The position numbers and the translations under genes were made by a program. From IMG/VR virus record IMGVR_UViG_3300045988_003495: a stretch of 64,000 bases of DNA; one strand, 5' to 3'. Positions 1-64,000 of the stretch are shown here, piece after piece. How positions within the stretch are numbered: the first letter of the stretch is position 1; every line of letters starts with the position of its first letter. The DNA is from a virus (lineage: Duplodnaviria; Heunggongvirae; Uroviricota; Caudoviricetes). A model generated the notes under the pieces. That model did no database searches, was not told where the DNA came from, and worked only from the letters and a program-made list of their open reading frames with translations.

Positions 1-640
1 TACAGACCTTAACAAAATCTATCCAGTAGGTATTGTAACGTGGTTTAACAGTAACGTTAACCCTAATACAGCACTTCCTGGGCTAACTTGGACGTACCTG
101 AACAATGGTGTTGGCAGAACTGTCAGAATTGCAGCAGCAAACGGTTCAGATGTTGCTACAACCGGTGGTTCAGATTCTGTGACGTTAGCTGTTGGTAACT
201 TACCATCACATACCCATAGTTTCTCTGCTACCACTTCATCTTTTGATTATGGTACGAAGGGAACTAATAGTATTGGTGGACACACTCACTCTGTAAGTGG
301 TACAACAAGTGCTGCTGGTAACCACGCTCACCACTTAGGTCTACTATTGGTTAATGGTGGTGATGCTTTGTACGGTTATACAACCGTTGGTAACAGTCTC
401 CCTAGAACACTTGACTGGCTTGACAGAAGGGACAATAAATTCCCTAACACTAACACAACTGGTAACCATACACATACATGGTCTGGTACTACAAGCGGTG
501 CTGGTAACCATTCCCACTCTGTAGGTATCGGTGCTCACACTCATACAGTTAGTGGTAACACAGGTGGTACTGGTTCTGGTTCAGCATTTAGTGTTACTAA
601 CCAGTTCTATAAGTTAATGGCTTGGGTAAGAACTGCTTAA
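1..640 (+). CDS. tail fibre protein, C-terminal part (5' end lies outside the window)
   Basis: Reading frame open from window start; collar-like segment [10 protein letters not shown]...LPGLTW followed by five G-x-H-x-H repeats (GHTHS, GNHAHH, GNHTHT, GNHSHS, GAHTHT) typical of phage tail-fibre tips. Confidence 0.6.
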
Positions 641-647
641 TCCCTTG

Positions 648-676
648 TTGACTGATTGTTAAGATGGTGTTAATAT
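648..676 (+). promoter_or_regulatory. sigma70-type promoter (TTGACT-N17-TAATAT)
   Basis: -35 ttgact at 648-653, 17-nt spacer, -10 taatat at 671-676; upstream of 720..914. Confidence 0.5.
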
Positions 677-719
677 TCTTTATGGGTATTCTCACCATCT
701 TGGCTGATGAGGTGATTAA

Positions 720-914
720 ATGCCTACAATCCTAGCAATTCTTCTAAAAAATCTAGGTAGCTTCTTCTGGAAACTCATTTTATCCCTTCTAAGTGAATAC
801 ATGATTGAGAAAGTGTTCTTTAGGCTTGCAAGATACCTTGCGAGTAAAACAGACACACCTATTGATGATGAGTTCGTAGATAACTTAGAAAAAGCTTTTA
901 AGGGGGAGAAATAA
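720..914 (+). CDS. small membrane protein (hypothetical)
   Basis: ORF with hydrophobic N-terminus ILAILLKNLGSFFWKLILSLL. Confidence 0.35.
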   Translation: MPTILAILLKNLGSFFWKLILSLLSEYMIEKVFFRLARYLASKTDTPIDDEFVDNLEKAFKGEK

Positions 915-1286
915 ATGAAGTGGCTAGAGGAAGCTTTTAAAAATAATATTGGTGCAATTGTAGTTGGTATTTTTAGTGTTATTGGGATGTATACCACCAT
1001 GCAAGTCTCGGATGGTAAACAAGAAGTGTCTATCACAACAAAGTTACAACAGTTAGATAATTATTCCAAAAGTAACTATTCAGCTATTCGTGATTTACAG
1101 TCTGACATGAGATTGATTCAGCTAGGGATGGAGAACCAGAAAGTTCAGTTAGAGAATGTTAAGGGTGAAAACGCAAAACTTACCAAAACTCTTGATAAAT
1201 TCTCTGACAGTGTAAATAATCTGGCTCAATCAGTATCAGCCCTCCAAGCTATTACTGAGAAGAACACAAAGAATACTGAAAAATAA
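915..1286 (+). CDS. membrane-anchored coiled-coil protein (hypothetical)
   Basis: N-terminal TM segment IGAIVVGIFSVIGMY then heptad-rich Q/L/K region; start overlaps preceding stop. Confidence 0.4.
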   Translation: MKWLEEAFKNNIGAIVVGIFSVIGMYTTMQVSDGKQEVSITTKLQQLDNYSKSNYSAIRDLQSDMRLIQLGMENQKVQLENVKGENAKLTKTLDKFSDSVNNLAQSVSALQAITEKNTKNTEK

Positions 1287-1293
1287 AATTTTA

Positions 1294-1320
1294 AGGCTCC
1301 TTTTTACGGGAGCCTTTTTT
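1294..1320. terminator. bidirectional rho-independent terminator
   Basis: aggctcc / ggagcct stem with T-run, between convergent genes 915..1286 (+) and 1325..2224 (-). Confidence 0.6.
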
Positions 1321-1324
1321 GTTT

Positions 1325-2224
1325 CTACTTACCTACTGACAAAGGTGCTTCAATCTTTCCTGCATGTTGGTAGTTGTTAATGCCACCAATAAAATCACTT
1401 GCAGTAAGATGTTTTAAATCACTTAGGGTGTTAAGTTGCACACCAATCTCAAAAGTAGGTGCATGGAACTCTTTATTGTTCATCAGTTCATAAACCTGCT
1501 TCATATGGTTCTGATAAATCTGAGTATCACCAAAGACGCCTATCAAGTATCGTGGAGTGTATCCAGTCATCTTGCAAAGAACTTCCAGAATAAAACCATA
1601 GGATGCAATGTTAAACGGAAGTCCTAAAAAGGTGTCTACAGAACGTTGATACCATTGTAAATCTACTTCACCCTCGTTAGTGATATAAATCTGAAACAGA
1701 ACATGACAAGGTGCTAAAGCCATCGAGTTGGATGCAATATCTGCTGCATTCCAAGCATTAACAAGCATGTAACGGTCTGTGATATCACCTTTCATCTTCG
1801 TTACTAAGGTCTCTAACTGGTCTACAACACAACCATTATGGCCTTCAAAGTTTCTCCACTGAACCCCGTAGATTCTCCCACCTGCATCTTCTAACCAGTC
1901 TTGTTCAGAAGAATAGTTAGAGCTTAACCAACGTTTAAAATCATCTGACCAGATAGTCCAACGTTCCCCATCATTTTCACCCCAAGTACGGTAACGGAGT
2001 TCACCAAGTTTATTCTCACCATTCAGGAACCATAAAGCTTCCCCAATAACTTGCCGTGTAAACACCTGTTTAGATGTTAAGAGTGGGAAACCAGTTCTCA
2101 TATCAAAACGAAACTGTGGTGGAGCAAATGCAGAGATAACATCCCCAGTTCGTGTAGTACGCAGTTCACCAACGGATAAAACATGGTTCAGGATATTTTT
2201 GTAACTCAAATCAGCTTGTGACAT
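1325..2224 (-). CDS. thyA: thymidylate synthase
   Basis: 299 aa; catalytic-Cys motif ALAPCHVLFQIY and DLQWYQRSVDTFLGLPFNIASY characteristic of ThyA. Confidence 0.9.
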   Translation of the reverse strand: MSQADLSYKNILNHVLSVGELRTTRTGDVISAFAPPQFRFDMRTGFPLLTSKQVFTRQVIGEALWFLNGENKLGELRYRTWGENDGERWTIWSDDFKRWLSSNYSSEQDWLEDAGGRIYGVQWRNFEGHNGCVVDQLETLVTKMKGDITDRYMLVNAWNAADIASNSMALAPCHVLFQIYITNEGEVDLQWYQRSVDTFLGLPFNIASYGFILEVLCKMTGYTPRYLIGVFGDTQIYQNHMKQVYELMNNKEFHAPTFEIGVQLNTLSDLKHLTASDFIGGINNYQHAGKIEAPLSVGK

Positions 2225-2225
2225 A

Positions 2226-2771
2226 TCAAAAGTGTCCTTTTACTTGTGGAACATAAATCTCAAAGGTTGCTTTACCATCATCTGAGGGTCTTGACTGCAC
2301 CTTTGCAAATACACGGCTATCATACAGTTTATCGAAGAAGTTTTCAAAAGGTAAATACACAGTGGCCTCTTCAGTAACTTTATGGAAAACTGTATGGAAA
2401 ACTACACCAGCATACGGCAAAGCATTGACAAGAACACCTGCACCACCAATTACAAAGATATCTTCATCAATAGAGCTATCAAGATACTTCAAAAATGCTC
2501 CAAAGGACTCTTTACTAGCTTTAGCATACATTACATCATCTTTGTCAAAGTCTATACCCAAATATGGAACAGAGTTCGTTAAGACGAGGTTTGTACGTTC
2601 TGGTAATGGTTTACTACCCAGAGTCTTAAAAGTCTCATTACCCATCACTACTAAATTATCTTTAGTGAGCCTCTTGAACTCTTGCATATCCTGTTTATGT
2701 CGAGGCCACGGCATACCAGTTAGAGTACCAAACTCCCCATTTTCACCACTTGCAAAGATTAATTTAATCAT
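2226..2771 (-). CDS. dihydrofolate reductase
   Basis: 181 aa; N-terminal IKLIFASGENGEFGTLTGMPWP resembles DHFR NADPH/folate-binding region; adjacent to thyA as in T4-type phages. Confidence 0.8.
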   Translation of the reverse strand: MIKLIFASGENGEFGTLTGMPWPRHKQDMQEFKRLTKDNLVVMGNETFKTLGSKPLPERTNLVLTNSVPYLGIDFDKDDVMYAKASKESFGAFLKYLDSSIDEDIFVIGGAGVLVNALPYAGVVFHTVFHKVTEEATVYLPFENFFDKLYDSRVFAKVQSRPSDDGKATFEIYVPQVKGHF

Positions 2772-3028
2772 TTTGTAAATCCTCTCTTAATGAACCAGTT
2801 GATGACATTCTTCACAGCTTTATTACTATGGTAGATTAAGTGTGGTGTTGGTTGGTATGAACCATAAGCCCAGAAAGCAATGATTTCATTACACCCTGTG
2901 CATCGGGTACTTTCTTCAGCAATATGACCGTTGACTATTTCACTTACCTCACCTTGTAAGTCTGTACACCCACAATGTGGACAACGGATAGGTGTTCCAT
3001 CAGACTCATAGCAGTGTTCAATTTTCAT
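2768..3028 (-). CDS. zinc-ribbon protein (hypothetical)
   Basis: CPHCGC ... CTGC cysteine pairs. Confidence 0.4.
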   Translation of the reverse strand: MKIEHCYESDGTPIRCPHCGCTDLQGEVSEIVNGHIAEESTRCTGCNEIIAFWAYGSYQPTPHLIYHSNKAVKNVINWFIKRGFTK

Positions 3029-3544
3029 TTATTTAACCTCAAAAACTGGTTCAAGAACCAATATAAAATCTACACAGTCATCTTCTTCATCCAGAATACC
3101 ATCAAAGTTCTTAGGAACGAAGTCGAAGAGGCTCATAACAAAGCAGTCAGAAGTAACCCTGATAGTTCCTCCCATATTCTCTACAGTCAACACTGTACGA
3201 CTTTCTTTTACCTCTCTCAGAAGATTACTCACAAAGTCATCTAAGAAGTACTTCATCAGTGACTTAAAGCCTTTAGGGTAATCTGTACCAGAGTATGTTT
3301 CAATTTGAGGTACAAGCTTAACATTTATACTGGTCTTTGTTAAGAATGTGCTAGAGAACATGCTATCAGGTAACTTACAAACAGTCTTTCCAGTACCTTC
3401 ATGTTCAATCTCAACAAAACCAGCTTCGTCGCCACATGTAACTATTTTAAAAGATGCTTCATTCTCATACTGTGAAGCCATAAACTTTTTAAGCATCTCT
3501 TTAAGGAAATCTGCATGAGCATCTTGTAAGTAGATATCAATCAT
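3029..3544 (-). CDS. hypothetical protein
   Basis: 171-aa ORF in minus-strand operon, stop/start coupled to neighbours. Confidence 0.45.
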   Translation of the reverse strand: MIDIYLQDAHADFLKEMLKKFMASQYENEASFKIVTCGDEAGFVEIEHEGTGKTVCKLPDSMFSSTFLTKTSINVKLVPQIETYSGTDYPKGFKSLMKYFLDDFVSNLLREVKESRTVLTVENMGGTIRVTSDCFVMSLFDFVPKNFDGILDEEDDCVDFILVLEPVFEVK

Positions 3545-3557
3545 CGTTAATCACCTA

Positions 3558-3917
3558 TTATGGGAACAGACACTTAATGTCATCGTTTTTGAAAACGAAA
3601 CTTGTGTAGTTGTGACCATCAACATCTAGCCAAACAGCCTGAACATCTACACCATCAAGATTTTGGTAAAGCTCTTTGATGAAGTGGTCTTTTACAATCT
3701 GACTGCTAGTTGTTTCCAACTTAATGTTCGAGATTGCTGAACCAACAGCCATATAGCCCATGACACGTTTCTTCTCAGTATGCTTAATCTTACCATCTTT
3801 GTAAGCCATAATGAGATTGGAGAGAATCTTCACACCATAATACTTTTCAAGGTGAGTAGGGACACCATAAAAGCCTAATGCGAAGTTTTCAGAGTGGATA
3901 ATGTTTTCACGTTTCAT
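3558..3917 (-). CDS. hypothetical protein
   Basis: 119-aa ORF in minus-strand operon. Confidence 0.45.
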   Translation of the reverse strand: MKRENIIHSENFALGFYGVPTHLEKYYGVKILSNLIMAYKDGKIKHTEKKRVMGYMAVGSAISNIKLETTSSQIVKDHFIKELYQNLDGVDVQAVWLDVDGHNYTSFVFKNDDIKCLFP

Positions 3918-3918
3918 A

Positions 3919-4248
3919 TTAATCTGCCAACCTTAAATTAAAATTAACACCAAATTTTTCACATACTTCCAACATATACTCAAGGGAAACATTACCAGTG
4001 AGGTGGATTATGTTGGATACACGAGCTTGAGAGATGCCACAAATTTTAGCAACTTGCTCTTGAGAAAGACCTCTGGATTTAATCTCTCTCTTAAAACGAT
4101 GTGCAACGAAGTCTCTCATTTCGTCTACATCCATTGGACAAATATAACTCTCCATTTCAGCCTCTCTATCAGCCTCCCAATCATCTTGTGGAGCATAAGG
4201 GTCAAAAGCTTCATTCATCTTTCTTCTTCCGTTTGCGTGAAGTGTCAA
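3919..4248 (-). CDS. helix-turn-helix DNA-binding protein (XRE-like)
   Basis: C-terminal LSQEQVAKICGISQARVSNI resembles Cro/C1-type HTH. Confidence 0.5.
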   Translation of the reverse strand: MTLHANGRRKMNEAFDPYAPQDDWEADREAEMESYICPMDVDEMRDFVAHRFKREIKSRGLSQEQVAKICGISQARVSNIIHLTGNVSLEYMLEVCEKFGVNFNLRLAD

Positions 4249-4423
4249 TCAATGAATCTATGTTTGTAGCCCTAACCTTTTCACGTTCATCGTTAAGATA
4301 ATCATCAAGAGCCTTTTCAATCTGTGAATCATCTTGACAGATAACTGTAAAGACTGTAAAGCCGTCTGTATCGTCAATTATCTTACCATAACCGCTTCTG
4401 GGATGTAACTTTTTAAGAGCCAT
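4211..4423 (-). CDS. hypothetical protein
   Basis: 70-aa ORF, overlaps neighbours at both ends. Confidence 0.3.
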   Translation of the reverse strand: MALKKLHPRSGYGKIIDDTDGFTVFTVICQDDSQIEKALDDYLNDEREKVRATNIDSLIDTSRKRKKKDE

Positions 4424-4424
4424 A

Positions 4425-4808
4425 TCAAATACCTGTGCAGCTTCTGTTTTCTAAGAAATACTCAACACCGTACATAGCTTTTTGCATCAAATCTTCTTTA
4501 AACTGGATACGATGATTGAGCATCGCCTGTACATCAATATCATCATGGTGTTTCTCTTTAATATTTGCAGATTGCAGGAAATACTCTGCAAGAACGCGAT
4601 ATTGATAGTCAGTCACCTTATCAGTCATCTCTGTCAAAGACTCTTCAGAGATTGGTTTCAGTAGCTCACCATTAGCTAGAGCAACACCTTTTACAATCTG
4701 GCAAGTATCTTCTGGAACACCTGATAAGTCCACATTTGGAAGTTCTGTTGCATTGACTGGTAAATTCATTGCCATAACCATTGCAGCAGCTAATAAAATC
4801 TTTTTCAT
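4425..4808 (-). CDS. secreted/periplasmic protein (hypothetical)
   Basis: N-terminal signal peptide MKKILLAAAMVMAMNLPVNA; first gene after a minus-strand promoter. Confidence 0.5.
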   Translation of the reverse strand: MKKILLAAAMVMAMNLPVNATELPNVDLSGVPEDTCQIVKGVALANGELLKPISEESLTEMTDKVTDYQYRVLAEYFLQSANIKEKHHDDIDVQAMLNHRIQFKEDLMQKAMYGVEYFLENRSCTGI

Positions 4809-4841
4809 AATGACCTCAAAGTTATATTAAATTTTGTATTA

Positions 4842-4871
4842 CATTGAGTATAAAAATAAGCTATAACACCT
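4842..4871 (-). promoter_or_regulatory. sigma70-type promoter on minus strand
   Basis: minus-strand reading ttgacaag ... tatttt with about 17-18 nt spacing, upstream of 4425..4808. Confidence 0.35.
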
Positions 4872-4919
4872 GACTTGTCAACAGATTTTATAGCTTATTT
4901 GGCAGATTTTTTATAAGGC

Positions 4920-5290
4920 TACTGCCATCCTTCCATACCAAACCCTACAGCACCGGGCCAAACCCTACCGGACCGTGCCTAACCTGACCTTGCCGTACCT
5001 TACCAAACATCGCTTAAAAACCCTCTTAGAAGACGCTTAAGTGATGTAATCGAATTTTAATGTAGCTTCGATTAACTACCCATACCTCACCTTACTTAAC
5101 CGTACCGCACAGAACCACACCAAACCTAACACCACTTCTCATCACCTTATTAAAAACCCTGTTTAAAGACCTTTTAAAAAGATGAGTCTCATTTTAATGT
5201 AGATGAGACTAGCTACCCATACCCTACCAAACCTTGCCAAACCTTACCTCACCCAACTCCACCGAACCTTATTAAAAGACCCTCTTAAAG
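4920..5290. repeat. composite intergenic repeats with strongly G-depleted (CA-rich) plus strand
   Basis: units of TTAAAAACCCT...AAGAC, hairpin with conserved loop TTTTAATGTAG (stems aatcgaa/ttcgatt at ~5052-5078 and gagtctcat/atgagact at ~5183-5211), then CTACCCATACC plus CA-rich tract; inverted repeat catcgcttaa/ttaagtgatg at 5010-5048. Confidence 0.6.
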
Positions 5291-5291
5291 A

Positions 5292-5320
5292 CCTTTTAAA
5301 AAGGAGCCTCCGAAGAGGCT
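5292..5320 (-). terminator. rho-independent terminator for 5332..5772
   Basis: minus-strand agcctc-ttcg-gaggct hairpin followed by T-run. Confidence 0.6.
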
Positions 5321-5331
5321 ACCTAGTCAAC

Positions 5332-5772
5332 TTAGAAAGGTTTTCTACGTTGCTTGTTAATGTTAGCTTTCATAGCAGCTAAATGGTTTTGCTGTTCAAT
5401 CAGTCGTGAACGTTCTTGATGGCTAAGTGCCATAGTGTTCACATTCTCAATCGCTTGAGTGGCTTGCTTTAAAGCTCGACCAATCTTACCAGACATTTTA
5501 CGTTTTGCAATAGTTGCTTGATGCTTAGGTTCAACAACACGATAACCAACACCCATTGAAGCAACCAGATAAATCTTCTCTTCTTTAAGAAGCTTCTCAA
5601 TAAACTTCTCAAGTCGGTTTAGACGTGTAAGTGCATAAGCCTTCATTTCATCTTCGTACTTAACAATGTCACCTTGATAAGTTGGCTTCACAATACCTAA
5701 GAAGGTATCCATCTCAGAGTGTGATACAGTGTCGCCGTAACTAAACTTTGCTGCTAATGCTTTTGTATTCAT
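5332..5772 (-). CDS. hypothetical protein
   Basis: 146-aa ORF followed by its own terminator. Confidence 0.5.
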   Translation of the reverse strand: MNTKALAAKFSYGDTVSHSEMDTFLGIVKPTYQGDIVKYEDEMKAYALTRLNRLEKFIEKLLKEEKIYLVASMGVGYRVVEPKHQATIAKRKMSGKIGRALKQATQAIENVNTMALSHQERSRLIEQQNHLAAMKANINKQRRKPF

Positions 5773-5774
5773 AA

Positions 5775-6380
<606 letters not shown>

Positions 6381-6439
6381 TTAGTTGATTGTTAAGTTGT
6401 TTGTAAAGAACCCTCAACAGAAGACTCTTTAGAAACTTG

Positions 6440-6575
6440 GTAGATTTTTAACGTGGCTACTACCATCCACCCATACCTCACCTAACAACACCTAACAACA
6501 CAAAACTACACCCCACACCACCGCACCACACCAAACATCACTTAAAAAACCTCTTAGAAGACTCTTAAGTGATGC
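6440..6575. repeat. second copy of composite CA-rich element plus 10-bp perfect inverted repeat
   Basis: ctaccatccacccatacctcacc... G-depleted tract, then catcacttaa/ttaagtgatg hairpin at 6533-6571; same family as 4920-5290. Confidence 0.55.
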
Positions 6576-6639
6576 TGGTGAGTACCCGTTGGTTTATGCT
6601 GCTCAGTATACTCACCAAATTTTCTATGTCAACAACTTT

Positions 6640-7740
6640 TTATTCATAATCCCTAATAACGAGACCAACAGGGAACTGTAAAGACCCCTTACGAGTCATC
6701 TTCTGGAACTGAACCGTTAAAGGCTTCCCGATAAACTCTTCAGGATGTTCAGCAAGATACTGTTTTTTCTCATGAGTAGTCTTCCATGAGACATCTACAA
6801 AGACGTTAGGAAGAGTCTCTACAACGAACTTACCATGACCACGTTTATCAGTCTTTACACCAGTCACTTTAAACTCTTCAGTGTGCATCTTCTTGTGCTT
6901 AATCAAGAAGTATGAACGGTGACAACACTCATAGAAGGAGTCTTCAGAGATTGAACGGTACATTGCACCTTCAAACTTAGCTTCAACCCACTTATCATGA
7001 GCTTCATCAAACTCTTCCCAAGAATTTACACGGATAGTCTGTACAGGTACAACCCTGCAGGTATCTCCAAGCTCAACGAGAGGTGAACTATCAATAACTT
7101 CACGACGCTCAGGCCAAGATTTTGAATTGTCACAGATATCATACCAGTAGAATTTAAGAAGGTGACGGTCTGGATTGTCAGCATTCTTAATCATAGATAC
7201 AATATCTTCTAAGTCCCAACCATGAGCATAAATCTCACCATCAAAGTCTTCAACTTGTGGATGTAATTTAAGCAACAAAAGCAAATCTGGGATTAGTTCT
7301 GTTGGAACGTTGTAAACAGTATTCTCACGAGAATAAGCCGTAAAACTAACTGAATCAGCATCTCTTGAAATTCTACAACGGACACCATCAAGTTTTGGTT
7401 GAGCATCAGCAGGAAATTCCAAATACTTTGCATGACTAACCTTTGCAGCATCATGAGCAAGCTGTACACCTACCTTCTCAGTATTCTGTGCAGACTCTTT
7501 TGTGTAAGCATACCCTTTACGGTCAACTTGCTTTTTATACTTAGCAGCAACTTCAAAGAGAGCTTGCTGTTCAGCATTACGCTCATTCTTTTTACCGATG
7601 TTTTTCGGTTCTGCTGTATACTCTTCAAACATCATCTTGCCATTTTCTTTACCATAGGTTGTAACAACTTTGTCACCTACAGCAACACATGACCAAACGT
7701 TGAAGGAGCCATCTTTATTTTGTTTGTACAGAATTGTCAT
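6640..7740 (-). CDS. ATP-dependent DNA ligase
   Basis: 366 aa; adenylation motif I PKLDGVRCRI (KxDGxR) plus downstream EGAMYRS and FLIKHKK motifs; size matches T7-type ligases. Confidence 0.8.
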   Translation of the reverse strand: MTILYKQNKDGSFNVWSCVAVGDKVVTTYGKENGKMMFEEYTAEPKNIGKKNERNAEQQALFEVAAKYKKQVDRKGYAYTKESAQNTEKVGVQLAHDAAKVSHAKYLEFPADAQPKLDGVRCRISRDADSVSFTAYSRENTVYNVPTELIPDLLLLLKLHPQVEDFDGEIYAHGWDLEDIVSMIKNADNPDRHLLKFYWYDICDNSKSWPERREVIDSSPLVELGDTCRVVPVQTIRVNSWEEFDEAHDKWVEAKFEGAMYRSISEDSFYECCHRSYFLIKHKKMHTEEFKVTGVKTDKRGHGKFVVETLPNVFVDVSWKTTHEKKQYLAEHPEEFIGKPLTVQFQKMTRKGSLQFPVGLVIRDYE

Positions 7741-7943
7741 TTTCTCTTACCACCAATCTCTACGTCAATAACTTGAACATCACCAGCAACATCAAACTTA
7801 TGAATGATGCTCTCCACAGTGTAAGTCCAATCCTCAATGCGAACCAACTCACCTTCTCGTGGGACGATTGGGTTACGTTGAGCTACGGTTGTAGTGGAGT
7901 GAACAACATCATAACGATAGATATAGTTTACTAGGACTTCCAT
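7737..7943 (-). CDS. hypothetical protein
   Basis: 68-aa ORF. Confidence 0.4.
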   Translation of the reverse strand: MEVLVNYIYRYDVVHSTTTVAQRNPIVPREGELVRIEDWTYTVESIIHKFDVAGDVQVIDVEIGGKRK

Positions 7944-7952
7944 ACCTTTTCC

Positions 7953-8186
7953 TTAAAATGATAAGCCAACACTGATACGTTCACCCTTGAGGACTCCTGT
8001 ACGGTCTCTTGCAATCTTACCGTCAACAATAAGGATATGCGCAGACTTTAAAGATTCACTATTAAAACCTTTTACGAACTTACTAGGCATCACCACAATA
8101 AGCATCTCTTGAATCAACTCTGGAGTATAGCAATTGTCGTGAAGTTGTTGAATAACGTCTGCAAGTGTCATTTTTGATGTCTCCAA
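7953..8186 (-). CDS. hypothetical protein, paralog of 8374..8592
   Basis: shares motif DGKIARDRTGVLKGERI with GGKIAKDKTGYLKGERV of neighbour. Confidence 0.45.
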   Translation of the reverse strand: METSKMTLADVIQQLHDNCYTPELIQEMLIVVMPSKFVKGFNSESLKSAHILIVDGKIARDRTGVLKGERISVGLSF

Positions 8187-8377
8187 TACTCAATGTCAAT
8201 AAGTTCTTGTGCAATGCTTTTCAGATTACCTTTCAAGAAAACCTTCTCAGAACCTGAAAGAGATGAATTGTCAATTAACCTGTTCATTCTCTCAAACAAC
8301 TTCTGTTTACGGTTCTTGATAGTTTCCTTTGAAGCAGCTTTCATCATCGCTGCATGGGTTCTTCCACGGTGGCTCAT
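8168..8377 (-). CDS. hypothetical protein
   Basis: 69-aa basic ORF between the two paralogs. Confidence 0.35.
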   Translation of the reverse strand: MSHRGRTHAAMMKAASKETIKNRKQKLFERMNRLIDNSSLSGSEKVFLKGNLKSIAQELIDIEYWRHQK

Positions 8378-8592
8378 AGCAAATTCTCGATGTCTACACG
8401 TTCACCTTTTAAGTAGCCTGTCTTATCTTTTGCAATTTTGCCTCCAGCAATAAAGATATCTACTCTACGAAGAAATTCAGGACTTACCTTCAAATTTCTA
8501 GAACCACTGCAAAGAGCAATAAACATTCCTTCAATCTCTTTTTGAGAATAACCAGCACATTGCAACTGAACTTCAATCTCTGAAAGCGTCAT
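8374..8592 (-). CDS. hypothetical protein, paralog of 7953..8186
   Basis: conserved C-terminal K-D-K-T-G-Y-L-K-G-E-R motif. Confidence 0.45.
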   Translation of the reverse strand: MTLSEIEVQLQCAGYSQKEIEGMFIALCSGSRNLKVSPEFLRRVDIFIAGGKIAKDKTGYLKGERVDIENLL

Positions 8593-8643
8593 GTGACCTC
8601 CTATACAAGATATAGTATAAGGTACTCTTCCCTGAGCACCTTG

Positions 8644-9195
8644 TCAACTTAGTTTTGCAAACTCTCCGTGGAGTTTTATCGCAGCTTCACAGTAAGCTTT
8701 ATGGGCTTCTTCAGGTGTGTCAAACATACCAAGATGATAGTTTTTACCTTGTAAACGTATCATTGCTCGAAACCTTTTACTTATCTTCTGTACACCTTTT
8801 GGCAACCCAGATGGGGACTCTCTTGACCGATTGCAAGAGTTTTGTGAAGCTGTACAAACCCTTAAATTCAAGTACCTATTGTCCCAACCGTCCCCATTCT
8901 TATGGTCAACCTGTAAGGTTTTATCAGGTAGATATCCATCCATATACAAGATAACTAAACGATTTGCTTGGTAGCCCCTTCCATCAATCAGCAACTGAAC
9001 TGACTTGTGTCCATCAGTATTTGTTCTGTAGTTTCCAGCCCTCTTACCTCCAAATCTAGAGTTAAAGTTTGCATTACCTTCTCTAAACTTCCAAGTAAAG
9101 ACCCCTGTTTCGGGGTCGTAGTCCAATAGCTCCTTAAGACGAATTTCTGTAATCATTTCAACACCATCAATGTACTTCCAACCAGCTCTTACCAA
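8644..9195 (-). CDS. HNH homing endonuclease with AP2-type DNA-binding domain
   Basis: N-terminal YDPETGVFTWK, HNH core QVDHKNGDGWDNRYLNLRVCTASQN, C-terminal AP2-like GMFDTPEEAHKAY; paralogous to 18759..19250 and 32481..32972. Confidence 0.75.
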   Translation of the reverse strand: MVRAGWKYIDGVEMITEIRLKELLDYDPETGVFTWKFREGNANFNSRFGGKRAGNYRTNTDGHKSVQLLIDGRGYQANRLVILYMDGYLPDKTLQVDHKNGDGWDNRYLNLRVCTASQNSCNRSRESPSGLPKGVQKISKRFRAMIRLQGKNYHLGMFDTPEEAHKAYCEAAIKLHGEFAKLS

Positions 9196-11896
9196 CCTTA
9201 CCTGTGCCAGTTACAAGCGTCTCACTCTTCAAACCTAAATTCTTAGATGCCTGACCATACATCCAGTCAGTTATGGCTTTAACTTCTTGAGTCATACTTT
9301 CTGGACATTCCCAACTGTTTTCATCGTGGTATGCCAGCAAAAGCCTAGCACCAATTGCTGGTTTTCGTCCATTTAATTTTGTCAACCCTTCTTCACATGC
9401 TCTTCTACAAGCAAGGTTAATTGCCTCATTTTGAATCTGAGCCTCTGAACCCATCAAAAGATAGTTCAATAATTTGTGTGGAGATTTACACCACAACCAA
9501 GCTCCAGCAACCTTTACAAAACCCCCTTTAGAGATTGCAGCAGTCTTACCAAATACCTCTTCAAGTGCCTTTTTAGTTGCTTTGTAGTCAGCTTCCAAGT
9601 CATCTAACAGCTTCTTAATTTTAGGCAAACGGATAAAGTAAGTCTGTTTAGTCAGCGCACCCTCCTGAGTAGTTGCAGCCTTAATCGTCTTAGCAAACTT
9701 CTCATCACCTGCACCGAACAGCAGTGCATAGATACCATTCTTAGCTTTCTTACGACCTTTGCTAATCTCATGAAGAAGATTCTCATCCTGAGTAGCTCGA
9801 CAAGTCAAGATGTCCTGCTCATCGTTCAAGCTAAAGTAAATACTGTTCAGTGTATGTGCATCAGTCCCTGAATAGACAACGTACAGGTCATTCTCAGAGT
9901 CATAACGAAGGTACTTATCAATCTCTGGGTTGAGGTACTCATCAAAGTGTTTGCAGTAATAGCGTCCATCTTCTTGACGAATAAACTCAATCTCTTCTTT
10001 ACCTTGCGTTACCGCTTTGGTGAAGTCTTTGTCACCCATAAAGTTACAAAGGAGAACTAGCTGGGCTGAGTTCATGTCTACAGAGACAACGTTAGTACCT
10101 TCTTCACAAATCCACACTGCCCTCATTGGTTCCCCATAGACAGCAGCACCAGACGGTACGTTTACAATACCATATTGTGTCATACGACCAGTTGAAGTAC
10201 CAAACACCGTTGCACCAGCACTAAGGCGACCGTCAGGACGAATCTGGTTCAACCAACCTTTTTCATCATCCTTTGAGTTCTCAATAGTTCTGCGTCTGTG
10301 CATCAAAGTGTAGTATTTCGCAATCTTCTGTCCAAGCTCACCTTCAATCGTATCATAGGATGATTCGGTAAGTTTTGGTGAAGTACGGATTAAGCAAGGC
10401 TCAAGCAAATCTGTGTATTTCTTCACAGACCAGTTATGCTCAATGTACTGGACACCTTCATGCTCAACATAACTCAAACCACACCGCTCAACCATTTCCT
10501 GCCACTTAGGATGCTTTGTAATCATCTTTTTGTTGTCTTTGAAACGACAAACTTTGACAGGGCGACCATCTGAGTCTTTCTTGTAGTTCCAGTCATCTGG
10601 AATCCAACCAACTGATTTCAAGTAGTCTTTAACAACTGCTACCTGAGTCATACGAGAAACTTCAAACTCAATTGGTGTATACGGTGCATCAATCAAACCT
10701 GTGTAGCGACTTGACTCAAGTTCAAAGTGGTTAACAACGTGACTGTTATAGTACTTCACAGTTTTGACTGTTTTTACTGGCTTCCAGTCTTTGCATTTCT
10801 TACCAATCTTTGCATTCAACTCATTGCAAATTGCACGAGCATCCTTCATTGCTACAAAACCCTCCTTGTACTCTTCACCAGTTACAGAGTTGGTTGGTGT
10901 ATAGCAATTTCTCTTTTCAATGTTAAAAATCTTTGTAGTTGGCTTACCAAATGGTTTGATTTCGTATGTCTGCATCTCACCATTACGTACCTGCTGACGG
11001 TACTTTGTCTTAGGGTACTTGGTAATTCTCTTCAGTCCATCTGCATGACCAAATGTTTCAACATACTCATTCCAAGCTTTTGCAAACTCTTCTCCAGTCA
11101 CTTTACCTTTGGTCTTAATAGTTGGAGGTAGATGTGGTTCAACCTCTGAAGCAAGCTCATTAGTCAACTTGTCAAGTTCCTTTACATGGAACTCCATAAG
11201 CTCCTTATCAGCTTTCCAACCATTGATAGCTTGTTGACTCATCCAGAAAGATGTTTCTTTAGCTCGCATATAGGTTTCATAAGTATCTATGCCACACTTC
11301 TTAAGCTTGAGATACTCATTATCAAGTGCCCGTTTAGTTTTGGCGTTAATACGGATATCTTCTACAACACGAGTGAAGATTTCTGCATTCCACACACCCC
11401 AATGTTCAATCTCTGGTTTACGGACACCAACACGAGCACCCCATGCAGCCAAACCATGAGCACCTTTATAACCCTTTGGGGTTGGCCTATCCATCCACTG
11501 AACACGAGACTGGATAAGAGAATCCTGAAAGAAATTACTCCACGGCTTACATTTTGGATTATCAAAGTTCCATAAATCAGGCGCAATGTGATTGAAAACC
11601 CACCAGTCATAGCCGAGACCATTATGGATGCAAAGACGTTTTGCCTTTAACGCAAATTCAACACCTTCACGTAAGCCGCCCTTGATGTACTTAGTGTACT
11701 TGTGACCGAGGATAGGCTCATCTGTAAAGACCCATACAGGTGGCTCTTCATCGTCAGATTTATAGTCTGCAAAAGCCATTACGTGAACTTTAGTGAACTC
11801 AAGGAGTAAACCATCAGTTTCTGTATCACCAACCAAATGTAAGTTTTTAAAATCTACGTTTTCCATTTTTACTCCCTCTAAAATCATTAACCTCAT
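9167..11896 (-). CDS. DNA polymerase, family A, with N-terminal exonuclease region
   Basis: 909 aa; motif A VSVDMNSAQLVLL, motif B RKKAKNGIYALLFGAG, motif C LLAYHDENSWE all contiguous in one ORF. Confidence 0.9.
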   Translation of the reverse strand: MRLMILEGVKMENVDFKNLHLVGDTETDGLLLEFTKVHVMAFADYKSDDEEPPVWVFTDEPILGHKYTKYIKGGLREGVEFALKAKRLCIHNGLGYDWWVFNHIAPDLWNFDNPKCKPWSNFFQDSLIQSRVQWMDRPTPKGYKGAHGLAAWGARVGVRKPEIEHWGVWNAEIFTRVVEDIRINAKTKRALDNEYLKLKKCGIDTYETYMRAKETSFWMSQQAINGWKADKELMEFHVKELDKLTNELASEVEPHLPPTIKTKGKVTGEEFAKAWNEYVETFGHADGLKRITKYPKTKYRQQVRNGEMQTYEIKPFGKPTTKIFNIEKRNCYTPTNSVTGEEYKEGFVAMKDARAICNELNAKIGKKCKDWKPVKTVKTVKYYNSHVVNHFELESSRYTGLIDAPYTPIEFEVSRMTQVAVVKDYLKSVGWIPDDWNYKKDSDGRPVKVCRFKDNKKMITKHPKWQEMVERCGLSYVEHEGVQYIEHNWSVKKYTDLLEPCLIRTSPKLTESSYDTIEGELGQKIAKYYTLMHRRRTIENSKDDEKGWLNQIRPDGRLSAGATVFGTSTGRMTQYGIVNVPSGAAVYGEPMRAVWICEEGTNVVSVDMNSAQLVLLCNFMGDKDFTKAVTQGKEEIEFIRQEDGRYYCKHFDEYLNPEIDKYLRYDSENDLYVVYSGTDAHTLNSIYFSLNDEQDILTCRATQDENLLHEISKGRKKAKNGIYALLFGAGDEKFAKTIKAATTQEGALTKQTYFIRLPKIKKLLDDLEADYKATKKALEEVFGKTAAISKGGFVKVAGAWLWCKSPHKLLNYLLMGSEAQIQNEAINLACRRACEEGLTKLNGRKPAIGARLLLAYHDENSWECPESMTQEVKAITDWMYGQASKNLGLKSETLVTGTGKVGKSWLEVH

Positions 11897-12123
11897 ACAT
11901 TACTGCAAAAAATTATAAAAAGCAAGTTGACAATGCACTTGACAAGGTGTTAATCTTTGCGAAGTGGGTTTTTACTTAAAAGGTTACTTAACAGTTTAAC
12001 TATACAGATACTTTAAAACTCTTAAAAGATTATTTAATAGCTTTTAAAAAGCTTTAAAGTATAACGTATAGAATACGTTAAGATAAAAGATTAAAACTTA
12101 ATAGTTACTTAAAAGAGGCTTAC

Positions 12124-12546
12124 ATGCAGAAAATGTTTGTTCACCCAGACATAGCTGACTTTGTTAGAGCTTTGCAGAAGTTGGAAGAACTTGACATTGC
12201 TGCTCAGCGGGAATATGCTCACCATCACAGGAGAATGGTTGATATACAACATGAAATAGAGTTGTCTGAAAACTATGAAGATGACTTAAAATGCTCTGTA
12301 TTTGAGCATATGAAAGATGTTGCTACAGCGAGACGTAAAGCTAAAGACACAGTTGCTTTACTAGATTCTCTTAAAAAGAGGTTGCAAAGTGGTACAGACC
12401 TGTGTAATCTAGCGTCACTGATTAACGATGTTGAAACTTCTTGGGATAGGCACTATTATCCACGTTCTGAAAAGACACTTGACTTTTCTTCATCCGAAAA
12501 CTTAAAATGTTCTAGAAAGAAACTTAACCAACTGAGAGAGAAATAA
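12124..12546 (+). CDS. hypothetical protein
   Basis: 140-aa ORF, first gene of plus-strand block divergent from DNA polymerase. Confidence 0.5.
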   Translation: MQKMFVHPDIADFVRALQKLEELDIAAQREYAHHHRRMVDIQHEIELSENYEDDLKCSVFEHMKDVATARRKAKDTVALLDSLKKRLQSGTDLCNLASLINDVETSWDRHYYPRSEKTLDFSSSENLKCSRKKLNQLREK

Positions 12547-12547
12547 T

Positions 12548-13348
12548 ATGAATATCGATGTAGAAAAGATGCTTGAAGAGAAAGGTGTTGATGAAGCATT
12601 CTTAATCAATGCCGTAGAAAGCATGGCTATGATTCTTCGTGGTAATAACTACACAGAACAGTTTATGCCTGCAAGCTATAACTTGCCTGAAGACAAGTCT
12701 GATAACGGTGCTTTTGCAGAACAGGTTAATATGATGTTGACAGACACTACACTTGCTCTGGCATCTATTGCGGTTGGTGTTGATGCACTTGCTGAGTTCA
12801 TTTTTTATGAAATGCAAAAGAATGACTATATCAGGATGTCAGACGAAGATAAGGAACTGTTGCTGACTAAGGACACTGATTTCATTATTGATACACTTAT
12901 CTCATCAACGAGTGCTGTTATGGCTGTTCTTGAGAAGCGTATGGAAGAGAAACTTTCACGATATGAAAAACTTGATTGGGGCGTAGAAGAATTAAACCCA
13001 CGAATCAAAGAGATTATCCAGCAAACTAAAGAGTCTTTGGAAGAAGCTGTTGAAAATGACTCTGTAGCTGACATTGAACCACTTCAGGTGAAAGTTGCAC
13101 TGATGATTCCAGCTATCTCTACGATGATGAATATCGTTGCACTAATCCAACTGTCACAGATGATGGGTGTGAGTATTGAGTTCATTGAGGAAATGACTGG
13201 TGGCGTTAGTATGCAAGCAATCAATGATGTTTTGGTGAACATTGGTGCTTCAATCATTGAAGAGAAACTACGCATTAACTTCGGTGATGATTTTGTGAAG
13301 CAAATCTCAGCTATGGCTGAAAAAGAGTCTGCTGAGCAACTGCACTAA
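12548..13348 (+). CDS. hypothetical protein
   Basis: 266-aa ORF, start coupled to upstream stop. Confidence 0.5.
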   Translation: MNIDVEKMLEEKGVDEAFLINAVESMAMILRGNNYTEQFMPASYNLPEDKSDNGAFAEQVNMMLTDTTLALASIAVGVDALAEFIFYEMQKNDYIRMSDEDKELLLTKDTDFIIDTLISSTSAVMAVLEKRMEEKLSRYEKLDWGVEELNPRIKEIIQQTKESLEEAVENDSVADIEPLQVKVALMIPAISTMMNIVALIQLSQMMGVSIEFIEEMTGGVSMQAINDVLVNIGASIIEEKLRINFGDDFVKQISAMAEKESAEQLH

Positions 13349-13365
13349 GTCTTTATAAATCTTAC

Positions 13366-13390
13366 AAGCCTCCTTAGTTGGGGGCTTTTT
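13366..13390 (+). terminator. rho-independent terminator
   Basis: agcctcc / gggggct hairpin followed by ttttt. Confidence 0.5.
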
Positions 13391-13409
13391 AGTAATTAAG
13401 GGAGATAAA

Positions 13410-14153
13410 ATGAGTAATATTATCGCATTTACTGGAAAGGCACGTTCTGGAAAAGACACCTCATGTTCTATTGTGAAGAACATCTTAGAGGATGAGTATG
13501 GCTACAATGTTGCTGTAATGGCCTTTGCAGACAACCTTAAACTATCTGCATCAAAGATATTTGACTTGACTTGGAATGACCTGTACGGTGAAACTAAAGA
13601 GACTCCACAGGTTTTTGACTTATCATACTCTGAACTGATGTTTAAAGTTACGGAAGCTATGGAGTTCACCTTCAGAGATGAACGTTACCATATGGACTTC
13701 AAGCTTATGTCAGAGTTAACCGGACGATTAATCATGGAGCTTAAGAAGGTTGCTAAACCGACTCTATTGACACGTCTGGGGTTTAGTAAAAAGTATAAAT
13801 TCTCATCAAGACAAATTCAACAGGTTTGGGGTACTGAAGTTGTCCGTAAAGTAATGGGCGACAAGTTCTGGTCTAAAGACCTTGAAAAACGAATGGTAAA
13901 TTTCTTTGACGTTTGCTCACTTAGAAATCAAGAAGGTGTTGTCTTAATCAGTGATTTAAGATTTGACTCTGAAGCTGAATGGCTGAGTAGGTTTGCACAC
14001 CAAACTATTGAAGTAAAAAGAGACAATGTGGACAAAGTTTCATCACATGTTTCAGAAAATGGCATTTCTACAAAATATGAGCGTGACATTATCCATAATA
14101 ATGGTACTCTTGAAGACCTTGAGAGCAAGCTAAGAGCTATCCTGAAGATTTAA
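13410..14153 (+). CDS. deoxynucleoside monophosphate kinase
   Basis: P-loop FTGKARSGKDT near N-terminus, as in T4 gp1-type dNMP kinases. Confidence 0.6.
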   Translation: MSNIIAFTGKARSGKDTSCSIVKNILEDEYGYNVAVMAFADNLKLSASKIFDLTWNDLYGETKETPQVFDLSYSELMFKVTEAMEFTFRDERYHMDFKLMSELTGRLIMELKKVAKPTLLTRLGFSKKYKFSSRQIQQVWGTEVVRKVMGDKFWSKDLEKRMVNFFDVCSLRNQEGVVLISDLRFDSEAEWLSRFAHQTIEVKRDNVDKVSSHVSENGISTKYERDIIHNNGTLEDLESKLRAILKI

Positions 14154-14161
14154 AAGAGAGA

Positions 14162-14362
14162 ATGAAGATGAGAGTAAAAGACAATTTTAAAGTTATTGAC
14201 CACCGTTTAGTGGAACTCTCATCTCTTTCCAATGAGGTAATGATTGAACGTCTGAAGAGAGTTGAATCACGAAGGAAAGAGATTGCAGATGAAATTCATG
14301 AACTGGACAAGATTGAAAATGGATTGAAGGCAGAACTACAACGAAGAGGTGCTAATGTCTAA
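14162..14362 (+). CDS. hypothetical protein
   Basis: 66-aa coiled-coil ORF. Confidence 0.4.
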   Translation: MKMRVKDNFKVIDHRLVELSSLSNEVMIERLKRVESRRKEIADEIHELDKIENGLKAELQRRGANV

Positions 14363-16340
14363 AGGTCGTAAATTGAAAGAGGCTGGTCAGTTTATTGGTC
14401 ATTGTGCATGTCCACGTTGTGGTTCATCAGATGCTGGTTCAATCTATCATCATGACGATGATTCTTATTCGATGACTTGCTTTAGTTGTAACAAAGGTTT
14501 CCCAGAGTGGGATTTTGATAAAGGACAAATCGTGAGCACTTATTCTACTGGTTCAGACAATAAAAACCGTACTTTCCGTGGAATGGATTTAGACGATGTA
14601 AAAGAAAACCTAGAAGCAATGGACTTGAAAGATAGGAAGATTCCTGCAAAAGTTCTTGAGCGTTTAGGTATCAAGGTTGACATCGACAGTGATGGTGAAA
14701 TTGACGCACATTTCTACCCAACTTACAAACGTAATGAAGATGGCAAGCTAGAACATGTTGGCTACCGTGTTCGTCACCGTTATCCCGAAGACCATCCAAA
14801 AGAACATCTACGAGGTAAGCTAAAAGACTTCTCAGGTGGTGTTGGAGACATTAAAGGTGAACTGGCAATGTTCGGTTCATGGATTGCTCCAGAAGGTGGT
14901 AACCGTCTATTCATCTGGGAAGGTGAGATGGAATGTGCGACAGCAATCTATATGACTTCTCTTGCGATTAAGGACAAGTCTCGTCGTAAGAATTACTGTC
15001 ACGTATCTGTCCCATCAGGTGCAAACATTAAGTCTATCAAAGACAACTATCAGTACATCACATCATTTGATGAGATTTACTTGTGCTTTGATAATGATGA
15101 AGCAGGTGCTAAAGCCACTAAAGAGGCTGCTGGCATTCTCCCTATCGAGAAGGTTCGTTTATTCCAGTATCCAGAGGGTGTGAAAGACCTTAACGAGTGG
15201 TGGACAAAGTTCTATAAAGAGAAAGACACAGTTCTGGAAGGATTTAAGCAGCGTATCTACAACGCACCTCGTTACTGCCCTGCTGGTATCAAGAACTTTG
15301 CAGACGGTTTTGAGGCAATGAAGAATCGTGGTCAGATTCCATTGATTCCTTTCCCAGAATCTTTCGGGGATTTGAACAGACTGACCTATGGTGGTTACGG
15401 TTTAGGTGAGATTACAACTCTGGCAGCACCATCCTCAGTAGGTAAATCAGCTTACACCCGTGAAATGATTTACACTGCTTGGAAAGAAACTGATTATAAT
15501 ATTGGTGTAATCCCTGTAGAAGATACCTATGAAGAGTTGATGGAGATGCTCTGTGCAATCCACCTGAGCAAGCAGATTTCTGAGATTCCTTATGACGAAC
15601 GTGATTGGGATGAATTGAAGGAAGCACACGCAGAGCTATCTAAAGGTCGTCGTATCCACATCGTAGACCATCAAGGGGCAATTGACCAAGATAACTTGCT
15701 GGAGTTTGTTGACTATCTTGTTAATAGTTTAGACTGTAAGATTATTATTCTTGACCCTATTACGTTGGCTCTGTCACGTTCAGATACGGATGAAGAGGAA
15801 GTTTTGTCTGAGCTATTGCGTCGTTGCAAACGCTACCAGTATGCACAAGTGAACGTCTGTCACGTTCGTAAGAGTGCAGGTGGTCAGAAGGCTAACTCTG
15901 AAGGTGGGGATATCTCTGAAGAGGATATTAAAGGCTCTGGTGCGTATTTCCAGATTTCTATGAACAACATTCTGTTAATGCGTAACAAGGTTGACCCAGA
16001 CCCTGTTAAGAAAAACTTGACAAAAATCAAGCTAACTAAATGTCGTCGTCACGGTAAGTCAACGGGTATTGCTGGTCATACTTGGTACAATCCAGATACA
16101 GGACGCCTCATTAAAGCATCTGGTTGTGGAGTTGACATTGATGGTGCAGCAGAAAATATTCGCCAACAGTTTGGTATTGGTGAAGCTGAAGACCATTACG
16201 ATGATTCTTTGCCACATTATGAGGATGAAGTGTTTGACCGTGAGACTGGTGAAGTCTATACTGAAGAGCAGTGTCAAAGCTCAACGATTCCACCTGTATT
16301 AAGTGAGGATGCAGATGACTGCCCATTCGAAACTGAGTGA
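14349..16340 (+). CDS. DNA primase-helicase (T7 gp4-like)
   Basis: 663 aa; zinc-binding CACPRCGSS...CFSCNKGF, TOPRIM-like WEGEMECA...FDNDEAG, helicase Walker A AAPSSVGKSAYT, Walker B KIIILDPIT. Confidence 0.85.
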   Translation: MLMSKGRKLKEAGQFIGHCACPRCGSSDAGSIYHHDDDSYSMTCFSCNKGFPEWDFDKGQIVSTYSTGSDNKNRTFRGMDLDDVKENLEAMDLKDRKIPAKVLERLGIKVDIDSDGEIDAHFYPTYKRNEDGKLEHVGYRVRHRYPEDHPKEHLRGKLKDFSGGVGDIKGELAMFGSWIAPEGGNRLFIWEGEMECATAIYMTSLAIKDKSRRKNYCHVSVPSGANIKSIKDNYQYITSFDEIYLCFDNDEAGAKATKEAAGILPIEKVRLFQYPEGVKDLNEWWTKFYKEKDTVLEGFKQRIYNAPRYCPAGIKNFADGFEAMKNRGQIPLIPFPESFGDLNRLTYGGYGLGEITTLAAPSSVGKSAYTREMIYTAWKETDYNIGVIPVEDTYEELMEMLCAIHLSKQISEIPYDERDWDELKEAHAELSKGRRIHIVDHQGAIDQDNLLEFVDYLVNSLDCKIIILDPITLALSRSDTDEEEVLSELLRRCKRYQYAQVNVCHVRKSAGGQKANSEGGDISEEDIKGSGAYFQISMNNILLMRNKVDPDPVKKNLTKIKLTKCRRHGKSTGIAGHTWYNPDTGRLIKASGCGVDIDGAAENIRQQFGIGEAEDHYDDSLPHYEDEVFDRETGEVYTEEQCQSSTIPPVLSEDADDCPFETE

Positions 16341-16410
16341 TAGTTATAAAAGAGAGGGGTTCACACCCTTCTTTGAAGAAAAAAGTTTAAATAAATTTCA
16401 GGAAGAGTGT

Positions 16411-16439
16411 TTGACAAAGATTGATAGGTTCTATAGAAT
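16411..16439 (+). promoter_or_regulatory. sigma70-type promoter (TTGACA-N17-TAGAAT)
   Basis: -35 at 16411-16416, -10 at 16434-16439. Confidence 0.45.
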
Positions 16440-16592
16440 GCTCCTCATGAAATGCGATGGAGAAGTTGAGATAAAAGAAGACTTCCACCAGAACATGATT
16501 ACAGTCATCATTGCGCTGCCTCAGCATAATATTAGTTGGCTGTTTATAATTAAAGAAAATGTGTTTGAATATCAAGTATATCGGAGAATATC

Positions 16593-16742
16593 ATGAAACA
16601 CTCTAAAGCATTTGAAAAAGTTTTTGGGGATTCCTTAAAAGCCACTGCTGGAAAACCAGCAAAATACTATGAAGAAAAACGTGTAAGAACTGGAAAAACT
16701 GCACGTAAAGCAGCTTCTAAAGATAAGCACAACTTCCAGTAA
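16593..16742 (+). CDS. small basic protein (hypothetical, 49 aa)
   Basis: ATG preceded by cggagaa RBS; not in the 60-aa ORF track. Confidence 0.25.
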   Translation: MKHSKAFEKVFGDSLKATAGKPAKYYEEKRVRTGKTARKAASKDKHNFQ

Positions 16743-16749
16743 TTAGTAT

Positions 16750-16778
16750 TTGACAATAGAGTATCAACAAATTAGAAT
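16750..16778 (+). promoter_or_regulatory. sigma70-type promoter (TTGACA-N17-TAGAAT)
   Basis: -35 at 16750-16755, -10 at 16773-16778, upstream of SSB gene. Confidence 0.5.
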
Positions 16779-16814
16779 TGGTACTCTTCATAAATTGAGA
16801 TAGAGGTTTAAATA

Positions 16815-17672
16815 ATGTCTAAAGTTGTTAAAATGAAAGCTCCGGTAGAGAAGTACAACGGTACTGAACGTCAAACTCTGCGTTACCTGCTGAAAGATGT
16901 CTGGTTTTATTACCTGAACACTTCACCACGTCCGGGAAAAGGTAAGTCTATTGATAAGAAATTCCCAGGAAAAGATTGTAACTACAGCGTATCAATTCTG
17001 GCAGAAGACGGTAACAAACTGTTTAAAGAATTTACTAAGTCTAAGAAAAATCCAGAAGGCTGGGATAAAGTCACTACTGAAGCAGTTGATGCAGATGACT
17101 TCGAAGAGAAGTTTGGTTGTAAACCACCTTTTGAAGCAGACACTTACTACATCTTGAAAGTAAGTCGTGCAGCAGCTTATAAAGATGGTGCTGTATGGAC
17201 AGCTAAACAGTCATTCCCTGTAATGCTGATTGAAGAAGTAAATGGTAAGCGTGTAGCTGTTAAGCAGCCGATGAAGAAAATCAAAGCTCAAGCATCTGAT
17301 AAACATGAAGATGACAAGAACTATGACGTAATTCATCCGGATATCGCAGTTGGTAACGGTTCTTTTGGTAGTGTGATTCTTTCTACTCACTTCTACACTT
17401 TTGAGAACAATGTTCTGACAAAACCTATTCAGGAACAGTTTATCATTGATACTCTTGTACCTTACACTGGTGGTAACGGTGCTAATGGTGAACCTGAACT
17501 GGATGAAGATGAACTGGCTATGCTTGGTCTTGATGGTGTTGAAGATAACGGTGAAATCACTGAAGAAGACGCAACAGACCATAAATCTTCGAATACTTCT
17601 GATGATGGTGATGATGAAGATTTGCCAGACCCAGATGACGAAGAAGATGAAGACTTCGATACAGAAGATTAA
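16815..17672 (+). CDS. single-stranded DNA-binding protein (T7 gp2.5-like)
   Basis: 285 aa with long acidic C-terminal tail DDGDDEDLPDPDDEEDEDFDTED; position within replication module. Confidence 0.55.
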   Translation: MSKVVKMKAPVEKYNGTERQTLRYLLKDVWFYYLNTSPRPGKGKSIDKKFPGKDCNYSVSILAEDGNKLFKEFTKSKKNPEGWDKVTTEAVDADDFEEKFGCKPPFEADTYYILKVSRAAAYKDGAVWTAKQSFPVMLIEEVNGKRVAVKQPMKKIKAQASDKHEDDKNYDVIHPDIAVGNGSFGSVILSTHFYTFENNVLTKPIQEQFIIDTLVPYTGGNGANGEPELDEDELAMLGLDGVEDNGEITEEDATDHKSSNTSDDGDDEDLPDPDDEEDEDFDTED

Positions 17673-17690
17673 TCTCTAAAAGTTACTTTA

Positions 17691-17722
17691 AAGCCCTGTA
17701 CTCAGTATGGGGCTTTTTCATA
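17691..17722 (+). terminator. rho-independent terminator
   Basis: aagccc...gggctt hairpin followed by ttttt. Confidence 0.5.
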
Positions 17723-17734
17723 TGGAGAGCCATA

Positions 17735-18781
17735 ATGGAGAAGTACACATTAACAAAACTTCCCGATTCAGTTACACATGTTTTTATTGACTCTGACAGC
17801 ATTGCCTATAAAGGTGCTTGTGTAGTTGAGAAAGCAAAATATAAATACGTCAATAAACTCACAGCAGAAGAATCTGAACCATTTGACAATGCGAAAGATG
17901 CTGCAAGATGGTTAGCAGACCAGAGAATCCTTGTGGAAGAACTTGGCCTGACATTTGATGAAGATGAATGGGAAAGACAGACTTGGAAAGAAGCTAAGAG
18001 TGAAAAAGAAGCTATCATGGCGACTCAACAGGTGCTTCAGGAATGGCTTAAGATTGTTGGTAAAGAAAGAACTTGGGTAGGCTATTTAACAGAGAAAGGT
18101 GTGCATAAACATAAAGACATTAAAGGTCTTGAGCACCAATATCAAGGGAACCGTAAAGATGCTGTCACACCAACACACTTAGTCGCTTGTCGTGAATACC
18201 TTTTATCCAGACCAGAGTTCAAGCTGATTCTTGATGGATTTGAAGCTGACTCTATCGTAATTGCTAAAGCTGAAAAGATGGGTAAAAAGGCTGCCTTAAT
18301 GAGTATTGATAAAGACCTTCGACAAGCTGAAGGTACTTACTGCATTGATATGACCTATGAAAAATCACCTTTAATTTTTATTGCTGATAACAACGTTGGT
18401 GAAATTTGGGATTGCCCAATAAAATCAACACCAAAAGCTAAGAAGACAGTTGGGGTAGGTTTTAAATTTCTTTGTTATCAAGCTGTGGCTGGTGATAATG
18501 CAGATAACTATTTTGGTTTAAAGGGCGTTGGTAAGGTTGCTGTAATGAAAGCCCTTGAAGGTAAAACTACTTACAAAGAGTGTCTTGATGCAATTTATGA
18601 GCTTTATGCTAAGAAAGAGTCATACACTTATGTCTCGTGGGATGGTCAAACAATTACCAGAACACCTTTAGAGTTAATGCAGCAACACTTTTTCTTAGCT
18701 TATCAGGAAAGAAATAAGAAAGATGATTTTACTTTTGATAAGTATGGGTGGACACCAAATGTTAACTCAACAAACTCTTAA
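17735..18781 (+). CDS. 5'-3' exonuclease (T7 gp6-like)
   Basis: N-terminal VTHVFIDSDSIAYKGA resembles the acidic active-site start of T7 gene 6-type exonucleases; 348 aa. Confidence 0.65.
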   Translation: MEKYTLTKLPDSVTHVFIDSDSIAYKGACVVEKAKYKYVNKLTAEESEPFDNAKDAARWLADQRILVEELGLTFDEDEWERQTWKEAKSEKEAIMATQQVLQEWLKIVGKERTWVGYLTEKGVHKHKDIKGLEHQYQGNRKDAVTPTHLVACREYLLSRPEFKLILDGFEADSIVIAKAEKMGKKAALMSIDKDLRQAEGTYCIDMTYEKSPLIFIADNNVGEIWDCPIKSTPKAKKTVGVGFKFLCYQAVAGDNADNYFGLKGVGKVAVMKALEGKTTYKECLDAIYELYAKKESYTYVSWDGQTITRTPLELMQQHFFLAYQERNKKDDFTFDKYGWTPNVNSTNS

Positions 18782-19250
18782 AGAGTACCTACATTATGAC
18801 CCCGAAACAGGGGTCTTTACTTGGATTAAGAAATCTGCTAGACACACAAAAATTGGCTCTGTTGCAGGTACAAACTTAAGAGGGTACACCAGAATTTATT
18901 TGTTTGGTAAGGGCTATTATGCACATACCCTAGCCGTTCTGTATATGGATGGATACCTACCTGAGTGTGTTGACCATAAAAATCATGTAACACTAGACAA
19001 TCGCTGGGTAAATCTTAGGGCATGTACGTTATCAGAGAACCAATGTAATAGGTTGCTCAATAAGAACAATAAATCAGGTGTTAAAGGTGTGTACTACAAA
19101 AAACAGTATGGTAAGTGGTCTACACAGATAACTTTTAAGAAGAGGGTCTACTTCTTCGGCAACTATGACACTATTGATGAAGCAGCAGAGGTTGTAAATA
19201 GGGAACGTCAACGTTTACACAAAGAGTTTGCTAATAAAGGTGATGAATGA
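18759..19250 (+). CDS. HNH homing endonuclease with AP2-type domain
   Basis: YDPETGVFTWIKK, HNH core VDHKNHVTLDNRWVNLRACTLSEN, AP2-like FGNYDTIDEAAEV; start uncertain (ORF track begins 18723). Confidence 0.7.
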   Translation: MLTQQTLKEYLHYDPETGVFTWIKKSARHTKIGSVAGTNLRGYTRIYLFGKGYYAHTLAVLYMDGYLPECVDHKNHVTLDNRWVNLRACTLSENQCNRLLNKNNKSGVKGVYYKKQYGKWSTQITFKKRVYFFGNYDTIDEAAEVVNRERQRLHKEFANKGDE

Positions 19251-19747
19251 GAAAAATAAAAGGTTTTGGCAATTGCCCTGAATATGGACATTGGGTTTCA
19301 CTATGTGGTGAAGTTGACCCAGCAAAGCACTTTGGTTTTGTCTACCTAGTGTACTGCAAAAAGACTGGACAGTACTATTTGGGTAAGAAACAGCTTAACA
19401 GTGTGACAAAAAGAAAAGTTGCTGGGAAGACTCGGAAGAAGGTAGTCACTAAGGAGAGTGATTGGATGACTTACGAGACTTCTTCTGAGTATATTAAAAA
19501 AGATATTGAGAGCTTTGGAAAAGAATTTTTTGACTTTTACATCATTCAGACCTACTACACAAAAGGTGGCCTAGTCTATGGTGAAGCAAACCTTCAACAT
19601 AAATTCGATGTAATGACAAAAAGGATTGACTCGAAGCTCAGACTCTTCTACAATGCCAATATTGCAGCAATTAAGTTTATTACTAAAGAAACTTATGAAG
19701 ATGCTGAAAAAAGAATCCATAAGGTAATGAAAGCAAATTGTGCTTGA
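19247..19747 (+). CDS. GIY-YIG family nuclease
   Basis: FGFVYLVYCKKTGQYYLGKK matches the GIY...YIG spacing. Confidence 0.5.
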   Translation: MRKIKGFGNCPEYGHWVSLCGEVDPAKHFGFVYLVYCKKTGQYYLGKKQLNSVTKRKVAGKTRKKVVTKESDWMTYETSSEYIKKDIESFGKEFFDFYIIQTYYTKGGLVYGEANLQHKFDVMTKRIDSKLRLFYNANIAAIKFITKETYEDAEKRIHKVMKANCA

Positions 19748-19768
19748 TAACTATTGAGAGAGAATAAA

Positions 19769-20017
19769 ATGTTTAACAAAAGTAAAGCTGTGAGTCATGT
19801 AGCAAAAGTTGACAGCAAGATTGAAGAACTTGAGCGCATCCTTGCAAATGCTAGAGAGTCAATAATCAAAGAAGTTGAAGCTGTTGAATCTCAAATGCAG
19901 CACCTAATGCTTAAACGTCAAGAGCTACGTGAGCATCTAGAATATATTGAAACACGAGAGCTAAAAGTTAACAGATATTTTAAGGAGTCCGAATGTTTAA
20001 CTCAAGAGAATCAGTAA
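19769..20017 (+). CDS. hypothetical coiled-coil protein
   Basis: ATG at 19769 preceded by gagagaa RBS. Confidence 0.4.
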   Translation: MFNKSKAVSHVAKVDSKIEELERILANARESIIKEVEAVESQMQHLMLKRQELREHLEYIETRELKVNRYFKESECLTQENQ

Positions 20018-20748
20018 AAAACTGGAACCTTCGTTGTGGAAACACTCAAAAGCAACCTTACAGTAATGAGTATTGGGAATCTTTAAAATCTCAATCTCTG
20101 TGTATGCTTGAAGAAGCAAAAGAGCTTGTAAAAGCAATTGAAGAGAAAGACCCCATTGAGACACTGGATGCTCAGGCAGATTTACAATATGTTCTTGACG
20201 GTTTGATTTACCTGTCACAACATGACCATAACGGTGCTATGGAAGCTGTTTGCCATAATAATGACCTGAAGTACACAGATGACTATGAAGAAGCTTTAAA
20301 ACGTCTTGCAGACATTGAAAAGCGTACTGGTCAAGAGTGTGTTATCAGAATGTCAGTAGTTGATGGTAAAGAGTGGTATGCGATTGTCCGTGCAGCCGAT
20401 GGGAAGATTATGAAGCAATCAAATCTCCCTAAAGTACAGCTTGGTGAATACATTGTAGAACTTGAAAGCCAAGAACTTTTTGTGGTAGTATCTGAGACAT
20501 GCGTTATCTGCAAAGGTATTGTAGGTAGCTTAAAGGATTTGGGTGTAGATGGTTTTGTAGAAGTTAATCCAATTACCTCTAAAGCAGATAAAGATTTCTG
20601 TAAAGAGAATGGACTATGGATTGCAGATATTATCTACTATGATGGTGAGCAGTTCCATGTAACCTCATACCCGAAACTGAATTATGATGCTAATAACCTG
20701 AAGTGTTGGTTAAAAGGGGTTGGTTATAATGGATTCACAGAACATTAA
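19993..20748 (+). CDS. MazG-like nucleotide pyrophosphohydrolase domain protein
   Basis: N-terminal helical segment EEAKELVKAIEEKDPIETLDAQADLQYVLDGLIYL resembles the all-alpha NTP-PPase fold; C-terminal domain unknown. Confidence 0.4.
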   Translation: MFNSRESVKNWNLRCGNTQKQPYSNEYWESLKSQSLCMLEEAKELVKAIEEKDPIETLDAQADLQYVLDGLIYLSQHDHNGAMEAVCHNNDLKYTDDYEEALKRLADIEKRTGQECVIRMSVVDGKEWYAIVRAADGKIMKQSNLPKVQLGEYIVELESQELFVVVSETCVICKGIVGSLKDLGVDGFVEVNPITSKADKDFCKENGLWIADIIYYDGEQFHVTSYPKLNYDANNLKCWLKGVGYNGFTEH

Positions 20749-21052
20749 TAAAGAGGGTGTGGCTCAGAAGAGCCACTTCTCAAACTACAATATTTCTATG
20801 ACGGTGTTTATGAATGACCCGTTACTAGAAAAGTATGGTGAGACTCCAGATACACTTCTGGACAATGAACAAGTTTTAAAAGCAGTCCTGTACAAATATG
20901 GGATTGATATTGAGAAAGAATATTCTTTTGAAATCTGCCAACACAGGAATACTTTCGGTAAAGTTGTGATGGCTCCGCTCTTTATGGGTGTAGAAAGGAC
21001 TGACTACGGTTGGTTATATCTAAAAAGAAACTTGGAGAAATACCGTGTCTAA
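20720..21052 (+). CDS. hypothetical protein
   Basis: 110-aa ORF. Confidence 0.4.
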   Translation: MVIMDSQNINKEGVAQKSHFSNYNISMTVFMNDPLLEKYGETPDTLLDNEQVLKAVLYKYGIDIEKEYSFEICQHRNTFGKVVMAPLFMGVERTDYGWLYLKRNLEKYRV

Positions 21053-21383
21053 AGCAAAAAAGCTATCTTATGATGACATTATCTCAGGTGCTAAGTTAGG
21101 TGTTGACAGCATCGGACAAGACGTTAAGCACGGAGACACAGTTATGTACTGTGATGACCGAAGAGGGAGAAGTGCAATCTTGTTTGGAAGAATTGTTTGC
21201 AAGATGCGAGGTAATTACGTTGTTGCAGACATGGATGTGAACGTTACACAAAAACTTGAAACAATTATGGATGATAATACATCATCATGGTTCTCCCTGA
21301 ACTGTATGCACACTTCTTCAGTCACAAAAGTAAGTGATAAGTTTTACGATATGTGGCAGAATGAGCAAATTTTCAAGATTTAA
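21045..21383 (+). CDS. hypothetical protein
   Basis: 112-aa ORF followed by terminator. Confidence 0.4.
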   Translation: MSKAKKLSYDDIISGAKLGVDSIGQDVKHGDTVMYCDDRRGRSAILFGRIVCKMRGNYVVADMDVNVTQKLETIMDDNTSSWFSLNCMHTSSVTKVSDKFYDMWQNEQIFKI

Positions 21384-21387
21384 ACTA

Positions 21388-21412
21388 GGGAGCCTCTTCG
21401 GAGGCTCTTTTC
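21388..21412 (+). terminator. rho-independent terminator
   Basis: gagcctc-ttcg-gaggctc followed by tttt. Confidence 0.6.
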
Positions 21413-21429
21413 ATCTGTAGGATTCAAAA

Positions 21430-23664
21430 ATGATTAAGACAATTAAAAAATCAAACGGTACAGTAGTAAGCTTTGACCCAGAAAGATTGAATAAATGGGC
21501 ATCATGGGCAGATAAGCGTGGAATTATCTGGTCAGAAGTCACTATGGAAGCTATGAAACGTGTCTATGAAGGTTGTACCACAAAAGAGATGCACCAAGCC
21601 ATGATTGATGTTTGTGTTGATAAACAAAATCAAGAGTACTCAGATATGGCTGGACGACTGCTTTTGGGTATTATCTACAAAGAAGCATTTGGAGGCTTTA
21701 CTAAGGTTCCTACGCTGGTTACCTTCGTTAAAAATATGGAGAGAGCAGGACTTTGGGAGAAGATGGACTACTCACAGGAAGAGCTTGAATACCTGCAAGG
21801 TTACATTGTGCACTCAAAAGATATCTCTTACGGTTATGCAGTCTTGAAACAGTTCAGAGACAAGTATGGTATCCGTGATATTAAAACGGGAAGACTTTTT
21901 GAGTCACCACAATTTATGTTCATGGGTATGGCTATGAAAGCCTTTGAGAAGCAACCAAAGCACCGTAGACTGCAAGATGTTATCAAGCTGTACACTTACC
22001 TATCTGACCTGAAGATTAACGCTCCTACGCCCTATTTAAACGGGTTAAGAGCAACTAAATCAGGTTATGCGTCATGCTGTTTGATTAAGGCAAATGATAC
22101 TGCTGAGTCTCTTGGTATTGCTGCAAAGGTTGCTTATGATATGACCACAAAGCAAGCTGGTATTGGTATGCTGATGGAGACACGTACTATTGGTGATGGT
22201 ATCCGTCAAAATACGATTGAGCACATGGGTAAACTACCTTATTACAAGCTTGTACGTTCATCTGTAGAGGCAAACAAACAGAAGAGTCGTGGCGGTTCAG
22301 CTAATAACTTCTACACTGCTCTAGACCCGCAGATTGAAGATTTACTGCGTTTGAAGCACCCTACAACGGTTCCTTCTAAACGTATTAATGAGATGGACTA
22401 TTCATTCGGCACAAACGATTATTTCTGGCAGTGTGTTCAGTATGATACAGATTGGTTGCTATTCTCTTACAAAGATGCACCAAAACTCTATGACATGTTC
22501 TACACAGCATCTGCTGATGAGTTTGCTATGGCAGTTGGTCATGCAGTACATTCAGGTGTTAAGCACAGACGGGTAAAGGCTCGTGAAATTGCTAAGCTGT
22601 TTATTCAACAGCGTTATGCTACAGGTCGTGTGTATCCATTCTTCACTAACAATGCAAACACACATACACCATTTAAAGAACCATTGAAGATGTCAAATCT
22701 TTGTATGGAAATTGTATTGCCAGTGTATGGTTTTGAGAAAGAGACAGACCTTTACAGAGATGATGCTGTGAAAGAGGATGGTGAGGTGGCTCTTTGCTTC
22801 CTAGCTAGTTTGGTTGCAGGGAGAATTTCAGAAGATGAATACGCTGACGTTGCTTATTATGCTCTTGCAATGGTTGACTCCGTTATTGACCTTATGGATT
22901 ATCCGTATCCGTCGATGCGTAACCACGTTCAGAAGCGTCGTTCTGTTGGGATTGGCCTTACAAATGTGGCTCATTACCTTGCGAAGAACTACGTGAACTA
23001 CTCTTCACGAGCAGGCAAAACGAAACTTCATGAACTGGCAGAGATGCACTCTTACTATCTGCATGAAGCCTCTCTGAGACTTGCTAAAGAACGTGGCGTG
23101 CCAGAGTACATGAAGTTCACTAAGTATCCTGAAGGCTGGGTTCCTCCAAAGACAGCTAACAAGAAGATTGATGAAAAGCATGATGCAAAACTACGATATG
23201 ATTGGGATGACTTAGCACAACGTATCAAAGAAAATGGTGGAATCCGAAACTCTGTATTAGAAGCTTACATGCCTAATGAGAGTTCTTCACTGGCAACCAA
23301 TACGACAAATGGCTTGTATCCAATTCGTGACTTTATTTTAACTAAAAAGTCTGCAACTGGTAACGTACTGTTTATTGTTCCAGATTATGAAGAGTTGAAG
23401 TATGTATATGAAATTGCTTGGGGTATTGACACCTTTGACCTGATTGATTGTTATGCAATTGTTCAAAAGTTCACTGGTCAAGCTATCTCTTCAGATTTCT
23501 ATGTTGACTACGCAAAATCTAAGAAGGTATCATTGGCTCAAGCTTTGAAGTACATGATTTATGCCAACTCGGTAGGTATGAAAACCATGTACTACCTTAA
23601 CAGTCGCATTGGTGTAGGTAAATCTGCACTGCAAGATGCTTATTGCGAGGGTTGTGGTGTTTAG
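21430..23664 (+). CDS. nrdA: ribonucleoside-diphosphate reductase large subunit (class Ia)
   Basis: 744 aa; N-terminal ATP-cone-like IKKSNGTVVSFDPERL; active-site region SNLCMEIVLP. Confidence 0.9.
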   Translation: MIKTIKKSNGTVVSFDPERLNKWASWADKRGIIWSEVTMEAMKRVYEGCTTKEMHQAMIDVCVDKQNQEYSDMAGRLLLGIIYKEAFGGFTKVPTLVTFVKNMERAGLWEKMDYSQEELEYLQGYIVHSKDISYGYAVLKQFRDKYGIRDIKTGRLFESPQFMFMGMAMKAFEKQPKHRRLQDVIKLYTYLSDLKINAPTPYLNGLRATKSGYASCCLIKANDTAESLGIAAKVAYDMTTKQAGIGMLMETRTIGDGIRQNTIEHMGKLPYYKLVRSSVEANKQKSRGGSANNFYTALDPQIEDLLRLKHPTTVPSKRINEMDYSFGTNDYFWQCVQYDTDWLLFSYKDAPKLYDMFYTASADEFAMAVGHAVHSGVKHRRVKAREIAKLFIQQRYATGRVYPFFTNNANTHTPFKEPLKMSNLCMEIVLPVYGFEKETDLYRDDAVKEDGEVALCFLASLVAGRISEDEYADVAYYALAMVDSVIDLMDYPYPSMRNHVQKRRSVGIGLTNVAHYLAKNYVNYSSRAGKTKLHELAEMHSYYLHEASLRLAKERGVPEYMKFTKYPEGWVPPKTANKKIDEKHDAKLRYDWDDLAQRIKENGGIRNSVLEAYMPNESSSLATNTTNGLYPIRDFILTKKSATGNVLFIVPDYEELKYVYEIAWGIDTFDLIDCYAIVQKFTGQAISSDFYVDYAKSKKVSLAQALKYMIYANSVGMKTMYYLNSRIGVGKSALQDAYCEGCGV

Positions 23665-23719
23665 TTTTAACAATTATGAGGGTCGTAAAAGACCCTCTAA
23701 AAATAACTTTGGAGAGACC

Positions 23720-23977
23720 ATGAAAGATTTAATAGAAAAACATGAGCGACCAATATACTTGCTCTACAAACCCCGCAAAACATTGTACTATGTGAGCAGC
23801 ACAGGTATCATGATAAAGCAGAATGATGACTTATGGGTCACTGGAGCCTCTTATATCTCTACAGCAGATGGTAAAATTTACGCAAGACCTTATGAGATGT
23901 TTAACAAAGAAAATTGGGAAGTTTTAGACAGAAAACAAGCCTTAGAAATGATAAAGAAAGGAGAAATCACGCTATGA
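23720..23977 (+). CDS. hypothetical protein
   Basis: ATG with ggagaga RBS between nrdA and nrdB. Confidence 0.35.
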   Translation: MKDLIEKHERPIYLLYKPRKTLYYVSSTGIMIKQNDDLWVTGASYISTADGKIYARPYEMFNKENWEVLDRKQALEMIKKGEITL

Positions 23978-25047
23978 TTAACCAGCACCCAATCTTTTTA
24001 GGTGGTGAGAGAAAAACTTTTGACTCACTTAATAAACACTACCCAAAAATCTTTGAACTTTATAAACAACAAAAAGCACAAGACTGGTCAGAAGATGAGT
24101 TCCCTTTTGAACAATCACGTCTTGATTTTGAGAGTGTCCCAGCATCAATGTCAGGTGTAATGCTTGAGATTCTTAAGTGGCAGTGGGAAGCAGATACTCA
24201 AGTTGCTAAGAGCTTGGCATTTGCCTTTGCACCATTTATCTCTGATGACATCTATGCAACTGCAATTATGAAGCAGTCTGAGATTGAAAACCTACATGCC
24301 CTTACTTACTCAGAGATTGTAAGGCAATGTATTAAAAACCCTGAAACAATCTTAGATGAGATTAACCAGAATGTTGCTGTGCAAGACCGATTAAAAACTG
24401 TGAATCGTGTTCTTGAAGAATTACTGGATGAAGGTATAAACTATCGTCTGAGTTATGTGCGTGATTCACTTCTGGACAAAGACCCTTTACACTTCCATAA
24501 AGTGATTCTGAAAGGGCTGTTTGCAGTGACTGCACTTGAAGGTATATCTTTTATGGCATCCTTTGCATGTACTTTTGCACTTGATGCTCAAGATAAATTT
24601 CAGGGTATTGCTCAAGCTGTGCAGAAGATTATGCTTGATGAAATCCTTCACACTAAAATTGATATTGAAGTTTTAAAAGAAACTTTAAGAGATGATGAGT
24701 GGCAGAAAGCTTTTCAACAAATTCTTCCAGAGATTAAAGTAATCTTAGATGAAGTAGTTGAAAGTGAAGAGAAATGGTCGTATTATATCTTCTCCGAAGG
24801 ACGTGCTGTAGTTGGCTTAAATACAAAGCTTCTTCATGAGTGGGTTTACTATAATGCTGCCCCACTGTATGATATGTTTGGCATTCCCAGAGATTTTGTA
24901 GCTCCTAAAGAACCACCTTTGAAGTATATGATTAAGAAGATGGAAATTGATAAAGAGCAGAATGCTAATCAGGAGCAACAGAACGGTGCGTACCTATTGA
25001 ATACTGTTGTAGATGATTTGAATAGTGGATTTTTAGAGGTTCCTTAA
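23974..25047 (+). CDS. nrdB: ribonucleoside-diphosphate reductase small subunit
   Basis: about 357 aa from ATG at 23974 (RBS aaaggag); helical ferritin-like protein directly after nrdA. Confidence 0.8.
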   Translation: MINQHPIFLGGERKTFDSLNKHYPKIFELYKQQKAQDWSEDEFPFEQSRLDFESVPASMSGVMLEILKWQWEADTQVAKSLAFAFAPFISDDIYATAIMKQSEIENLHALTYSEIVRQCIKNPETILDEINQNVAVQDRLKTVNRVLEELLDEGINYRLSYVRDSLLDKDPLHFHKVILKGLFAVTALEGISFMASFACTFALDAQDKFQGIAQAVQKIMLDEILHTKIDIEVLKETLRDDEWQKAFQQILPEIKVILDEVVESEEKWSYYIFSEGRAVVGLNTKLLHEWVYYNAAPLYDMFGIPRDFVAPKEPPLKYMIKKMEIDKEQNANQEQQNGAYLLNTVVDDLNSGFLEVP

Positions 25048-25289
25048 TGACTTATGTAATTTACTCCAAAACTGGATGCCCTCAGTGCGAGACTGCAAAG
25101 AATTTTGCAAAAGCTCGTGGTATTGACCATGTTGTGAGAATGTTAGGGCAGGACTATGAACTATCAGACCTGATTGATATTGCACAGATGCCAGTTCGTC
25201 AGATGCCATTCATCATGAAAACTGATGGGCAAAACCTAAAACCTGTTGGTACGCTACAGAATTTTATGGCAGAGGTGAATAATGCTTAA
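25047..25289 (+). CDS. glutaredoxin/NrdH-like redoxin
   Basis: 80 aa with CPQC active site near N-terminus. Confidence 0.7.
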   Translation: MTYVIYSKTGCPQCETAKNFAKARGIDHVVRMLGQDYELSDLIDIAQMPVRQMPFIMKTDGQNLKPVGTLQNFMAEVNNA

Positions 25290-25488
25290 ACGCATTTGGG
25301 AAGGTTTGGTTGTTGATGCACCAGCTATTGTGATTGGTATGCTTATCGTTAACCTATTTACTGACTTTGAACAAGGTTCATTGTTTGGAGCCATGTTACT
25401 ATGGGTTATCTTCGAAATATTAGAGATACAGTTAGGTATCACTGAAAAACTAAGAGAACTCTTTGCAAAGTTTTCTAAAAAGATTTAA
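25282..25488 (+). CDS. small membrane protein (hypothetical)
   Basis: two hydrophobic segments. Confidence 0.35.
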   Translation: MLKRIWEGLVVDAPAIVIGMLIVNLFTDFEQGSLFGAMLLWVIFEILEIQLGITEKLRELFAKFSKKI

Positions 25489-25495
25489 AATGAAA

Positions 25496-25517
25496 GGGTC
25501 TCTTCGGAGACCTTTTT
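25496..25517 (+). terminator. rho-independent terminator
   Basis: gggtctc-ttcg-gagacc followed by ttttt. Confidence 0.6.
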
Positions 25518-25536
25518 AGCATGTAAAGGGGCAATA

Positions 25537-27681
25537 ATGAACAAAGTACAGATTATTAAAAAGAATGGCTCACTTGAAGAACCTGATATCAAAAAAGTTT
25601 TAGCAGCAGTCACAAAGTCAGCTAACAGAGTTGGTTATAAAGAGCTTCCACCAGATGTTACTCAAGCTCTTGAGTCAGCATTTATGAGGATTCTGGTAAA
25701 GTCCACTAAGCAGAATAATTTGCTAATTTCGGTAAATGATATTCACAGTATTGTTGAGGGTGCTTTGGCAGAAGTCAATCACGAGATTTATGAGTCTTAC
25801 TCAACATACAGAAATTACCGTAAAGAGGTTGCTCAAAATTGGGATGAACTCTACCAGAAGACTAAGGATACCCTCTTCTTAGGTGACCGTGAAAATGCTA
25901 ACTTTGACAGCAGTTTAATTTCTACGAAAGGTTCAATTATCCGTGGTTACCTGACTAAAGAAATCTTTAAACAGTATCATCTAACACCAGAGGAACTTGA
26001 AGCCATTGAGAAAGGCTTTATCTATATCCACGATTTGAGAGACCTGATTTTTGGTGGTATTAACTGTTGCCTGTTTGACATTGGTAAAGTACTAAAAGGT
26101 GGCTTTGAAATGTCCGGCATTGAGTACTGTGAACCTAAATCTGTACTGTCAGCGTTGCAGGTTATTGGTGACGTAGTACTTTCAGCAACTGCACAGCAAT
26201 TTGGTGGTTTTACTTTAGCAGAGATTGATAAGGTACTTGTACCGTATGCTAAGAAGTCTCTACGCTATCATGCTGAGAAAGCATCATCTTATGGTATTCC
26301 TAAAGAGCATTACCACAATTATGTAATGGAGCAGTTACAAATTGAACTGACTCAAGGTTTTCAGTCACTTGAGATGAAACTAAATACCGTACCTTGTAGC
26401 CGTGGTGATTTTGCATTCACAACTTTAACATTTGGTTTACTTGACTCAGATATGTCTAATGAGGATAATCGACTACAATACATGATTGCAAGTACTCTCC
26501 TAGATGTTCGTATGAATGGACAAGGTAAGAGCAAAAAACCTGTTGTATTCCCTAAACTGGTTTATATTTATGACCAGAAGAGACATGATGAAAATATCTG
26601 TCAAGGTCACCTGTACAGTAAAGCCATCGAGTGTTGCTCTAAAGCAATGTACCCAGATTTCTTAAGTGTGTCTGGTCATGGTGCTGTAGCAGAGGCTTTT
26701 GAGCGTTCTGGTAAGGTAATTTCACCGATGGGTTGCAGAGCCTTCTTATCTCCATATTTTAATGAGGATGGGAAAGAGTTTTACGTTGGTCGTGCTAACA
26801 TTGGTGCTGTATCTTTGAACTTACCTATGATTTATCAGTACGCCAAAGAGAATGGTTTAGATTTCTGGAAAGAGCTTGATAAGTACCTAGAGATGATTCG
26901 CAGCTTCCACAAGAAACGCTACGAAATGATTGCTAATATGCCAGCAAGTTCTAACCCTCTCGCATTCACACAGGGTGGTCTGTACAAAGGGAATAAGAAA
27001 CCTACTGATAAGGTTGGCTGGGATATCGTGAAGTCCTTCACAGCTTCTTTTGGGGTTACTGCGCTTGATGAATTATCTGTTCTTGCTGAAGGTAAACGAC
27101 TTCATGAAGTTGGAAGTTGTAGTTTTGCATACGATGTTCTGGAATACATCAACATGAAAACTGAAGAGTTTAAAAATGAAGATGGTTTCTTATATGCAGT
27201 CTATGGCACTCCAGCAGAATCACTTTGTGGAACTCAGCTAAAACAGTTCAGAGATATGTTTGGAGTTATCAAAGGTGTTTCTGATAAGGAATACTTTACA
27301 AACAGCTTCCATATGAATGTTGCAGCAGACATCACACCATTTGAGAAGCAGGACTTAGAAGAACCTTTCTTCCATATCTGTAGAGGTGGCAGAATCCAGT
27401 ATGTAAGGGTAGCTAATCCAGAAAACTTACCAGCACTTAAAAGCTGTATTACCAGAGGGATGTTGAAGGGTTTTTATCAGGGGCTTAACTTTGACTTAGC
27501 AATCTGTGAACATTGTGGTAACAGACCAAAGGCTGATGTTGAAGAATGTGAGGTTTGCCATTCACACGACATCTCTGTGATTAACAGGGTGTGCGGGTAC
27601 TTGTCATTCACAAAAATTAAAGGTCAGTCTCGAATGAATGACGCTAAGATGGCAGAAATCAAGGATAGGGTTTCTATGTAG
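25537..27681 (+). CDS. nrdD: anaerobic ribonucleoside-triphosphate reductase
   Basis: 714 aa; C-terminal zinc ribbon CEHCGN...CEVCHSHD and glycyl-radical motif RVCGYLS. Confidence 0.9.
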   Translation: MNKVQIIKKNGSLEEPDIKKVLAAVTKSANRVGYKELPPDVTQALESAFMRILVKSTKQNNLLISVNDIHSIVEGALAEVNHEIYESYSTYRNYRKEVAQNWDELYQKTKDTLFLGDRENANFDSSLISTKGSIIRGYLTKEIFKQYHLTPEELEAIEKGFIYIHDLRDLIFGGINCCLFDIGKVLKGGFEMSGIEYCEPKSVLSALQVIGDVVLSATAQQFGGFTLAEIDKVLVPYAKKSLRYHAEKASSYGIPKEHYHNYVMEQLQIELTQGFQSLEMKLNTVPCSRGDFAFTTLTFGLLDSDMSNEDNRLQYMIASTLLDVRMNGQGKSKKPVVFPKLVYIYDQKRHDENICQGHLYSKAIECCSKAMYPDFLSVSGHGAVAEAFERSGKVISPMGCRAFLSPYFNEDGKEFYVGRANIGAVSLNLPMIYQYAKENGLDFWKELDKYLEMIRSFHKKRYEMIANMPASSNPLAFTQGGLYKGNKKPTDKVGWDIVKSFTASFGVTALDELSVLAEGKRLHEVGSCSFAYDVLEYINMKTEEFKNEDGFLYAVYGTPAESLCGTQLKQFRDMFGVIKGVSDKEYFTNSFHMNVAADITPFEKQDLEEPFFHICRGGRIQYVRVANPENLPALKSCITRGMLKGFYQGLNFDLAICEHCGNRPKADVEECEVCHSHDISVINRVCGYLSFTKIKGQSRMNDAKMAEIKDRVSM

Positions 27682-27688
27682 CATACAA

Positions 27689-28246
27689 ATGAATTACGAA
27701 CTGATATATAATGCAATTATTAAGAAGGCACATTCTGAAAGGGGTGTGCCTCTTACATACTACAAATGTCAAGGTAAGGGTTATGAAAGACACCATATCA
27801 TACCAGTATGTCTAGGTGGCGATAAAATTAGTGGAGATAATATTGCTTTACTTACACCTAGAGAGCATTATATAGCTCATAAATTACTGGTTAAGATGTA
27901 TCCAAACAATCATAAGTTATGGTTTGCATGGAACAGGTTAGCTCATGATGGCCTAGATAGGAAAATATCATCCAGAGACTATGAAAAGGTAAGGGCTTTG
28001 AACTCGAAAGCTCTATCTATTGTGAATAAAGGTAGGGTTTTCACTGAAGAACATCGAAGACGATTAGGAGAATCTCAAATAGGCAATACAAAATCAAAAG
28101 GTTGTAAAAGGTCTATAGAAACAAGGAAGAAGATGTCAGAAGCCGGAAAAAAGCCAAAGAAAAAGAAAACTTGCCCTCATTGTGGTATGACTGGTGGTGC
28201 TGGTAACATGACTCGATACCATTTTGACAATTGTAAGGAAAAATAA
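27689..28246 (+). CDS. HNH endonuclease
   Basis: HHIIPVCLGGDKISGDNIALLTPREHYIAHKL HNH core; C-terminal CPHCG...C zinc finger; lies between nrdD and nrdG. Confidence 0.65.
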   Translation: MNYELIYNAIIKKAHSERGVPLTYYKCQGKGYERHHIIPVCLGGDKISGDNIALLTPREHYIAHKLLVKMYPNNHKLWFAWNRLAHDGLDRKISSRDYEKVRALNSKALSIVNKGRVFTEEHRRRLGESQIGNTKSKGCKRSIETRKKMSEAGKKPKKKKTCPHCGMTGGAGNMTRYHFDNCKEK

Positions 28247-28319
28247 CCTTATGTAAAAACTTGACAAGGTGGTGTGGGTCTTGATAGGCTTACATCACCT
28301 TTTTATTTGGAGTTACATT

Positions 28320-28655
28320 ATGGACTTGTGGCTTTATGTAGCAGTTTGTGGGATTGTATGTCTGATAATCTTATTTATTCTTGGAATAATGCGATTTAGA
28401 GACATCATACAGTCAGATTTTTTGCCTGAGTTTGCCATGATAGTTGGAGTTATTACACTTTGTGTCTTGGCGGTGTTCTATTCATACAAAACTGTGATAT
28501 GGATGAAGTCAAACAATTGTGTAAAAACTCATCAACATCGTGAGGTTACTTATTTTGTGAGTGTACTTAGTGGGAACACCACTGTACTTGTCCCACAAAC
28601 TTCTGTAGAGTATATTTACACATGTGATAATGGTAAAACTGTATGGTGGAATTAA
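28320..28655 (+). CDS. membrane protein (hypothetical)
   Basis: two TM segments after ATG at 28320 (RBS ggag). Confidence 0.4.
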   Translation: MDLWLYVAVCGIVCLIILFILGIMRFRDIIQSDFLPEFAMIVGVITLCVLAVFYSYKTVIWMKSNNCVKTHQHREVTYFVSVLSGNTTVLVPQTSVEYIYTCDNGKTVWWN

Positions 28656-28657
28656 CA

Positions 28658-28858
28658 ATGGCAACACTCTTAAAGGTATTGACACCCACACTACACATAG
28701 TAATTTTCTTCTTTGGGGTTAGTGTTATGGTATGGGGTTTTTCTGACCCACAATGGGGTTTCTCATATCATGGTCAGATGGATTTATGGTCATGCTTCAA
28801 ACCATTTTTAGGTTTAGCTATAGCATTCAGTGCATTACCAACTAAGGTGAAATTATGA
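28658..28858 (+). CDS. small membrane protein (hypothetical)
   Basis: hydrophobic segment HIVIFFFGVSVMVWGF. Confidence 0.35.
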   Translation: MATLLKVLTPTLHIVIFFFGVSVMVWGFSDPQWGFSYHGQMDLWSCFKPFLGLAIAFSALPTKVKL

Positions 28859-29250
28859 TTAAGTTAAATCAAAAACAGTTAGAGTGGATTAAAGACTATG
28901 CCTCAGAGTGTGGCTCTTGTGAAAAGAATCACGTAAGGTACTCAACATTCCATACAGCCTTTACATTATATCTCAGCGAAAACGTTCTAGCTGATTCTGT
29001 AGAAGATGGTGTGTCATTACCTAATGAGTTACTTGATAAATTAGCTGTAGTTACTGGAACTTGGTCTGAAGAAGATGGTCATGAGTTATCTGATGATGTT
29101 GTCTTCTACAGTCTTGAAAACATTATGAATCCAGAGTATATTGCACTAATGACCTGTGCACAAGACTGTGTAATCTTGCAGGATTTCATCAAGAAACACT
29201 GCGAAGAGTTTATTACTAAACAGGTTCCTTGTCAGGTGGTGTTTGAATGA
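28855..29250 (+). CDS. hypothetical protein
   Basis: 131-aa ORF. Confidence 0.45.
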   Translation: MIKLNQKQLEWIKDYASECGSCEKNHVRYSTFHTAFTLYLSENVLADSVEDGVSLPNELLDKLAVVTGTWSEEDGHELSDDVVFYSLENIMNPEYIALMTCAQDCVILQDFIKKHCEEFITKQVPCQVVFE

Positions 29251-29546
29251 GTAAAACAATTCGAAGAAAAGGTTTAAAGAACGTTCATGGACTCTACGAG
29301 TGGAGAAATGAGGTACGTAACAGAGAAAATGCTTCAGATGTCTACTTCCATTCTGATATGATGTCCAGAAAAGGTGGCTCTTACGACTTCACAAGCCAGC
29401 CTTGTAGAGAGATTAAGAAGGCCACTAAACGTCTTACAAGAACACAAATAAGGCAGCTTTCTAAGACATCCTTCTTAGATGAAGATTTTGATATTGATAG
29501 CAAGTCTCCAAAGAAAGCCGCTAAGAACACTTATATGTATTGGTGA
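29247..29546 (+). CDS. hypothetical protein
   Basis: 99-aa ORF. Confidence 0.4.
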   Translation: MSKTIRRKGLKNVHGLYEWRNEVRNRENASDVYFHSDMMSRKGGSYDFTSQPCREIKKATKRLTRTQIRQLSKTSFLDEDFDIDSKSPKKAAKNTYMYW

Positions 29547-29555
29547 GGTAACTAG

Positions 29556-30011
29556 ATGAATTACATGGAGATTCGACCATTTGATACAGCTAATGGTGAA
29601 GGGGTTCGTGTAAGCCTCTTCGTAGCTGGCTGCAAACATCACTGTGAAGGCTGCTTTAACAGGGAGTCTTGGAAGTTTAATGCTGGTAAAGTATTTACTT
29701 ATGCAAACCTTTACGGAATCATTCAGCTAATGAATGATAACGCTATCAGTGGGCTGTCAATACTTGGTGGGGAGCCTCTGGATGATAGAAATATTCAAGA
29801 GGTCACCAACATATGCAAGCGTATTAAAACTGTTTATCCAGAAAAGTCTATCTGGCTCTGGACAGGTTTTCAGTTACACGAAAAAATTCACCTAGATGTG
29901 ATGAAATATGTTGACGTGGTGATTGATGGTAAGTATGATTCATCTAAACCAACAGTTAAACCATATCGTGGTTCTGATAACCAAAACCTCTGGAGAAAAG
30001 AGTATGGGTGA
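29556..30011 (+). CDS. nrdG: anaerobic ribonucleotide reductase activating protein (radical SAM)
   Basis: 151 aa; N-terminal FDTANGEGVRVSLFVAGCKHHCEGCFN radical-SAM cysteine cluster. Confidence 0.8.
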   Translation: MNYMEIRPFDTANGEGVRVSLFVAGCKHHCEGCFNRESWKFNAGKVFTYANLYGIIQLMNDNAISGLSILGGEPLDDRNIQEVTNICKRIKTVYPEKSIWLWTGFQLHEKIHLDVMKYVDVVIDGKYDSSKPTVKPYRGSDNQNLWRKEYG

Positions 30012-30165
30012 CAAGGTGATTGTCAGTGGAGAGCCGAGTAAATCTCGTCGTAAAATAGGTTATCGGTAAAGGACACTTTACAATGTTCTACAGAACAAAC
30101 TTAACCGTTTGTGTCACTGAAAAAGAACTTAAAACATTTTGTGAAAAGATTGAGAGAGATATGAA

Positions 30166-30414
30166 ATGGGACTCTGGAATAGTTTTAAATCAAAAGTAAA
30201 AGCAGCACTAGCTTCATTAGGTATGCTCACTGGTGTTGATGTGACTCACCTTATGCAGAACTTCAAGATGGACGAGAAGCTGGCTAATGAGATTATGAAA
30301 AGTATCTATGTAGGCCGTGGAAAAGGTGGTAAAAAACAAGCACATCGACCAACTGGTGCAGCAGCAATTAAACGTGCAGCTAAGAAAGCTCGTAACCGTA
30401 AACGCAATAAGTAA
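30166..30414 (+). CDS. hypothetical basic protein
   Basis: Lys/Arg-rich C-terminus. Confidence 0.4.
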   Translation: MGLWNSFKSKVKAALASLGMLTGVDVTHLMQNFKMDEKLANEIMKSIYVGRGKGGKKQAHRPTGAAAIKRAAKKARNRKRNK

Positions 30415-30425
30415 GGATAACCAAA

Positions 30426-30737
30426 ATGGAAAAGATTTATAACACCCGTAAAATTCAGATTTCTATTCTGTGTCAGTTTATGGCTGATAAACACAATTCA
30501 CATTATTGTGGCACAGGTTTCCTTACTCTTGGTGGCGGTTACATTAGCTTCAAAGAGGCTGTAAAGATGTACAATGAGCACCCTGAAGATGATAAAGAGC
30601 TTAAGCAGCTTAAACTTTCTTATGATAAGAAACGTAAGAAAATAATCTGCTTGAACAACCTTATCAAGCCAACTGAAAAGGTCTATGATGCAATTGGTGA
30701 AGAAGGTTTCTTCAAAGTATTGAAATTAGTTCAGTAA
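30426..30737 (+). CDS. hypothetical protein
   Basis: 103-aa ORF. Confidence 0.4.
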   Translation: MEKIYNTRKIQISILCQFMADKHNSHYCGTGFLTLGGGYISFKEAVKMYNEHPEDDKELKQLKLSYDKKRKKIICLNNLIKPTEKVYDAIGEEGFFKVLKLVQ

Positions 30738-30788
30738 GAGTCTATGATTAGGGAACTGTAAAGGTTCCCTTTTTATTTTGGAGATAAA

Positions 30789-31304
30789 ATGTATCTGTCA
30801 AACCTGAAACGTTCGGCTGCAATGTCAGTGTTAAGACTCAGCTTTGAGGAACGTCAAGAGTTCATTGACTCCCACCAATACGACCCCTCAAACTCCAATC
30901 ACATGATTCTCTGGAATCGTGAGAGTACTCGTGAAAGAGTATTATTCCGATATTACCCATACTACACCATAGACAACCTGTATGAATGTTTTGTTGTGAA
31001 GAACACCATTACAGTACTTAATAAACTTTGCAGATACACAGGTAGTCAATCCTTCACATTAGGTCACCACAAGCCTGTTACAAAAGGTGGTGAACATCAC
31101 TGCGCAAACTGGTTTATCCAAACTAAAGCTGATAACCAGAAGCAAGAAGATAGCCTTCTAAGCACTCCTAAGATGACCTATGAAGAGCAAGAGAGATATA
31201 TCAAAAATAATATGCCAGATGTGCTTGACAACAACTATACAGATTTGGCAATATCTCTCCTGTTGAAGTTTGAGACAGTTTATAGGGCAACTTACAATGG
31301 CTAA
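30789..31304 (+). CDS. hypothetical protein
   Basis: 171-aa ORF. Confidence 0.45.
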   Translation: MYLSNLKRSAAMSVLRLSFEERQEFIDSHQYDPSNSNHMILWNRESTRERVLFRYYPYYTIDNLYECFVVKNTITVLNKLCRYTGSQSFTLGHHKPVTKGGEHHCANWFIQTKADNQKQEDSLLSTPKMTYEEQERYIKNNMPDVLDNNYTDLAISLLLKFETVYRATYNG

Positions 31305-31575
31305 AGAGAAGTGGGAGATTCTACCATTAGTGAGTGAAGGTGGTAACGGCTGTGAGATGTACATGATACGTGGTCATGTCCCAGAACCAATTGCACTTGA
31401 GATGGTAAACAATTTTACAGATGGCTCTTACAAAGATTTAGGAGAGCCAACTATAAAGCATCAATGGGTCAAACCTGTACCAGACAGCACAGGTAACTGT
31501 AGTGTACTTTATCACGTTGTAGACCCTGCAAAATGCAAATCTGCAATGGCAGTAACAAACATAACCTTTGATTGA
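31297..31575 (+). CDS. hypothetical protein
   Basis: ATG at 31297 within ORF 31270..31575. Confidence 0.4.
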   Translation: MAKEKWEILPLVSEGGNGCEMYMIRGHVPEPIALEMVNNFTDGSYKDLGEPTIKHQWVKPVPDSTGNCSVLYHVVDPAKCKSAMAVTNITFD

Positions 31576-31590
31576 TAGAGAGAGAAAACT

Positions 31591-32472
31591 ATGAAAACAT
31601 CTATCCGTGTTACAGTTCATTCACCAACTAAAGGGACTCATGAAGAAGAGTTTAACATCATCCAATTTCCTTCTGGTGAGATTGGTGGACACTTTTCGCC
31701 AGAGTTTGTTGATTTCACTGCTTATGCAGCATCATCCATCAACAATGTGATTATGATTGTAAAAGGTTATGACAAGGACACATTGTTTGCTGTGGCACTT
31801 GCTAAAGAAGCAATTGATGATTTAATTCCTCATGATTATGCTTTAAAGACTGTCATCTTTTACTACTTACCAAATGCACGATATGACCGTCACATGTTTA
31901 AAGGCGACGCAGCAGCTTTAAAGGTTTTTGCTAAACAGGTAAATGCAATGGGATTTGGTGCAGTCTGTGCAGTTGACCCTCACAGTTACGTTCCAGATAA
32001 CCTGTTTAACTGCTTCCAGAGTATTCCTCAAAAGGAGATTGCAGTCCACTATGCAAATGACCCACTGGTTGATTACTTAGTAGCCCCAGATGCAGGTGCT
32101 GCTAAGAAGGTTGCAGAGACCGCTAAAGAGGCGGATAAACCATATATCACAATGTCTAAGGTGCGTAACCTTAAGACTGGTGAAATTACTGGTATGCGAA
32201 TCCTTGATGATGTTGATTTGACAGATAAAACCGTCATGATTCTGGATGATATCTGTGATGGTGGTCGAACCTTCATAGAAGCAGCTAGACATCTTCGTGA
32301 AGCAGGTGCAAAACGTGTGGAACTCTATGTAACACATGGTATCTTCTCTAAAGATGTTGAAAACCTTCTTGACAATGGCATTGACCACATCTACACTACA
32401 AACTCTTTAGGGGAAGCTAAAGACCGTGGCTTAACACATTATGGTCAAGTTACTGTAGCAAATTTGGATTAG
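31591..32472 (+). CDS. ribose-phosphate pyrophosphokinase-like enzyme (Prs-like; candidate ADPR-PP synthetase of NARP1)
   Basis: 293 aa; PRPP-binding-type motif VMILDDICDGGRTFIEAARHLREAGA; partnered with NAMPT-like gene. Confidence 0.65.
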   Translation: MKTSIRVTVHSPTKGTHEEEFNIIQFPSGEIGGHFSPEFVDFTAYAASSINNVIMIVKGYDKDTLFAVALAKEAIDDLIPHDYALKTVIFYYLPNARYDRHMFKGDAAALKVFAKQVNAMGFGAVCAVDPHSYVPDNLFNCFQSIPQKEIAVHYANDPLVDYLVAPDAGAAKKVAETAKEADKPYITMSKVRNLKTGEITGMRILDDVDLTDKTVMILDDICDGGRTFIEAARHLREAGAKRVELYVTHGIFSKDVENLLDNGIDHIYTTNSLGEAKDRGLTHYGQVTVANLD

Positions 32473-32480
32473 GTATTAAA

Positions 32481-32972
32481 ATGGATAAGGGTTACTTCGA
32501 AAAATACCTAATATACGAACCGGAGACAGGTTTACTAATTTGGAAAGTAACCCTTTGCAATACCGCTATTGCTGGTAATGTTGCTGGCACAAGGTCTAAG
32601 AAGGGTTATATCCAAGTCCAGATAAATAAGAAGAGGTACTATGCACATAATATTGCATGGATTATGTCTGGAGGTGAGATACCAAGTGGATATGAGATAG
32701 ACCACATAGACCTTGATAAATCTAATAATAAGTTGGAGAATTTAAGACTTAGCACAAAGTCACAAAATCAGAGGAATAGGGGTATATACAAGAATAATAA
32801 AACTGGTGTGAAGGGTGTAAGTTTTTGTAAACAAACAGGTCTTTACAAAGCAAGAGTCATGCTTTACCATAAAGAATACTTTTGTGGAAGATTTAAAACG
32901 GTAGAAGAAGCAAAAGAAGCTGTAATTAAAAAGCGAATAGAACTTCATGGTGAGTTTGCAAGACATAACTAA
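32481..32972 (+). CDS. HNH homing endonuclease with AP2-type domain
   Basis: YEPETGLLIWK, HNH core IDHIDLDKSNNKLENLRLSTKSQN, AP2-like GRFKTVEEAKEAV; inserted between the two NAD-salvage genes. Confidence 0.7.
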   Translation: MDKGYFEKYLIYEPETGLLIWKVTLCNTAIAGNVAGTRSKKGYIQVQINKKRYYAHNIAWIMSGGEIPSGYEIDHIDLDKSNNKLENLRLSTKSQNQRNRGIYKNNKTGVKGVSFCKQTGLYKARVMLYHKEYFCGRFKTVEEAKEAVIKKRIELHGEFARHN

Positions 32973-32990
32973 GAGAGAGAGAGATAAAAT

Positions 32991-34772
32991 ATGAGTAAGT
33001 CACTTTACGCAGTACCAGCAGGTCTTAATGCAGATGCTTACAAGGCATCACATATATATCAGTATCCAGATGCTACGCAATATCTTATGTTGAACCTGAC
33101 ACCACGTAGCGACAAATGGTTTAACAGTCCATTAGCAATTGATGGTGTAGTCGCTTTTGGTATTCAACGTTTCGTTAAAGATTACTTGATAGACCACTGG
33201 AACGCCACTTTCTTTGAACGTGATAAAAAAGAAGCCATTGATGAAATCTTAGAAGTCATGAATGGTGTTCTGGGTAAAGATGCTATCGGTCGAGAGCATT
33301 GGGAAGCACTTCACGACTTAGGTTATCTACCAGTTGAAGTATACGCTGTAGAAGAAGGCACAGTTGTCCCTATGCGTGTCCCAATGATTGTCTTCCAGAA
33401 CACTGTTTCAGGTTTCCATTGGGTAGCAGGTTATCTGGAAGATGCTTTCTCTGCTGAGATTTGGAAGGCTTGCACTATTGCAACTATTGCATTGCATTAC
33501 AAACGCATCTGTAAGAAGTGGGCTGACCTTACTTGTGACAACGACTTGCATCTGCCCTATCAGTGCCATGACTTTGCTATGCGTGGTATGTCAGGCTTTA
33601 CTGATGACGCATTTAATGCTGTAGGTCACTTAACCAGCTTTAAAGGAACTGACAGCTTCCCTGCTGTATACACGGCTAAACGCATCTATGGGCAGTCTTA
33701 CCCAATCTCTGATATTGGTAGTTCTGTACCAGCCACTGAACACTCTGTAATGTGTGCAAACATTGCTTGGGAAGGTGGTAATGAATTGATTGAAGATGAA
33801 AGACGCTTTAAAGGTGAGTTACAAACCTTCCGTCGTTTTTTAACAGAAACTTACCCAACTGGTATTGCAAGTATTGTTTCAGATACTTATAACTTCTGGA
33901 GAACTGTGTCAGAAATCTTACCAGCACTCCGTAAAGAAATTATGGAACGTGATGGCAAACTGGTAATTCGCCCTGACTCTGGAGACCCTGTACATATTGT
34001 CACAGGTTATAAAGCAATCCACTTAGAATGTGCTAAGAAGGCTTATTATGAGCACCTTAGTAAGCTGGAAGCCAGCGACACAATGTTGAATGCTGTTCTG
34101 AATATGAAGCTTGAAAACATCAGCTATGGTATTGCTGGATGGCTACTGTCAGAAGGCTACGAAATGGTTGTTGACAGAGAAGACTTTGAAGTTGCTGATA
34201 CAGTGATGTTGAAGAACGCTTATATGGTTGGTTCTGCAAACGTTGTAACACGCCCTGTAGCAGAGATTGATGGGGCTATTAAGACCCTGTATAACATCTT
34301 CGGAGGGACTATCAACTCCAAAGGCTTTAAGGTACTGGATGAGCATATCGGGCTTATCTATGGCGACTCTATCACGCTGGAACGTGCAAACGAAATCCTG
34401 AAGCGTCTGTATGAAATGGGTTTTGCAAGCTCTAACGTAGTGTTTGGTGTAGGCTCTTACACTTACCAGTACATGACTCGTGACACCTTTGCATTTGCTG
34501 TCAAAGCAACTCTTGCAAGCATTGGTGGTAAAGAGATTATGCTTGCAAAAGACCCTAAAACAGATAGTGGTGTTAAGAAATCTGCCTTTGGTGGTGTAGC
34601 ACCTATGTGGGATGGTGATAAGCTGAAAGCTGTAGATGGCTATGGATTCCAGAGCTTTGCAGATGCACTTGAACATCCAGCTTGTGCTCTACGCTTAGTC
34701 TTTAGTGATTCTGAGCAGTATGGTTACACATCTCTTGGTGATATTCGAAATAATATTGACAAGCAGCTTTAA
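32991..34772 (+). CDS. nicotinamide phosphoribosyltransferase-like enzyme (NAMPT-like; candidate nicotinamide ADPR transferase of NARP1)
   Basis: 593 aa; overall NAMPT/NadV-like size and motifs; adjacent to Prs-like gene. Confidence 0.7.
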   Translation: MSKSLYAVPAGLNADAYKASHIYQYPDATQYLMLNLTPRSDKWFNSPLAIDGVVAFGIQRFVKDYLIDHWNATFFERDKKEAIDEILEVMNGVLGKDAIGREHWEALHDLGYLPVEVYAVEEGTVVPMRVPMIVFQNTVSGFHWVAGYLEDAFSAEIWKACTIATIALHYKRICKKWADLTCDNDLHLPYQCHDFAMRGMSGFTDDAFNAVGHLTSFKGTDSFPAVYTAKRIYGQSYPISDIGSSVPATEHSVMCANIAWEGGNELIEDERRFKGELQTFRRFLTETYPTGIASIVSDTYNFWRTVSEILPALRKEIMERDGKLVIRPDSGDPVHIVTGYKAIHLECAKKAYYEHLSKLEASDTMLNAVLNMKLENISYGIAGWLLSEGYEMVVDREDFEVADTVMLKNAYMVGSANVVTRPVAEIDGAIKTLYNIFGGTINSKGFKVLDEHIGLIYGDSITLERANEILKRLYEMGFASSNVVFGVGSYTYQYMTRDTFAFAVKATLASIGGKEIMLAKDPKTDSGVKKSAFGGVAPMWDGDKLKAVDGYGFQSFADALEHPACALRLVFSDSEQYGYTSLGDIRNNIDKQL

Positions 34773-34785
34773 AAGTATATGATAA

Positions 34786-34808
34786 GAGGCTCCTACGGGA
34801 GCCTTTTT
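34786..34808 (+). terminator. rho-independent terminator
   Basis: ggctcc-tacg-ggagcc followed by ttttt. Confidence 0.6.
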
Positions 34809-34825
34809 AATTTCTGGAGAAGACT

Positions 34826-35161
34826 ATGAAAATCAAAGAAATGAACATCAACATTGTCTTAGAAGAACGTTGGGAGAACATCAAGAAGTCTGAAGATGGT
34901 CATAAGTTCCTCAACAAAATTTTAGTAGCAGCTAAAGAAGAACTGACTGGAAAGGTTGCAGCAGCAATCACAATAAAGGTTTGTGTAAAAGGTCTTCCAC
35001 AACATCACCAGTTTGCTCTTGACGAGTTTAAAGAAAGCTTCTACAATCCAAACAAACAGATGCTTGAAAGTAACTTTGCAGTATCTACAAGCATCGTTCA
35101 TGACAGAAGCTTTATCCTTTACAAAAACATGAGAGGTGAGTCATGCAAGCATATTGGATAG
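34826..35161 (+). CDS. hypothetical protein
   Basis: 111-aa ORF. Confidence 0.4.
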   Translation: MKIKEMNINIVLEERWENIKKSEDGHKFLNKILVAAKEELTGKVAAAITIKVCVKGLPQHHQFALDEFKESFYNPNKQMLESNFAVSTSIVHDRSFILYKNMRGESCKHIG

Positions 35162-35319
35162 AAATTTTACTGTCACTTGGTAGTGTAGCAATATTTGTTT
35201 GCCTTCTTTGTAAGTACTTTGCAGAACACAAAAAGTGTGACTACTGTAGCGGAGAAGGGTATACAAGAGCAGGTTGTTGCCCTATGTGTGGTGGTTCTGG
35301 TAAAATGTTTAATAAGTAA
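35143..35319 (+). CDS. small membrane zinc-ribbon protein (hypothetical, 58 aa)
   Basis: TM segment ILLSLGSVAIFVCLL then CDYCSGEG...CCPMCGG; below ORF-track cutoff. Confidence 0.25.
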   Translation: MQAYWIEILLSLGSVAIFVCLLCKYFAEHKKCDYCSGEGYTRAGCCPMCGGSGKMFNK

Positions 35320-35347
35320 TTTAACAGTAAACTGAGAGGAAAGTATT

Positions 35348-37714
35348 ATGCGCATGGTAAACGACCACGCAGAAGTGATTAAAAGTTCAACTTCTTTAGA
35401 GACGTCTCAAGCACAGATTACAATGACACCTGAGATGTTCAGCCTTTTGAGTTCTGGTGTATATACCTTTAAAGAAAGGGCAGTGATTCGTGAACTGTCA
35501 TGTAACGCAGTAGATGCTCAGAAAGAAGCTGGAAAAGAGAACATCCCATTCCATGTGCATTTACCTACTCGTTTTGAGCCTTACTTCGAAGTTCGTGATT
35601 TTGGAACTGGATTGACTCATGATAAAGTTATGAGTTTGTACCTAAACTATGGAGCTTCTACGAAGAATGACTCTAATGACTACATTGGTGCAATGGGTAT
35701 CGGCTCAAAGTCACCATTTGCAATTGCTCAGTCATTCACAGTATCTAGTTATGTTGACGGTGTTGTTAATAAGTACTCTGTTTATCTTGAGAATGGTATC
35801 CCTCAAGTAACTAAGCTGACAACTAACCAAACAAAAGAACCTAATGGTTTAGCTGTACGTGTGGCAGTTGCTGACCACCGTATCTCAAAGTTCTTTGAAG
35901 AAGCTGGGAATGTGTACTCATACTTCACTGTAAAACCAGAAAGTAATATTGAGTACGACGATGTATTAGCAGATATGAACGTAATTGCCCGTGAAGAAGG
36001 TGTTTATGATGCCATGATTCATAAGCACAGCTGGCGTTCTAGTGATAACAGGACAGAGTTTAATGTGGTGATGGGTAACATTGCCTATCCAGTGAACATG
36101 GAAGCGTTACTTGGTGATGATTTCTTCAAAGTCTTGCCAGAGTTTTTCCGTAGGAGCGTAGACCTTGTAAACATCTACATGCCTATTGGTTCAGTTGCTA
36201 TTGCAGCTTCTCGTGAAGCATTGCAGATGAATGACACGACAAAAAATGTTATCATTGAGGCTACTAAAAAGATAACTGAAGCCATTACAAAGGATGTTAT
36301 CAAGAAAGTTAATAGCCAACCTACACTCATGGATGCTGCACAGGCTTATGCTGAGTTACGTTTGAACTCACGAGAGATGTTTAATGCTGTGTGTCCAAAG
36401 CTAGAGTGGGGTGGCGTTAAGCTTGATTCTCTGGAAGAAGAATTGCTAAACATTCGTCGTGGAATTATCTACGCAGAAGACGGCTCAGTCATTTACGAAC
36501 GTGACGGTAAAGGTAATATTAAGGTTGATAGGAACGGGAACAATATCCCTAAAGTAGATTATCTTTATGACCCAGTTGCTTATGTCAAGTTTAACTCTTT
36601 AGAGAGTAAGATTCGTGCAACAGCACTATCCTACACTCAAGAGGCGAGCATGTTCAACATCTTTGGTGCAATGCGCAAAAGCCAGATTGGACAGTTTTTG
36701 TTCGTGATTAATGACCGTCGAAATAAAAATGGCACTGAGAAGACTGTTGGGCGTAACCAAATCTTGCGTGGTGCATGTCGAGACTATGCAAGTGAGTCTA
36801 GTCTGTTTCACAGATACAATGGTATTGTCTTTGTATTCTCGACTGAAAAAGAGTTAGATGACTTAATCAATCTGCACAAACTTGATAAAAGTTTGTTAAA
36901 GATTGTGAAAATGTCTGATAAGGAGCACCATTACCAGCGTAAAGAAGCTGTAAGAGGTGTTGTAAAACTCTGGAAAGCTGTCCCAGAAGAAGGTGTAGCT
37001 TCCTATAAAGAGGTTTCAGAAGACTTTGATACAATTGAAGAGCCTCAGCTTTACATTAAGGCAGTTGGTGACACAGTTGATGGCGAATGTTTTTGCTCAT
37101 CTCCAGAAGATGTAGCCAAGTCAGTTGCTAATGTTACAGGGAAGACAGTCTATGTTTTCCGAAAAGCAAATTGGAAAAAGATACCAGAAGACTGGATTGA
37201 AGTAGATGAGAAACTCTTGAACGATAGCTTAACTGATGTTCATTGGATTAATCATAACAGGTATATGACACGTATCTATATGAATGGTGTCCTTGACCTT
37301 ACAAGCAGTTGGATTATTGCCAGAAACTTTACGTTCAATAACAGGAAGATTTCTCGTGGCTATTGCTATTCACTGGATACAAACAAAACTATCTTCCTAG
37401 AAGGTAATGAAGAGGCTGTAGAGGCAATGTTTGGTAAAATCCAGTATGTTGCTGCACCATTTGCATACACTTACACTATTAGTGTGTTGAAAACTTTGAA
37501 AGATTGTCTTGACAACGATACAAAGCTTTACAAGAAAATTAAGAAAGCTGGTGACCGTATGGTTATTAAGGTGACAAACTACCTTTCAAAAAGAAAACAA
37601 GAAAACTTCTTGCTTTCCCATTTAGATTGGAATAAAGTGTCACCCATCGAAGTGAGTAAGTTCTTAGGTTTTGATGTGAAGTGTGTTCCAGAAGGGACTA
37701 CAATTTACGATTAA
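35348..37714 (+). CDS. rIIA: rIIA-like protein with GHKL-type ATPase domain
   Basis: 788 aa; N-box ELSCNAVDA, G1 box VRDFGTGLT, G2 box GAMGIGSKS; followed by rIIB-like gene. Confidence 0.6.
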   Translation: MRMVNDHAEVIKSSTSLETSQAQITMTPEMFSLLSSGVYTFKERAVIRELSCNAVDAQKEAGKENIPFHVHLPTRFEPYFEVRDFGTGLTHDKVMSLYLNYGASTKNDSNDYIGAMGIGSKSPFAIAQSFTVSSYVDGVVNKYSVYLENGIPQVTKLTTNQTKEPNGLAVRVAVADHRISKFFEEAGNVYSYFTVKPESNIEYDDVLADMNVIAREEGVYDAMIHKHSWRSSDNRTEFNVVMGNIAYPVNMEALLGDDFFKVLPEFFRRSVDLVNIYMPIGSVAIAASREALQMNDTTKNVIIEATKKITEAITKDVIKKVNSQPTLMDAAQAYAELRLNSREMFNAVCPKLEWGGVKLDSLEEELLNIRRGIIYAEDGSVIYERDGKGNIKVDRNGNNIPKVDYLYDPVAYVKFNSLESKIRATALSYTQEASMFNIFGAMRKSQIGQFLFVINDRRNKNGTEKTVGRNQILRGACRDYASESSLFHRYNGIVFVFSTEKELDDLINLHKLDKSLLKIVKMSDKEHHYQRKEAVRGVVKLWKAVPEEGVASYKEVSEDFDTIEEPQLYIKAVGDTVDGECFCSSPEDVAKSVANVTGKTVYVFRKANWKKIPEDWIEVDEKLLNDSLTDVHWINHNRYMTRIYMNGVLDLTSSWIIARNFTFNNRKISRGYCYSLDTNKTIFLEGNEEAVEAMFGKIQYVAAPFAYTYTISVLKTLKDCLDNDTKLYKKIKKAGDRMVIKVTNYLSKRKQENFLLSHLDWNKVSPIEVSKFLGFDVKCVPEGTTIYD

Positions 37715-37719
37715 AACGT

Positions 37720-37749
37720 TTGACAAGGGGCTTTGAAGCCCCTTAGAAT
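37720..37749 (+). promoter_or_regulatory. sigma70-type promoter with hairpin in the spacer
   Basis: -35 ttgaca at 37720-37725, spacer is the hairpin ggggct-ttga-agcccc, -10 tagaat. Confidence 0.45.
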
Positions 37750-37793
37750 ATCCTCACAAAATGATTTATTAACTAACAAGAGAGAGTAATAAG

Positions 37794-38903
37794 ATGACTA
37801 CTAAAACTAAAGCACAGATTGACGCAGAAATTTACAAACTGGTTAAAGAAGGTAAGCTGACTAAAACAGCTATTGCACAGAAATTTAATACTTCAACCCG
37901 TTCAGTCGGTCGTGCTGTAGAGCGTCATGAAGCAACATTAAAAGGGAATAAGAAGGTAACTTCTACACCAGCTACGAAGACTTTGAAGCAAGTTGCTAAG
38001 ACCTTTAAAAAGAAAGCTGACAAACCAGTTGAAAAGGTTGTTAAAGATTCTGTACAGAAAGCTCCAGTAAATAAACTGCACGAAGCTATGCAGAAAGATG
38101 ACAAGATTGAGTACATGATTACTGGTGACTCTGTAATTATGACTTACGGTTCAGAATCTGAAATTGTTGAGTCTACTCATCCGAACTATCAAGAGATTGT
38201 AGTTCATGTTGTGAAAGGTGAGTTCAAGAAAGCCTTTGAACTGATGAACATTCGTAAGTCTATCGAAAACTTCACGCAGGGAGCTATCACAATCAAAGGT
38301 GATAAGCTATTCTACGGTGCTGTTGAGATGCGTTCTACTCTGGTTGACCGTATACTTCACATGATGAAGACTGGTGATAAAGGTTTTGAACGACTTGTAA
38401 TGTTCTTCGAAAAACTGATGGAAAACCCATCTAAAGATTCTGTAGAACAACTTTGGGGATTCATATCTCACCTTGATGTTGAAATTGATGAAGAAGGCTA
38501 CATCATTGGTTGGAAGAAAGTCTCTACTCGTGAAGGCAAGCTGGTTGACTCCCGCACCTGCAAAGTACCTAATGATTTGGGTAACATTGTAGAAATGCCA
38601 CGTTGGATGGTTGATAATAACCGTAACGTGACTTGCTCTCAAGGTCTTCACGTTGGTGCTTGGGATTATGTTCGTTACTTCTCAGGTGATACAATTCTGA
38701 AGGTTCGTGTCCATCCACGAGACGTTGTATCCGTACCAACTGATTACAACGATATGAAGATGCGCTCGTCTCGTTATGAAGTTGCAGCAATCGTTGATAA
38801 TCAACGTAAAGTACTGAAAGCATGGGATGGCAAGACTGAAGCTTTGCATGTCATCGTTGGCACTGCTGGTGAACTTATCTCTCAGCGTAAACGTGAAATC
38901 TAA
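37794..38903 (+). CDS. rIIB: rIIB-like protein
   Basis: 369 aa; C-terminal segments LFYGAVEMRSTLVDRIL and RVHPRDVVSVPTDYNDMKMR match my recollection of T4 rIIB. Confidence 0.6.
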   Translation: MTTKTKAQIDAEIYKLVKEGKLTKTAIAQKFNTSTRSVGRAVERHEATLKGNKKVTSTPATKTLKQVAKTFKKKADKPVEKVVKDSVQKAPVNKLHEAMQKDDKIEYMITGDSVIMTYGSESEIVESTHPNYQEIVVHVVKGEFKKAFELMNIRKSIENFTQGAITIKGDKLFYGAVEMRSTLVDRILHMMKTGDKGFERLVMFFEKLMENPSKDSVEQLWGFISHLDVEIDEEGYIIGWKKVSTREGKLVDSRTCKVPNDLGNIVEMPRWMVDNNRNVTCSQGLHVGAWDYVRYFSGDTILKVRVHPRDVVSVPTDYNDMKMRSSRYEVAAIVDNQRKVLKAWDGKTEALHVIVGTAGELISQRKREI

Positions 38904-38918
38904 TAAGTAATTTCTTAA

Positions 38919-38944
38919 AAGGCTGCTTCGGCGGCCTTTTTTAT
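38919..38944 (+). terminator. rho-independent terminator
   Basis: ggctgc-ttcg-gcggcc followed by T-run. Confidence 0.6.
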
Positions 38945-39003
38945 TTGTATTTTGTGCAGAGTGCTGTATAATTGTTGTCACGATAAACTAAACAGGAGAA
39001 CCA

Positions 39004-39552
39004 ATGAAGAAATTGATTCTAGGTTTGTGCTTAATGTTTACAGCACACTTATCTTATGCAGTTGACTGCCCAGAGCTATCAATTAGCCAAAAAGTAAACA
39101 TGTTAAAAGCTTACCAGTATGGTGAGAACAACATGGGTAAAGGTTGGGGTATCACTCTAGCTGCTATAGCCTTACAAGAGTCAGAGTTAGGTCTGAAGGT
39201 AGAGAATAAAAAGACACATGATTATGGTATTTTCCAGAATCACTTGAAGACTGTTGTAAAGCGTAACAAAATTAGTCCTAATGTGGCTAAAAAGAAACTC
39301 TTAAAAGACTTTAACTATGCTGCGAAGGAAACTCACAAAGAGCTTGAGTTTTGGACAAAGGTGCATGGTCAGCCAAAGTCAAAGAAGACTTTACAAAAAG
39401 TTTTAGCATCATATAATGCTGGGTATTCGTACAAAATCCCTAAAGCTAAGAAATATTCTCAAGATGTCTATAACAACATGAAAGTCATTGCTCAATGTGA
39501 ATTTGCAACAAACATTTCTAAGGTAAACCATGAAAAAATTAAAAAAGTCTGA
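39004..39552 (+). CDS. secreted lytic transglycosylase (SLT domain)
   Basis: signal peptide MKKLILGLCLMFTAHLSYA; SLT-like motifs AIALQESELG, YGIFQ, AYNAG. Confidence 0.55.
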   Translation: MKKLILGLCLMFTAHLSYAVDCPELSISQKVNMLKAYQYGENNMGKGWGITLAAIALQESELGLKVENKKTHDYGIFQNHLKTVVKRNKISPNVAKKKLLKDFNYAAKETHKELEFWTKVHGQPKSKKTLQKVLASYNAGYSYKIPKAKKYSQDVYNNMKVIAQCEFATNISKVNHEKIKKV

Positions 39553-40225
39553 TGAAGTACTGTGTCATGCTTACGACTTACATCCTCATGAGTTAGGTCT
39601 TGATTCCTGTGTATGGACTCCAGAACAGTGTAGGGATTTTGAAGACACTGCAAGAGAAGTTGTATGTTCACTCGAAGAGTTCCACACATCAGAGCCAATT
39701 GTGAATGTTGTAGATAAAGAGACTGGACAAACTATAGGTGTAAGTCGTGATAGCTTAGTCATAGTCAATAAAGACCTTGTAGAAAAAGGTAACCTCATCT
39801 TAGCAGATATTGATGGTGTTCTTACAAATTTTAATCACGAAGATTGCTCAACGGAATTGACTGATGGGTCATTCTCACAGTACACTAATCTTCTTGACTC
39901 TGTAAGAGCAAAACCAACGTATGTCTTTAGTATTATTGATGCAATTGCTAATCATGCTGCCATTGGACTCTTGACAGCGAGAGGTGAATCTCAGAGAATA
40001 CCTACTGAGATGTTTTTAAGGCACAACATAGAGCATGACTACATGCTTTTTATGCGTGGTTTTGGAACTAACTCTATAAGTGCAGAAAGTTTGAAAGTGA
40101 GGATGATTCAGTCTTGCATCCTGCCTTACTTTAATATAGTATGTTTTATAGAAGACACAGAGAAGAATGTGCAGAAGGTGAACAGAATCCTTCCACACAT
40201 TAAAACCATGTTAGTTAAACATTGA
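39530..40225 (+). CDS. HAD-superfamily hydrolase domain protein
   Basis: motif I LILADIDGVLTNF (DxDG). Confidence 0.45.
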   Translation: MKKLKKSDEVLCHAYDLHPHELGLDSCVWTPEQCRDFEDTAREVVCSLEEFHTSEPIVNVVDKETGQTIGVSRDSLVIVNKDLVEKGNLILADIDGVLTNFNHEDCSTELTDGSFSQYTNLLDSVRAKPTYVFSIIDAIANHAAIGLLTARGESQRIPTEMFLRHNIEHDYMLFMRGFGTNSISAESLKVRMIQSCILPYFNIVCFIEDTEKNVQKVNRILPHIKTMLVKH

Positions 40226-40235
40226 GAGAAAACTT

Positions 40236-40700
40236 ATGAACAATATCATTACGGTAGCACTGGACGATACGGTAAACAAATCTGCAATAGTTCGTAAAAT
40301 GATTCAAGGTAACTTTGAAGGTAAAATTTTTCGTGCTGTTAATGTAAAAGCTGATGGCAGCATTCGTGAATATCGTGCATTATTGAATGTTAAAAAACAC
40401 GTAAAAGGTGCTGGTTCAACTACTGCACACAAAGAAAACCTGATGACTATCTATGATATGGGCAAGGCTTCAGAGTTAGGTGCTGAAGGTATCGTTAAAG
40501 AAGGTGCTCCGTATCGCTCTTTCAATCTGGAAACTACTCTTATGCTTTCCTTTACAAGTGGTTCTAAAACAATCACTTATCTCTTTACTGATGCTGCAAC
40601 GGTATCTGCTATTAAGGATAGCACTGTCAAAGCTGGCGTAGTTGCTGCTGCAAAAGCTTCTTCGATGGCTGCGAATATCCTTGCTAAAGTCCTCGGTTAA
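40236..40700 (+). CDS. hypothetical protein
   Basis: 154-aa ORF followed by terminator. Confidence 0.45.
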   Translation: MNNIITVALDDTVNKSAIVRKMIQGNFEGKIFRAVNVKADGSIREYRALLNVKKHVKGAGSTTAHKENLMTIYDMGKASELGAEGIVKEGAPYRSFNLETTLMLSFTSGSKTITYLFTDAATVSAIKDSTVKAGVVAAAKASSMAANILAKVLG

Positions 40701-40712
40701 GGTTAAGATACA

Positions 40713-40735
40713 GGCTCCTTCGGGAGCCTTTTTCA
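40713..40735 (+). terminator. rho-independent terminator
   Basis: aggctcc-ttcg-ggagcct followed by ttttt. Confidence 0.6.
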
Positions 40736-40752
40736 TTTTAGGAGATTGTTAA

Positions 40753-41100
40753 ATGACATTTAAAGAGTTCTGTCAAGCTACTTTCATAATTGTTTTCTTA
40801 GTTGGTGCAGGTGTCTGGGGAGGATACTCTTACAGAGACTATCAAGTTGCTGAAACTGAGCTAAATAATGAGAAACTAATAAGTGTTGCTAAAGATGCTT
40901 ATCAGGAAGGTTTAGCCACACTCAGCACCAATTACAAAAATGATTTGAAAGATGTGCTTGCTAAGAATAAGCATACAAAAGAGGTACTAACATATGAAAA
41001 AACTAAGCCAGAGTTTTATAATGTTTGTGTTACTGATAATTATGTCAGGGTGTTCAACGAACAAAGTGAACAGTACATTCAAAAACTCCCAAGTAAGTGA
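40753..41100 (+). CDS. candidate i-spanin
   Basis: N-terminal TM anchor FIIVFLVGAGVWGG then helical periplasmic part; o-spanin-like gene overlaps its 3' end in another frame. Confidence 0.45.
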   Translation: MTFKEFCQATFIIVFLVGAGVWGGYSYRDYQVAETELNNEKLISVAKDAYQEGLATLSTNYKNDLKDVLAKNKHTKEVLTYEKTKPEFYNVCVTDNYVRVFNEQSEQYIQKLPSK

Positions 41101-41263
41101 GAGTGACAAGTACACCCAAGAAGAATCACGGTATATCATCAAAGGCAACACAGGCAGCGATGTAGCAGCAGCCCTTGAGTTCTATCGTGACGGCTTTTAC
41201 CAGTGCACAATCAAAGCTAACAACCTTATTGACATGATTTTATTAGGGAATAAGCAGCAATGA
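40994..41263 (+). CDS. candidate o-spanin (outer-membrane lipoprotein)
   Basis: lipoprotein signal with lipobox IIMSGC; starts inside 40753..41100 in a different frame. Confidence 0.5.
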   Translation: MKKLSQSFIMFVLLIIMSGCSTNKVNSTFKNSQVSESDKYTQEESRYIIKGNTGSDVAAALEFYRDGFYQCTIKANNLIDMILLGNKQQ

Positions 41264-41529
41264 CAGAGAATCAAGATACTTTTTACGTAGAAGGGTACTT
41301 ACTGTTACCACGACCAAAAGAGACTTATATGCGAATTGATTTCTCACCAACCATTATGGATAATGTGATGTGCCATATCTTTATGCAAGGTGTCACAGCA
41401 CAGCTTAAACATGTTGGTAAAGAGTGCAAAATAAAGGTTGACACTCATCCAGAAATCAAAGAGAATCACTACACATGGTTCTTACCAGATTCTAAAGAAA
41501 TCTTAGCAGTTCTAAAAACGAGGAAGTAA
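41260..41529 (+). CDS. hypothetical protein
   Basis: 89-aa ORF. Confidence 0.4.
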   Translation: MTENQDTFYVEGYLLLPRPKETYMRIDFSPTIMDNVMCHIFMQGVTAQLKHVGKECKIKVDTHPEIKENHYTWFLPDSKEILAVLKTRK

Positions 41530-41531
41530 CT

Positions 41532-41855
41532 ATGCAGATTAATGGAAGAGAATTTGTAGCCGTTTACTACGAGAAGGATAAAGAGGTTGGTGTAGCACAA
41601 GTAACCTACGGCAACGGTAAGTGGTTATATGGAACAATAGCAGTAGTAGGGACAAGGAGTGATACAAAAACCTTTAAAGATTGTGTTGACCTTCTTGAAG
41701 AATCCATCCAGAATCATTGGTGTCTGATATGGATGACTGACAACGAAGTGATGGAGCGTTTCAAAAAGATTGATATCAACATTGACAGTATTGAGCATGT
41801 TGATTTATATGAACTGACCGAAAAGGTAAACTATGAAAGCTATAGAGGTAATTGA
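41532..41855 (+). CDS. hypothetical protein
   Basis: 107-aa ORF. Confidence 0.4.
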   Translation: MQINGREFVAVYYEKDKEVGVAQVTYGNGKWLYGTIAVVGTRSDTKTFKDCVDLLEESIQNHWCLIWMTDNEVMERFKKIDINIDSIEHVDLYELTEKVNYESYRGN

Positions 41856-42060
41856 CAAAGATACTGGAGAAGTCACGTCAGCATGTGTTTTCGTGAGTCA
41901 CGACACAGTGATACCATTTTACAGCCTCGACAGTTTTAGTTTTACAGGGACAACTCCAGAGGAATACTTTGAAGACCTCACCTTTGCCAGAATTTCCATA
42001 AACACATTCTATAAATGCTTCTATGATGAAGGTAAAGAATTACGAGAAACTGAACTATAA
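41833..42060 (+). CDS. hypothetical protein
   Basis: 75-aa ORF. Confidence 0.35.
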   Translation: MKAIEVIDKDTGEVTSACVFVSHDTVIPFYSLDSFSFTGTTPEEYFEDLTFARISINTFYKCFYDEGKELRETEL

Positions 42061-42072
42061 GGTATATATTAT

Positions 42073-42273
42073 ATGGCTGACTTCTGCAAAGACTGTTCTA
42101 TCGAAATGTTCGGACGTGATACAGGTGACTTAAAAGGTCTCGTCACTGAAGATGACTTTAAAGCTGGTTATGCGATTCCAGTAATCTGTGAAGGCTGTGG
42201 GTGTATCTGGGTAGACCACGAAGGGCAACGTGTAAAGCCTTCAGAAGATAAAGAATCTTGGGAGAGATGTTAA
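42073..42273 (+). CDS. zinc-ribbon protein (hypothetical)
   Basis: CKDC ... CEGCGC. Confidence 0.4.
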   Translation: MADFCKDCSIEMFGRDTGDLKGLVTEDDFKAGYAIPVICEGCGCIWVDHEGQRVKPSEDKESWERC

Positions 42274-43059
42274 ATGGGTATTGTAAAAATCATCAAAGGT
42301 GATATCTTTGACGCCTTTGATAAAGGTAAGTTTGACATCATTGGTCATGGTTGTAACTGTATGAATTTAATGGGTGCAGGTATTGCAGCAACTATTTCTA
42401 AGCGTTATCCAAAAGTGTATGATACTGACACAGAAGTTTACCTGTTTGCAGGTGGCATTCGTCACAAACCCTGTGAAAATTTACTAGGTAATTTCTCTGT
42501 AGCACGTTTAAAACAAGGCCGTATAGCTAACCTTTACACCCAACTTCATACTGGTAAAGATGCCCGATACAGTGCTTTAGAGTCATCCTTGAAACAGCTT
42601 AACAGATACTGTGAAGTTAACCAGTTGAAGAAAGTTGGTCTACCTATGATTGGTGCAGGTATCGGTGGACTTGACCCTCAAGCTGTCACAGTTATCATTA
42701 ATCAGGTGATGAAGAGTGTAGATGTTTATCTGTATGTCTATGAAGCAAAAATGTATAATGAGTTACACTCAGGTTGGAAAAACTACTGTGAACCAGAATA
42801 CTTTGCAGGTGTAGTTGTGTTCACAGATAACGCAGTTACCCTCTTCAGACGAAGAAAAGGTAAGATACATCAAAGTAACCCTCCGGTTGAAAAGATGTCT
42901 CTAAGTAACGCTCTAGTTACCCACCTGTCGAAGAGCAATCACAGAATTGCAGTAACATTTGGCAGTGATGCAGATGCTTATATCTATGCAAGAACTGATG
43001 AGGATATTGAGTTAATCCTCTCTTCACCAGAACTTACCTTCTTAGACGCAAAGAACTAA
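42274..43059 (+). CDS. macro-domain protein (ADP-ribose binding/processing)
   Basis: N-terminal GDIFDAF...DIIGHGCNCMNLMGAGIAATI resembles the macro-domain glycine-rich ADP-ribose pocket. Confidence 0.5.
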   Translation: MGIVKIIKGDIFDAFDKGKFDIIGHGCNCMNLMGAGIAATISKRYPKVYDTDTEVYLFAGGIRHKPCENLLGNFSVARLKQGRIANLYTQLHTGKDARYSALESSLKQLNRYCEVNQLKKVGLPMIGAGIGGLDPQAVTVIINQVMKSVDVYLYVYEAKMYNELHSGWKNYCEPEYFAGVVVFTDNAVTLFRRRKGKIHQSNPPVEKMSLSNALVTHLSKSNHRIAVTFGSDADAYIYARTDEDIELILSSPELTFLDAKN

Positions 43060-43107
43060 GAAACTTCGTAGTATATTCACAATAGACTAAGCCTTTCTTA
43101 TCTGGTA

Positions 43108-43326
43108 AATTTTTCAGGTAAGGAGGGCTTTTTCATTTCAGATTTGTGCAGGTAGAGTTCTGTAGAGAAATCTATAGAGAAAATTTTGAACTCCAAAGAG
43201 AAAATTCATTTTCAAACTGTGCAGGTAATCTCCAAAGGGTTTTTTCATTTTCAAAACGTGCAGAGAAAAATCAGGTCGGGCAAGAAAAATCATTTTAGAA
43301 TTGTGCAGGTAGGTGGGGGTAGGTGG
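43108..43326. repeat. array of four to five direct repeats CATTTTCA-RAWY-TGTGCAGGTA plus tandem ggtaggtggg
   Basis: copies near 43131, 43205, 43245, 43288; ggtaggtggg x2 at 43307-43326. Confidence 0.6.
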
Positions 43327-43488
43327 GACTGTCGCCATTTCTCACAAGGCTACCACATCTGAAAATAAAAGTCAACAGAAAAATTTGTAGCGGATTGAAA
43401 AATAATTCTTGATTGTAGTTCTGTTTTGTGGTAGTCGCGCGCACCCGTTTCATTACAATTTTTGCAAAAAATATTTTTAAAAATTTTC

Positions 43489-43517
43489 TTGACTCTTTGA
43501 ACTGGGTTATCTAATAT
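43489..43517 (+). promoter_or_regulatory. sigma70-type promoter (TTGACT-N17-TAATAT)
   Basis: -35 at 43489-43494, -10 at 43512-43517; upstream of first gene of the small-gene array. Confidence 0.55.
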
Positions 43518-43569
43518 TTGCATCAGACGGGGCGACAAGCTCAACAACCTTAAACTAGGAGATTCAAAA

Positions 43570-43953
43570 ATGGCATATCGTGCACCTAAATTCATCAACA
43601 AAGACAACTTTCGCAACGCACTGGAGAAGTCACTTGATGAAAATTTTAAAGGTAACATTATCGTTGTTCACGCATTCAATTTTAAGTATGATGTAAACGG
43701 GAATAGAATCAACCATTACACGGCAACCATGTTAGATGGTACACTTTCAAGTGAAAAAGCCGTACTAAATGCACTGGCAGGACGTGGAAAGGTATTAGTA
43801 AGATGTGATAAGAGACGTTATCAGGGCGGTGCATATGGTTATGATGATGCTGTTTACCATCTTGAAAATATGGGCTATCAAGTAGAAAAAGCTGGAGCAT
43901 CACAAATCATCGGCAGTGATGGTTATGTAACTATCTTCAAAATTAACAAATAA
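43570..43953 (+). CDS. hypothetical early protein
   Basis: 127 aa; RBS taggag; ends in the conserved KINK* that starts the repeat cassette. Confidence 0.45.
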   Translation: MAYRAPKFINKDNFRNALEKSLDENFKGNIIVVHAFNFKYDVNGNRINHYTATMLDGTLSSEKAVLNALAGRGKVLVRCDKRRYQGGAYGYDDAVYHLENMGYQVEKAGASQIIGSDGYVTIFKINK

Positions 43954-44039
43954 AGTACTTTACAAGGGGCTTATAGTTCGATAAAGTAAGCCCCAGATAA
44001 AGAGCTTTACTACTCAATCCTAAATTGGAGAACTTAAAA
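43954..44039 (+). repeat. intergenic cassette type I (hairpin ggggctta...taagcccc plus conserved leader and RBS)
   Basis: hairpin 43966-43994; near-identical copies at 46196-46280 and 47330-47414. Confidence 0.6.
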
Positions 44040-44333
44040 ATGGCTATTATCAAAAACGTTGTAATTACTGCAAAGACTCGTGATGACGCTCGCGTTATGG
44101 CTAAAAAGTTATGCGGTAAAGTGGTTGACAACGGAAAACAATCTGCTGTAAGGTGGGGCGTGAAGGTTGATAAACAGTTGAAGTTAAAAAATTCACCGAT
44201 AAACCTTTTTACATGTGTAAACACTATCGGGAAGACAAATGTATACACGAAAAAGGCATACATTAGACGCGTAGCATTAACATCCCCCATTCGTACAATG
44301 AGAAGTTATGCAAAGCTGAAAATTAACAAATAA
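44040..44333 (+). CDS. hypothetical early protein
   Basis: ATG at 44040 after ttggagaac RBS; also ends KINK*. Confidence 0.4.
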   Translation: MAIIKNVVITAKTRDDARVMAKKLCGKVVDNGKQSAVRWGVKVDKQLKLKNSPINLFTCVNTIGKTNVYTKKAYIRRVALTSPIRTMRSYAKLKINK

Positions 44334-44418
44334 AGTACTTTACAGGGGGCTTAAAAGTTGATATCTTAAGCCCCAGATAAAGAGCTTTACTACTCAATCC
44401 TAAATTGGAGATTCAAAA
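44334..44418 (+). repeat. intergenic cassette type I variant
   Basis: hairpin ggggcttaa...ttaagcccc at 44346-44374; stem sequence altered but pairing kept. Confidence 0.55.
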
Positions 44419-44931
44419 ATGAAAACTGTAGACGCTACCTTTGAAGTTGTAAAAGAAAAATTCACTATTATTTATGAAGCTGTCAATTGCTTTGAAGCAA
44501 GCCATAATCTTGATAATTGGAAGTTTACAGATGACCATCAAGGCGGCGTGACTGTTAAAAATCCTAACTGTCAGCGTAATGAATTTAAATATGCAATCCC
44601 TTTACATTACAGCCTTAAACAGCTTTCAAGTGACTATGCAAAACAAGGCCGTGAGAATCCATCGAAAGAGGCTTACACGAGCTTACAGAAAGAACTAGAA
44701 AGAGATTTAGAGGCTTCAGAGTATAACCTTGCCGCGAAAGTTGTGGATGCAAACGGTAGCACGGTTTTAGAAAGTTTTTATCTTGGTTATGCTTTCGATT
44801 GGTGCTATCGTGACGGCGATGATTTAGAGGATAGACTAAAAGAAGAGGTGAACAACGCAGACGCAGAATCTGAAGTATTAGAACGTTTGGAATCGTTGAA
44901 AGACTCAGTGATGAATATCTTTAAGAACTAA
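44419..44931 (+). CDS. hypothetical early protein
   Basis: 170-aa ORF. Confidence 0.45.
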   Translation: MKTVDATFEVVKEKFTIIYEAVNCFEASHNLDNWKFTDDHQGGVTVKNPNCQRNEFKYAIPLHYSLKQLSSDYAKQGRENPSKEAYTSLQKELERDLEASEYNLAAKVVDANGSTVLESFYLGYAFDWCYRDGDDLEDRLKEEVNNADAESEVLERLESLKDSVMNIFKN

Positions 44932-45023
44932 ATAGATTCCTTTACACGGGGTTATCAAGCTGGTAGGATAGCCCCAGATAAAGAGATTTATCAAATAAAG
45001 CCCTTAAACTAGGAGATTCTAAA
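44932..45023 (+). repeat. intergenic cassette type I variant
   Basis: hairpin ggggttatc...gatagcccc at 44948-44974 then conserved leader and RBS. Confidence 0.5.
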
Positions 45024-45320
45024 ATGAAATTATCAAATAAAGTCCGTGAAAATTTAAGCAAGTTACTTAATAAAATTGATTTCATTGAAACATCAAGGAA
45101 TAGTCATGATGTTATGGAATGGTTACACGGAAAAATCAAAGGCCGTCGTGTAGTGATTTGCTTATGGAACAGTTGCAGGGAGTATAAAAAACCTGTATTG
45201 CAAGTCAATATTTATGATGATACTTTTAAAAGTCCTGTAAAATCTAAAAGCGATTTATTAGAATCCTATGAGATAACTGTAAATGGCAAAGTATCACGTA
45301 AAGAGGAAACACCATGTTAA
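45024..45320 (+). CDS. hypothetical early protein
   Basis: 98-aa ORF. Confidence 0.4.
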   Translation: MKLSNKVRENLSKLLNKIDFIETSRNSHDVMEWLHGKIKGRRVVICLWNSCREYKKPVLQVNIYDDTFKSPVKSKSDLLESYEITVNGKVSRKEETPC

Positions 45321-45646
45321 TGACTGGTATCACTGCAATCATTGCCATTTTCGCTCTATATAAGGCATATAAAGCCTATAATCTAGCAAATAAGGCAACC
45401 ACCCAGCAGGTTAGCAATAGCCTTGTAGAAAGATTTCTAGGGCGTTTAAGTGATGAGCAAATAAAGCGGCTAGAGATGAGCTTCAGATATAAAGCGAAAA
45501 CCTATCAGATAAGTGACATCTTCAAAGATAATTTTCAGTTAGTTGATGATTATAATTCTCTGATAAATGCTTTAAATGTCAGTGACTTAAAAGACTACTA
45601 CGCTGTAATTGTTCAAGAATTGAGCAAACGAAAACAAAACTGTTGA
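45314..45646 (+). CDS. hypothetical early protein
   Basis: 110-aa ORF with N-terminal TM-like segment. Confidence 0.4.
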   Translation: MLMTGITAIIAIFALYKAYKAYNLANKATTQQVSNSLVERFLGRLSDEQIKRLEMSFRYKAKTYQISDIFKDNFQLVDDYNSLINALNVSDLKDYYAVIVQELSKRKQNC

Positions 45647-45736
45647 CACTGGTTTTTAGATAGATTAAATTACACATCAACGGGGAGGGAATGACCTTCC
45701 CCACTAAATAAAGCCCTTAAACTAGGAGATTCAAAA
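45643..45736 (+). promoter_or_regulatory. cassette type II: promoter TTGACA-N17-TAAATT plus leader hairpin ggggagggaatgaccttcccc plus RBS
   Basis: -35 at 45643-45648; hairpin 45682-45702; copies at 46696-46787 and 48258-48349, diverged copy 48724-48913. Confidence 0.55.
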
Positions 45737-45895
45737 ATGTTTTGTGCAGGTGATAAAGTTGTCTGGAATGATATAGATGACGGTTTATGTACGAAAGTTG
45801 TTGTTATCTTAGAAATTGATTATATCACTGGTGTTGCAACTGTAGCAGATAATGATATAATCTTTGATGTCTTAATTAGTGAACTGTCAAAATAA
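45737..45895 (+). CDS. hypothetical small protein (52 aa)
   Basis: ATG after conserved taggagattcaaaa RBS; below ORF-track cutoff. Confidence 0.3.
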   Translation: MFCAGDKVVWNDIDDGLCTKVVVILEIDYITGVATVADNDIIFDVLISELSK

Positions 45896-45921
45896 AATCC
45901 TTAAACTAGGAGATTCTGAAA

Positions 45922-46194
45922 ATGTATACTACTAACAACGGTCGCACTTTAAACGTAACCCTGCGTCACTATGTGAATGGTGTGATGCACTTTGATGATT
46001 TACAAGCTGAGCAACACATCTTAAATTGGCAAGTTGCAGGACTCCAAAAAACTGCTACAGGATACGGGAAAAAGATTCCAACCAGTTGGAAAGTATACTA
46101 CAAAGGACGTTTGCGCAGAATTTATCAAGACGTGCAAAGCAATAGCGCATCGAGTTACATTATAGTAAAAGGCAAAAAACTGCATTTAATGTAA
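45922..46194 (+). CDS. hypothetical early protein
   Basis: 90-aa ORF with conserved RBS. Confidence 0.4.
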   Translation: MYTTNNGRTLNVTLRHYVNGVMHFDDLQAEQHILNWQVAGLQKTATGYGKKIPTSWKVYYKGRLRRIYQDVQSNSASSYIIVKGKKLHLM

Positions 46195-46195
46195 A

Positions 46196-46280
46196 GCACT
46201 TTACAAGGGGCTTATAGTTCGATAAAGTAAGCCCCAGATAAAGAGCTTTACTACTCAATCCTAAATTGGAGAACTTAAAA
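46196..46280 (+). repeat. intergenic cassette type I (near-identical to 43954-44039)
   Basis: hairpin 46207-46235. Confidence 0.6.
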
Positions 46281-46685
46281 ATGGCTATTAATAACCGTGA
46301 ATTATCAATTTTAAAAGCACGTTTGACCGTTAACCGGATTAATGTTATCACGTCATCAGCACCAGATGAAACACTGCAAAACATTATTGGGAAGATTCAA
46401 AGTGTTATCTTAGACGTTGAAAGCGTAAAAAACTCATTGACTGACGTTGCAGCAGGTATCACGCTAGACGGTGCACAACATGAAATGGCCGACATGTTAG
46501 GCAAATCTAAGGTAATGAATAAAGAGTTAGATTTGAAAATGTTCCGATTTGCTGTTAAAGTGTGGTTATCTGTCGAGTATGATGCTAACTTTGCAATCGC
46601 TGACTTTTTTGCCACTTGGTTGCAGCGTAATTTGGCAAATCACGATTTCCGTAATATCTGCGATGCAATTTATGCAGAACTATAA
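46281..46685 (+). CDS. hypothetical early protein
   Basis: ATG at 46281; 134 aa. Confidence 0.4.
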   Translation: MAINNRELSILKARLTVNRINVITSSAPDETLQNIIGKIQSVILDVESVKNSLTDVAAGITLDGAQHEMADMLGKSKVMNKELDLKMFRFAVKVWLSVEYDANFAIADFFATWLQRNLANHDFRNICDAIYAEL

Positions 46686-46695
46686 AAAATTTTTG

Positions 46696-46787
46696 TTGAC
46701 ACTGATTTTTAGATAGGCTAAATTACACATCAACGGGGAGGGAATGACCTTCCCCACTAAATAAAGTCCTAAACTGGAGATTCAAAA
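46696..46787 (+). promoter_or_regulatory. cassette type II copy (promoter plus leader hairpin plus RBS)
   Basis: -35 at 46696-46701, -10 taaatt, hairpin ggggagggaatgaccttcccc. Confidence 0.55.
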
Positions 46788-46991
46788 ATGGCTATTATTA
46801 ATGGTTTAACCATTGAAACTACACACATCAAAGATATCAAAGTTGGTGATATAGTCCTTTCCCACGGCGTAGAAAAAACTGTCACTGCAAAGGATATCAA
46901 AGAGGATTCTTTCATGGGTAGGACTCTCTTCGGTGATTCTTATTGCTTAGGCTATCTTGCAGTTTTAAAAGTTGTCAAAAATAACAAATAA
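46788..46991 (+). CDS. hypothetical early protein
   Basis: 67-aa ORF. Confidence 0.4.
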   Translation: MAIINGLTIETTHIKDIKVGDIVLSHGVEKTVTAKDIKEDSFMGRTLFGDSYCLGYLAVLKVVKNNK

Positions 46992-47078
46992 AGTACTTTA
47001 CAAGGGGCTTAAAAGTTGATAACTTAAGCCCCAGATAAAGAACTTTACCACTAAATCCTAAACTGGAGATTCTAAAAA
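46992..47078 (+). repeat. intergenic cassette type I variant
   Basis: hairpin ggggcttaa...ttaagcccc at 47004-47032. Confidence 0.55.
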
Positions 47079-47327
47079 ATGATGAACTACTTTAACATTC
47101 CCGATACCTGTAGATTATTGACACAAGAAGAAAATTTGGGTAAACCTTTCATTTACCACATGCCAGATAACACGGCAAAAACTTATAGTTACAATGTTAA
47201 CCGTTTCACCGCATACGCTGCAAAGAACGGCTATAGGTTGGTTACTCAAAAAGTAATGCTGGTTACAACTGCTGGCGAGATTCCTACAGTTGCAGTCAAA
47301 CTAGTTTTCTCAAAGAAAGTTAAATAA
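47079..47327 (+). CDS. hypothetical early protein
   Basis: 82-aa ORF. Confidence 0.4.
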   Translation: MMNYFNIPDTCRLLTQEENLGKPFIYHMPDNTAKTYSYNVNRFTAYAAKNGYRLVTQKVMLVTTAGEIPTVAVKLVFSKKVK

Positions 47328-47329
47328 AG

Positions 47330-47414
47330 CACTTTACAAGGGGCTTATAGTTCGATAAAGTAAGCCCCAGATAAAGAGCTTTACCACTCAATCCTTAAAC
47401 TAGGAGATTCAAAA
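47330..47414 (+). repeat. intergenic cassette type I copy
   Basis: hairpin 47340-47368. Confidence 0.6.
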
Positions 47415-47957
47415 ATGAAATGTTATCACGGAACTACTCAAGAAAATTTCCTCAACCTGATTAATAACGGTGATAAACCATCAGGCGCATGGAATTGTTC
47501 GGATATGGACGGCAATTTTTACGTGTATCCAGAAAATAAAATCTATGGCGACGATGATGAAGAGATAACATCGGAGGGCATTCAGCAAGCTCTAGGGAAC
47601 GCCACTATTACGGCGGCCTTCCAGATGAAAACCCAAAATATTGTTATCTTAGAACTCGATATTCCAGATGATGAGCTAAATGATGATTATTCTTGTGATA
47701 ATATGTCGAGTGTAGCAAGTTTTACAGAGTACTTTGATGTAAACTGGATTAAAAAGGTCTATACAACAGAGTTTAACGCTATGTATTCGCCTTTTTGTCT
47801 TCCTTCACTGGATAACCCAAATATGAACTATCTTGATGAGACATTAGAACTACTTGCTAAAAGTGTTCAACAGTCGGACAGTATTCAGGTTTTTTGTGAC
47901 ATCATAGATACACTGACAGGAAACATTGCAGAAGAGGATTTAAAGAGCTTTTTCTAA
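47415..47957 (+). CDS. hypothetical acidic protein
   Basis: 180 aa, rich in Asp/Glu clusters (GDDDEEITSEG, DIPDDELNDDYSCDN). Confidence 0.45.
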   Translation: MKCYHGTTQENFLNLINNGDKPSGAWNCSDMDGNFYVYPENKIYGDDDEEITSEGIQQALGNATITAAFQMKTQNIVILELDIPDDELNDDYSCDNMSSVASFTEYFDVNWIKKVYTTEFNAMYSPFCLPSLDNPNMNYLDETLELLAKSVQQSDSIQVFCDIIDTLTGNIAEEDLKSFF

Positions 47958-47988
47958 AAACCTATGCAATCACCTTATAGACACTAAT

Positions 47989-48010
47989 CAGCCCCTTGTA
48001 GGGGCTTTTA
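47989..48010 (+). terminator. rho-independent terminator
   Basis: agcccc-ttgta-ggggct followed by ttt. Confidence 0.55.
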
Positions 48011-48023
48011 GAGGGCTTAAATC

Positions 48024-48257
48024 ATGCTTACAACCGTTTACCTCATCCTTTCTATTTGTAACGGTCATTCATGCGATTTTAAAGGGCTTGAAGAGTTTAC
48101 AGGAAGTAAAGAAAATGCTATTCAAGTTTGCCAGATAGCAAGGAAAGACTATCCCGCTAGTGATGATATACAATGTTACTTTAAGACAGAAGATGACGAC
48201 GGAATCTATTTCGACAGTGTTGACGGTAAATATGAAATTATCATTGAAAAAGACTAG
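48024..48257 (+). CDS. hypothetical early protein
   Basis: 77-aa ORF. Confidence 0.4.
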   Translation: MLTTVYLILSICNGHSCDFKGLEEFTGSKENAIQVCQIARKDYPASDDIQCYFKTEDDDGIYFDSVDGKYEIIIEKD

Positions 48258-48349
48258 ACAAGCCCGATAAAAGTCTGTAAATTGTCAATCAACGGGGAGG
48301 GAATGACCTTCCCCACTAAGTAAAGTCCTTAAACTAGGAGATTCTAAAA
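48258..48349 (+). repeat. cassette type II copy (leader hairpin ggggagggaatgaccttcccc plus RBS)
   Basis: hairpin 48294-48314. Confidence 0.5.
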
Positions 48350-48691
48350 ATGGCTTATGTAACCGTAATTACCGATAAAGCTGGCGCATCTTGGTCAACT
48401 CAGGTTAGTGATAAGATGTCACCTATGCAGTGCCTAAAATACTTTGAACAGTGGAACAAAGGCGAGGACACAAGCCCCTTTCAAGTGATGCAGATTATCC
48501 ATGTAGATAACGAAGGGAATAAAACGGTTTTAAATAGTGAGTACTACGCAAGCCGTTTTGAAACGAGAAGTAAAACAATGAAGCTTTTACGTGAATCCGG
48601 TTATGCCCATATCGCCGCGTTAATCTGGGATGACCTGCTAAAAAACCAACGTATCAGCTATGTAAAACCTGAAAAAATATTCATCAGTTAA
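48350..48691 (+). CDS. hypothetical early protein
   Basis: 113-aa ORF. Confidence 0.4.
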   Translation: MAYVTVITDKAGASWSTQVSDKMSPMQCLKYFEQWNKGEDTSPFQVMQIIHVDNEGNKTVLNSEYYASRFETRSKTMKLLRESGYAHIAALIWDDLLKNQRISYVKPEKIFIS

Positions 48692-48913
48692 TCAATAACT
48701 TACAAAAAACTTTTAAAAAAGTGTTGACAATACCCCTTGACATTGGTAACTTTGTTCGAGGGGGTTTATCTAAAAGGGATTCACTTAAAAGATTCTTTAT
48801 AGATAAGCTCAAAAAATTACTTGCAATCAACTATCAAAACAAGTAAATTACTAATCAACGGGAAGGCAATAACCTCCCCACTAAATAAAACCCTTAAACT
48901 AGGAGATTCAAAA

Positions 48914-49162
48914 ATGGCAACTATCCGCGCTACTGTCAATGCCTATGGCTGTTATACTCTGGACGTTAAATTCGATATTGGTGGAACTGATGAGTGTTTT
49001 TCATTAGTGAAGACAGTTATCAAACAAGTTATTCCAGATTATAACCCTACTGATGACTTCTGGAAAGATGCTGTAAAAGAGGCATTAAACGACGAGCATC
49101 ACTATCATTACTGGGGTGACTTGATTGTTTCCCTGTACTACAATAAACAAGGTTACAACTAA
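48914..49162 (+). CDS. hypothetical early protein
   Basis: ATG at 48914 after conserved RBS; last gene of the array. Confidence 0.4.
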   Translation: MATIRATVNAYGCYTLDVKFDIGGTDECFSLVKTVIKQVIPDYNPTDDFWKDAVKEALNDEHHYHYWGDLIVSLYYNKQGYN

Positions 49163-49199
49163 TCGACGCAGCGGGGCTAAATAGCCCCAGATACCTCAA

Positions 49200-49228
49200 C
49201 AGCCCCTATTTAAAGGGGCTTTTTTACG
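49200..49228 (+). terminator. rho-independent terminator ending the small-gene array
   Basis: agcccct-attta-aggggct followed by tttttt; preceded by a second hairpin ggggcta-aa-tagcccc. Confidence 0.65.
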
Positions 49229-49570
49229 TCTATTGAATCCTTATACAATCCCTTTCCTTTCCTTTCCAGAATCTTACTAGACCTTAAAAGCAATAACTCT
49301 ATAGTCTACTCTATAACCTCTTATCAAATCAACTTAAATATAAGCCCATAACCCGAAAGGGAAGGGCAACCGTTTAAACGCTCTATAAAGCTCTATAACA
49401 GCCTTATCAACCTAACTTAAGGGATTGCATTAACTCACCCTTAAAAGCCCTTTATAAAGCTTCTCAGAGACTTAAAAGAATCTTATAAGGGTGTAAGCTT
49501 TATCGTCTCGTTAGTTATCTTGTGAATATCTAAAAAGGGCTTGTTAGTGTCTTAAAAGTATGTTATAGGG

Positions 49571-49636
49571 GCTATAAAGTTACGTAAAAGAGGCTATAAA
49601 GTTACGTAAAAGAGGCTATAAAGTTACGTAAATACT
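49571..49636. repeat. 22-bp tandem direct repeat, three copies
   Basis: gctataaagttacgtaaaagag x2 then gctataaagttacgtaaatact. Confidence 0.85.
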
Positions 49637-49689
49637 AGCCCCCTTAACATTCTCTTAACAATTTCTTAACAATCCCTACATAGTTATGC

Positions 49690-50230
49690 TTTTAAGGCAC
49701 TTGTTAGCAACTTGTTAGCCCCTTGTTAAATCTCTGTTAAGACCACGTAAAAGCCTTGTAAGAGTCTTTGACATAGCCTTAAAAGCTCCTGTAAAGCCCT
49801 ATAAAGAGCTATCTGTACAGTTGGGGTGTAACTACTAGGAAGAGACTTAAAAGGGGCTATACAGAGCTATAGAGAGCTTTTAAGAGGTATGTTTAAGGAA
49901 TCACTAAGAAAGGAAAGGGAACGATAAGAAAAGAGATAGTGACCATGTTAATAGCTTGTTAAAAAGATTAAACACTTGTTAGAGACTTGTTAATTATCTT
50001 AACAAAATAACTCTTAAAAATTAACTTGTTAGCTCTTGTTAGTCATCTGTTAAGAGACTATAAAGACCATGTATCGACTGTTAAGAACTTGTTACAACCT
50101 TGTTAGTTCTGTTAAGAGTCTGTTAAGACCTCTGAAGAGATGTTAAGAAGGTGTAAGGACTGTTAAGAGATTGTTAAGGATATTTTAAAATTTTGCAAAG
50201 TACTTGTAAGGGAGCTGTTAAGGGCTACCA
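49690..50230. repeat. dense iteron array of short motif YTGTTARG with about 10-11 bp periodicity
   Basis: more than 20 copies, e.g. cttgttag, ctgttaag, cttgttaa between 49690-49745 and 49935-50225; no ORF of 60 aa or more on either strand. Confidence 0.8.
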
Positions 50231-50369
50231 AGCAGATATACACCCTAATCAGATATTTTTCAGTTCCTTCAAAGACCCTAAAAAATGACTTGACAGTCTT
50301 ATTTTATAAAAATTTTAAAATTCTGAATAATTACCTAGACAGTCTTTTAAAAATACAGGTAGAAACAGG

Positions 50370-50700
50370 CTTATAAGATACCTTGTTAATACCGTGTTAG
50401 ACCTTGTGAGATAAGGTCTGTAAAGATATTCCTGTTAAGTTTGTTAAAACAGTCTATATAGAGGCTTAGTAACACCTAGTGAACACCTATAGAGAGTGTC
50501 ATAGCTTACATAGAGATTAAGAGGTGTATAGGAGCTTCTAAGAGTGTGTAGAGAGATGGTTAAGATGATTGTATAGGTTGTTTAGAAGGCTTGTTAGAAG
50601 AGTGTTTAGATGGCTATTTAGAAGGGCTATACAGAGGGCTATTAAGACCACTAGATAGTTACTAAGATACTATATAGTACTATATAACTATATAGAGAGT
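50370..50700. repeat. second iteron block (GTTAG/TTTAGAAGG motifs) ending in AT-rich tatatag repeats
   Basis: cttgttaataccgtgttag..., gtttagaagg/cttgttagaag/gtgtttagatgg/ctatttagaagg, then tactatatagtactatataactatatag. Confidence 0.6.
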
Positions 50701-50828
50701 AAGATTAAGAAGATTGTTAAGAAGGATAGATATTTTATTCACATATGATGGTGACCCAGAGGTTGGGACAACCGATAAAATTTTATAAAAATTAAAAAGC
50801 CCCCAATTAAGGAGGCTCTTAAGATATT

Positions 50829-51452
50829 TTAAATCAGTGTTTCCAGAACTGTTTTCAATGATGACTTAGTTGTCTGGTAAAAATGAGTGAACCCATTATT
50901 GTTATCGAATATCTGCATCATGATATCATCTCCCTTGATTGGGTACACTCGGATATCATAGTGAAACCCATTAAAGACAGCAGAACCATTACAGAACACA
51001 CTAAAGTCAGCCACTGAGATATACTCTTCATGTCCTGTGATTTTTATACAAACACCTTTACTCGGTCTCTTAGGGTTGATATCTTCCATCACAGACATAC
51101 TCTGTCCACCAAGAGATATCATAGTGACCACTTTACGGTTCTTCTGTTTAAAGTACATCTTAACTTTCTGCAAAGTGTCTTCATAGAACGGATAAGACTT
51201 CTCTACAAATATTCCTTCAAGTGGCTCTTTACCATTTTCAACTTCTCTGGTATGTCGTACTGCAAAGATAATTTGTTGGAACCAGTCAAGATTTTCTTCG
51301 GAGAGTGCTTCTCGAACATCACTCCAGTCAAGGACTAGGTAGTTACCTTCAACATCTTTTAAGTTATCTTTTTCCATATCTATCACACCATTATCGTAAA
51401 ACTTGATATTCTGGTACTGCGAATTTATTACTATTGTTCTTGATGAGGTCAT
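50829..51452 (-). CDS. hypothetical protein
   Basis: 207-aa ORF, last gene of minus-strand block converging on the iteron region. Confidence 0.45.
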   Translation of the reverse strand: MTSSRTIVINSQYQNIKFYDNGVIDMEKDNLKDVEGNYLVLDWSDVREALSEENLDWFQQIIFAVRHTREVENGKEPLEGIFVEKSYPFYEDTLQKVKMYFKQKNRKVVTMISLGGQSMSVMEDINPKRPSKGVCIKITGHEEYISVADFSVFCNGSAVFNGFHYDIRVYPIKGDDIMMQIFDNNNGFTHFYQTTKSSLKTVLETLI

Positions 51453-51855
51453 CTTCTGAAACTAAAAATGTAATCCCACATAAGTGTCTGTAACGACTAT
51501 CATACTCGAATATCTTAAACAGATATTTACCATCATGATAAACCTGTTGCACTTCACCTTCTGCAACAATCTCGCCTGTAATAAAATTTTTTAGTTTATA
51601 CACATTACCAACTTTAGGTACTGTTTTCATCTCAGGCTCTTTTAGTGCTACACCTATTTTTGCATCACCGAGTAAATGAGAACTCTCAAAAGCTACGTGT
51701 TTCATATAAGCTTCTGAACATTCCCAAATAAAACAATGTACAAGAATCTTAGCAGCATGTCTTGAACAGTTCAACTTATCACAGATTTCTGTGTACATCT
51801 CATCTTTAGTCGAGTTGTCAAGCATTGCTCTTTGTACTATCTCTTTAACCTTCAT
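51391..51855 (-). CDS. hypothetical protein
   Basis: 154-aa ORF; 3' end overlaps next gene so true extent uncertain. Confidence 0.4.
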   Translation of the reverse strand: MKVKEIVQRAMLDNSTKDEMYTEICDKLNCSRHAAKILVHCFIWECSEAYMKHVAFESSHLLGDAKIGVALKEPEMKTVPKVGNVYKLKNFITGEIVAEGEVQQVYHDGKYLFKIFEYDSRYRHLCGITFLVSEDDLIKNNSNKFAVPEYQVLR

Positions 51856-52273
51856 AAGCTCTCCGAATAACCCTATTAAGCATCTCTAAAGTCAGCTTTC
51901 CAGATTCTAAATGCGGCATAACAAGCTTTAAAGCTTTTTCAACATCATGCACAACATCTATTATACCTTCTTCATAGGCTTCTACAAGGATATCTTTTAC
52001 GTTTTGTTGGTTATCTTTTTGTGGTATTGCTAGACGCATATTAAACTCATTTGCTTGAGGGTGGTCACTACCACGCCAGTAACCATCTTTGTTAAAGCTG
52101 ATGTAGTCACCGTGGTAAAAGTGTACACCATTAGCTTTAAACTTCTCCAGCACAAGGCATTGAATTGGGTATTCAGTATTCCACTCCCTGACTCCTATAA
52201 CCTTCACTGTTGCGATGTACTCCTGTGTTTTTGCATCTATGATGTCAAGTTCTTGACCAGCAATGATTTGCAT
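51845..52273 (-). CDS. hypothetical protein
   Basis: 142-aa ORF. Confidence 0.45.
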   Translation of the reverse strand: MQIIAGQELDIIDAKTQEYIATVKVIGVREWNTEYPIQCLVLEKFKANGVHFYHGDYISFNKDGYWRGSDHPQANEFNMRLAIPQKDNQQNVKDILVEAYEEGIIDVVHDVEKALKLVMPHLESGKLTLEMLNRVIRRAYEG

Positions 52274-52326
52274 ATTCGCTACCTTCTAAGTTTCTACAAA
52301 GGGGCTATCAAGTAACCCCTAAGTTA

Positions 52327-52563
52327 TTACTCAGACTTTTCAGTCTTCTTATCGGATTTCTTACTAGTCTTCTTCTCAGCCTTCTGCTCAGCCTTCTGCT
52401 CAGGTTCCTTCTCAGAAGTTGCCTTGATAACCATATCAAGAAGCTCTGATAAGTCACTCTTCAGCAAAGTAACAGGCTGCTCGTTGTAGAAGTTTTTGTC
52501 AAGATAAACTTTGAACTCTTCTATAGAAGGAAATCCAAAAATTGGTACAGGTGTCTTAATCAT
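52327..52563 (-). CDS. hypothetical protein with Lys/Glu-rich tail
   Basis: 78-aa ORF. Confidence 0.4.
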   Translation of the reverse strand: MIKTPVPIFGFPSIEEFKVYLDKNFYNEQPVTLLKSDLSELLDMVIKATSEKEPEQKAEQKAEKKTSKKSDKKTEKSE

Positions 52564-52639
52564 TACTTAGTCTCTCCATAGGCATCTTTTAAGATTGCCT
52601 TGTTAATCATTTCAGCGATTGCAAAACGAACACATACAG

Positions 52640-53173
52640 CTATAATTGTAGGTTGCATTCTTTACTTACCTCTTCAAGTTTAACCTCAGAGTCCTTAAGT
52701 CGTTTCTTATGAACCCTGAACCTCATTAGTGAGATGATGATACCAGCTAAAGGAACAGCATACAAGTACCAAACATCATGTACCTTTGCAGTAATCTGTG
52801 TAATGGTCAAGTCTTGAGCTATACAACTGATTGCTGAGACTGCCAGTAACATTGCTAAGAAGAACGCCAGTACCATAACAATACTTAGGCAGCCTCTGGC
52901 ATGGTGTTCATGCTTAATACACTTGTTCTTTTCGTCAACAACCCTGTTGTAGTCGTTTGTAAAGTCTCTGTAGAAAGCTTTCAAGTATTCTTGAGTGTAG
53001 CCTTCAAAGCAACCTGTACCGTACCAATAATCACCGCCAAAATGTGCTATGATACCGGTATCTCCATTCGGTTTGGTTACTCTAAGAGAAGTATGATGAC
53101 CAGTCTTCTGGTAATCTATTTTGTATCTTTCTTCGTAAATCATTTTCCAACCCCTCTCAATCGTTTGTTCCAC
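52640..53173 (-). CDS. membrane protein (hypothetical)
   Basis: C-terminal TM segments LSIVMVLAFFLAMLLAV and LYAVPLAGIIISLM. Confidence 0.45.
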   Translation of the reverse strand: MEQTIERGWKMIYEERYKIDYQKTGHHTSLRVTKPNGDTGIIAHFGGDYWYGTGCFEGYTQEYLKAFYRDFTNDYNRVVDEKNKCIKHEHHARGCLSIVMVLAFFLAMLLAVSAISCIAQDLTITQITAKVHDVWYLYAVPLAGIIISLMRFRVHKKRLKDSEVKLEEVSKECNLQL

Positions 53174-53358
53174 TCAAGGTCAACAAGTCTTTGCAGGACT
53201 TTCCCTCTAGGTGTTACACCTTTTAAATCTGCATCGTAGCAACGGTAAAAGTCACCTTCAGCGTGTTTACCATAACATTTTCTGATATTCTGGCTCCTAC
53301 GATACTGCTCTAACAGGGATAGTTTGTAGTAATCTTCAACTGTAGTTAACTTTTTCAT
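53140..53358 (-). CDS. hypothetical protein
   Basis: 72-aa ORF. Confidence 0.35.
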   Translation of the reverse strand: MKKLTTVEDYYKLSLLEQYRRSQNIRKCYGKHAEGDFYRCYDADLKGVTPRGKVLQRLVDLEWNKRLRGVGK

Positions 53359-53900
53359 TCTTTCACCATAGCATTTCTGAACTGGCGTTGTGTTTCTCTT
53401 GTAATTTCGTTTGGAGTAAACCCTGCTTTTAGCATATCTCTGAAAAGAACTTCTAAATGGTTCCTCTCAATGATGTAAATAGCATTCTGAGTAGCTGTTT
53501 TACGCTCCTTCAGGTCACTACTAAGCTCTTCGCACTTGCTGGTAAGTTCTGTGTCAACTTTCTTATAGACTGGCATAACATGTGCGTAGCAACCTTTATT
53601 AGTCTCCATGAAAAATTTAAAAGATTCTTCAGAGTCCTTTAGAGCAATCCCTATAAAGTTTTTGTAAGCACCTGTGAAAGATAAGGAATCAATCTCAGCA
53701 GTTGAGTATACAGTCCCTGCACACAGTCTTGCAGAAATACTGAATGTGTGGTTTGGTGTTGTGTCAAAGTCTAAGTTCTTCAGCGGTCGGAAATAAACTG
53801 TACCATTGTGCGAGATGTGTGTTACAACAGCCTCAACACTCTTTGAAGGATTCTGTTTAACATACAAAATAATTTTATCGTGTTCTTTCACTTTAGCCAT
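53355..53900 (-). CDS. hypothetical protein
   Basis: 181-aa ORF. Confidence 0.45.
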   Translation of the reverse strand: MAKVKEHDKIILYVKQNPSKSVEAVVTHISHNGTVYFRPLKNLDFDTTPNHTFSISARLCAGTVYSTAEIDSLSFTGAYKNFIGIALKDSEESFKFFMETNKGCYAHVMPVYKKVDTELTSKCEELSSDLKERKTATQNAIYIIERNHLEVLFRDMLKAGFTPNEITRETQRQFRNAMVKE

Positions 53901-53972
53901 ATCTATTCTCCAGAAACTAAAAAGGGAACTACCTCTCGATAGCTCCCATCATAGTCAATATTGTATACTCGG

Positions 53973-54554
53973 TCAAGAGTATTTTTTAGGCAGCAATGCA
54001 CTACGCTTGTTACTCTCTTCACTCAATAGTGCAATGAAGTCATCACTTTTACCTTTCCACGGGCTGAATGAAGGGATATGTTCACGGATAGCCTCGATAA
54101 CCGTCTTAAGTGCCGTGTTCTTCATCCACCAATCAGAATCTGCTGATGCCACCACGTAGTATCCACCGTCATCAGTTAAAATTGGCTCTGAAATACATGG
54201 TGAAATCAAAGTGGTGATAATTGAACCATTGTTCATGTAGTATGTGCGTTTCATAACCTTTTCAAGAAGCTTGTGAAGGTCGCCAAACAATGTTACAAGT
54301 TCTTTGTGGTCAATATCTTTTTCGAGGTTTGCTCGATACTTCAATAGTGCAGCATCAACCTCTCTGTCATTGAACTTGAAATATTGAACCTCTTCAACAA
54401 GGCAAACACTGATATTGTTGACATTCATAGTCAACTTGCAAACTTTTACAGGAGAGTTGATATTTGGTTGAAAAAGTGCAATACAACCTTCAATATTTCC
54501 AAAATGTTGTACCAGTGTTACTTGTGGAGTGATATTCTGTTGCTCTTCGGACAT
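53973..54554 (-). CDS. hypothetical protein
   Basis: 193-aa ORF. Confidence 0.45.
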   Translation of the reverse strand: MSEEQQNITPQVTLVQHFGNIEGCIALFQPNINSPVKVCKLTMNVNNISVCLVEEVQYFKFNDREVDAALLKYRANLEKDIDHKELVTLFGDLHKLLEKVMKRTYYMNNGSIITTLISPCISEPILTDDGGYYVVASADSDWWMKNTALKTVIEAIREHIPSFSPWKGKSDDFIALLSEESNKRSALLPKKYS

Positions 54555-54898
54555 TACAGTTTCCTCATTAAATACTTTTTAAGTTGTGTGTTAGGTTTCT
54601 CAAAAACTTCTATAGAAGATATCTTGACAGATTCACCACGCATACCAGTATGTTTGAATATGTAGTACTCTAACATACCTATGTACTTTGCTGGTAAGTC
54701 ATGCTTGACATACACCGTCACAGAATCTTCAAACTCAACGACCTTTGTACCATCTTTGTAGTTAAACTCTTTAGGATGGTTGTAGTTGTCTATGTCGTAC
54801 ATTAAAAAGAGTCTTTTACGTTGTAAGTCAAGCTTATTTGTTAAAGACTCTTTGATATCTGAGAAGTTTTTGTAAACTGTGACATGGAGCTTACTCAT
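54554..54898 (-). CDS. hypothetical protein
   Basis: 114-aa ORF. Confidence 0.4.
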   Translation of the reverse strand: MSKLHVTVYKNFSDIKESLTNKLDLQRKRLFLMYDIDNYNHPKEFNYKDGTKVVEFEDSVTVYVKHDLPAKYIGMLEYYIFKHTGMRGESVKISSIEVFEKPNTQLKKYLMRKL

Positions 54899-55184
54899 CG
54901 TTAAACTCTCTGACGAAGAAATAGTTGACTTTGTTATTACCTACCATAAGGTCAAAGCAGGTATTCTCAAAAGGTTTGTTGTAGGCATCATAAGAAGTAT
55001 ATGAGTCAGCTACTTGTTTAGTATTGAGCTTTTTACTTGATGGGTTTAAGAGGCCACCATACAGCTTCTTGATAGCCTCTTCTACAACAGACCAGATAAT
55101 TTCGTCAGTAATTTCTTCGTACAGGTCAAGTTCACGCTCTAGTGAGAAGTCACAAATAGGGAAAACAACCTGTACTTTACTCAT
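54891..55184 (-). CDS. hypothetical protein
   Basis: 97-aa ORF. Confidence 0.4.
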   Translation of the reverse strand: MSKVQVVFPICDFSLERELDLYEEITDEIIWSVVEEAIKKLYGGLLNPSSKKLNTKQVADSYTSYDAYNKPFENTCFDLMVGNNKVNYFFVREFNDE

Positions 55185-55582
55185 TAACGAATCACCTGTG
55201 AGACTTGAATTGCTTCAGTTACTGACAAGTCACCTACTTTCTCTTCTTTGATAAAAGTGAAGGTGAGTTCAACAGGCTCTTGCTCTTCTTGCTCAACTGG
55301 AATGCCATTAAGCTCATCGCGGATTGATTGAGTTGTCCAGTCTTCTCCACCATCTGGATAATGGATGGCGTAACGAGGAAACTCCATATCATACCAGCCA
55401 AATACAGGACAACCATCTTCATCATCTCGCATTCTGCGAAGGGTGCTACCTGAGCCTGTAAAGCGAAGACTAATATTCCCATTACACTCAAAAATCACTG
55501 CGTCGGCAAGTCCAGCATCTTCTCGACCATCATGACCAAATGTGTCCACCTTTACTTGGATATCTCTAACATCTTTATTCAT
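55184..55582 (-). CDS. hypothetical protein
   Basis: 132-aa ORF. Confidence 0.4.
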   Translation of the reverse strand: MNKDVRDIQVKVDTFGHDGREDAGLADAVIFECNGNISLRFTGSGSTLRRMRDDEDGCPVFGWYDMEFPRYAIHYPDGGEDWTTQSIRDELNGIPVEQEEQEPVELTFTFIKEEKVGDLSVTEAIQVSQVIR

Positions 55583-55973
55583 AAAAACCTCTCTCTGCTT
55601 GTTCGATTTTCGCTTTTAGAACTTCACACCGTTCAATGTGATATCTGGCTTCATGCTCATGTGTCGCCAAAGTTCTTTCAAGAATGGTTTTATAGTAACC
55701 TGCAAGCTGCTCTCTTGTCAATGGGTTCTCTGAAATAATATCGAGACCACTTTCACCTAGAGTATTAAACTGCCCATGTTCATTTACATGATAAGTTTCA
55801 AACTTGAATAAACCGTTATTAGCAGCCTCAATAGGTGAGAGTTCAACCAACTCAACAGTGAACATTGTATGCACCCTATCACCAACTGTAACAATGTTAC
55901 TTCCAATGATGCGTACAAGCGAACCATTACGAGTGTACTTAAAAGTCCCAAAGTCACTAGCCCAAAGCTTCAT
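55575..55973 (-). CDS. hypothetical protein
   Basis: 132-aa ORF. Confidence 0.4.
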   Translation of the reverse strand: MKLWASDFGTFKYTRNGSLVRIIGSNIVTVGDRVHTMFTVELVELSPIEAANNGLFKFETYHVNEHGQFNTLGESGLDIISENPLTREQLAGYYKTILERTLATHEHEARYHIERCEVLKAKIEQAERGFYE

Positions 55974-55991
55974 AGTTTTTCTCCTTAGAAA

Positions 55992-56014
55992 ATAAAAAGG
56001 CTCCCGAAGGAGCC
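55992..56014 (-). terminator. rho-independent terminator after endolysin gene
   Basis: ggctcc-cgaa-ggagcc hairpin with T-run on minus strand. Confidence 0.55.
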
Positions 56015-56024
56015 TATGAAGATA

Positions 56025-56489
56025 TTACTTTGGGTATACACTGTCAAGATAAATGTCAGCTTCCATTCTACGTCTGTTTTTCAGGCCGTTTGAAGTGACC
56101 TTCTTACCTTTGACTGTAACCTTGTTCCACCACTGCATAGCTTCTGCACAACCGACCTTATTACCAGCATTGTGGCGCTTGATAAATGTGGAATCCTGCA
56201 TAGCTGTGATACCGATGTTGTATGTTTCACTTACAAGTGCATCAAACTCGTTCTGAGAAGTTGGAACCTTGATGGCTTTATTCACTGCTGCAACGAATTT
56301 TTCAACATCTGCAAGAAGATACTGTTCAGCTTGTTCAGCAGTAATTTTCATACCCATCTTAACAGGTTTTCCGTCAATACGGATTGTTCCATAACCGATT
56401 GTTGGGATTCCGGCAGAGTCTTCGTAAGCCTCTAACTTCAGACCTTCAAAGAACTTAATAGCCTCTAAACCTTTTCTTGAGAGTTGCAT
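56025..56489 (-). CDS. endolysin (T4 lysozyme-like, GH24)
   Basis: N-terminal LEAIKFFEGLKLEAYEDSAGIPTIGYGT matches the catalytic Glu/Asp/Thr region of phage lysozymes. Confidence 0.75.
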   Translation of the reverse strand: MQLSRKGLEAIKFFEGLKLEAYEDSAGIPTIGYGTIRIDGKPVKMGMKITAEQAEQYLLADVEKFVAAVNKAIKVPTSQNEFDALVSETYNIGITAMQDSTFIKRHNAGNKVGCAEAMQWWNKVTVKGKKVTSNGLKNRRRMEADIYLDSVYPK

Positions 56490-57121
56490 TATGCCTCCCC
56501 TGCTGGATTAACTGTAACTGTTGCTGCGTTAGATGTTACAGAACCACCTGCACCAGTAACTACACAAGTGTATCTTCCTGCATCAGCAGTGGTTGCACCT
56601 TCTTTGGTGTAAGTTGCAGTAGTTGCATCGAGGATATCTTCCTCACCTTTCTTCCACTGGTAACCTGTTGCACCTGTTGCCACAACATTCAGTGTTAATG
56701 TCTCACCTTCAGTGATTTCTTGATTGGTTGGCTGCTGAGTGATTGATGGTGGCTTGATAGCATCCTTCAACTTAGCATTCAACATTGAGAATGGTTTAAC
56801 TCTTGCCAGCCATTCACAATAAACTGTATCAACATCTTTACCATTGATAATTGCATATTGTAAGTCCATGAAGAAGTCAGAAGTTCTCATTTGAGCACCA
56901 ACGCTGTAAAGCAACTCATCACTAAATGGAACTTTGTAGTCTGGTTTGTAGTCAAACTTCTCAACTTCTGCGATATCAGCTTCAGGCCAATACGAACTAT
57001 AGGTGAGTGGTAAAATAGCCTCTTGATATGTTCTAAAATCATATCTCTTACCAGCCTTTACATTTGCAATGAAGCCCTTCACAAACTCTTTGAAGTCTGG
57101 GTAAGTCTTTGCTTTAATCAT
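56489..57121 (-). CDS. hypothetical protein with C-terminal Ig-like domain
   Basis: C-terminal TLTLNVVATGATGYQWKK...GRYTCVVTGAGGSVTSNAATVTV resembles an Ig-like fold; N-terminal domain paralogous to 57118..57489. Confidence 0.45.
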   Translation of the reverse strand: MIKAKTYPDFKEFVKGFIANVKAGKRYDFRTYQEAILPLTYSSYWPEADIAEVEKFDYKPDYKVPFSDELLYSVGAQMRTSDFFMDLQYAIINGKDVDTVYCEWLARVKPFSMLNAKLKDAIKPPSITQQPTNQEITEGETLTLNVVATGATGYQWKKGEEDILDATTATYTKEGATTADAGRYTCVVTGAGGSVTSNAATVTVNPAGEA

Positions 57122-57489
57122 TTCTTTTTAGCCTCTAAATGTGCGTTTAGTCTAAAATAACCTTTGTGATGCGGAGATACATCACCAACAACAATACCTT
57201 TAACCTTATAACCTTTACCAATTACATACTGGATATCCATAAGGAATCTTCCAAGACCAACAATATGGAACATCGGATATAATAGATTCTCAGAGTCTGG
57301 AATATTGATTTCAGGTTTGTAGGTGCGTTGTTCGCTTGTTGGTGTAATATCTTCTTCAGGCCATTTACTGAGTCTCCATGTCAAAGGTGTTGGGATAACA
57401 TCATTAAGGTTGTACCTTTCACCATTTTGCACGGAATTGATATAGGATTGTAGGAAGCAATAAAAGTCTTTTGCACTCTTAGCTTTCAT
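57118..57489 (-). CDS. hypothetical protein, paralog of N-terminal domain of 56489..57121
   Basis: shared pattern KAK..DF..F...I..V..G.RY and FLMDIQY/FFMDLQY. Confidence 0.4.
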   Translation of the reverse strand: MKAKSAKDFYCFLQSYINSVQNGERYNLNDVIPTPLTWRLSKWPEEDITPTSEQRTYKPEINIPDSENLLYPMFHIVGLGRFLMDIQYVIGKGYKVKGIVVGDVSPHHKGYFRLNAHLEAKKK

Positions 57490-57536
57490 TAAATATCCTT
57501 ATAAATAGTTAAAGGGGCATCAGCCCCTATTCACAC

Positions 57537-58130
57537 TTAAGCTTTGGTCTTAAGTAGGTTCTTAAGTTTTTTAAGATTCATACTCTCATCAAACTTAAAA
57601 CCAAATCCATTGACATAATCAATGAACTCGGATTTCTTACTGAGTGACAATGCGTAACTCATATCAAAGTTCTTACTTGTTTCTGCGTCTGGACTAGAGT
57701 TCACATCAAATGAAATTTCTGTAGGCTCTTGTTTACTTTTTCTCATATTATCAACCAACAAACATGTATAGTTTGCTGGATAGAAATTTACACTACCATC
57801 AACGTAGCTGTATTTATTATTATTATGGATAAGGTTGGAAAATACCTTAAGGAATGTTTCTGAGTCGTGGCAAACAAGTTTGAATTGGCTGCTCTCTCCA
57901 AGTGCAACTAATGAGTACGGACTTTCACTATCGAAGTCATAGTTTGGATTCGATGTCGTCACTGTTACACGCATCAAGTTATTAGCAATAGTCTTCTGTT
58001 TAAAAGAATTTTGAACATAGTGAAGACCTCTCTCACACTGATTGACTAGCTCTTTAAGTAGGTCATTTGCATATGGTGAATTAATTGATACAGAGCCATC
58101 ACTATTGTAATTAAAACTTACTGTTAACAT
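57537..58130 (-). CDS. hypothetical protein
   Basis: 197-aa ORF. Confidence 0.45.
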   Translation of the reverse strand: MLTVSFNYNSDGSVSINSPYANDLLKELVNQCERGLHYVQNSFKQKTIANNLMRVTVTTSNPNYDFDSESPYSLVALGESSQFKLVCHDSETFLKVFSNLIHNNNKYSYVDGSVNFYPANYTCLLVDNMRKSKQEPTEISFDVNSSPDAETSKNFDMSYALSLSKKSEFIDYVNGFGFKFDESMNLKKLKNLLKTKA

Positions 58131-58357
58131 TTTTCAGTTCTCCTGCGATTTATAATTTTGCTGCAATAGAGAAACGAAGTAAACTCACTGGAAGAAACCA
58201 TTAAGTGTTGTTCACTAGATTGAGCCATTGCCCTGAAATACATTCCAGTCAAAGCATCATAGTGACTATTCTTTCCAATTGAGGTTATATAGCCATGACT
58301 CTTTGCAGTTTGATATAAATCTATAATATCTGCGATTTCTAATTGGGAACTACACAT
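58124..58357 (-). CDS. hypothetical protein
   Basis: 77-aa ORF. Confidence 0.35.
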   Translation of the reverse strand: MCSSQLEIADIIDLYQTAKSHGYITSIGKNSHYDALTGMYFRAMAQSSEQHLMVSSSEFTSFLYCSKIINRRRTEKC

Positions 58358-58521
58358 AGATAATCCTCTTGTCTTCTGTAATTTTGAAAGAACAGGTACA
58401 GACCAATTTCAGAGGATGAATAGTAGATTAACTCTACCCTTTTTGATTCCTTACAGTGATTGGTATTCTTACCTTTCTTCGGTTTATTTGATTTTCTCAT
58501 TAAGTCTCCTTTGTAGAACAA
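58339..58521 (-). CDS. hypothetical protein
   Basis: 60-aa basic ORF, first gene of minus-strand block. Confidence 0.3.
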   Translation of the reverse strand: MFYKGDLMRKSNKPKKGKNTNHCKESKRVELIYYSSSEIGLYLFFQNYRRQEDYLCVVPN

Positions 58522-58749
58522 GGCAGACCTACAGCTTTAAGTAAGATGGTACAGTAATCCATACAACAAGTCAAGAACTATTGCAAGTTAAAAAAGTTGT
58601 TGACAAAGTACTTGACAAGGTGTAGGCTTATAAATACTTAGAAGATAACTTAAAAGGTTCCTCTAAAAAGGCTATTTAAACAGATATCTTTCTGGATATC
58701 TATCTTTTATCTTAAAAGCCTTTTAAGAGGTCTTATAAGAGGCATACCA

Positions 58750-59121
58750 ATGAAAAACAGAACAAACAAAGGCCAGTTTAAAAAAGGCCAGTCTGGAAAC
58801 CCATCTGGAAGACCAAAAGGCTCTCGTAACAAAAGCTCACTCGTAAAAGCTCAACTGACCATTGATAATTCTGCTGAGTTCGCTGCAAAGCTGTTTGAGG
58901 CGATTGTTACAAGGGACGCGGCTAAGCTTGCAGAGTTCGGTTTAAACACAGATGACGTAACCATCAAGAGCATGATTGAGGTCGGTAAAACTATCTTTAC
59001 TCACTCAGCAGGTGAGATGAAAGCACTTGCAGCAGACACTAAGAAGACTCCTGATAATGGTGGTCAACAACAGACAGATAACAAACCAACGTTCTCTGCT
59101 GTAGCGACTCTCAAAAAATAA
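58750..59121 (+). CDS. hypothetical protein with N-terminal GQSGNPSGRPKG motif
   Basis: 123-aa ORF. Confidence 0.45.
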   Translation: MKNRTNKGQFKKGQSGNPSGRPKGSRNKSSLVKAQLTIDNSAEFAAKLFEAIVTRDAAKLAEFGLNTDDVTIKSMIEVGKTIFTHSAGEMKALAADTKKTPDNGGQQQTDNKPTFSAVATLKK

Positions 59122-59202
59122 TTTTAAAAGATGTTGACAGACTCTACAGAGTTGCTCTAAAGTCTGTCACATCAAACAACAAATGAGAGAAGAGAGTAAA
59201 AT

Positions 59203-60618
59203 ATGAGCGAATTATTTAAACATGCGCACCTTCATGCAGGTCGAACTGAAAATGGTGCTGTAAACCATACTTCATCAATGTCTGCTCTTGTAGACTTTTA
59301 CAAAGCTGCTGGTTCAAGCCGTAGCAATGTAGAAATCTTACCAGACCTGTTCTACAAAGCTTTGCGTGAGGATGTTGATGTTGCAGTCCGTATTTTACTG
59401 CATATGCGAGATGTACGAGAAGGTATGGGTGAGCGTAAAGCCTTCAGAACTGTTTTGCTTCAAGCAATTGAAGACAAAGTTTTAGAGCCTACACAGGTTC
59501 TTCGCATTATGGATAAGATTGCAGAGCTTGGTCGCTTTGATGACTTCAAAATCTTTGTAGGTACTCGTTTCGAGACAGATGCCTTCAAACATTTAGAAGC
59601 AGCATTACTAGACCCTGCAACAGCAGGTTTAGCAGCTAAGTGGTTACCACGAGTCAAACCACGTCATAAGCAGTTTGTAAAACGTTTCTGCAAGTTTGCC
59701 AACTTGAGTGAGAAAGAGTACCGCACACTGTTGTCTGCACTATCTGATACAGTTGAGCAAAAAATCTCTGCTAATGAGTTTGGTAAGATTGACTACAGCA
59801 AGATTCCTTCACTTGCTGCTGCACGTTACCAAAAACTGTTTAACCGTAAGGATGGAGAACGCTACAAAGCTTACATTGAGTCTTTATCAAAGGGCGAGGC
59901 TAAGATTAATGCTGGTGCTGTTTACCCATACGATGTGATTAAATCTGTCAAGCATGGTAATGCAGATGTTGCCAATGAGCAGTGGAAAGCACTACCAAAC
60001 TGGATGGCAGAAGGTGAGAACATCTTGTGTATGACTGATGTTTCAGGCTCAATGTCTTGGGTGAATCTTGGTTCAATCACTGCCCTTGATATTGGTGTAT
60101 CACTTGCCTTGTATGTAGCAGAACGTAATACAGGTTGCTTTAAGGATGAGTTAATGGTTTATTCAACAAACCCTTACTTCATCGAACTGAGTGGTGATTT
60201 ACGAAACCGCCATCGTCAGGTGATGCGACATGTTGAATATGGCTCAACTAACCTACAAGCAGCTTTTGACCGCATTCTTGAGGTAGGTAAGAGAAACAAC
60301 TTGACTCAGAAAGATATGCCAAGTAAGCTTATCATCTTCTCCGATATGGAGTTCAATCAGGTTGATGGAGCTAACGGTCGTACAAACTTTGAAGCAATTC
60401 AGAGTAAGTACAAAAAAGCTGGATACGAGATGCCACAACTGGTATTCTGGTACTTAGCAAACCGTAATGGTACTTGCGAAGTGTCTGTTAAGGATAACGG
60501 TGTAGCGATGGTATCTGGTTTCTCTCCAGCCACTTTAAAAGCTCTGATTGGTGGTGAGAAGTTTGACCCAATCAGCGTAATGCTCAAAGCAGTAATGATT
60601 GACCGTTATATCTGGTAA
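59203..60618 (+). CDS. vWA-domain protein with helical N-terminal domain; candidate Ro60-like (TROVE/DUF2828-type) RNA-binding protein
   Basis: 471 aa; MIDAS-type motif ILCMTDVSGSMSW (DxSxS) with downstream Thr and Asp; helical N-terminal half; sits directly upstream of Y-RNA-like elements in the tRNA cluster. Confidence 0.5.
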   Translation: MSELFKHAHLHAGRTENGAVNHTSSMSALVDFYKAAGSSRSNVEILPDLFYKALREDVDVAVRILLHMRDVREGMGERKAFRTVLLQAIEDKVLEPTQVLRIMDKIAELGRFDDFKIFVGTRFETDAFKHLEAALLDPATAGLAAKWLPRVKPRHKQFVKRFCKFANLSEKEYRTLLSALSDTVEQKISANEFGKIDYSKIPSLAAARYQKLFNRKDGERYKAYIESLSKGEAKINAGAVYPYDVIKSVKHGNADVANEQWKALPNWMAEGENILCMTDVSGSMSWVNLGSITALDIGVSLALYVAERNTGCFKDELMVYSTNPYFIELSGDLRNRHRQVMRHVEYGSTNLQAAFDRILEVGKRNNLTQKDMPSKLIIFSDMEFNQVDGANGRTNFEAIQSKYKKAGYEMPQLVFWYLANRNGTCEVSVKDNGVAMVSGFSPATLKALIGGEKFDPISVMLKAVMIDRYIW

Positions 60619-60636
60619 AAAGTTTTAAAAAGGGTA

Positions 60637-60665
60637 TTGACAATGTGTTTGATACCCTTTAATAT
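60637..60665 (+). promoter_or_regulatory. strong sigma70-type promoter (TTGACA-N17-TAATAT) driving the tRNA cluster
   Basis: -35 at 60637-60642, -10 at 60660-65; inverted repeat gggtat/ataccc flanks the -35 and spacer. Confidence 0.55.
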
Positions 60666-60783
60666 GTTCTACATAGAAACGAAACGAGAGCTTTTCTAAG
60701 ATACTGAAAAATATTTTAAAAAAGTTCTTGACAACCACTAAAAAATAATGTTAAAGTGGTTACATAGAGTTTGAAAAGTTTAT

Positions 60784-60860
60784 CTCTGTTTAGCTCAGCT
60801 TGGTAGAGCGTTCCGTTTGGGGCGGTAAGGCCGGAGGTTCAATTCCTCCAACAGAGACCA
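60784..60860 (+). tRNA. tRNA-Pro (anticodon TGG)
   Basis: acceptor ctctgtt/aacagag, D-stem gctc/gagc, T-arm ggagg-ttcaatt-cctcc, encoded CCA. Confidence 0.7.
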
Positions 60861-60867
60861 AATTAAT

Positions 60868-60945
60868 GTTCCAGTAGACAAAATGGTATAGTCACCACTC
60901 TTTCAAAGTGGATATTTGAGGGTTCAAATCCCTTCTGGAACGCCA
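60868..60945 (+). tRNA. tRNA-Glu (anticodon TTC)
   Basis: acceptor gttccag/ctggaac, anticodon stem ccact/agtgg with loop ctttcaa, T-loop ttcaaat, CCA. Confidence 0.7.
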
Positions 60946-60950
60946 GTTTT

Positions 60951-61027
60951 GACAGAAGACCAATTACAGCAAACTTAATCTTATTCATCTGAAGGTAAAT
61001 CGGACAAAGAAGAGATTTGGTCTGGTC
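60951..61027 (+). ncRNA. Y-RNA-like structured element A
   Basis: 5' motif gaCAGAAGACCaattACAGCAAac pairs with 3' motif tTTGGTCTGGt (agaccaa/ttggtct) enclosing about 55 nt. Confidence 0.45.
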
Positions 61028-61036
61028 ATTAAGAAT

Positions 61037-61113
61037 TGCGGGTATAGAGAAAGGGCGTCTCACATGTCTCATTAGCATGGTATCGGCAGGTTCGACTCCT
61101 GCACCCGCCTCCA
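61037..61113 (+). tRNA. tRNA with CAT anticodon (Met or Ile2 type)
   Basis: anticodon stem catgt/gcatg, loop ctcatta, D-stem gaga/tctc, T-arm gcagg-ttcgact-cctgc, CCA; 5' end ambiguous by 1 nt (possible 1:72 mismatch). Confidence 0.6.
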
Positions 61114-61116
61114 AAT

Positions 61117-61180
61117 TTACAGAAGACCGTATGCAGCAACAAACTACTTTTTGCGGATAAAAGAAAAAACACGGTCTGGC
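61117..61180 (+). ncRNA. Y-RNA-like structured element B
   Basis: 5' tACAGAAGACCGTatgCAGCAAcaaac pairs with 3' aacACGGTCTGGc. Confidence 0.45.
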
Positions 61181-61190
61181 AATGTATTAA

Positions 61191-61267
61191 GGTTAGGAAG
61201 CACATAAGGTATGTGCGGTCGCCTGTTAAGCGAATGGCACAGGGTTCGAATCCCTGACTAACCGCCA
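61191..61267 (+). tRNA. tRNA-Asn (anticodon GTT)
   Basis: acceptor ggttagg/actaacc, D-stem gcac/gtgc, anticodon loop ctgttaa, T-arm caggg-ttcgaat-ccctg, CCA. Confidence 0.7.
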
Positions 61268-61276
61268 AATTTAAAT

Positions 61277-61364
61277 GTGTCGTTATCCCGTAGATGGTAG
61301 CGGTGGGGACTGTAAATCCCTTGTCATTGAGACTCGGTAGGTTCGACTCCTACACGGCACACCA
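61277..61364 (+). tRNA. tRNA-Tyr (anticodon GTA), long variable arm
   Basis: acceptor gtgtcgt/acggcac, anticodon stem gggga/tccct, loop ctgtaaa, 15-nt variable arm, T-arm gtagg-ttcgact-cctac, CCA. Confidence 0.7.
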
Positions 61365-61386
61365 ACACTTAGCGAGATACTTAGTT

Positions 61387-61788
61387 ATGAGAGATGAAGT
61401 ATACAAATCACAACTTGGTATGAGTTTGGGAACTGCACAAAACAGACTAGTAAAAGATTTGCTATTCGATTTTATATGTAAGACAAATCAAAATAGATGT
61501 TTTCAGTGCGGAAAAGAAATGACTAGGGATGATTTCTCTATCGAGCATAAGACTCCGTGGAGACACAAAGATAATGCAAAAGAACTTTTCTTTTCACTAG
61601 ATAACATTTCTTATAGCCACCTGCGTTGCAACATGAAAGCAGCCAGACCAGCACAGATTTATGATAGAAAGCCTAAGCCAATTAAACACGGCACTGCACA
61701 CAGCTACTCTAAAGGTTGCAGATGTGATGAGTGTAGGCTGGCTAAGAATGCTGAGGGTAGGAAGCACTATAACCCCAGAAAGGCGTAG
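61387..61788 (+). CDS. HNH endonuclease inside the tRNA cluster
   Basis: CFQCGKEMTRDDFSIEHKTPW ... CRCDEC; ORF-track start 61294 overlaps tRNA-Tyr, so ATG at 61387 preferred. Confidence 0.55.
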   Translation: MRDEVYKSQLGMSLGTAQNRLVKDLLFDFICKTNQNRCFQCGKEMTRDDFSIEHKTPWRHKDNAKELFFSLDNISYSHLRCNMKAARPAQIYDRKPKPIKHGTAHSYSKGCRCDECRLAKNAEGRKHYNPRKA

Positions 61789-61820
61789 GAAGAAGTATTT
61801 AAGAAATGGCACATAGTTTT

Positions 61821-61896
61821 GGGGTATTAGTTTAGACGGTGAAAATACGGGATTATCTCTCCTGAGCCGCGAGTTCGATTCTCACATACCTCGCCA
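61821..61896 (+). tRNA. tRNA of undetermined identity (anticodon loop ttatctc, nominal anticodon ATC)
   Basis: good acceptor ggggtat/atacctc, D-stem gttt/aaat, T-arm gcgag-ttcgatt-ctcac, CCA; anticodon loop has pyrimidine at position 37 and A at 34. Confidence 0.5.
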
Positions 61897-61954
61897 ATTT
61901 TGAGAGGGCTATTTAGCCCCTCCCTTAAAGAGTTCTTACGAGTATCCTTTAAAG

Positions 61955-62034
61955 GAGCAGAAGACCAAATACAGCAAGTTACTTAAAATTTCAAGCCAAT
62001 TCAATTTTGAAAAATTTAAAACTTGGTCTGGCTC
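61955..62034 (+). ncRNA. Y-RNA-like structured element C
   Basis: 5' gCAGAAGACCaaatACAGCAAg pairs with 3' aaCTTGGTCTGGc. Confidence 0.45.
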
Positions 62035-62042
62035 AACAAATT

Positions 62043-62177
62043 TACAGAAGACCGTTTACAGCAAAACTTAAACAATCTATTTCTCGGTAAAGAAAAGGCG
62101 AAGGTTCGATTCCTTCACTCGGCAGATGTCGAGTTGGTGTAATGGTAGCACTTAAGATGATAAACAACGGTCTGGTA
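62043..62177 (+). ncRNA. Y-RNA-like element D with embedded circularly permuted tRNA-like module (YrlA-like)
   Basis: terminal helix agaccgtt (62047-54) with aacggtct (62165-72); inside: T-arm gaagg-ttcgatt-ccttc (62100-62116), acceptor-like helix actcggc-agat-gtcgagt closed by 4-nt loop (62117-62134), D-arm gtgt-aatggta-gcac (62137-62151); no anticodon arm. Confidence 0.55.
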
Positions 62178-62278
62178 ATTATCTTTGCAGTAGCTTATGT
62201 GGCTAATTATGTCGTCCCATGAGTGCCGATGAATTTCCTTAGCATGATTCTAGATTAGCTTAGTAGGAAATGACTCTA

Positions 62279-62299
62279 CAGACCCTTTAGCAAGGTCTG
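62279..62299 (+). ncRNA. minimal hairpin sharing the CAGACC...GCAA...GGTCTG motif
   Basis: cagacc-ctttagcaa-ggtctg. Confidence 0.3.
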
Positions 62300-62326
62300 C
62301 GTAGGTTACTGCAAAGGCAATTTAAT

Positions 62327-62402
62327 GGAAGTGTAGCAGAATGGTGATGCGGCAGACTTTTAATCTGACAGGCGATGGGTTCGAATCCCTCCACTTCTAC
62401 CA
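62327..62402 (+). tRNA. tRNA-Lys (anticodon TTT), tentative
   Basis: acceptor ggaagtg/cacttct, anticodon stem caga/tctg, loop cttttaa, T-loop ttcgaat, CCA; T-stem and D-stem weak. Confidence 0.55.
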
Positions 62403-62406
62403 AAAT

Positions 62407-62483
62407 GGTTCAGTCGCAGATAAGGTAATGCAGGGGTCTCATAAGCCCTATGAATGTGGGTTCGATTCCCATCTGAACCTCCA
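62407..62483 (+). tRNA. tRNA with CAT anticodon (Met/Ile2/initiator type)
   Basis: acceptor ggttcag/ctgaacc, anticodon stem ggggt/gccct, loop ctcataa, T-arm gtggg-ttcgatt-cccat, CCA. Confidence 0.65.
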
Positions 62484-62485
62484 AT

Positions 62486-62560
62486 TGTGGGTTAGCATAA
62501 ATGGTAATGCAAACGGCTGATAACCGTTAGAAGAGGGTTCGATACCCTCACCTACAACCA
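62486..62560 (+). tRNA. tRNA-Ile (anticodon GAT)
   Basis: acceptor tgtgggt/acctaca, D-stem gcat/atgc, anticodon stem aacgg/ccgtt, loop ctgataa, T-arm gaggg-ttcgata-ccctc, CCA. Confidence 0.8.
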
Positions 62561-62575
62561 ATTTCAATAAAGTTG

Positions 62576-62604
62576 TTGACATTGATACGTGACTACTTTA
62601 TAGT
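62576..62604 (+). promoter_or_regulatory. internal sigma70-type promoter (TTGACA-N17-TATAGT)
   Basis: -35 at 62576-62581, -10 at 62599-62604. Confidence 0.55.
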
Positions 62605-62808
62605 AACCTTAGTTTTCGTTGCGTAGCGTCTATTTTGCAAATTTAAAATAAATGCAAACGACAATGTTTTTCTGGCAGTAGCTTGATAGGCTAAACACCA
62701 GTGAGGTCTTCCAATCCCTCATCAAAGAATTTGGCGTACTAGCCCACGGTATGATTAATAAGGTGGGCATCTTTAAGGGCTTTCTAAGAGAGTCTTTAAA
62801 GATAATTA

Positions 62809-62890
62809 CGGGGCGTATCTCAGCTGTCTTCTAAACAGCCGTTAACCGAGTAAGTGGAGTATGCGGGTTCGAGTCCTGCCGCCTCGACCA
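62809..62890 (+). tRNA. tRNA-like gene, possibly tRNA-Arg (anticodon TCT), atypical
   Basis: canonical anticodon arm gctgt-cttctaa-acagc, T-arm gcggg-ttcgagt-cctgc, acceptor cggggcg/cgcctcg, CCA; only 7 nt where D-arm should be, and about 23 nt between anticodon arm and T-arm. Confidence 0.35.
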
Positions 62891-63033
62891 ATTTAGTTAG
62901 CAGATTACTTAGACGACCTAAGCGGGTCTTCCTGTAGGGAGGTGGTCTGTATCTCATGTTTTCCAGAACATGTAAATAATCTGAGAAGGGGCTTTACAGT
63001 GTTGCGAAAATACGGTAAGCTTCGAATTATAGT

Positions 63034-63116
63034 GTGGGACGATGTTAAGACTCTAAGGCATGAGCAACGGCCTCCAAAACCGTTTCAAAGGGGTTCAACT
63101 CCTCCGTCCCATGCCA
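63034..63116 (+). tRNA. tRNA-like gene, possibly tRNA-Trp (anticodon CCA), atypical length
   Basis: acceptor gtgggac/gtcccat, anticodon stem aacgg/ccgtt with loop containing cca, T-loop ttcaact, CCA; D-region 6 nt too long. Confidence 0.35.
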
Positions 63117-63129
63117 AAGTCTTATTAGG

Positions 63130-63217
63130 GGTAGGTAGCGGCTAATGGCAGCCAAACAGTCTTGAAAACTGTTGCCACTGTAGAGATACGGTGAGGGTTC
63201 GACTCCTTTACTTACCG
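63130..63217 (+). tRNA. tRNA-Ser (anticodon TGA), class II, CCA not encoded
   Basis: acceptor ggtaggt/acttacc, anticodon stem acagt/actgt, loop cttgaaa, 20-nt variable arm, T-arm gaggg-ttcgact-ccttt. Confidence 0.6.
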
Positions 63218-63375
63218 CCTAATAAGATTTAAAGCCAAGCTTCATTCGGATGTTGCTTTGGTATCCCTCGTGTATTGTCGTACACGCACAGTAAAGCACC
63301 TAGTAGGTGTCACGGAGAAGAGATAATATCAAGCTCTCCAAAGGTTCTAGTCACCGGATTAAACAAGACTATGCA

Positions 63376-63396
63376 AAGACCAAATTAGGTCTTTTT
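63376..63396 (+). terminator. hairpin plus T-run inside the tRNA cluster
   Basis: aagacc-aaatta-ggtctt followed by ttt. Confidence 0.4.
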
Positions 63397-63475
63397 AGAG
63401 GGCTTCTAAGGTTATTACAGCTTGTTGTGGAACCTTGTTGCTTAGGTTCTTAGAAGTTCTCTAAAAAGATTTAAT

Positions 63476-63553
63476 GGGAGATTGACGGTAATTGGTAAAC
63501 CTACCATCCTTAGAAGTTGGTGTTTGAGGGTTCGAATCCCTTGTCTCCTACCA
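63476..63553 (+). tRNA. tRNA-like gene, anticodon arm ambiguous (possibly TAG)
   Basis: acceptor gggagat/gtctcct, T-arm gaggg-ttcgaat-ccctt, CCA; D and anticodon arms pair poorly. Confidence 0.35.
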
Positions 63554-63560
63554 AATTAAT

Positions 63561-63636
63561 GCAGGTGTAGCAAAATGGTTATGCGGCTGACTCTTAATCA
63601 GTAAGACGATGGGTTCAATTCCCTCCACCTGTACCA
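63561..63636 (+). tRNA. tRNA-Lys-like paralog (anticodon CTT), tentative
   Basis: acceptor gcaggtg/cacctgt, anticodon stem gctga/tcagt, loop ctcttaa, T-loop ttcaatt, CCA; close paralog of 62327..62402. Confidence 0.5.
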
Positions 63637-63642
63637 AACATT

Positions 63643-63718
63643 GGGGATGTAGTTTACATGGTTAAAACATAAGTTTTGCAAACTTAAGTACAGGGTTCAA
63701 TTCCCTGCTTCTCCACCA
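63643..63718 (+). tRNA. tRNA-Ala (anticodon TGC)
   Basis: G3:U70 pair in acceptor (ggggatg/cttctcc), D-stem gttt/aaac, anticodon stem taagt/actta, loop tttgcaa, T-arm caggg-ttcaatt-ccctg, CCA. Confidence 0.8.
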
Positions 63719-63724
63719 ATTAGT

Positions 63725-63799
63725 GCATCCATAGTTTAAACGGGAAAATTACAGTCTTCCAAACTGAGGTTGAGGGTTCGATTCCCTCTGGATGCTCCA
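63725..63799 (+). tRNA. tRNA-Gly (anticodon TCC)
   Basis: acceptor gcatcca/tggatgc, anticodon loop cttccaa, T-arm gaggg-ttcgatt-ccctc, CCA. Confidence 0.75.
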
Positions 63800-63806
63800 A
63801 ATTAAT

Positions 63807-63882
63807 GCTCCTATCGTATAATTGGCTATTACGGTTGCCTTGTAAGCAACTTATCAGGGTTCGAATCCTTGTGGGAGCACCA
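63807..63882 (+). tRNA. tRNA-Thr (anticodon TGT)
   Basis: acceptor gctccta/tgggagc, anticodon stem gttgc/gcaac, loop cttgtaa, T-arm caggg-ttcgaat-ccttg, CCA. Confidence 0.8.
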
Positions 63883-64000
63883 ATTCAGAGGCCAAGTGAA
63901 AGACCGCTGGTGTCAACTGAAGACCGTAACAAATTCCACGGAGTTGAGTTAGCGGCACAACTTCAGACCTCTTTCATACTCGCTTAGTTTATATGGTAAA

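Follow-up and report, generated by a model that had tools for sequence, protein, structure and literature searches.

What is the repetitive, G-poor DNA that occupies the gap between two minus-strand ORFs (5332-5772 and 4425-4808) of this phage? The window, the whole stretch of 64,000 nucleotides analysed here, is part of a Felix O1-like myovirus genome; with positions 4400-5800 as the query, 231 phage records matched at 90-95% identity, and nearly all belong to Felixounavirus and related Ounavirinae. The minus strand carries all genes near the array, namely those for dihydrofolate reductase and a DNA ligase (6640-7740), and small ORFs. Fifteen tRNA genes are clustered at 60784-63882 (+), as expected of a Felix O1-like genome. 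A first-pass annotation, made from the sequence without database searches, had described two full repeat units with hairpins and a strongly biased plus strand in this gap, and had proposed an R-loop-primed origin of replication, with protein-binding arrays or a structured leader as alternatives. The elements it listed are all in place: TTAAAAACCCT at 5014 and 5150, the loop TTTTAATGTAG at 5055 and 5192, CTACCCATACC at 5076 and 5213, the stems aatcgaa/ttcgatt and gagtctcat/atgagact, a 10-bp inverted repeat (5008-5017/5037-5046), a terminator (hairpin 5305-5320 with a T-run) and a minus-strand promoter, found at 4881-4853.

The strand bias is equally real, as the share of G is 8.6% in 5047-5290 and 2-5% in the tracts, compared with 20% across the whole window. 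What escaped the first reading is a strict periodicity of 5 nt in the tracts, seen as CC on the plus strand and GGY on the minus strand (for example GGTTC GGTGG AGTTG GGTGA GGTAA in minus-strand reading), with C autocorrelation values of 0.32-0.39 at lags of 5, 10, 15, 20 and 25. When all 64 kb were scanned for 50-nt segments with at least five phased CC dinucleotides, only 4913-5032, 5060-5154, 5192-5296 and 6466-6540 were found, and the same scan returned no segment with phased GG on the plus strand. Across the four tracts, 50 of 51 in-phase pentamers have G as their second base and a pyrimidine as their third. Both units described earlier are therefore present, but the total is four, with a third at 4901-5046 (14.7% G, less G-poor) and a fourth at 6439-6574, separated from the other three by two genes.

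Read 5' to 3' on the minus strand, the units share one grammar, namely a hairpin (here called H2), 10-15 GGYNN pentamers and a 34-nt tail. The TTAAAAACCCT...AAGAC box is the H2 hairpin preceding each guide (in two units also a 10-bp inverted repeat) and the CA-rich, G-poor tract complements the GGYNN guide; the plus strand is poor in G because the tracts complement a GGY-rich RNA. The pattern is far beyond chance and recurs in the 231 related phage records, and the search of relatives proposed in the first pass found the elements conserved and non-coding, not confined to a single isolate or part of a small protein gene. A 59-aa plus-strand ORF (5203-5382) was rejected as spurious, as a 5-nt period cannot hold a reading frame and the tract is hypervariable. 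A search of 4300-7000 against Rfam at a permissive threshold gave a single chance miRNA match and nothing else, and these repeats are absent from the account given in the Felix O1 genome paper.

Two preprints from 2026 (bioRxiv 10.64898/2026.04.26.720920, from the Doudna laboratory, and its companion 10.64898/2026.04.26.720927) first described VIPR (Viral Interference Programmable Repeat), a CRISPR-like, RNA-guided DNA silencing system used by phages against rival mobile elements. In the first preprint (10.64898/2026.04.26.720920), the components are Vipr, a minimal RAMP protein of ~20 kDa, an accessory protein (Vap) and the vrRNAs. A vrRNA is built from 9-16 YNNGG repeats, in which GGY is conserved and NN is hypervariable, and ends in an invariant 3' tail; in the SUSP1 clade this tail folds into a pseudoknot. 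Escherichia phage SUSP1 serves as the model; there, vipr-vap1 has one vrRNA upstream and three downstream, and the vrRNAs were detected by small-RNA sequencing and co-purify with Vipr (10.64898/2026.04.26.720920). We assign the locus at 4854-6632 (-) to type II VIPR of the SUSP1-defined clade with a probability of about 0.93, and the repeated G-poor elements, with the same probability, to the vrRNA (guide-RNA) genes of that system. The locus is an orthologue of the published SUSP1 type II VIPR locus; the feature is real, non-random, remarkable and already known.

The order on the minus strand is promoter, vrRNA1, vipr, vap1, terminator, vrRNA2, vrRNA3 and vrRNA4, with one vrRNA upstream of vipr, an array downstream, no CRISPR array and no other cas genes. 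This gene order, the promoter, the one plus three vrRNAs, the GGYNN repeats and both types of tail are shared with SUSP1, as are the syntenic neighbours from DNA ligase to an HTH regulator. The two loci differ in the genus of the phage that hosts them (Felixounavirus here, Suspvirus for SUSP1) and in all four guide sequences. The operon has a sigma-70-type promoter at 6605-6632 (TTGACA, 16 nt, TATACT; 11/12 consensus matches) upstream of vrRNA1 and vipr, which is kept in all relatives examined and by its position has vrRNA1 transcribed ahead of ORF 5775-6362. The vrRNAs are each about 85-110 nt, with 10-15 GGYNN repeats, the conserved final GGTAT pentamer included, and a 34-nt pseudoknotted 3' tail. 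vrRNA1 (6439-6537, predicted length 99 nt) has a 13-pentamer guide (6473-6537) and a type-B tail (6439-6472), and its H2 hairpin lies at 6536-6574 (stem CATCACTTAA/TTAAGTGATG, loop GAGTCTTCTAAGAGGTTTT; -15.8 kcal/mol). It is followed by vipr (5775-6362), encoding a 195-aa RAMP (Cas7-like) protein, vap1 (5332-5772), encoding the 146-aa VIPR accessory protein, and the intrinsic terminator at 5296-5320, where AGCCTCTTCGGAGGCT precedes the T-run.

The remaining three vrRNAs are placed beyond this terminator. vrRNA2 (5185-5268, 84 nt) has a 10-pentamer guide (5219-5268) and a type-A tail (5185-5218) followed by CATCTTTTT, with its H2 at 5267-5304 (stem CCTTTTTAAAAG/CTTTTAATAAGG, loop GTCTTTAAGAGGGT; -10.8 kcal/mol). 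vrRNA3 (5048-5146, 99 nt) has 13 pentamers (5082-5146), a type-A tail (5048-5081) and an H2 at 5143-5187 (-11.1 kcal/mol), and vrRNA4 (4901-5009, 109 nt) has 15 pentamers (4935-5009), a type-B tail (4901-4934) and an H2 at 5008-5046 that contains the catcgcttaa/ttaagtgatg inverted repeat (-9.8 kcal/mol). The array ends in a 19-bp inverted repeat at 4854-4900 (-) (-17.2 kcal/mol as RNA), which is followed by a T-run. The loop of this repeat contains the -35 hexamer TTGACA of the promoter for gene 4425-4808, and it may be a combined terminator and operator. Gene 4425-4808 itself, directly downstream of the array, encodes a 127-aa protein with a signal-peptide-like N-terminus (MKKILLAAAMVMAMNLPVNA) and no family match.

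The covariation that the first-pass annotation had noticed in stems around a conserved loop is, in the internal units, that of the vrRNA 3' tail hairpin, and compensatory changes are indeed seen. In the type-A tail the 7-bp hairpin is 100% paired with 3 of 7 pairs compensatory, and its loop CUAC is able to pair with an upstream GUAG to form a pseudoknot, the stem of which (GUAG/CUAC) is invariant and hence carries no covariation information. Covariation in the type-B tail involves the hairpin (GGUAG/CUACC, GGCAG/CUGCC, GUCG/CGAC) as well as the pseudoknot stem (GUGG/CCAC versus AAGG/CCUU), with two compensatory pairs in each, and the observed score was reached by none of 500 shuffles. For a small sample of 6-10 sequences, these compensatory changes support the predicted tail hairpin and pseudoknot. 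The CTACCCATACC element is the complement of the last repeat and the first tail bases (GGTATGGGTAG). The conserved final pentamer GGTAT is probably part of the handle and not of the guide, because it is usually unmatched in targets.

The locus was compared with those of phages wV8, nataliec, fjerdesal, FO1a, Mijalis (Mooglevirus) and phiSUSP1 (Suspvirus). Across the three genera hardly any variation is seen in the promoter, the H2 loops or the tails. The pentamer tracts retain the GGY phase, with different lengths and almost wholly different NN, and their sequences diverge between phages whose flanks are 90-95% identical. The information content of the NN positions is ~0.05 bits over a set of 24 distinct guides, taken from 7 phages; the parser demanded G2 and Y3, hence the NN figure alone is unbiased. 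vrRNA1 is identical to that of phage nataliec, and the guide set as a whole is absent from the phage collection, the best match being vB_EcoM_D4 (90% identical, with an indel). By tblastn, vipr was found in 118 of 231 Ounavirinae records, about half of Felix O1-like phages being without vipr and vap1. Judging from partial matches and six examples, the records lacking vipr appear to keep one orphan vrRNA. The six orphans have kept the G2/Y3 phase, their guides differ between phages, and when they were compared with the satellites described below no significant targets were found.

H2 precedes every phage-borne vrRNA, with folding energies of about -10 to -16 kcal/mol. Its loop is near-invariant (GUCUUYUAAGAGGGU; GTCTTYTAAGAGGGT as read 5' to 3' on the minus strand) and is retained while the stem differs among unit types and covaries, as in wV8, where CCTCATTAAAAG/CTTTTAATGAGG is a compensatory variant of CCTTTTTAAAAG/CTTTTAATAAGG; in some relatives the loop carries a 30-nt insertion. 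The vrRNAs borne by satellites lack H2 and have a TATAAT box ~50 nt upstream instead, which points to a role of H2 in processing or termination inside the phage operon. A more specific proposal, that H2 is the signal by which individual guides are cut from the operon transcript, and that an orphan vrRNA would be usable with the Vipr of a co-infecting phage in trans or would act as a decoy, is tentative and in our view doubtful. The available text of the two VIPR preprints makes no mention of the H2 hairpin or of the orphan-vrRNA state.

The protein genes agree with the assignment. The 195-aa Vipr is 97% identical to that of SUSP1, inside the clade cut-off of >90% Vipr identity given in the preprint (10.64898/2026.04.26.720920), and the 146-aa Vap1 is 99% identical to its SUSP1 neighbour. 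Vipr has the minimal RAMP fold with an RRM core, G-loop and thumb. Ten contact residues (H17, D177, R138, W178, E71, M72, R179, C173, T175 and K33), which according to the companion preprint read G1, G2, Y3 and the skipped target base (10.64898/2026.04.26.720927), were compared and nine are identical; position 175 is V both here and in the SUSP1 sequence examined, where the preprint writes T175. The accessory gene vap1 is described as raising protection (10.64898/2026.04.26.720920). A large protein database contains 519 Vipr homologues, and neither Pfam nor PADLOC (2023) has a family or match for Vipr or Vap1. The record of Staphylococcus phage SA1 (GU169904.1, 91679-92263) encodes a Vipr 99% identical to the coliphage protein, and this 147-kb record probably contains Felix O1-like sequence from mis-assembly or contamination.

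In the published system the target is double-stranded DNA specified by the NN dinucleotides, with one base (usually at the codon wobble position) skipped between each dinucleotide and the next; target binding represses transcription, and most SUSP1-clade guides are aimed at an E. coli satellite (10.64898/2026.04.26.720920). Cryo-EM showed one protomer per repeat in a helical filament (10.64898/2026.04.26.720927), and an R-loop-like triplex is formed at the DNA target, not at the system's own gene (VIPR preprints). Both sources are preprints. From orthology with SUSP1 (97%-identical Vipr) we infer the same mechanism, expression, processing and Vipr loading for the locus in the window. Vipr protomers, as Cas7-like RAMPs, would bind one per repeat, sequester GGY and expose NN, and the exposed NN series would pair with double-stranded DNA bearing the same dinucleotides at a 1-base skip (NNx NNx ...), the skipped base usually being a codon wobble position. 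Binding would silence transcription of a competing mobile element, which in the SUSP1 clade would mainly be a ~12-kb satellite integrated in E. coli chromosomes.

When the locus was used as a query against E. coli genomes, 136 of 5,426 contained a stretch of ~90 nt that matches the tail and tract of vrRNA1. In strain EC12 this match falls within a 12-kb island, inserted in yecE, with genes for a serine recombinase, a tape-measure protein, a baseplate protein and an HNH endonuclease, and this island is the satellite. Satellites of ~12 kb occur in the chromosomes of E. coli, E. albertii and Citrobacter at yecE, at yciI-tonB or beside mdtG (e.g. L128 13100-25300); they carry serine recombinase, tape-measure and baseplate genes and sometimes an HNH endonuclease or adenine methylase. 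The satellites in which a vrRNA was located (L127-L129) have one vrRNA of their own each and no vipr. With the tape-measure protein as a query for more satellites, only four loci were obtained from IMG/VR and three from GTDB.

Twenty-six guides were parsed from the window and the six relatives and scanned against 11 satellite loci, later extended to 19. Under the 1-nt-skip rule, guides of the six relatives find matches in satellites of E. coli, Citrobacter and E. albertii, with 84-100% of their NN positions in agreement (Mijalis 26/26, wV8 18/18, SUSP1 21/22 and 19/20, as examples). For 12 of the 26 guides no more than 1 in 200 permutations of the NN order attained the observed score in the first 11 loci, and the loci added afterwards gave further guide matches. 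Long guides stayed at background level under skips of 0, 2 or 3 nt, and the skipped base fell at the codon wobble position in both controls that were phased. The published 1-nt-skip rule and the satellite targets are thus reproduced from public genomes alone.

For the guides of the window itself the matches are weaker. Within the 19 satellite loci sampled, vrRNA4 matches at 21/28 positions (reached by 4 of 200 permutations) at a site that is homologous in four satellites, covering the last codons of a 96-aa gene (...KLADKLGV stop) and the beginning of the one that follows. At this site the skipped base falls in wobble phase, one mismatch is a synonymous Leu change, and the ten 3'-most repeats match 18/20. 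vrRNA2 matches 16/18 (also 4 of 200 permutations, same 19 loci) in the satellite recombinase gene, which was not counted as a target as the base skipped there falls on codon position 1. A second vrRNA2 site, matching at 15/18 in wobble phase, lies upstream of the tape-measure gene in a gene of 71 aa. With a 3-nt skip, vrRNA2 also gave an 18/20 match (L179), which was set aside as a chance match in AT-rich coding DNA. vrRNA1 and vrRNA3 remained at background level in the 19 loci. Exact sub-pattern scans of IMG/VR gave no match for vrRNA2 or vrRNA3 and 48 chance matches for vrRNA4, the best being 24/30 in a GC-rich contig, and the same type of scan of JGI metagenomes gave 2 chance matches only. 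BLAST cannot seed on NNx patterns, and the E. coli genome set was sampled locus by locus for targets.

These results bear on the reading that survives best after the main one, namely that the VIPR locus is a partly decaying relic in which some or all of the four guides are silencing-dead, without an extant target, and vrRNA1 is degenerate. Two guides without a significant target and two borderline ones would suit a relic, as would vrRNA1, in which G1 is degenerate (TGT or AGT for GGT) in 6 of 13 repeats, and the disappearance of vipr and vap1 from about half of the Felix O1-like phages. Against this, vipr and vap1 are intact and nearly identical (97-99%) to functional SUSP1 genes with the contact residues kept, the G2 and Y3 positions hold in all pentamers but one, and the near-match of vrRNA4 stands in wobble phase at the homologous site of four satellites. 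The negative result for the window's own guides, drawn from 19 satellite loci, is weak, because the authors found targets for 20 of 41 guides in ~4,500 genomes (10.64898/2026.04.26.720920). We consider a relic highly improbable.

Much less probable still is that the repeats serve mainly as recombination substrates, mobile cassettes that move the two-gene module in and out. The comparison is with the PeSL cassettes of T4-type phages, which are repeated intergenic hairpin modules that bracket optional genes and promote their gain and loss. The likeness is evident here, where hairpin-bearing intergenic repeats bracket vipr-vap1, these direct repeats being annotated as DR_4 in wV8, and where loci differ in how many units they hold (1 to 3). 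Felix O1 and FO1a are without the gene pair and have one chimeric unit with the head of vrRNA1 and the tail of vrRNA4; in Felix O1-type phages without the pair (e.g. FO1a, L004 2410-2691) the promoter and H2 are those of vrRNA1 and the tail is of vrRNA4 type, and such phages apparently lost vipr and vap1 by recombination between vrRNA1 and vrRNA4. PeSL modules, however, consist of promoter and terminator and have neither phased repeats nor a guide function, and recombination leaves unexplained the 5-nt GGY phase with its hypervariable NN, the covariation of the tails and the satellite-gene matches under the NNx code. Recombination between units is more plausibly a consequence of the repeats than their function.

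The origin proposed in the first pass, in which a G/U-rich minus-strand transcript would form a persistent R-loop on the C-rich template and prime replication, could draw on the strong GC skew in the tracts and on the strong promoter upstream of the 6439-6537 unit. It is not supported, the tracts being in all probability guide-RNA genes, whose NN match foreign DNA in relatives. The cumulative GC skew falls monotonically through 3.5-7 kb without a turn (a weak test), and priming would want G-richness and not a strict 5-nt phase with free NN. The conservation expected of an origin is absent, as relatives carry one to four units or lose the flanked genes and the tract sequence is not conserved among them, while single copies occur in E. 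coli satellites and the SUSP1 RNA has been shown by experiment to be a protein-bound guide (10.64898/2026.04.26.720920). A likelier candidate elsewhere in the window is 49163-50828, a repeat-dense 1.7 kb with no ORF of 60 aa or more and with tandem repeats of 10-12 and 22 nt (e.g. GGCTATAAAGTTACGTAAAAGA, 2.9 copies), which is kept at 80-95% identity in 257 Ounavirinae records without functional annotation and could be a control or origin region. An R-loop origin at the VIPR locus has a negligible probability.

The alternatives offered alongside the origin fared better in part. A protein-binding array is right at the level of RNA, with one Vipr protomer expected per GGYNN repeat, and a structured leader fits the 6439-6537 unit, which lies in the leader between promoter 6632-6605 and vipr. 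A leader RNA bound by a TRAP-like ring protein, or boxA/boxC-type antitermination of downstream genes, is as improbable as an R-loop origin. On the Bacillus trp leader TRAP, a homo-oligomer, reads a triplet with 2-nt spacers in about 11 repeats, and this geometry of triplet plus 2-nt spacer is that of the tracts; the H2 loop GGUCUUUAA resembles boxA, GCUCUUUA, and many terminators of the phage are unexplained. The tracts use GGY and not (G/U)AG as their triplet, the partner protein is a RAMP and does not have the TRAP fold, and the purpose differs too, as the spacers of a TRAP site carry no information whereas in VIPR the spacers are the information. Three of the four units stand downstream of genes and a terminator, and the NN positions hold sequence information that, in relatives, matches foreign DNA. 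Two-tier G-quadruplexes, a plus-strand Rho rut site, primase recognition pentamers and a small-terminase or partition-protein array were all dropped given the protein partner, the fold and the NNx matches.

The VIPR assignment places the locus beside class 1 CRISPR-Cas, whose Cas7/Csm3/Cmr4 filaments on crRNA share with it the RAMP fold with RRM core, G-loop and thumb, one protomer per fixed step of RNA with periodic base flipping, and a variable guide capped by a constant structured handle. In contrast to those systems, VIPR has neither a CRISPR array nor adaptation genes and consists of two phage-borne genes; its step is 5 nt, of which only 2 pair, the pairing is non-contiguous with a 1-nt skip, and no PAM is needed. 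The repeats do not qualify as CRISPR, their constant parts being a 3-nt GGY and a tail in place of 25-40-nt repeats, and their pairing being gapped. The authors propose VIPR as an ancestor of CRISPR effectors (VIPR preprints).

VIPR is a newly reported form of RNA-guided DNA recognition in which a non-contiguous 2-of-5 code is read by a minimal RAMP, and its phased arrays can be spotted in raw sequence without tools. An IMG/VR scan for nine GG dinucleotides at 5-nt spacing matched at least 120 contigs, and variable GGYNN tracts were found in at least 92 unrelated contigs (GC 0.39-0.71), with two or more tracts in at least 71, indicating that the motif is widespread in viruses. GC-rich contigs have GGC as the triplet and AT-rich contigs GGT, the tracts end in a conserved sequence particular to each array (GGCAG, GGTAT or GGACT), and in one contig (L111) the tracts exceed 50 repeats; by their sequence pattern these arrays are presumably other VIPR types. 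Among the Ounavirinae the phage collection holds 118 vipr-bearing records, many more than the 13 loci from which the authors defined the clade, and the Vap1-enhanced VIPR of these phages seems to be aimed at a ~12-kb satellite. The targets of the guide set in the window would show which satellite or rival phage the source phage competes with.

Follow-up and report, generated by a model that had tools for sequence, protein, structure and literature searches.

The present analysis indicates with high confidence that the stretch of 64,000 nucleotides considered here (hereafter the window), which is that of a Felixounavirus of the Felix O1 type (about 95% identity to many deposited phages), carries a NARP1 operon and, between the genes of this operon, a selfish free-standing HNH-AP2 homing endonuclease gene. 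The system itself is already known: NARP1 was discovered in the same genus, in phage Bas63, and the layout containing the HNH gene is present in public annotation. The instance found in the window leaves the known picture of NARP1 unchanged; the detail that it adds concerns the site of the homing endonuclease, namely its exact boundaries, the loss of a hairpin, a transfer between lineages and a linked tract of about 100 nt in namat. NARP1 allows phages to escape NAD+-destroying defences (SIR2-HerA, DSR, type I Thoeris and others) and is relevant to the choice and engineering of therapeutic phages; phages of the Felix O1 type find wide use against Salmonella and E. coli. The locus includes three genes:

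31591..32472, + strand: adps, Prs-like predicted ADP-ribose pyrophosphokinase, first NARP1 enzyme (293 aa; 78% identity to Bas63 Adps)
32481..32972, + strand: free-standing HNH-AP2 predicted homing endonuclease gene (163 aa; Pfam HNH_3 and AP2, PHROG 99)
32991..34772, + strand: namat, NAMPT-like predicted nicotinamide ADPR-transferase, second NARP1 enzyme (593 aa; 97% identity to Bas63 Namat)

An earlier note on this DNA had described these genes at the same positions, and the ORF listing, Pfam and PHROGs all agree with it. The intergenic gaps are of 8 nt (Prs-like/HNH) and 18 nt (HNH/NAMPT-like), and adps and namat, separated by 518 bp and encoded on one strand, are adjacent within 10 genes. 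A 4.4-kb stretch shows 92-96% identity to dozens of annotated Felixounavirus genomes that carry the same three genes, and this conservation indicates that the three ORFs are genuine genes and not chance ORFs. The surroundings of the operon include the following elements:

30750..30770, + strand: terminator-like hairpin followed by a T-run (consensus scan; also found in the HNH-less relative L009)
30789-31304 and 31270-31575: two small conserved ORFs, between this hairpin and adps
34784..34807, + strand: strong terminator-like hairpin with a 10-bp stem and a T-run (consensus scan; kept in L009)

The first hairpin is likely the upstream limit of the transcription unit of the operon. The second one, located directly 3′ of namat and preceded by a promoter-like site (34756-34783, consensus scan), is likely the end of this unit.

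The closest characterized system is that of Bas63 (JohannRWettstein, MZ501086; bas63_0079/0080), which has the same genus, gene order and protein lengths (293 and 593 aa) as the window and the same neighbours (NrdG upstream, rIIA/rIIB downstream). However, Bas63 carries a 45-bp hairpin spacer devoid of any HNH gene, another allele of the Adps N-terminus and an additional ORF of 345 nt (bas63_0081) after namat that is absent from the window. Felix O1 (AF320576) has the adps-HNH-namat arrangement of the window (genes 140-141-142, with 91.7% nucleotide identity in the HNH region) but differs from it by a Bas63-type Adps N-terminus beside the HNH gene. Deletion of genes 79-80 of Bas63 leads to a loss of both the escape from SIR2-HerA and the restoration of NAD+ (Osterman et al., bioRxiv 10.1101/2024.02.11.579819), and the homologs from SPbetaL1 produce ADPR-PP and NAD+ in vitro (10.1101/2024.02.11.579819). 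The supplementary tables of the same work list Adps (gene 140) and Namat (gene 142) of Felix O1 as a NARP1 pair, with the gap of one gene between them, and likewise a NARP1 pair in VSe102 (10.1101/2024.02.11.579819). From orthology to Bas63 and SPbetaL1, Adps of the window phage would turn ADPR together with ATP into ADPR-PP and AMP, Namat would then convert ADPR-PP and nicotinamide into NAD+, and both enzymes together would replenish the NAD+ broken down by SIR2-, TIR- and DSR-type defences.

The Prs-like ORF matches Pfam Pribosyltran/Pribosyl_synth and PHROG 619 (“ribose-phosphate pyrophosphokinase”, E 1e-95). Its product is 78% identical to Bas63 Adps, over the full length and with equal length, and 81% identical to Felix O1 Adps, whereas its identity to E. 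coli Prs is 23%. Its assignment to the Adps clade relies on its being nearly identical to sequences placed there in the published tree. Loss of the C-terminal α11-α12 module of Prs and remodelling of the PP-loop are hallmarks of Adps (PMC13586617). In the alignment, the protein of the window stops about 20 residues short of the C-terminus of E. coli Prs and lacks the α11-α12 module; SPbetaL1 Adps has also lost this module; the two proteins share only about 30% identity. The PP-loop of the window protein is DDICDGGRT compared to DDMIDTGGT in Prs, and its DDICDGG is shared with the structurally characterized Adps, whose loop is D212-D213-I214-C215-D216 (PMC13586617). K190 aligns with K162 of SPbetaL1 Adps, i.e. 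the catalytic lysine on the beta-hairpin. The acceptor-site residues R97, H131, D167, D218, D219 and D222 are all in place, within the motifs ARYDR, DPHS, APDAG and LDDICD, but they are common to Prs and have no power to distinguish Adps from Prs. The protein falls below every NCBIfam Prs equivalog cut-off (with the three best-scoring specific models it reaches 88-104 bits, where the cut-offs lie at 296-297) and passes only the broad model TIGR01251. The first 90 codons of adps show 60% nucleotide identity to Bas63; since the N-terminal half is strongly divergent, identical substrate handling in the two phages is an assumption.

The NAMPT-like ORF matches Pfam NAPRTase and NAMPT_N and PHROG 448 (“nicotinamide phosphoribosyl transferase”, E 3e-202). 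Its product is 97% identical to Bas63 Namat over the full length, with equal length, and Bas63 Namat has been classed as “Adps-associated” (10.1101/2024.02.11.579819). The protein is much closer to the structure of SPbetaL1 Namat (9W5W; E 1e-128) than to Nampts (1e-41 to 1e-52), with scores of 434 bits for SPbetaL1 Namat, 179 for Xanthomonas Nampt and 146 for human Nampt. The catalytic Lys, His and Arg and the clamp-helix aromatic residues of the SPbetaL1 enzymes (Adps, and Namat with its structures 9W5W/9W5X, PMC12774641) are all shared with the window, H251 and R327 (corresponding to R306) being conserved in the core of Namat. The adenine “selectivity clamp” of Namat consists of clamp-helix aromatics and of a clamp-loop residue that provides stacking (PMC12774641). 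Y490 and Y494 of the window protein occupy the positions of F392 and Y396, for which Xanthomonas Nampt shows A and K (clamp helix GVGSYTYQYMTRD in the window, GIGSFTYQYNTRD in Namat and GMGGALLQKVDRD in Nampt). The clamp loop TPRSDKW has Lys third and Trp fourth (K42-W43), as described for Bas63, whereas SPbetaL1 Namat has an Arg. Two insertions, the second of about 15 aa, distinguish the window protein from the crystallized SPbetaL1 Namat; the larger one also occurs in Bas63 Namat, a protein of equal length:

34017..34268, + strand: Namat insertion of about 85 aa (aa 343-426; gap in the phmmer alignment to 9W5W)

A classical salvage pathway, NARP2-like or of housekeeping type, in which the Prs-like protein makes PRPP, the NAMPT-like protein makes NMN and an NMN adenylyltransferase of the host (NadR/NadD) or of the phage completes NAD+, would agree with the database names (Prs and NAMPT/NAPRTase), with the score of the window Namat above the cut-off of NCBIfam NF006629 and with the ability of SPbetaL1 Namat to still form NMN from PRPP in vitro. 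We consider this reading highly improbable. When offered both donors, Namat yields NAD+ only (10.1101/2024.02.11.579819); the window Namat is nearly identical to an Adps-associated one and carries the Namat-specific aromatic clamp residues, and the Prs-like protein reaches none of the Prs equivalog cut-offs and is devoid of the C-terminal regulatory module. Furthermore, no Nmnat was detected among the matches listed for the 78 ORFs of the window (CTP_transf_like/Nmnat families, with every family down to E 2e-4 listed, and (H/T)xGH motif). Nor does one appear in the annotation of the other ~25 kb of the genome of the close relative pinkbiff, which comprises only genes for structural proteins, lysis and thymidylate synthase, besides hypothetical proteins and tRNAs. 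The window shares a NAMPT-like core with the NAD+-restoring pathway NARP2 (KVP40 Nampt + Nmnat) but lacks Nmnat. Of the marks of canonical salvage by Prs and NadV/Nampt, the window shows neither a Prs equivalog nor a clamp-less Nampt, and the above search for an NMN adenylyltransferase came up empty. The earlier note had proposed a NARP1-type pair without any NMN adenylyltransferase nearby, and had named grouping with canonical Prs and NadV together with an NMNAT gene as the outcome that would favour classical salvage; the pair proves orthologous to the Bas63 operon, its proteins group with Adps and Namat, and both claims are supported.

The gene located between adps and namat encodes a protein that matches Pfam HNH_3 over its whole length (1-46/46, E 1.6e-19) and PHROG 99 (“HNH endonuclease”, E 3.5e-69); its match to AP2 (1-53/54, E 4.7e-4) reaches 20.8 bits, under the gathering score of 33.3 bits. 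This gene occurs in 61 of some 258 related records, Felix O1 among them, always as one copy. Among the 30 loci compared, it is present, and intact, in seven, and the 23 others are empty. The junction sequences, read directly, delimit the insertion:

32473..32480, + strand: left junction, GTATTAAA after the TAG stop of adps (junction comparison, 21 loci)
32973..32990, + strand: purine-rich spacer GAGAGAGAGAGATAAAAT, ribosome-binding site of namat (junction comparison)

Where occupied loci have the left junction, empty sites carry AACTTTATA and a hairpin. The purine-rich spacer also occurs at empty sites; it forms the right-hand limit of the insertion. The empty spacer is 45-50 bp long in Bas63 and 22 other loci, and the boundaries of occupied and empty sites are identical, which bears out the proposal of the earlier note that the HNH-AP2 gene is inserted exactly between adps and namat. 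The empty spacer contains a conserved GGGGCU-loop-AGCCCC hairpin (folding ΔG of -11.5 to -13.9 kcal/mol), which is replaced by the 492-bp HNH ORF in occupied genomes. Since this hairpin is shared by the empty sites of three lineages, the empty state is organized and probably ancestral. The insertion removes this intercistronic hairpin, so the Adps:Namat expression ratio could be changed in the quarter of Felixounaviruses that carry the HNH gene.

The polymorphism of the HNH gene, its transfer between lineages and its linked flank were all observed. The encoded proteins show 90-94% amino acid identity between lineages whose Adps and Namat are only about 75% identical, and the dS of the gene is 0.33-0.44 compared to 0.9-1.3 for the flanks; its dN/dS of 0.07-0.20 across the seven occupied loci indicates purifying selection. 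The flank concerned is the beginning of namat:

32991..33095, + strand: first 35 codons of namat, haplotype travelling with the HNH gene (identity and dS comparison)

Compared to the HNH-less L009, these codons show 74% nucleotide identity (dS 2.2), whereas the rest of namat shows 96% (dS 0.2). Conversely, compared to L021, which carries the HNH gene in another lineage, they show 92% identity and the rest of the gene 83%. These comparisons suggest that codons 1-35 are a mosaic co-conversion tract of variable length (about 100 nt), and this region possibly contains the target of the endonuclease. A strict linkage of this segment to the HNH gene was considered and discarded: in a per-site test, only nt 5 of namat is strictly HNH-linked, and the HNH-less L005 and L008 hold most of the “HNH-type” 5′ haplotype. 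On the adps side of the insertion, no such co-conversion tract can be seen. A correspondence between HNH presence and the two deeply divergent Adps N-terminal alleles was also rejected, as many loci with the window-type Adps are empty; Felix O1 joins a Bas63-type Adps N-terminus with an HNH gene, showing that Adps allele and HNH presence assort independently.

The HNH gene has most likely spread by the standard mechanism of free-standing phage homing endonucleases. In co-infected cells, the enzyme would cleave an allele that lacks the HNH gene, at a point within or close to the spacer or the namat 5′ end, and repair using the HNH-carrying genome would copy the HNH gene and about 100 nt of namat into the cut allele; both this cleavage and its target site are predicted. 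The alternative is that the ORF is not an active mobile element but an ancestral gene deleted in most relatives or a DNA-binding or regulatory protein domesticated by the operon. In other phage proteins, AP2 domains do have roles as regulators of transcription or as anti-CRISPR silencers, the position within the operon and the purifying selection are compatible with a useful function, and a search of the PDB with the HNH protein found no solved homolog, the nuclease role being predicted only. However, the empty sites of three lineages share the very hairpin that the insertion replaces, and NARP1 works in Bas63 without any HNH gene. The full-length HNH_3 match, an inter-lineage similarity exceeding that of the flanks and the anciently diverged 5′ segment of namat linked to the gene likewise speak against this alternative. 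In addition, two HNH-AP2 paralogs with the same architecture occupy other polymorphic sites in the window, and six HNH endonuclease genes were reported in the Felix O1 genome (PMC3185647). Altogether, the alternative appears quite unlikely, and we regard the HNH gene as a selfish element that is not part of the NARP1 pathway.

This element resembles the phage HNH-AP2 homing endonuclease genes already described (Magnani et al. 2004; “IPA-HNH” of ICP1; Barth et al. 2023, PMC10448857), which also combine an N-terminal HNH and a C-terminal AP2 domain. Like them and like the Seg/Mob genes of T4 (with co-conversion by SegG), it is intergenic, beside a conserved gene and polymorphic for presence or absence, and the sharp edge of divergence beside the gene recalls the homing endonucleases found at recombination boundaries (Barth et al. 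2023, PMC10448857). Unlike these examples, the insertion in the window removes a conserved intercistronic hairpin within a counter-defence operon, and the nuclease is here a predicted one. A counter-defence operon can therefore take in selfish elements and stay unbroken. The preference of AP2 domains for GC-rich DNA gave rise to the idea that such elements target GC-rich hairpins. As a rule for HNH-AP2 elements and intercistronic hairpins, this idea was abandoned: in Bas63, the empty site corresponding to the paralog at 18723-19250 consists of overlapping genes devoid of hairpin. The window also contains a Pfam match to SegE_GIY-YIG, whose source is probably the ORF at 19247-19747.

A further gene encodes a homolog of Adpp, the ADPR-1″P phosphatase of the extended pathway NARP1-AP:

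42274-43059: Macro-domain gene, about 7.5 kb downstream of the operon (28-35% identity to operon-encoded Adpp proteins)

In NARP1-AP (Adps-Adpp-Namat, Vibrio phage Gary), which also restores NAD+, the Macro-domain Adpp is encoded within the operon, whereas the NARP1 operon of the window includes no Macro gene and the Adpp homolog lies away from it. A role of this gene as a dedicated NARP1 accessory was weakened by the wide distribution of its family (2,823 phage records, T4-like phages included) and by the resemblance of its product to TARG1 and DarG macrodomains, which is as strong as that to Poa1p. It seems rather doubtful that Felix O1-like phages run a dispersed NARP1-AP in which the Macro protein would turn RES-made ADPR-1″P into ADPR for Adps. 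If they do, phages with a dispersed NARP1-AP would be aRES-resistant though uncounted as NARP1-AP carriers.

Finally, the N-terminal half of PHROG 12872 matches Adps and its C-terminal half matches Namat; since this family spans both enzymes, fused Adps-Namat versions probably exist.

The three same-strand ORFs that the earlier note had read from the sequence alone lie exactly where it placed them, as confirmed by the ORF listing and by Pfam and PHROGs:

31591-32472, + strand: ORF1 (adps), 293 aa, phosphoribosyl-pyrophosphate-synthetase-like (PHROG 619, E 1e-95)
32481-32972, + strand: ORF2 (HNH gene), 163 aa, HNH_3 (E 1.6e-19) and PHROG 99 (E 3.5e-69)
32991-34772, + strand: ORF3 (namat), 593 aa, NAMPT/NAPRTase family (PHROG 448, E 3e-202)

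The genes are separated by 8 nt (ORF1-ORF2) and 18 nt (ORF2-ORF3), and the C-terminal AP2 match of ORF2 is weaker (Pfam, E 4.7e-4, below gathering). With 4.4 kb around the locus as query, matches come from 258 phage records, and the top ones reach 92-96% identity over the full length. Nearly all belong to Felixounavirus or other Ounavirinae, with Escherichia, Salmonella, Shigella and Citrobacter as hosts, and most label the trio ribose-phosphate pyrophosphokinase, HNH homing endonuclease and nicotinamide phosphoribosyltransferase. The neighbours are also typical of Felix O1-like phages (NrdG upstream, rIIA/rIIB downstream of the operon). A consensus scan detected flanking terminator-like hairpins at 30750-30770 and 34784-34807, both signals being present in an HNH-less relative too; judging from these signals, the unit would comprise adps, the HNH gene and namat, preceded by two small conserved ORFs.

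NARP1 was found in Bas63 (JohannRWettstein, MZ501086), a Felixounavirus, in which the loss of genes 79-80 abolishes both escape from SIR2-HerA and NAD+ restoration (bioRxiv 10.1101/2024.02.11.579819). In vitro, Adps of SPbetaL1 uses ADPR and ATP to form ADPR-PP, from which Namat of the same phage makes NAD+ with nicotinamide (10.1101/2024.02.11.579819). The window comes from the same genus as the discovery phage. At 293 and 593 aa, its two genes are as long as those of Bas63 and lie next to the same neighbours; identity is 97% (578/593) for Namat and 78% (228/293) for Adps. Furthermore, the supplementary tables of the NARP1 paper list Adps (AF320576_00140) and Namat (AF320576_00142, "Adps-associated") of Felix O1 (10.1101/2024.02.11.579819), with one gene between them, as well as VSe102; the Adps of the latter and that of the window share 94.5% identity.

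The features of both proteins point in the same direction. Window Namat matches the crystal structure of SPbetaL1 Namat (9W5W) with an E-value of 1e-128, compared to 1e-52 and 1e-41 for the Nampt structures from Xanthomonas and human. Its catalytic residues H251 and R327 (= R306) are conserved, its clamp-helix aromatics are GVGSYTYQYMTRD (GIGSFTYQYNTRD in Namat, GMGGALLQKVDRD in Nampt), and its clamp loop has the Lys-Trp pattern described for Bas63 (PMC12774641). In the alignment, K190 of window Adps corresponds to the catalytic K162 of SPbetaL1 Adps. Its PP-loop reads DDICDGG, like that of the structurally characterised Adps (D212-D213-I214-C215-D216 in the crystallised protein; PMC13586617), compared to DDMIDTGG in E. 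coli Prs. It also lacks the Prs C-terminal alpha11-alpha12 module, an absence called a signature of the Adps family (PMC13586617). Among NCBIfam Prs models, window Adps obtains 88-104 bits for the three best-scoring specific ones, which require 296-297, and scores lower still for the remaining equivalog and subfamily models; the only cut-off passed is that of the broad subfamily model TIGR01251.

A classical salvage pathway would combine a canonical Prs and an NMN-forming enzyme with an adenylyltransferase, an enzyme that the earlier note had not seen near the gene pair. Across the whole window, 78 non-nested ORFs (minimum length 90 aa) were scanned, and none of them matches a CTP_transf_like or Nmnat family (one list giving the best 25 of 31 families, the remaining six weaker than E 2e-4). 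The (H/T)xGH motif is absent from every frame of the window. For the ~25 kb beyond the window, judged from pinkbiff (95.5% identical), no adenylyltransferase is annotated; annotations there concern tail, baseplate, capsid, portal, terminase, holin, thymidylate synthase, many hypothetical proteins and tRNAs. The result that the earlier note had named as refuting its reading, canonical Prs and NadV together with an NMNAT gene elsewhere in the genome, was not obtained. With family and motif lacking in the window scan and no such annotation in pinkbiff, classical salvage is very unlikely.

The NARP1 genes of the window are thus members of a known system. The pathway (on bioRxiv in 2024, followed by structural papers on Namat and Adps in 2026), the genus, the adps-gene-namat layout of Felix O1 and the HNH genes of this phage, mentioned when its genome was published in 2010 (PMC3185647), were already known. 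The anatomy of the insertion site is a minor new detail of this analysis. Reportedly, Magnani et al. 2004 described phage HNH-AP2 endonucleases, those of Felix O1 among them. PMC10448857 cites that work for this family of homing endonuclease genes (HEGs).

The 518-bp spacer including the HNH ORF is present in 61 of the related records, in one copy each and with 90-100% identity (91.7% for Felix O1). Among 28 IMG/VR loci, Bas63 and the window, seven sites are occupied and 23 are empty. The empty sites share one structure in three lineages: a 45-50 bp spacer between the stop codon and ATG with, in order, AACTTTATA, a hairpin of the form GGGGCU-loop-AGCCCC (dG -11.5 to -13.9 kcal/mol; z -2.0 to -3.7), AUUUU and the ribosome-binding site GAGAGAGAU. 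In all occupied sites, this hairpin is missing and the arrangement is TAG-GTATTAAA-ATG...HNH...TAA-GAGAGAGAGAGATAAAAT-ATG. All seven copies have an intact HNH ORF, and their dN/dS is 0.07-0.20. Two HNH-carrying loci of the Moogle/phiSUSP1 lineage (L021 and L022) are ~75% identical to the window for Adps and Namat, compared to 90-94% for the HNH protein, and between lineages dS is 0.33-0.44 for HNH versus 0.9-1.3 for the flanking genes. The HNH gene is therefore horizontally mobile, and its product is a functional protein.

The 5' end of namat also bears on this movement. Its codons 1-35 show only 74% identity (dS 2.2) between the window and the HNH-less locus L009, compared to a dS of ~0.2 downstream, although L009 is otherwise ~96-97% identical to the window. 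Conversely, the same codons are 92% identical between the window and L021, from another lineage, while elsewhere in namat their identity is 83%. Such a pattern would be expected from co-conversion during homing. Linkage is incomplete, most of the HNH-type 5' haplotype being also found in two empty loci; only nt 5 of namat (Ser2 vs Thr2) separates all seven occupied from all 23 empty loci. No linked tract was seen on the adps side. The likely mechanism would be homing as by free-standing phage homing endonucleases, according to the T4 Seg/Mob paradigm, with a putative HNH target in the spacer hairpin or in the 5' end of namat. Both HNH-AP2 HEGs and HEGs located at boundaries of recombination have been reported (PMC10448857). 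Hairpins were also considered as a general target of the HNH-AP2 family; this was ruled out by the empty site of a paralog, which is devoid of hairpin.

Several further homing-endonuclease-like genes are found in the window. Two are paralogous HNH-AP2 genes, at 18723-19250 (+) and 8644-9195 (-), respectively 39% and 33% identical to that between adps and namat. The former separates an exonuclease gene from a bas63_0057 homolog, genes that overlap at the empty site of Bas63; the latter lies just downstream of the DNA polymerase gene, at a site also occupied in Bas63 (bas63_0046). A Pfam SegE_GIY-YIG match (E 8.9e-27) concerns one ORF within 179-30737, probably the bas63_0057 homolog itself (19247-19747, +; motif FGFVYLV), which abuts the HNH-AP2 gene at 18723-19250. 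Another homing-endonuclease-like ORF (27638-28246, +; NUMOD3 motif; PHROG 655 "homing endonuclease", E 5e-58) directly follows nrdD (25537-27681), apparently uninterrupted, whereas nrdD of Bas63 is annotated as two joined pieces with a homing endonuclease inside. The two phages therefore differ in the elements of their nrd region.

At the borders of the operon, a conserved 171-aa ORF (30789-31304, +; PHROG 3500, function unassigned) precedes adps by two genes and would belong to the same transcription unit. It is also present in Bas63 (bas63_0077) and carries a weak HNH-like signature, GHHKPVTKGGEHHCANW (PHROG 2214 "HNH endonuclease", E 3e-4). Directly downstream of namat, Bas63 and several relatives carry a 345-nt ORF, bas63_0081 (15509-15853 of the related locus L001; 114 aa; PHROG 20372, function unassigned). 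The window has no counterpart at 34773-34825, where only a promoter-like site and the terminator-like hairpin are found; this ORF is thus a second presence/absence polymorphism at the operon border.

The adps gene itself exists as two deeply diverged N-terminal alleles (31591-32130, codons 1-180) in otherwise ~95% identical Felixounaviruses. The window type (~155 records) and the Bas63/Felix O1 type (~94 records) share 60% nt identity over codons 1-90, with saturated dS, and 90% in the C-terminal third, Namat being ~97% identical across both types. This split is independent of HNH presence and may result from old recombination or from diversifying pressure on the ADPR-binding domain. Relative to crystallised SPbetaL1 Namat (~490 aa), window Namat has an insertion of ~85 aa (aa 343-426; 34017-34268) and a second one of ~15 aa (aa ~257-271); Bas63 Namat, likewise of 593 aa, has these Felixounavirus insertions. 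Insertions of varying length occur at the larger site in many homologs from Gram-negative phages; the homologs from Staphylococcus and Bacillus phages, ICP1 and Mycobacterium phages have none there. The Namat structure paper does not treat the ~85-aa insertion.

A 261-aa Macro-domain protein (42274-43059, +), ortholog of bas63_0095 "putative phosphatase" (PHROG 335), shows 28-35% identity over residues 3-155 (E 7e-15 and 4e-19) to Adpp, the ADPR-1''P phosphatase of NARP1-AP. However, its gene is located ~7.5 kb downstream of namat, whereas Adpp lies inside some NARP1 operons, and it has an extra C-terminal region of ~100 aa. It also resembles TARG1/OARD1 and DarG macrodomains. Since its family is widespread in phages (2,823 records, including T4-like phages with Tk.4), a NARP1-specific role would be only a weak lead. 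Lastly, the N-terminal half of one profile, PHROG 12872 (547 positions, "nicotinamide phosphoribosyl transferase"), matches Adps and its C-terminal half Namat; therefore, natural fusions of both enzymes probably exist in other phages, a possible example being orf00149 of Shigella phage Ag3, which matched the Adps query.

Follow-up and report, generated by a model that had tools for sequence, protein, structure and literature searches.

The closest described relatives of the protein analysed here are two phage macrodomain proteins with counter-defence roles. Adpp of Vibrio phage Gary (KNV71_gp137) is a purified ADPR-1''-phosphate (ADPR-1''-P) phosphatase, with which NARP1 then overcomes aRES (10.64898/2026.01.28.702374). 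NARP1 itself was founded on genes 79-80 of Bas63, the function of which has been shown experimentally, and there are precedents, Adpp and RyDEP, for feeding ADPR derivatives into it through an accessory enzyme. ADPR-cyclic-phosphate builds up in Bas63 infections with active NARP1, and aRES is present in both E. coli and Salmonella. NARP1-AP is defined by the authors' operational rule of a macro gene no farther than two genes from Adps/Namat; Gary Adpp and a NARP1-adjacent macro of Pseudomonas phage VCM are both found in their Table S1, which is without any Escherichia, Salmonella or Felix phage (10.64898/2026.01.28.702374).

The other relative is Tk.4 of phage T4, named “AdfM” in the HIDEN-SEQ preprint, where T4 lacking it proves more sensitive to DarTG2 in E. 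coli (10.1101/2025.11.20.689424). PhiKZ gp104 (PMC13309987) is also named “AdfM”; it is a different, Lys-type macrodomain and barely similar to T4 Tk.4. Outside phages, SCO6735 hydrolyses dT-ADPr in DNA very efficiently; it acts on proteins as well as DNA and is inactive as a Q85A mutant (PMC9411070).

The window analysed here, a stretch of 64,000 nucleotides, derives from a Felixounavirus (FelixO1-type phage) and contains the following features.

31591..32472, + strand: Adps (PRPP-synthetase-like ADPR pyrophosphokinase), NARP1 enzyme 1; Pfam PF00156/PF14572; orthologue of bas63_0079
32991..34772, + strand: Namat (Nampt-like nicotinamide ADPR transferase), NARP1 enzyme 2; Pfam PF04095/PF18127 and tblastn; orthologue of bas63_0080
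40712..40729, + strand: terminator-like hairpin upstream of the macro-containing unit
42073..42273, + strand: Cys-rich 66-aa ORF (CxxC...CxxC, PHROG 2210) directly upstream of the macro gene
42260..42266, + strand: Shine-Dalgarno-like GGGAGAG, 7 nt 5' of the macro ATG, read from the sequence
42274..43059, + strand: macro gene encoding a 261-aa two-domain protein; ATG-initiated ORF, PHROG 335, orthologues, dN/dS <1
42274..42744, + strand: macrodomain, residues 1-157; Pfam, PDB sequence matches, AF2, Foldseek and family alignment
42745..43056, + strand: lineage-specific C-terminal domain, residues 158-261 (104 aa); AF2 model
43089..43130, + strand: intrinsic-terminator-like hairpin followed by a T-run, closing the transcription unit just 3' of the macro gene

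The macro gene has orthologues in bas63_0095 (“putative phosphatase”) and Felix01p025, and its product matches PHROG 335 over residues 1-260 (E 5e-114). About 200 Felixounavirus records contain full-length copies that are 89-99% identical in DNA, and both domains show dN/dS <1, indicating purifying selection; together, these observations place the gene far beyond chance. The TAA of the upstream Cys-rich ORF abuts the macro ATG, which makes translational coupling likely. This pair is also present in Bas63, FelixO1, and SUSP1, the two genes adjoining each other in Felixounavirus and Suspvirus. In relatives, the Cys-rich ORF is conserved beside the macro gene or close to it, but an obligate partnership was rejected, since the ORF is displaced in L004 and absent from L006. 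The neighbours of the macro gene are small phage ORFs (PHROGs 4391, 4453, 13034, and 2210) and the terminator, with no darT toxin gene among them, and an Rfam search of the repeat region downstream returned no significant match.

The NARP1-like pair noticed in the sequence-only reading is borne out as Adps and Namat, whose Bas63 orthologues are genes 79-80. Counting from Namat, the macro gene follows ~7.5 kb and 15 genes downstream, past at least one terminator-like hairpin; the hairpin at 40712-40729 sets the unit that holds the macro gene (40753-43059) apart from NARP1 and the rIIA/rIIB/HAD block. The macro gene is thus not within two genes of the pair as in the NARP1-AP rule, and because of this distance of 15 genes it has remained uncounted in the published NARP1-AP surveys. 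All four two-domain contexts that were examined, with protein identities as low as 32%, keep the order Namat-rIIA-rIIB-HAD-...-Macro. Across Ounavirinae, Namat and the macro gene co-occur, the former in 261 records and the latter in 244 at ≥60% identity.

The N-terminus, including GDIFDAF (residues 9-15) and DIIGHGCNCMNLMGAGIAATI (residues 21-41), had been read as a macro-domain ADP-ribose pocket, and this structural reading is fully supported. Residues 25-141 score 32.2 bits with Pfam Macro (PF01661), against a gathering cut-off of 22 (E 1.1e-7), and the profile search against macro families gave a macro assignment rather than an unrelated fold. The AF2 model (pLDDT 91.6, pTM 0.89) displays a three-layer alpha/beta/alpha macro fold with target-normalised TM scores of 0.75-0.87 to TARG1, DarG, and Poa1p. 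Foldseek recovers 244 PDB matches for this model at E up to 1e-3, with TARG1, TaqDarG, MtbDarG, and Poa1p at E 1e-10 to 8e-10. Human TARG1/OARD1 is the best solved structure both by sequence (E 1e-6) and by fold (TM 0.85). Also among the close fold matches is Bt_1257 (2fg1, 2afc) of the SCO6735 subclass of ALC1-like macrodomains; members of this subclass differ in being bacterial chromosomal proteins, and their sequence similarity is weak (5e3b, E 0.14). Residues 1-157 are a genuine, Gln-type macrodomain of the TARG1/DarG/Poa1p class.

The glycine-rich loops of this domain, HGCNCxNxMGAGIA and PMIGAGIGGLD, are conserved. Residues G34, G36, A38, G127, G129, and G132 are invariant among 24 two-domain homologues, and G36, A38, P124, and G127 remain so in 36/36 family members. 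The same 36/36 invariance is seen for H25, N28, and Q90 in the phage family members compared, Adpp included. H25 aligns with H24 of Gary Adpp, the residue mutated by the authors (10.64898/2026.01.28.702374), and an equivalent His is found in yeast Poa1p (H23A mutant in PDB), the reference ADPR-1''-P phosphatase, although Poa1p matches in sequence over residues 5-55 only. N28 aligns with the catalytic N23 of PhiKZ gp104, which shares the TARG1/DarG-class fold. Q90 occupies the catalytic Lys position of TARG1 (K84), TaqDarG2 (K80), and PhiKZ AdfM (K78), such that the catalytic Lys of Lys-type ALC1-like hydrolases (TARG1/DarG) is absent; of the TARG1 dyad K84/D125, neither residue is conserved. 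SCO6735 likewise carries a Gln (Gln85) in place of the catalytic Lys, and the missing Lys was dropped as an argument against DNA de-ADP-ribosylation for this reason.

Many macrodomains are binders only. A non-catalytic reader or sponge, with the macrodomain binding ADPR or a derived signal and the C-terminal domain coupling this binding to another function, would match the two-domain design, which resembles sensor-effector fusions such as ThsA. We nevertheless consider such a role very improbable, as the full catalytic constellation, common to active Adpp, is invariant throughout the family, selection on the macrodomain is strongly purifying (dN/dS 0.02-0.11), and the C-terminal domain shows no recognisable effector fold.

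The structural matches also bear on the removal of some other ADP-ribose conjugate, be it from mono-ADP-ribosylated proteins, ADP-ribosylated RNA, sirtuin-type O-acetyl-ADPR, or the His-ADPR of type II Thoeris, by which a modification or signal employed in immunity or by the phage would be erased. TARG1/OARD1 appears in the PDB as O-acetyl-ADP-ribose deacetylase 1 and terminal ADP-ribose glycohydrolase, the activity of SCO6735 extends to proteins, relatives are annotated as “O-acetyl-ADP-ribose deacetylase,” and His-ADPR is bound by macrodomains in ThsA. However, these annotations are automatic, such a role has been shown for no family member, and the gene context singles out no particular ADP-ribosyltransferase or Thoeris signal; we therefore regard this explanation as unlikely.

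Judged by sequence, the macro protein, T4 Tk.4/AdfM, and Gary Adpp belong to a single Gln-type phage macro family. Over residues 3-157, the macro protein is 35% identical to Tk.4 (E 3e-24, 82 bits); its identity is 33% to the VCM macro (E 5e-21) and 28% to Gary Adpp (E 7e-15), and Tk.4 and Adpp match each other at E 2e-23. With T4 Tk.4 it shares the HGCNC...YTQ...GAGIG signature, the H/N/Q residues, a single copy per genome, and the host genus (E. coli). Tk.4 differs in being a single-domain protein of 155 aa from a phage without NARP1, its anti-DarTG2 role being known genetically, whereas the protein described here carries an extra 104-aa C-terminal domain and its anti-DarTG2 role is putative. 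Gary Adpp has a Gln at the same position, and both genomes encode Adps and Namat. Unlike the macro gene, which is 15 genes off in another transcription unit, the adpp gene sits between Adps and Namat; its product is a single domain of 158 aa with an “HQCNC...YGQ” signature, and the phosphatase activity demonstrated for it is predicted for the macro protein.

In a neighbour-joining (NJ) tree of 37 family members (300 bootstraps), the two-domain clade receives 70% bootstrap support and all deeper nodes <40%, and we dropped the assignment of function from tree placement for that reason. NARP1-adjacent macros fall into at least three separately supported clusters of the tree, which suggests either a broad distribution of ADPR-1''-P activity among family members or its presence in their common ancestor. 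The sole NCBIfam match is the DarG antitoxin model (NF048014, E 5e-15); it scores 55.5 bits, where the cut-off is 250, and spans profile positions 2-151 of 338 only. This score was rejected as a substrate discriminator: it amounts to 30 bits for Tk.4, 35 for Adpp, 55 for the macro protein, and 57 for TARG1. Bulk domain charge was also discarded as a hint of nucleic acid binding, as PhiKZ AdfM is acidic and the C-terminal domain ranges from pI 4.6 to 9.8. Phylogeny, motifs, charge, and profile scores do not separate ADPR-1''-P from DarT2-modified DNA as the substrate.

The gene probably encodes an ADP-ribose-processing macrodomain enzyme, with its exact target being predicted. We tentatively favour an ADPR C1''-hydrolase that would serve as an unlinked Adpp equivalent of NARP1-AP. 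The macrodomain would hold the ADPR moiety in its glycine-rich pocket, where H25, N28, and Q90 would cleave the group on C1'' of the distal ribose and yield free ADPR. RES-domain defences such as aRES generate ADPR-1''-P by phosphorolysis of NAD+, and a second possible source is the NARP1 intermediate ADPR-PP, decaying via ADPR-cyclic-phosphate. Dephosphorylation of ADPR-1''-P by the macro protein would return ADPR, the very substrate from which the phage's own Adps and Namat (31591-34772) rebuild NAD+. This dephosphorylation, the most specific possible link to NARP1, was missed in the sequence-only reading.

In favour of an Adpp-like role are the homology to the validated Adpp and the invariant residues shared with it, the several clusters of NARP1-adjacent macros, the founding NARP1 in the same genome with its conserved gene order and co-occurrence, aRES in E. 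coli and Salmonella, the ADPR-cyclic-phosphate of Bas63 infections, and the precedents of Adpp and RyDEP. Several observations weigh against it. The macro gene is not operonic with NARP1, and the closest characterised relative is Tk.4 from T4, which has no NARP1. The “HG.NC...YTQ” signature is that of the Tk.4 type, while most NARP1-adjacent macros carry “HQ.NC...YGQ,” and ~800 Escherichia-phage records contain a family member without a Namat homologue. In addition, a small-molecule phosphatase has no need of an extra domain that evolves fast, or of replacement as an allele cassette.

The same chemistry would strip DarT2-type ADP-ribose from thymidine in phage DNA, and from its homologues the macro protein likely has dual activity on ADPR-1''-P and DarT2-modified thymidine. 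An AdfM-like antitoxin mimic is possible, though less likely than not. It would remove DarT2 ADP-ribose from thymidine in single-stranded phage DNA in a Gln-dependent, SCO6735-like manner, and the C-terminal domain would take the part of the DarG2 second domain, binding toxin or DNA; the co-residence of NARP1 would be incidental, and an Adpp-like role would remain compatible. T4 Tk.4 is the best pairwise match among characterised proteins, and the FelixO1 annotation had already pointed to the T4 tk-vs protein. The lone NCBIfam match is to DarG, the TARG1 and DarG macrodomains are the top structural neighbours, and the efficient dT-ADPr hydrolase SCO6735 has its essential Gln at the Q90 position. 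The combination of a macrodomain with a second domain parallels the architecture of DarG2, and the fast evolution and allele-cassette replacement of the C-terminal domain would be in keeping with an arms race against some partner protein. On the other hand, the support for Tk.4 is genetic only, and the biochemically validated phage DNA de-ADP-ribosylase, PhiKZ AdfM, keeps K78 and shares only 25% identity (30 bits) with the macro protein. The DarG-model score fails to split Tk.4 from the validated Adpp, the C-terminal domain finds no counterpart in the second half of the DarG profile or among solved folds, and its charge is not conserved, which argues against a generic DNA binder.

The proposal made from the letters, that the phage counters ADP-ribosylation (for example by DarT) and NAD-depletion immunity on several fronts, stands as far as homology carries it, through the anti-DarTG2 role of Tk.4 and the action of Adpp with NARP1 against aRES. 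Our literature search found no published experiments on any Felixounavirus macro, or on Felixounavirus or Bas63 against DarTG or aRES.

The ~100 extra C-terminal residues pointed out earlier correspond to residues 158-261, which fold separately in the AF2 model, mostly as beta-strands (six to seven), with a linker helix before them and a further helix at the end. This domain, absent from both TARG1 and Poa1p, is fast-evolving despite purifying selection and undergoes allele-cassette replacement between near-identical genomes; among the macro alleles there are a ~90% type, a 64-69% type, and the ~40% type of P0009. No relatives outside this phage lineage were found by sequence or among solved folds. 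A profile search against 1.84 billion representatives matched only its own family, apart from one split copy, one fragment, and repeat proteins that were matched spuriously. This lineage-specific orphan status was not visible to the sequence-only reading. A PH-like identity (MTMR6, SSRP1, SPT16, Exo84, pICln) was considered from recurrent weak matches and rejected, as these stay below significance. Because active homologues are ~155 aa long, the domain should be dispensable for either chemistry. We infer that it mediates a protein-level interaction, e.g., targeting or host-factor binding, which would make it a candidate for a new protein-interaction module in phage counter-defence.

A further reading, which we hold to be quite unlikely, is a bifunctional counter-defence protein. 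The macrodomain would act on both ADPR-1''-P and thymidine-ADPr, with the ADPR passing through NARP1 to NAD+, and the C-terminal domain would bind and inhibit a host effector that targets ADP-ribose or NAD+, such as DarT2 or aRES. AdfM (T4) and Adpp would then represent one family with one chemistry, and ~250 Ounavirinae genomes would harbour a cryptic NARP1-AP. The inhibitor role assumed here would be analogous to, and not homologous with, that of the DarG2 second domain.

Homology supports the view that this two-domain macro protein, with its distal NARP1, represents a known type of macrodomain counter-defence with a new lineage-specific C-terminal domain. Two counter-defence proteins named in 2025-2026, T4 Tk.4/AdfM and Adpp, come together in one Gln-type family, which raises the question of substrate promiscuity; both candidate substrates have published assays, and Bas63 is genetically tractable. 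NARP1, found in Bas63, has its reference system in the Felixounaviruses, to which ~250 of the phage genomes known to carry it belong. Should the macro gene be equivalent to Adpp, the 15% of NARP1 phages published as having a phosphatase would be a substantial underestimate, and Felixounaviruses, which find wide use in the biocontrol of Salmonella and E. coli, would be predicted to withstand aRES-type defence.

The macro gene encodes a conserved two-domain protein with a Gln-type macrodomain of the Tk.4/Adpp family (residues 1-157) and an intact pocket, and it shares its genome with the founding NARP1, the Adps and Namat pair that rebuilds NAD+ from ADPR. By DNA comparison, positions 41500-44000 of the window share 97% identity with Felixounavirus LF110P4 and approximately 93% with Meda, Barry, FelixO1, and others; the window is a segment of a Felixounavirus (FelixO1-like myovirus) genome. 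Felixounavirus genes at 92 to 98% identity also occur in records MG065664, MG065668, and MG065645 ("Campylobacter phage A132/A126/A145") and in one "Staphylococcus" record, which are probably mislabelled or mixed assemblies. Fifteen tRNA genes are found at 60784-63882 (+) (Pro, Glu, Met x2, Asn, Tyr, Asp, Lys x2, Ile, Ser, Leu, Ala, Gly, and Thr), with the tRNA-Tyr call overlapping the start of a 164-aa ORF at 61294-61788; such clusters are typical of FelixO1-like phages. The macro locus comprises the following features:

40712-40729, terminator-like hairpin preceding the macro transcription unit
42073-42273, + strand, 66-aa Cys-rich ORF (CxxC...CxxC...C), PHROG 2210
7 nt upstream of the macro ATG, + strand, ribosome-binding site GGGAGAG, read from the sequence
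42274-43059, + strand, macro ORF, ATG start, 261 aa
43089-43130, terminator-like hairpin 3' of the macro gene

The stop codon of the Cys-rich ORF, whose product is probably a zinc ribbon, abuts the macro start codon, and the two genes appear to be translationally coupled. Orthologues of the macro gene are bas63_0095 ("putative phosphatase"; phage Bas63/JohannRWettstein) and Felix01p025 of FelixO1, whose record already annotates similarity to a T4 "tk-vs intergenic region" protein. The family has one member per genome, and routine annotations of the gene read "phosphatase" or "O-acetyl-ADP-ribose deacetylase".

The macrodomain proposed by the sequence-only reading is confirmed. Pfam Macro covers residues 25-141 with a score above the gathering cut-off, and PHROG 335 ("phosphatase") spans the whole protein (E 5e-114). 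The top PDB sequence match is human TARG1/OARD1 (E ~1e-6), with DarG macrodomains (5m3i, E 3e-5; 5m31, E 7e-5) and, at partial coverage only, Poa1p also among the best. An AF2 model built from 24 homologues (pLDDT 91.6, pTM 0.89) has as its nearest solved structures TARG1, the Thermus aquaticus and Mycobacterium tuberculosis DarG macrodomains, and Poa1p (E 1e-10 to 8e-10; target-normalised TM 0.75-0.87). Since these lines of evidence agree, assignment to an unrelated fold is rejected.

Two experimentally characterised phage proteins are, by pairwise similarity, homologous to this macrodomain and to each other. Adpp, a Macro protein, is present in 15% of NARP1 operons; when purified, the enzyme from Vibrio phage Gary converts ADPR-1''-phosphate to ADPR, a step that lets NARP1 beat the NAD+-phosphorolysing defence aRES (10.64898/2026.01.28.702374). 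T4 Tk.4 was named AdfM in the HIDEN-SEQ preprint, where its deletion makes T4 sensitive to DarTG2 (10.1101/2025.11.20.689424). The macro protein shares 28% identity with Gary Adpp (E 7e-15), 33% with the macro next to NARP1 in Pseudomonas phage VCM (E 5e-21), and 35% with Tk.4 (E 3e-24); identity between Tk.4 and Adpp is 35%. H25, N28, G36, A38, G72, Q90, P124, and G127 are invariant in 36/36 aligned phage family members; H25 is equivalent to Gary H24, which the Adpp authors mutated, and to Poa1p H23 (from PDB mutant names).

PhiKZ gp104, also called AdfM, strips DarT2 ADP-ribose from DNA in vitro via N23/K78, equivalent to TaqDarG2 N22/K80 (PMC13309987). In direct alignments N23 falls on N28 of the macro protein, and K78, like TARG1 K84, on Q90. 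The macro protein shares only 25% identity (30 bits) with gp104, and Tk.4 (T4 sequence L005:3926-4390, minus strand) matches it (PhiKZ sequence L010:22518-23003) at 21 bits over 23 residues only. Tk.4 is Gln-type and of the Adpp family, whereas gp104 is Lys-type and DarG2-like; these low similarities indicate that the name AdfM, used in two 2025-2026 papers, covers different, non-orthologous subfamilies. Gln at the catalytic Lys site does not disqualify the macrodomain: SCO6735, with Gln85 at the Q90-equivalent site, hydrolyses thymidine-ADPr on DNA very efficiently and loses this activity in the Q85A mutant (PMC9411070). That the macrodomain only binds its ligand is highly improbable.

The NARP1-like pair noticed in the sequence is indeed present, its two genes being orthologues of the Bas63 gene pair 79-80, where NARP1 was discovered:

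31591-32472, Adps
32991-34772, Namat

An HNH_3/AP2 homing-endonuclease gene at 32481-32972 (+) lies exactly between them, splitting the pair; in ESCO49 and Bas63 they are adjacent without the insert, and in contig L002 a similar HNH/AP2 ORF directly precedes the macro gene. The macro gene sits 15 genes downstream of the pair. As the published NARP1-AP table (NARP1 with the associated phosphatase) counted only genes at most two positions away, this distance explains why it holds no Escherichia, Salmonella, or Felix phages (10.64898/2026.01.28.702374). The order Namat-rIIA-rIIB-HAD/PNKP-like-...-Macro is kept in metagenomic relatives, even though their macro proteins share just 32-35% identity, and in Ounavirinae the two genes co-occur (261 Namat versus 244 macro records at >=60% identity in the phage database). 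Where single-domain relatives occur in unrelated phages, no NARP1 lies within 10 kb of them, and the family as a whole is not tied to NARP1, since approximately 994 Escherichia-phage records have a macro homologue versus 192 with a Namat homologue. Action on other ADPR conjugates is an unlikely alternative.

Between rIIB and the macro gene, in conserved synteny, lies a 231-aa protein (39530-40225, +) whose counterparts in relatives are labelled "polynucleotide kinase". Its similarity to PNK profiles is confined to their HAD phosphatase half (residues 84-219 versus phrog_505 158-282/295), and its N-terminal region of approximately 85 aa is unique; that the protein acts on phosphorylated or cyclic-phosphate ADPR species is speculation.

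A Tk.4-like anti-DarT2 role is possible, nearly as likely as an Adpp-like one and compatible with it. The 'HG.NC...YTQ' motif is common to the macro protein, Tk.4-type proteins, and the Acinetobacter NARP1-adjacent protein, with the Gary and Pseudomonas types carrying 'HQ.NC...YGQ' instead. In the phylogeny the two-domain clade is monophyletic at 70% bootstrap, with deeper nodes below 40%. NARP1-adjacent macros are spread over three or more distinct clusters (Gary/KIT04/phi3, 94%; Pseudomonas/PH357/RYC, 81%; Acinetobacter alone), and the macro protein nests in none of them. Its sole NCBIfam match is the DarG model, over the macro half only (55.5 bits versus a cut-off of 250); this model does not discriminate, because it scores Tk.4 at 30 bits and the validated Adpp at 35. 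Charge does not separate the candidate functions either.

Residues 158-261 are modelled by AF2 as a linker helix, six to seven beta-strands, and a terminal helix. Modelled alone, the C-domain keeps this topology at lower confidence (pLDDT 70.6), which suggests that it packs on the macrodomain. Searched as a profile against 1.84 billion representative proteins, it occurs in the two-domain family only; the remaining matches are one frameshifted copy, one fragment, and three spurious hits to repeat proteins. Its invariant positions are limited to P174 and G179, and its pI ranges from 4.6 to 9.8. With dN/dS of 0.09-0.26 within the genus (macrodomain, 0.02-0.11) and ~0.55 between genera (macrodomain, ~0.2), the C-domain is real, selected, and fast-evolving. 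Neither chemistry (ADPR-1''-P or DarT2-type) requires it, and the way it evolves points to an interaction at the protein level.

Against positions 41980-43500 of the window, metagenomic contig L009 shows 93-98% identity up to the macro start codon, 42-72% over the macro ORF, and 80-93% again downstream of ~43350. This fall and recovery indicate that the gene, frameshifted there into 162-aa and 114-aa ORFs, was swapped as an allele cassette. In L009 the Cys-rich ORF keeps 97% identity despite a macro allele that reaches only ~40%; in contig L004 it is displaced, with 70% identity, and contig L006 lacks it. Just past the macro terminator, intergenic positions 43124-43311 hold four direct copies of a 28-34-nt unit (..TTTTCATTTTCAAA..TGTGCAG), three with an exact TGTGCAGGTA within ~170 nt. 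One-mismatch matches number 11 window-wide versus 4.1 +/- 2.0 expected. The region has no Rfam match and shows indels in relatives, and Bas63 has two small ORFs annotated there on the minus strand.

Neither the macro fold nor the broad idea of counter-defence is new. Three features appear undescribed in the searchable literature: the two-domain architecture with its orphan C-domain, the placement distal from NARP1 in the NARP1 reference phage lineage, and Tk.4/AdfM and Adpp as one family distinct from PhiKZ AdfM. The macrodomain would hydrolyse ADP-ribose conjugates at C1'', freeing ADPR. aRES occurs in E. coli and Salmonella, and during Bas63 infection the NARP1 intermediate ADPR-PP decays to ADPR-cyclic-phosphate, in our view a further potential source of phosphorylated ADPR. 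We tentatively favor a role for the macro protein as an unlinked Adpp-like enzyme that would feed NARP1.
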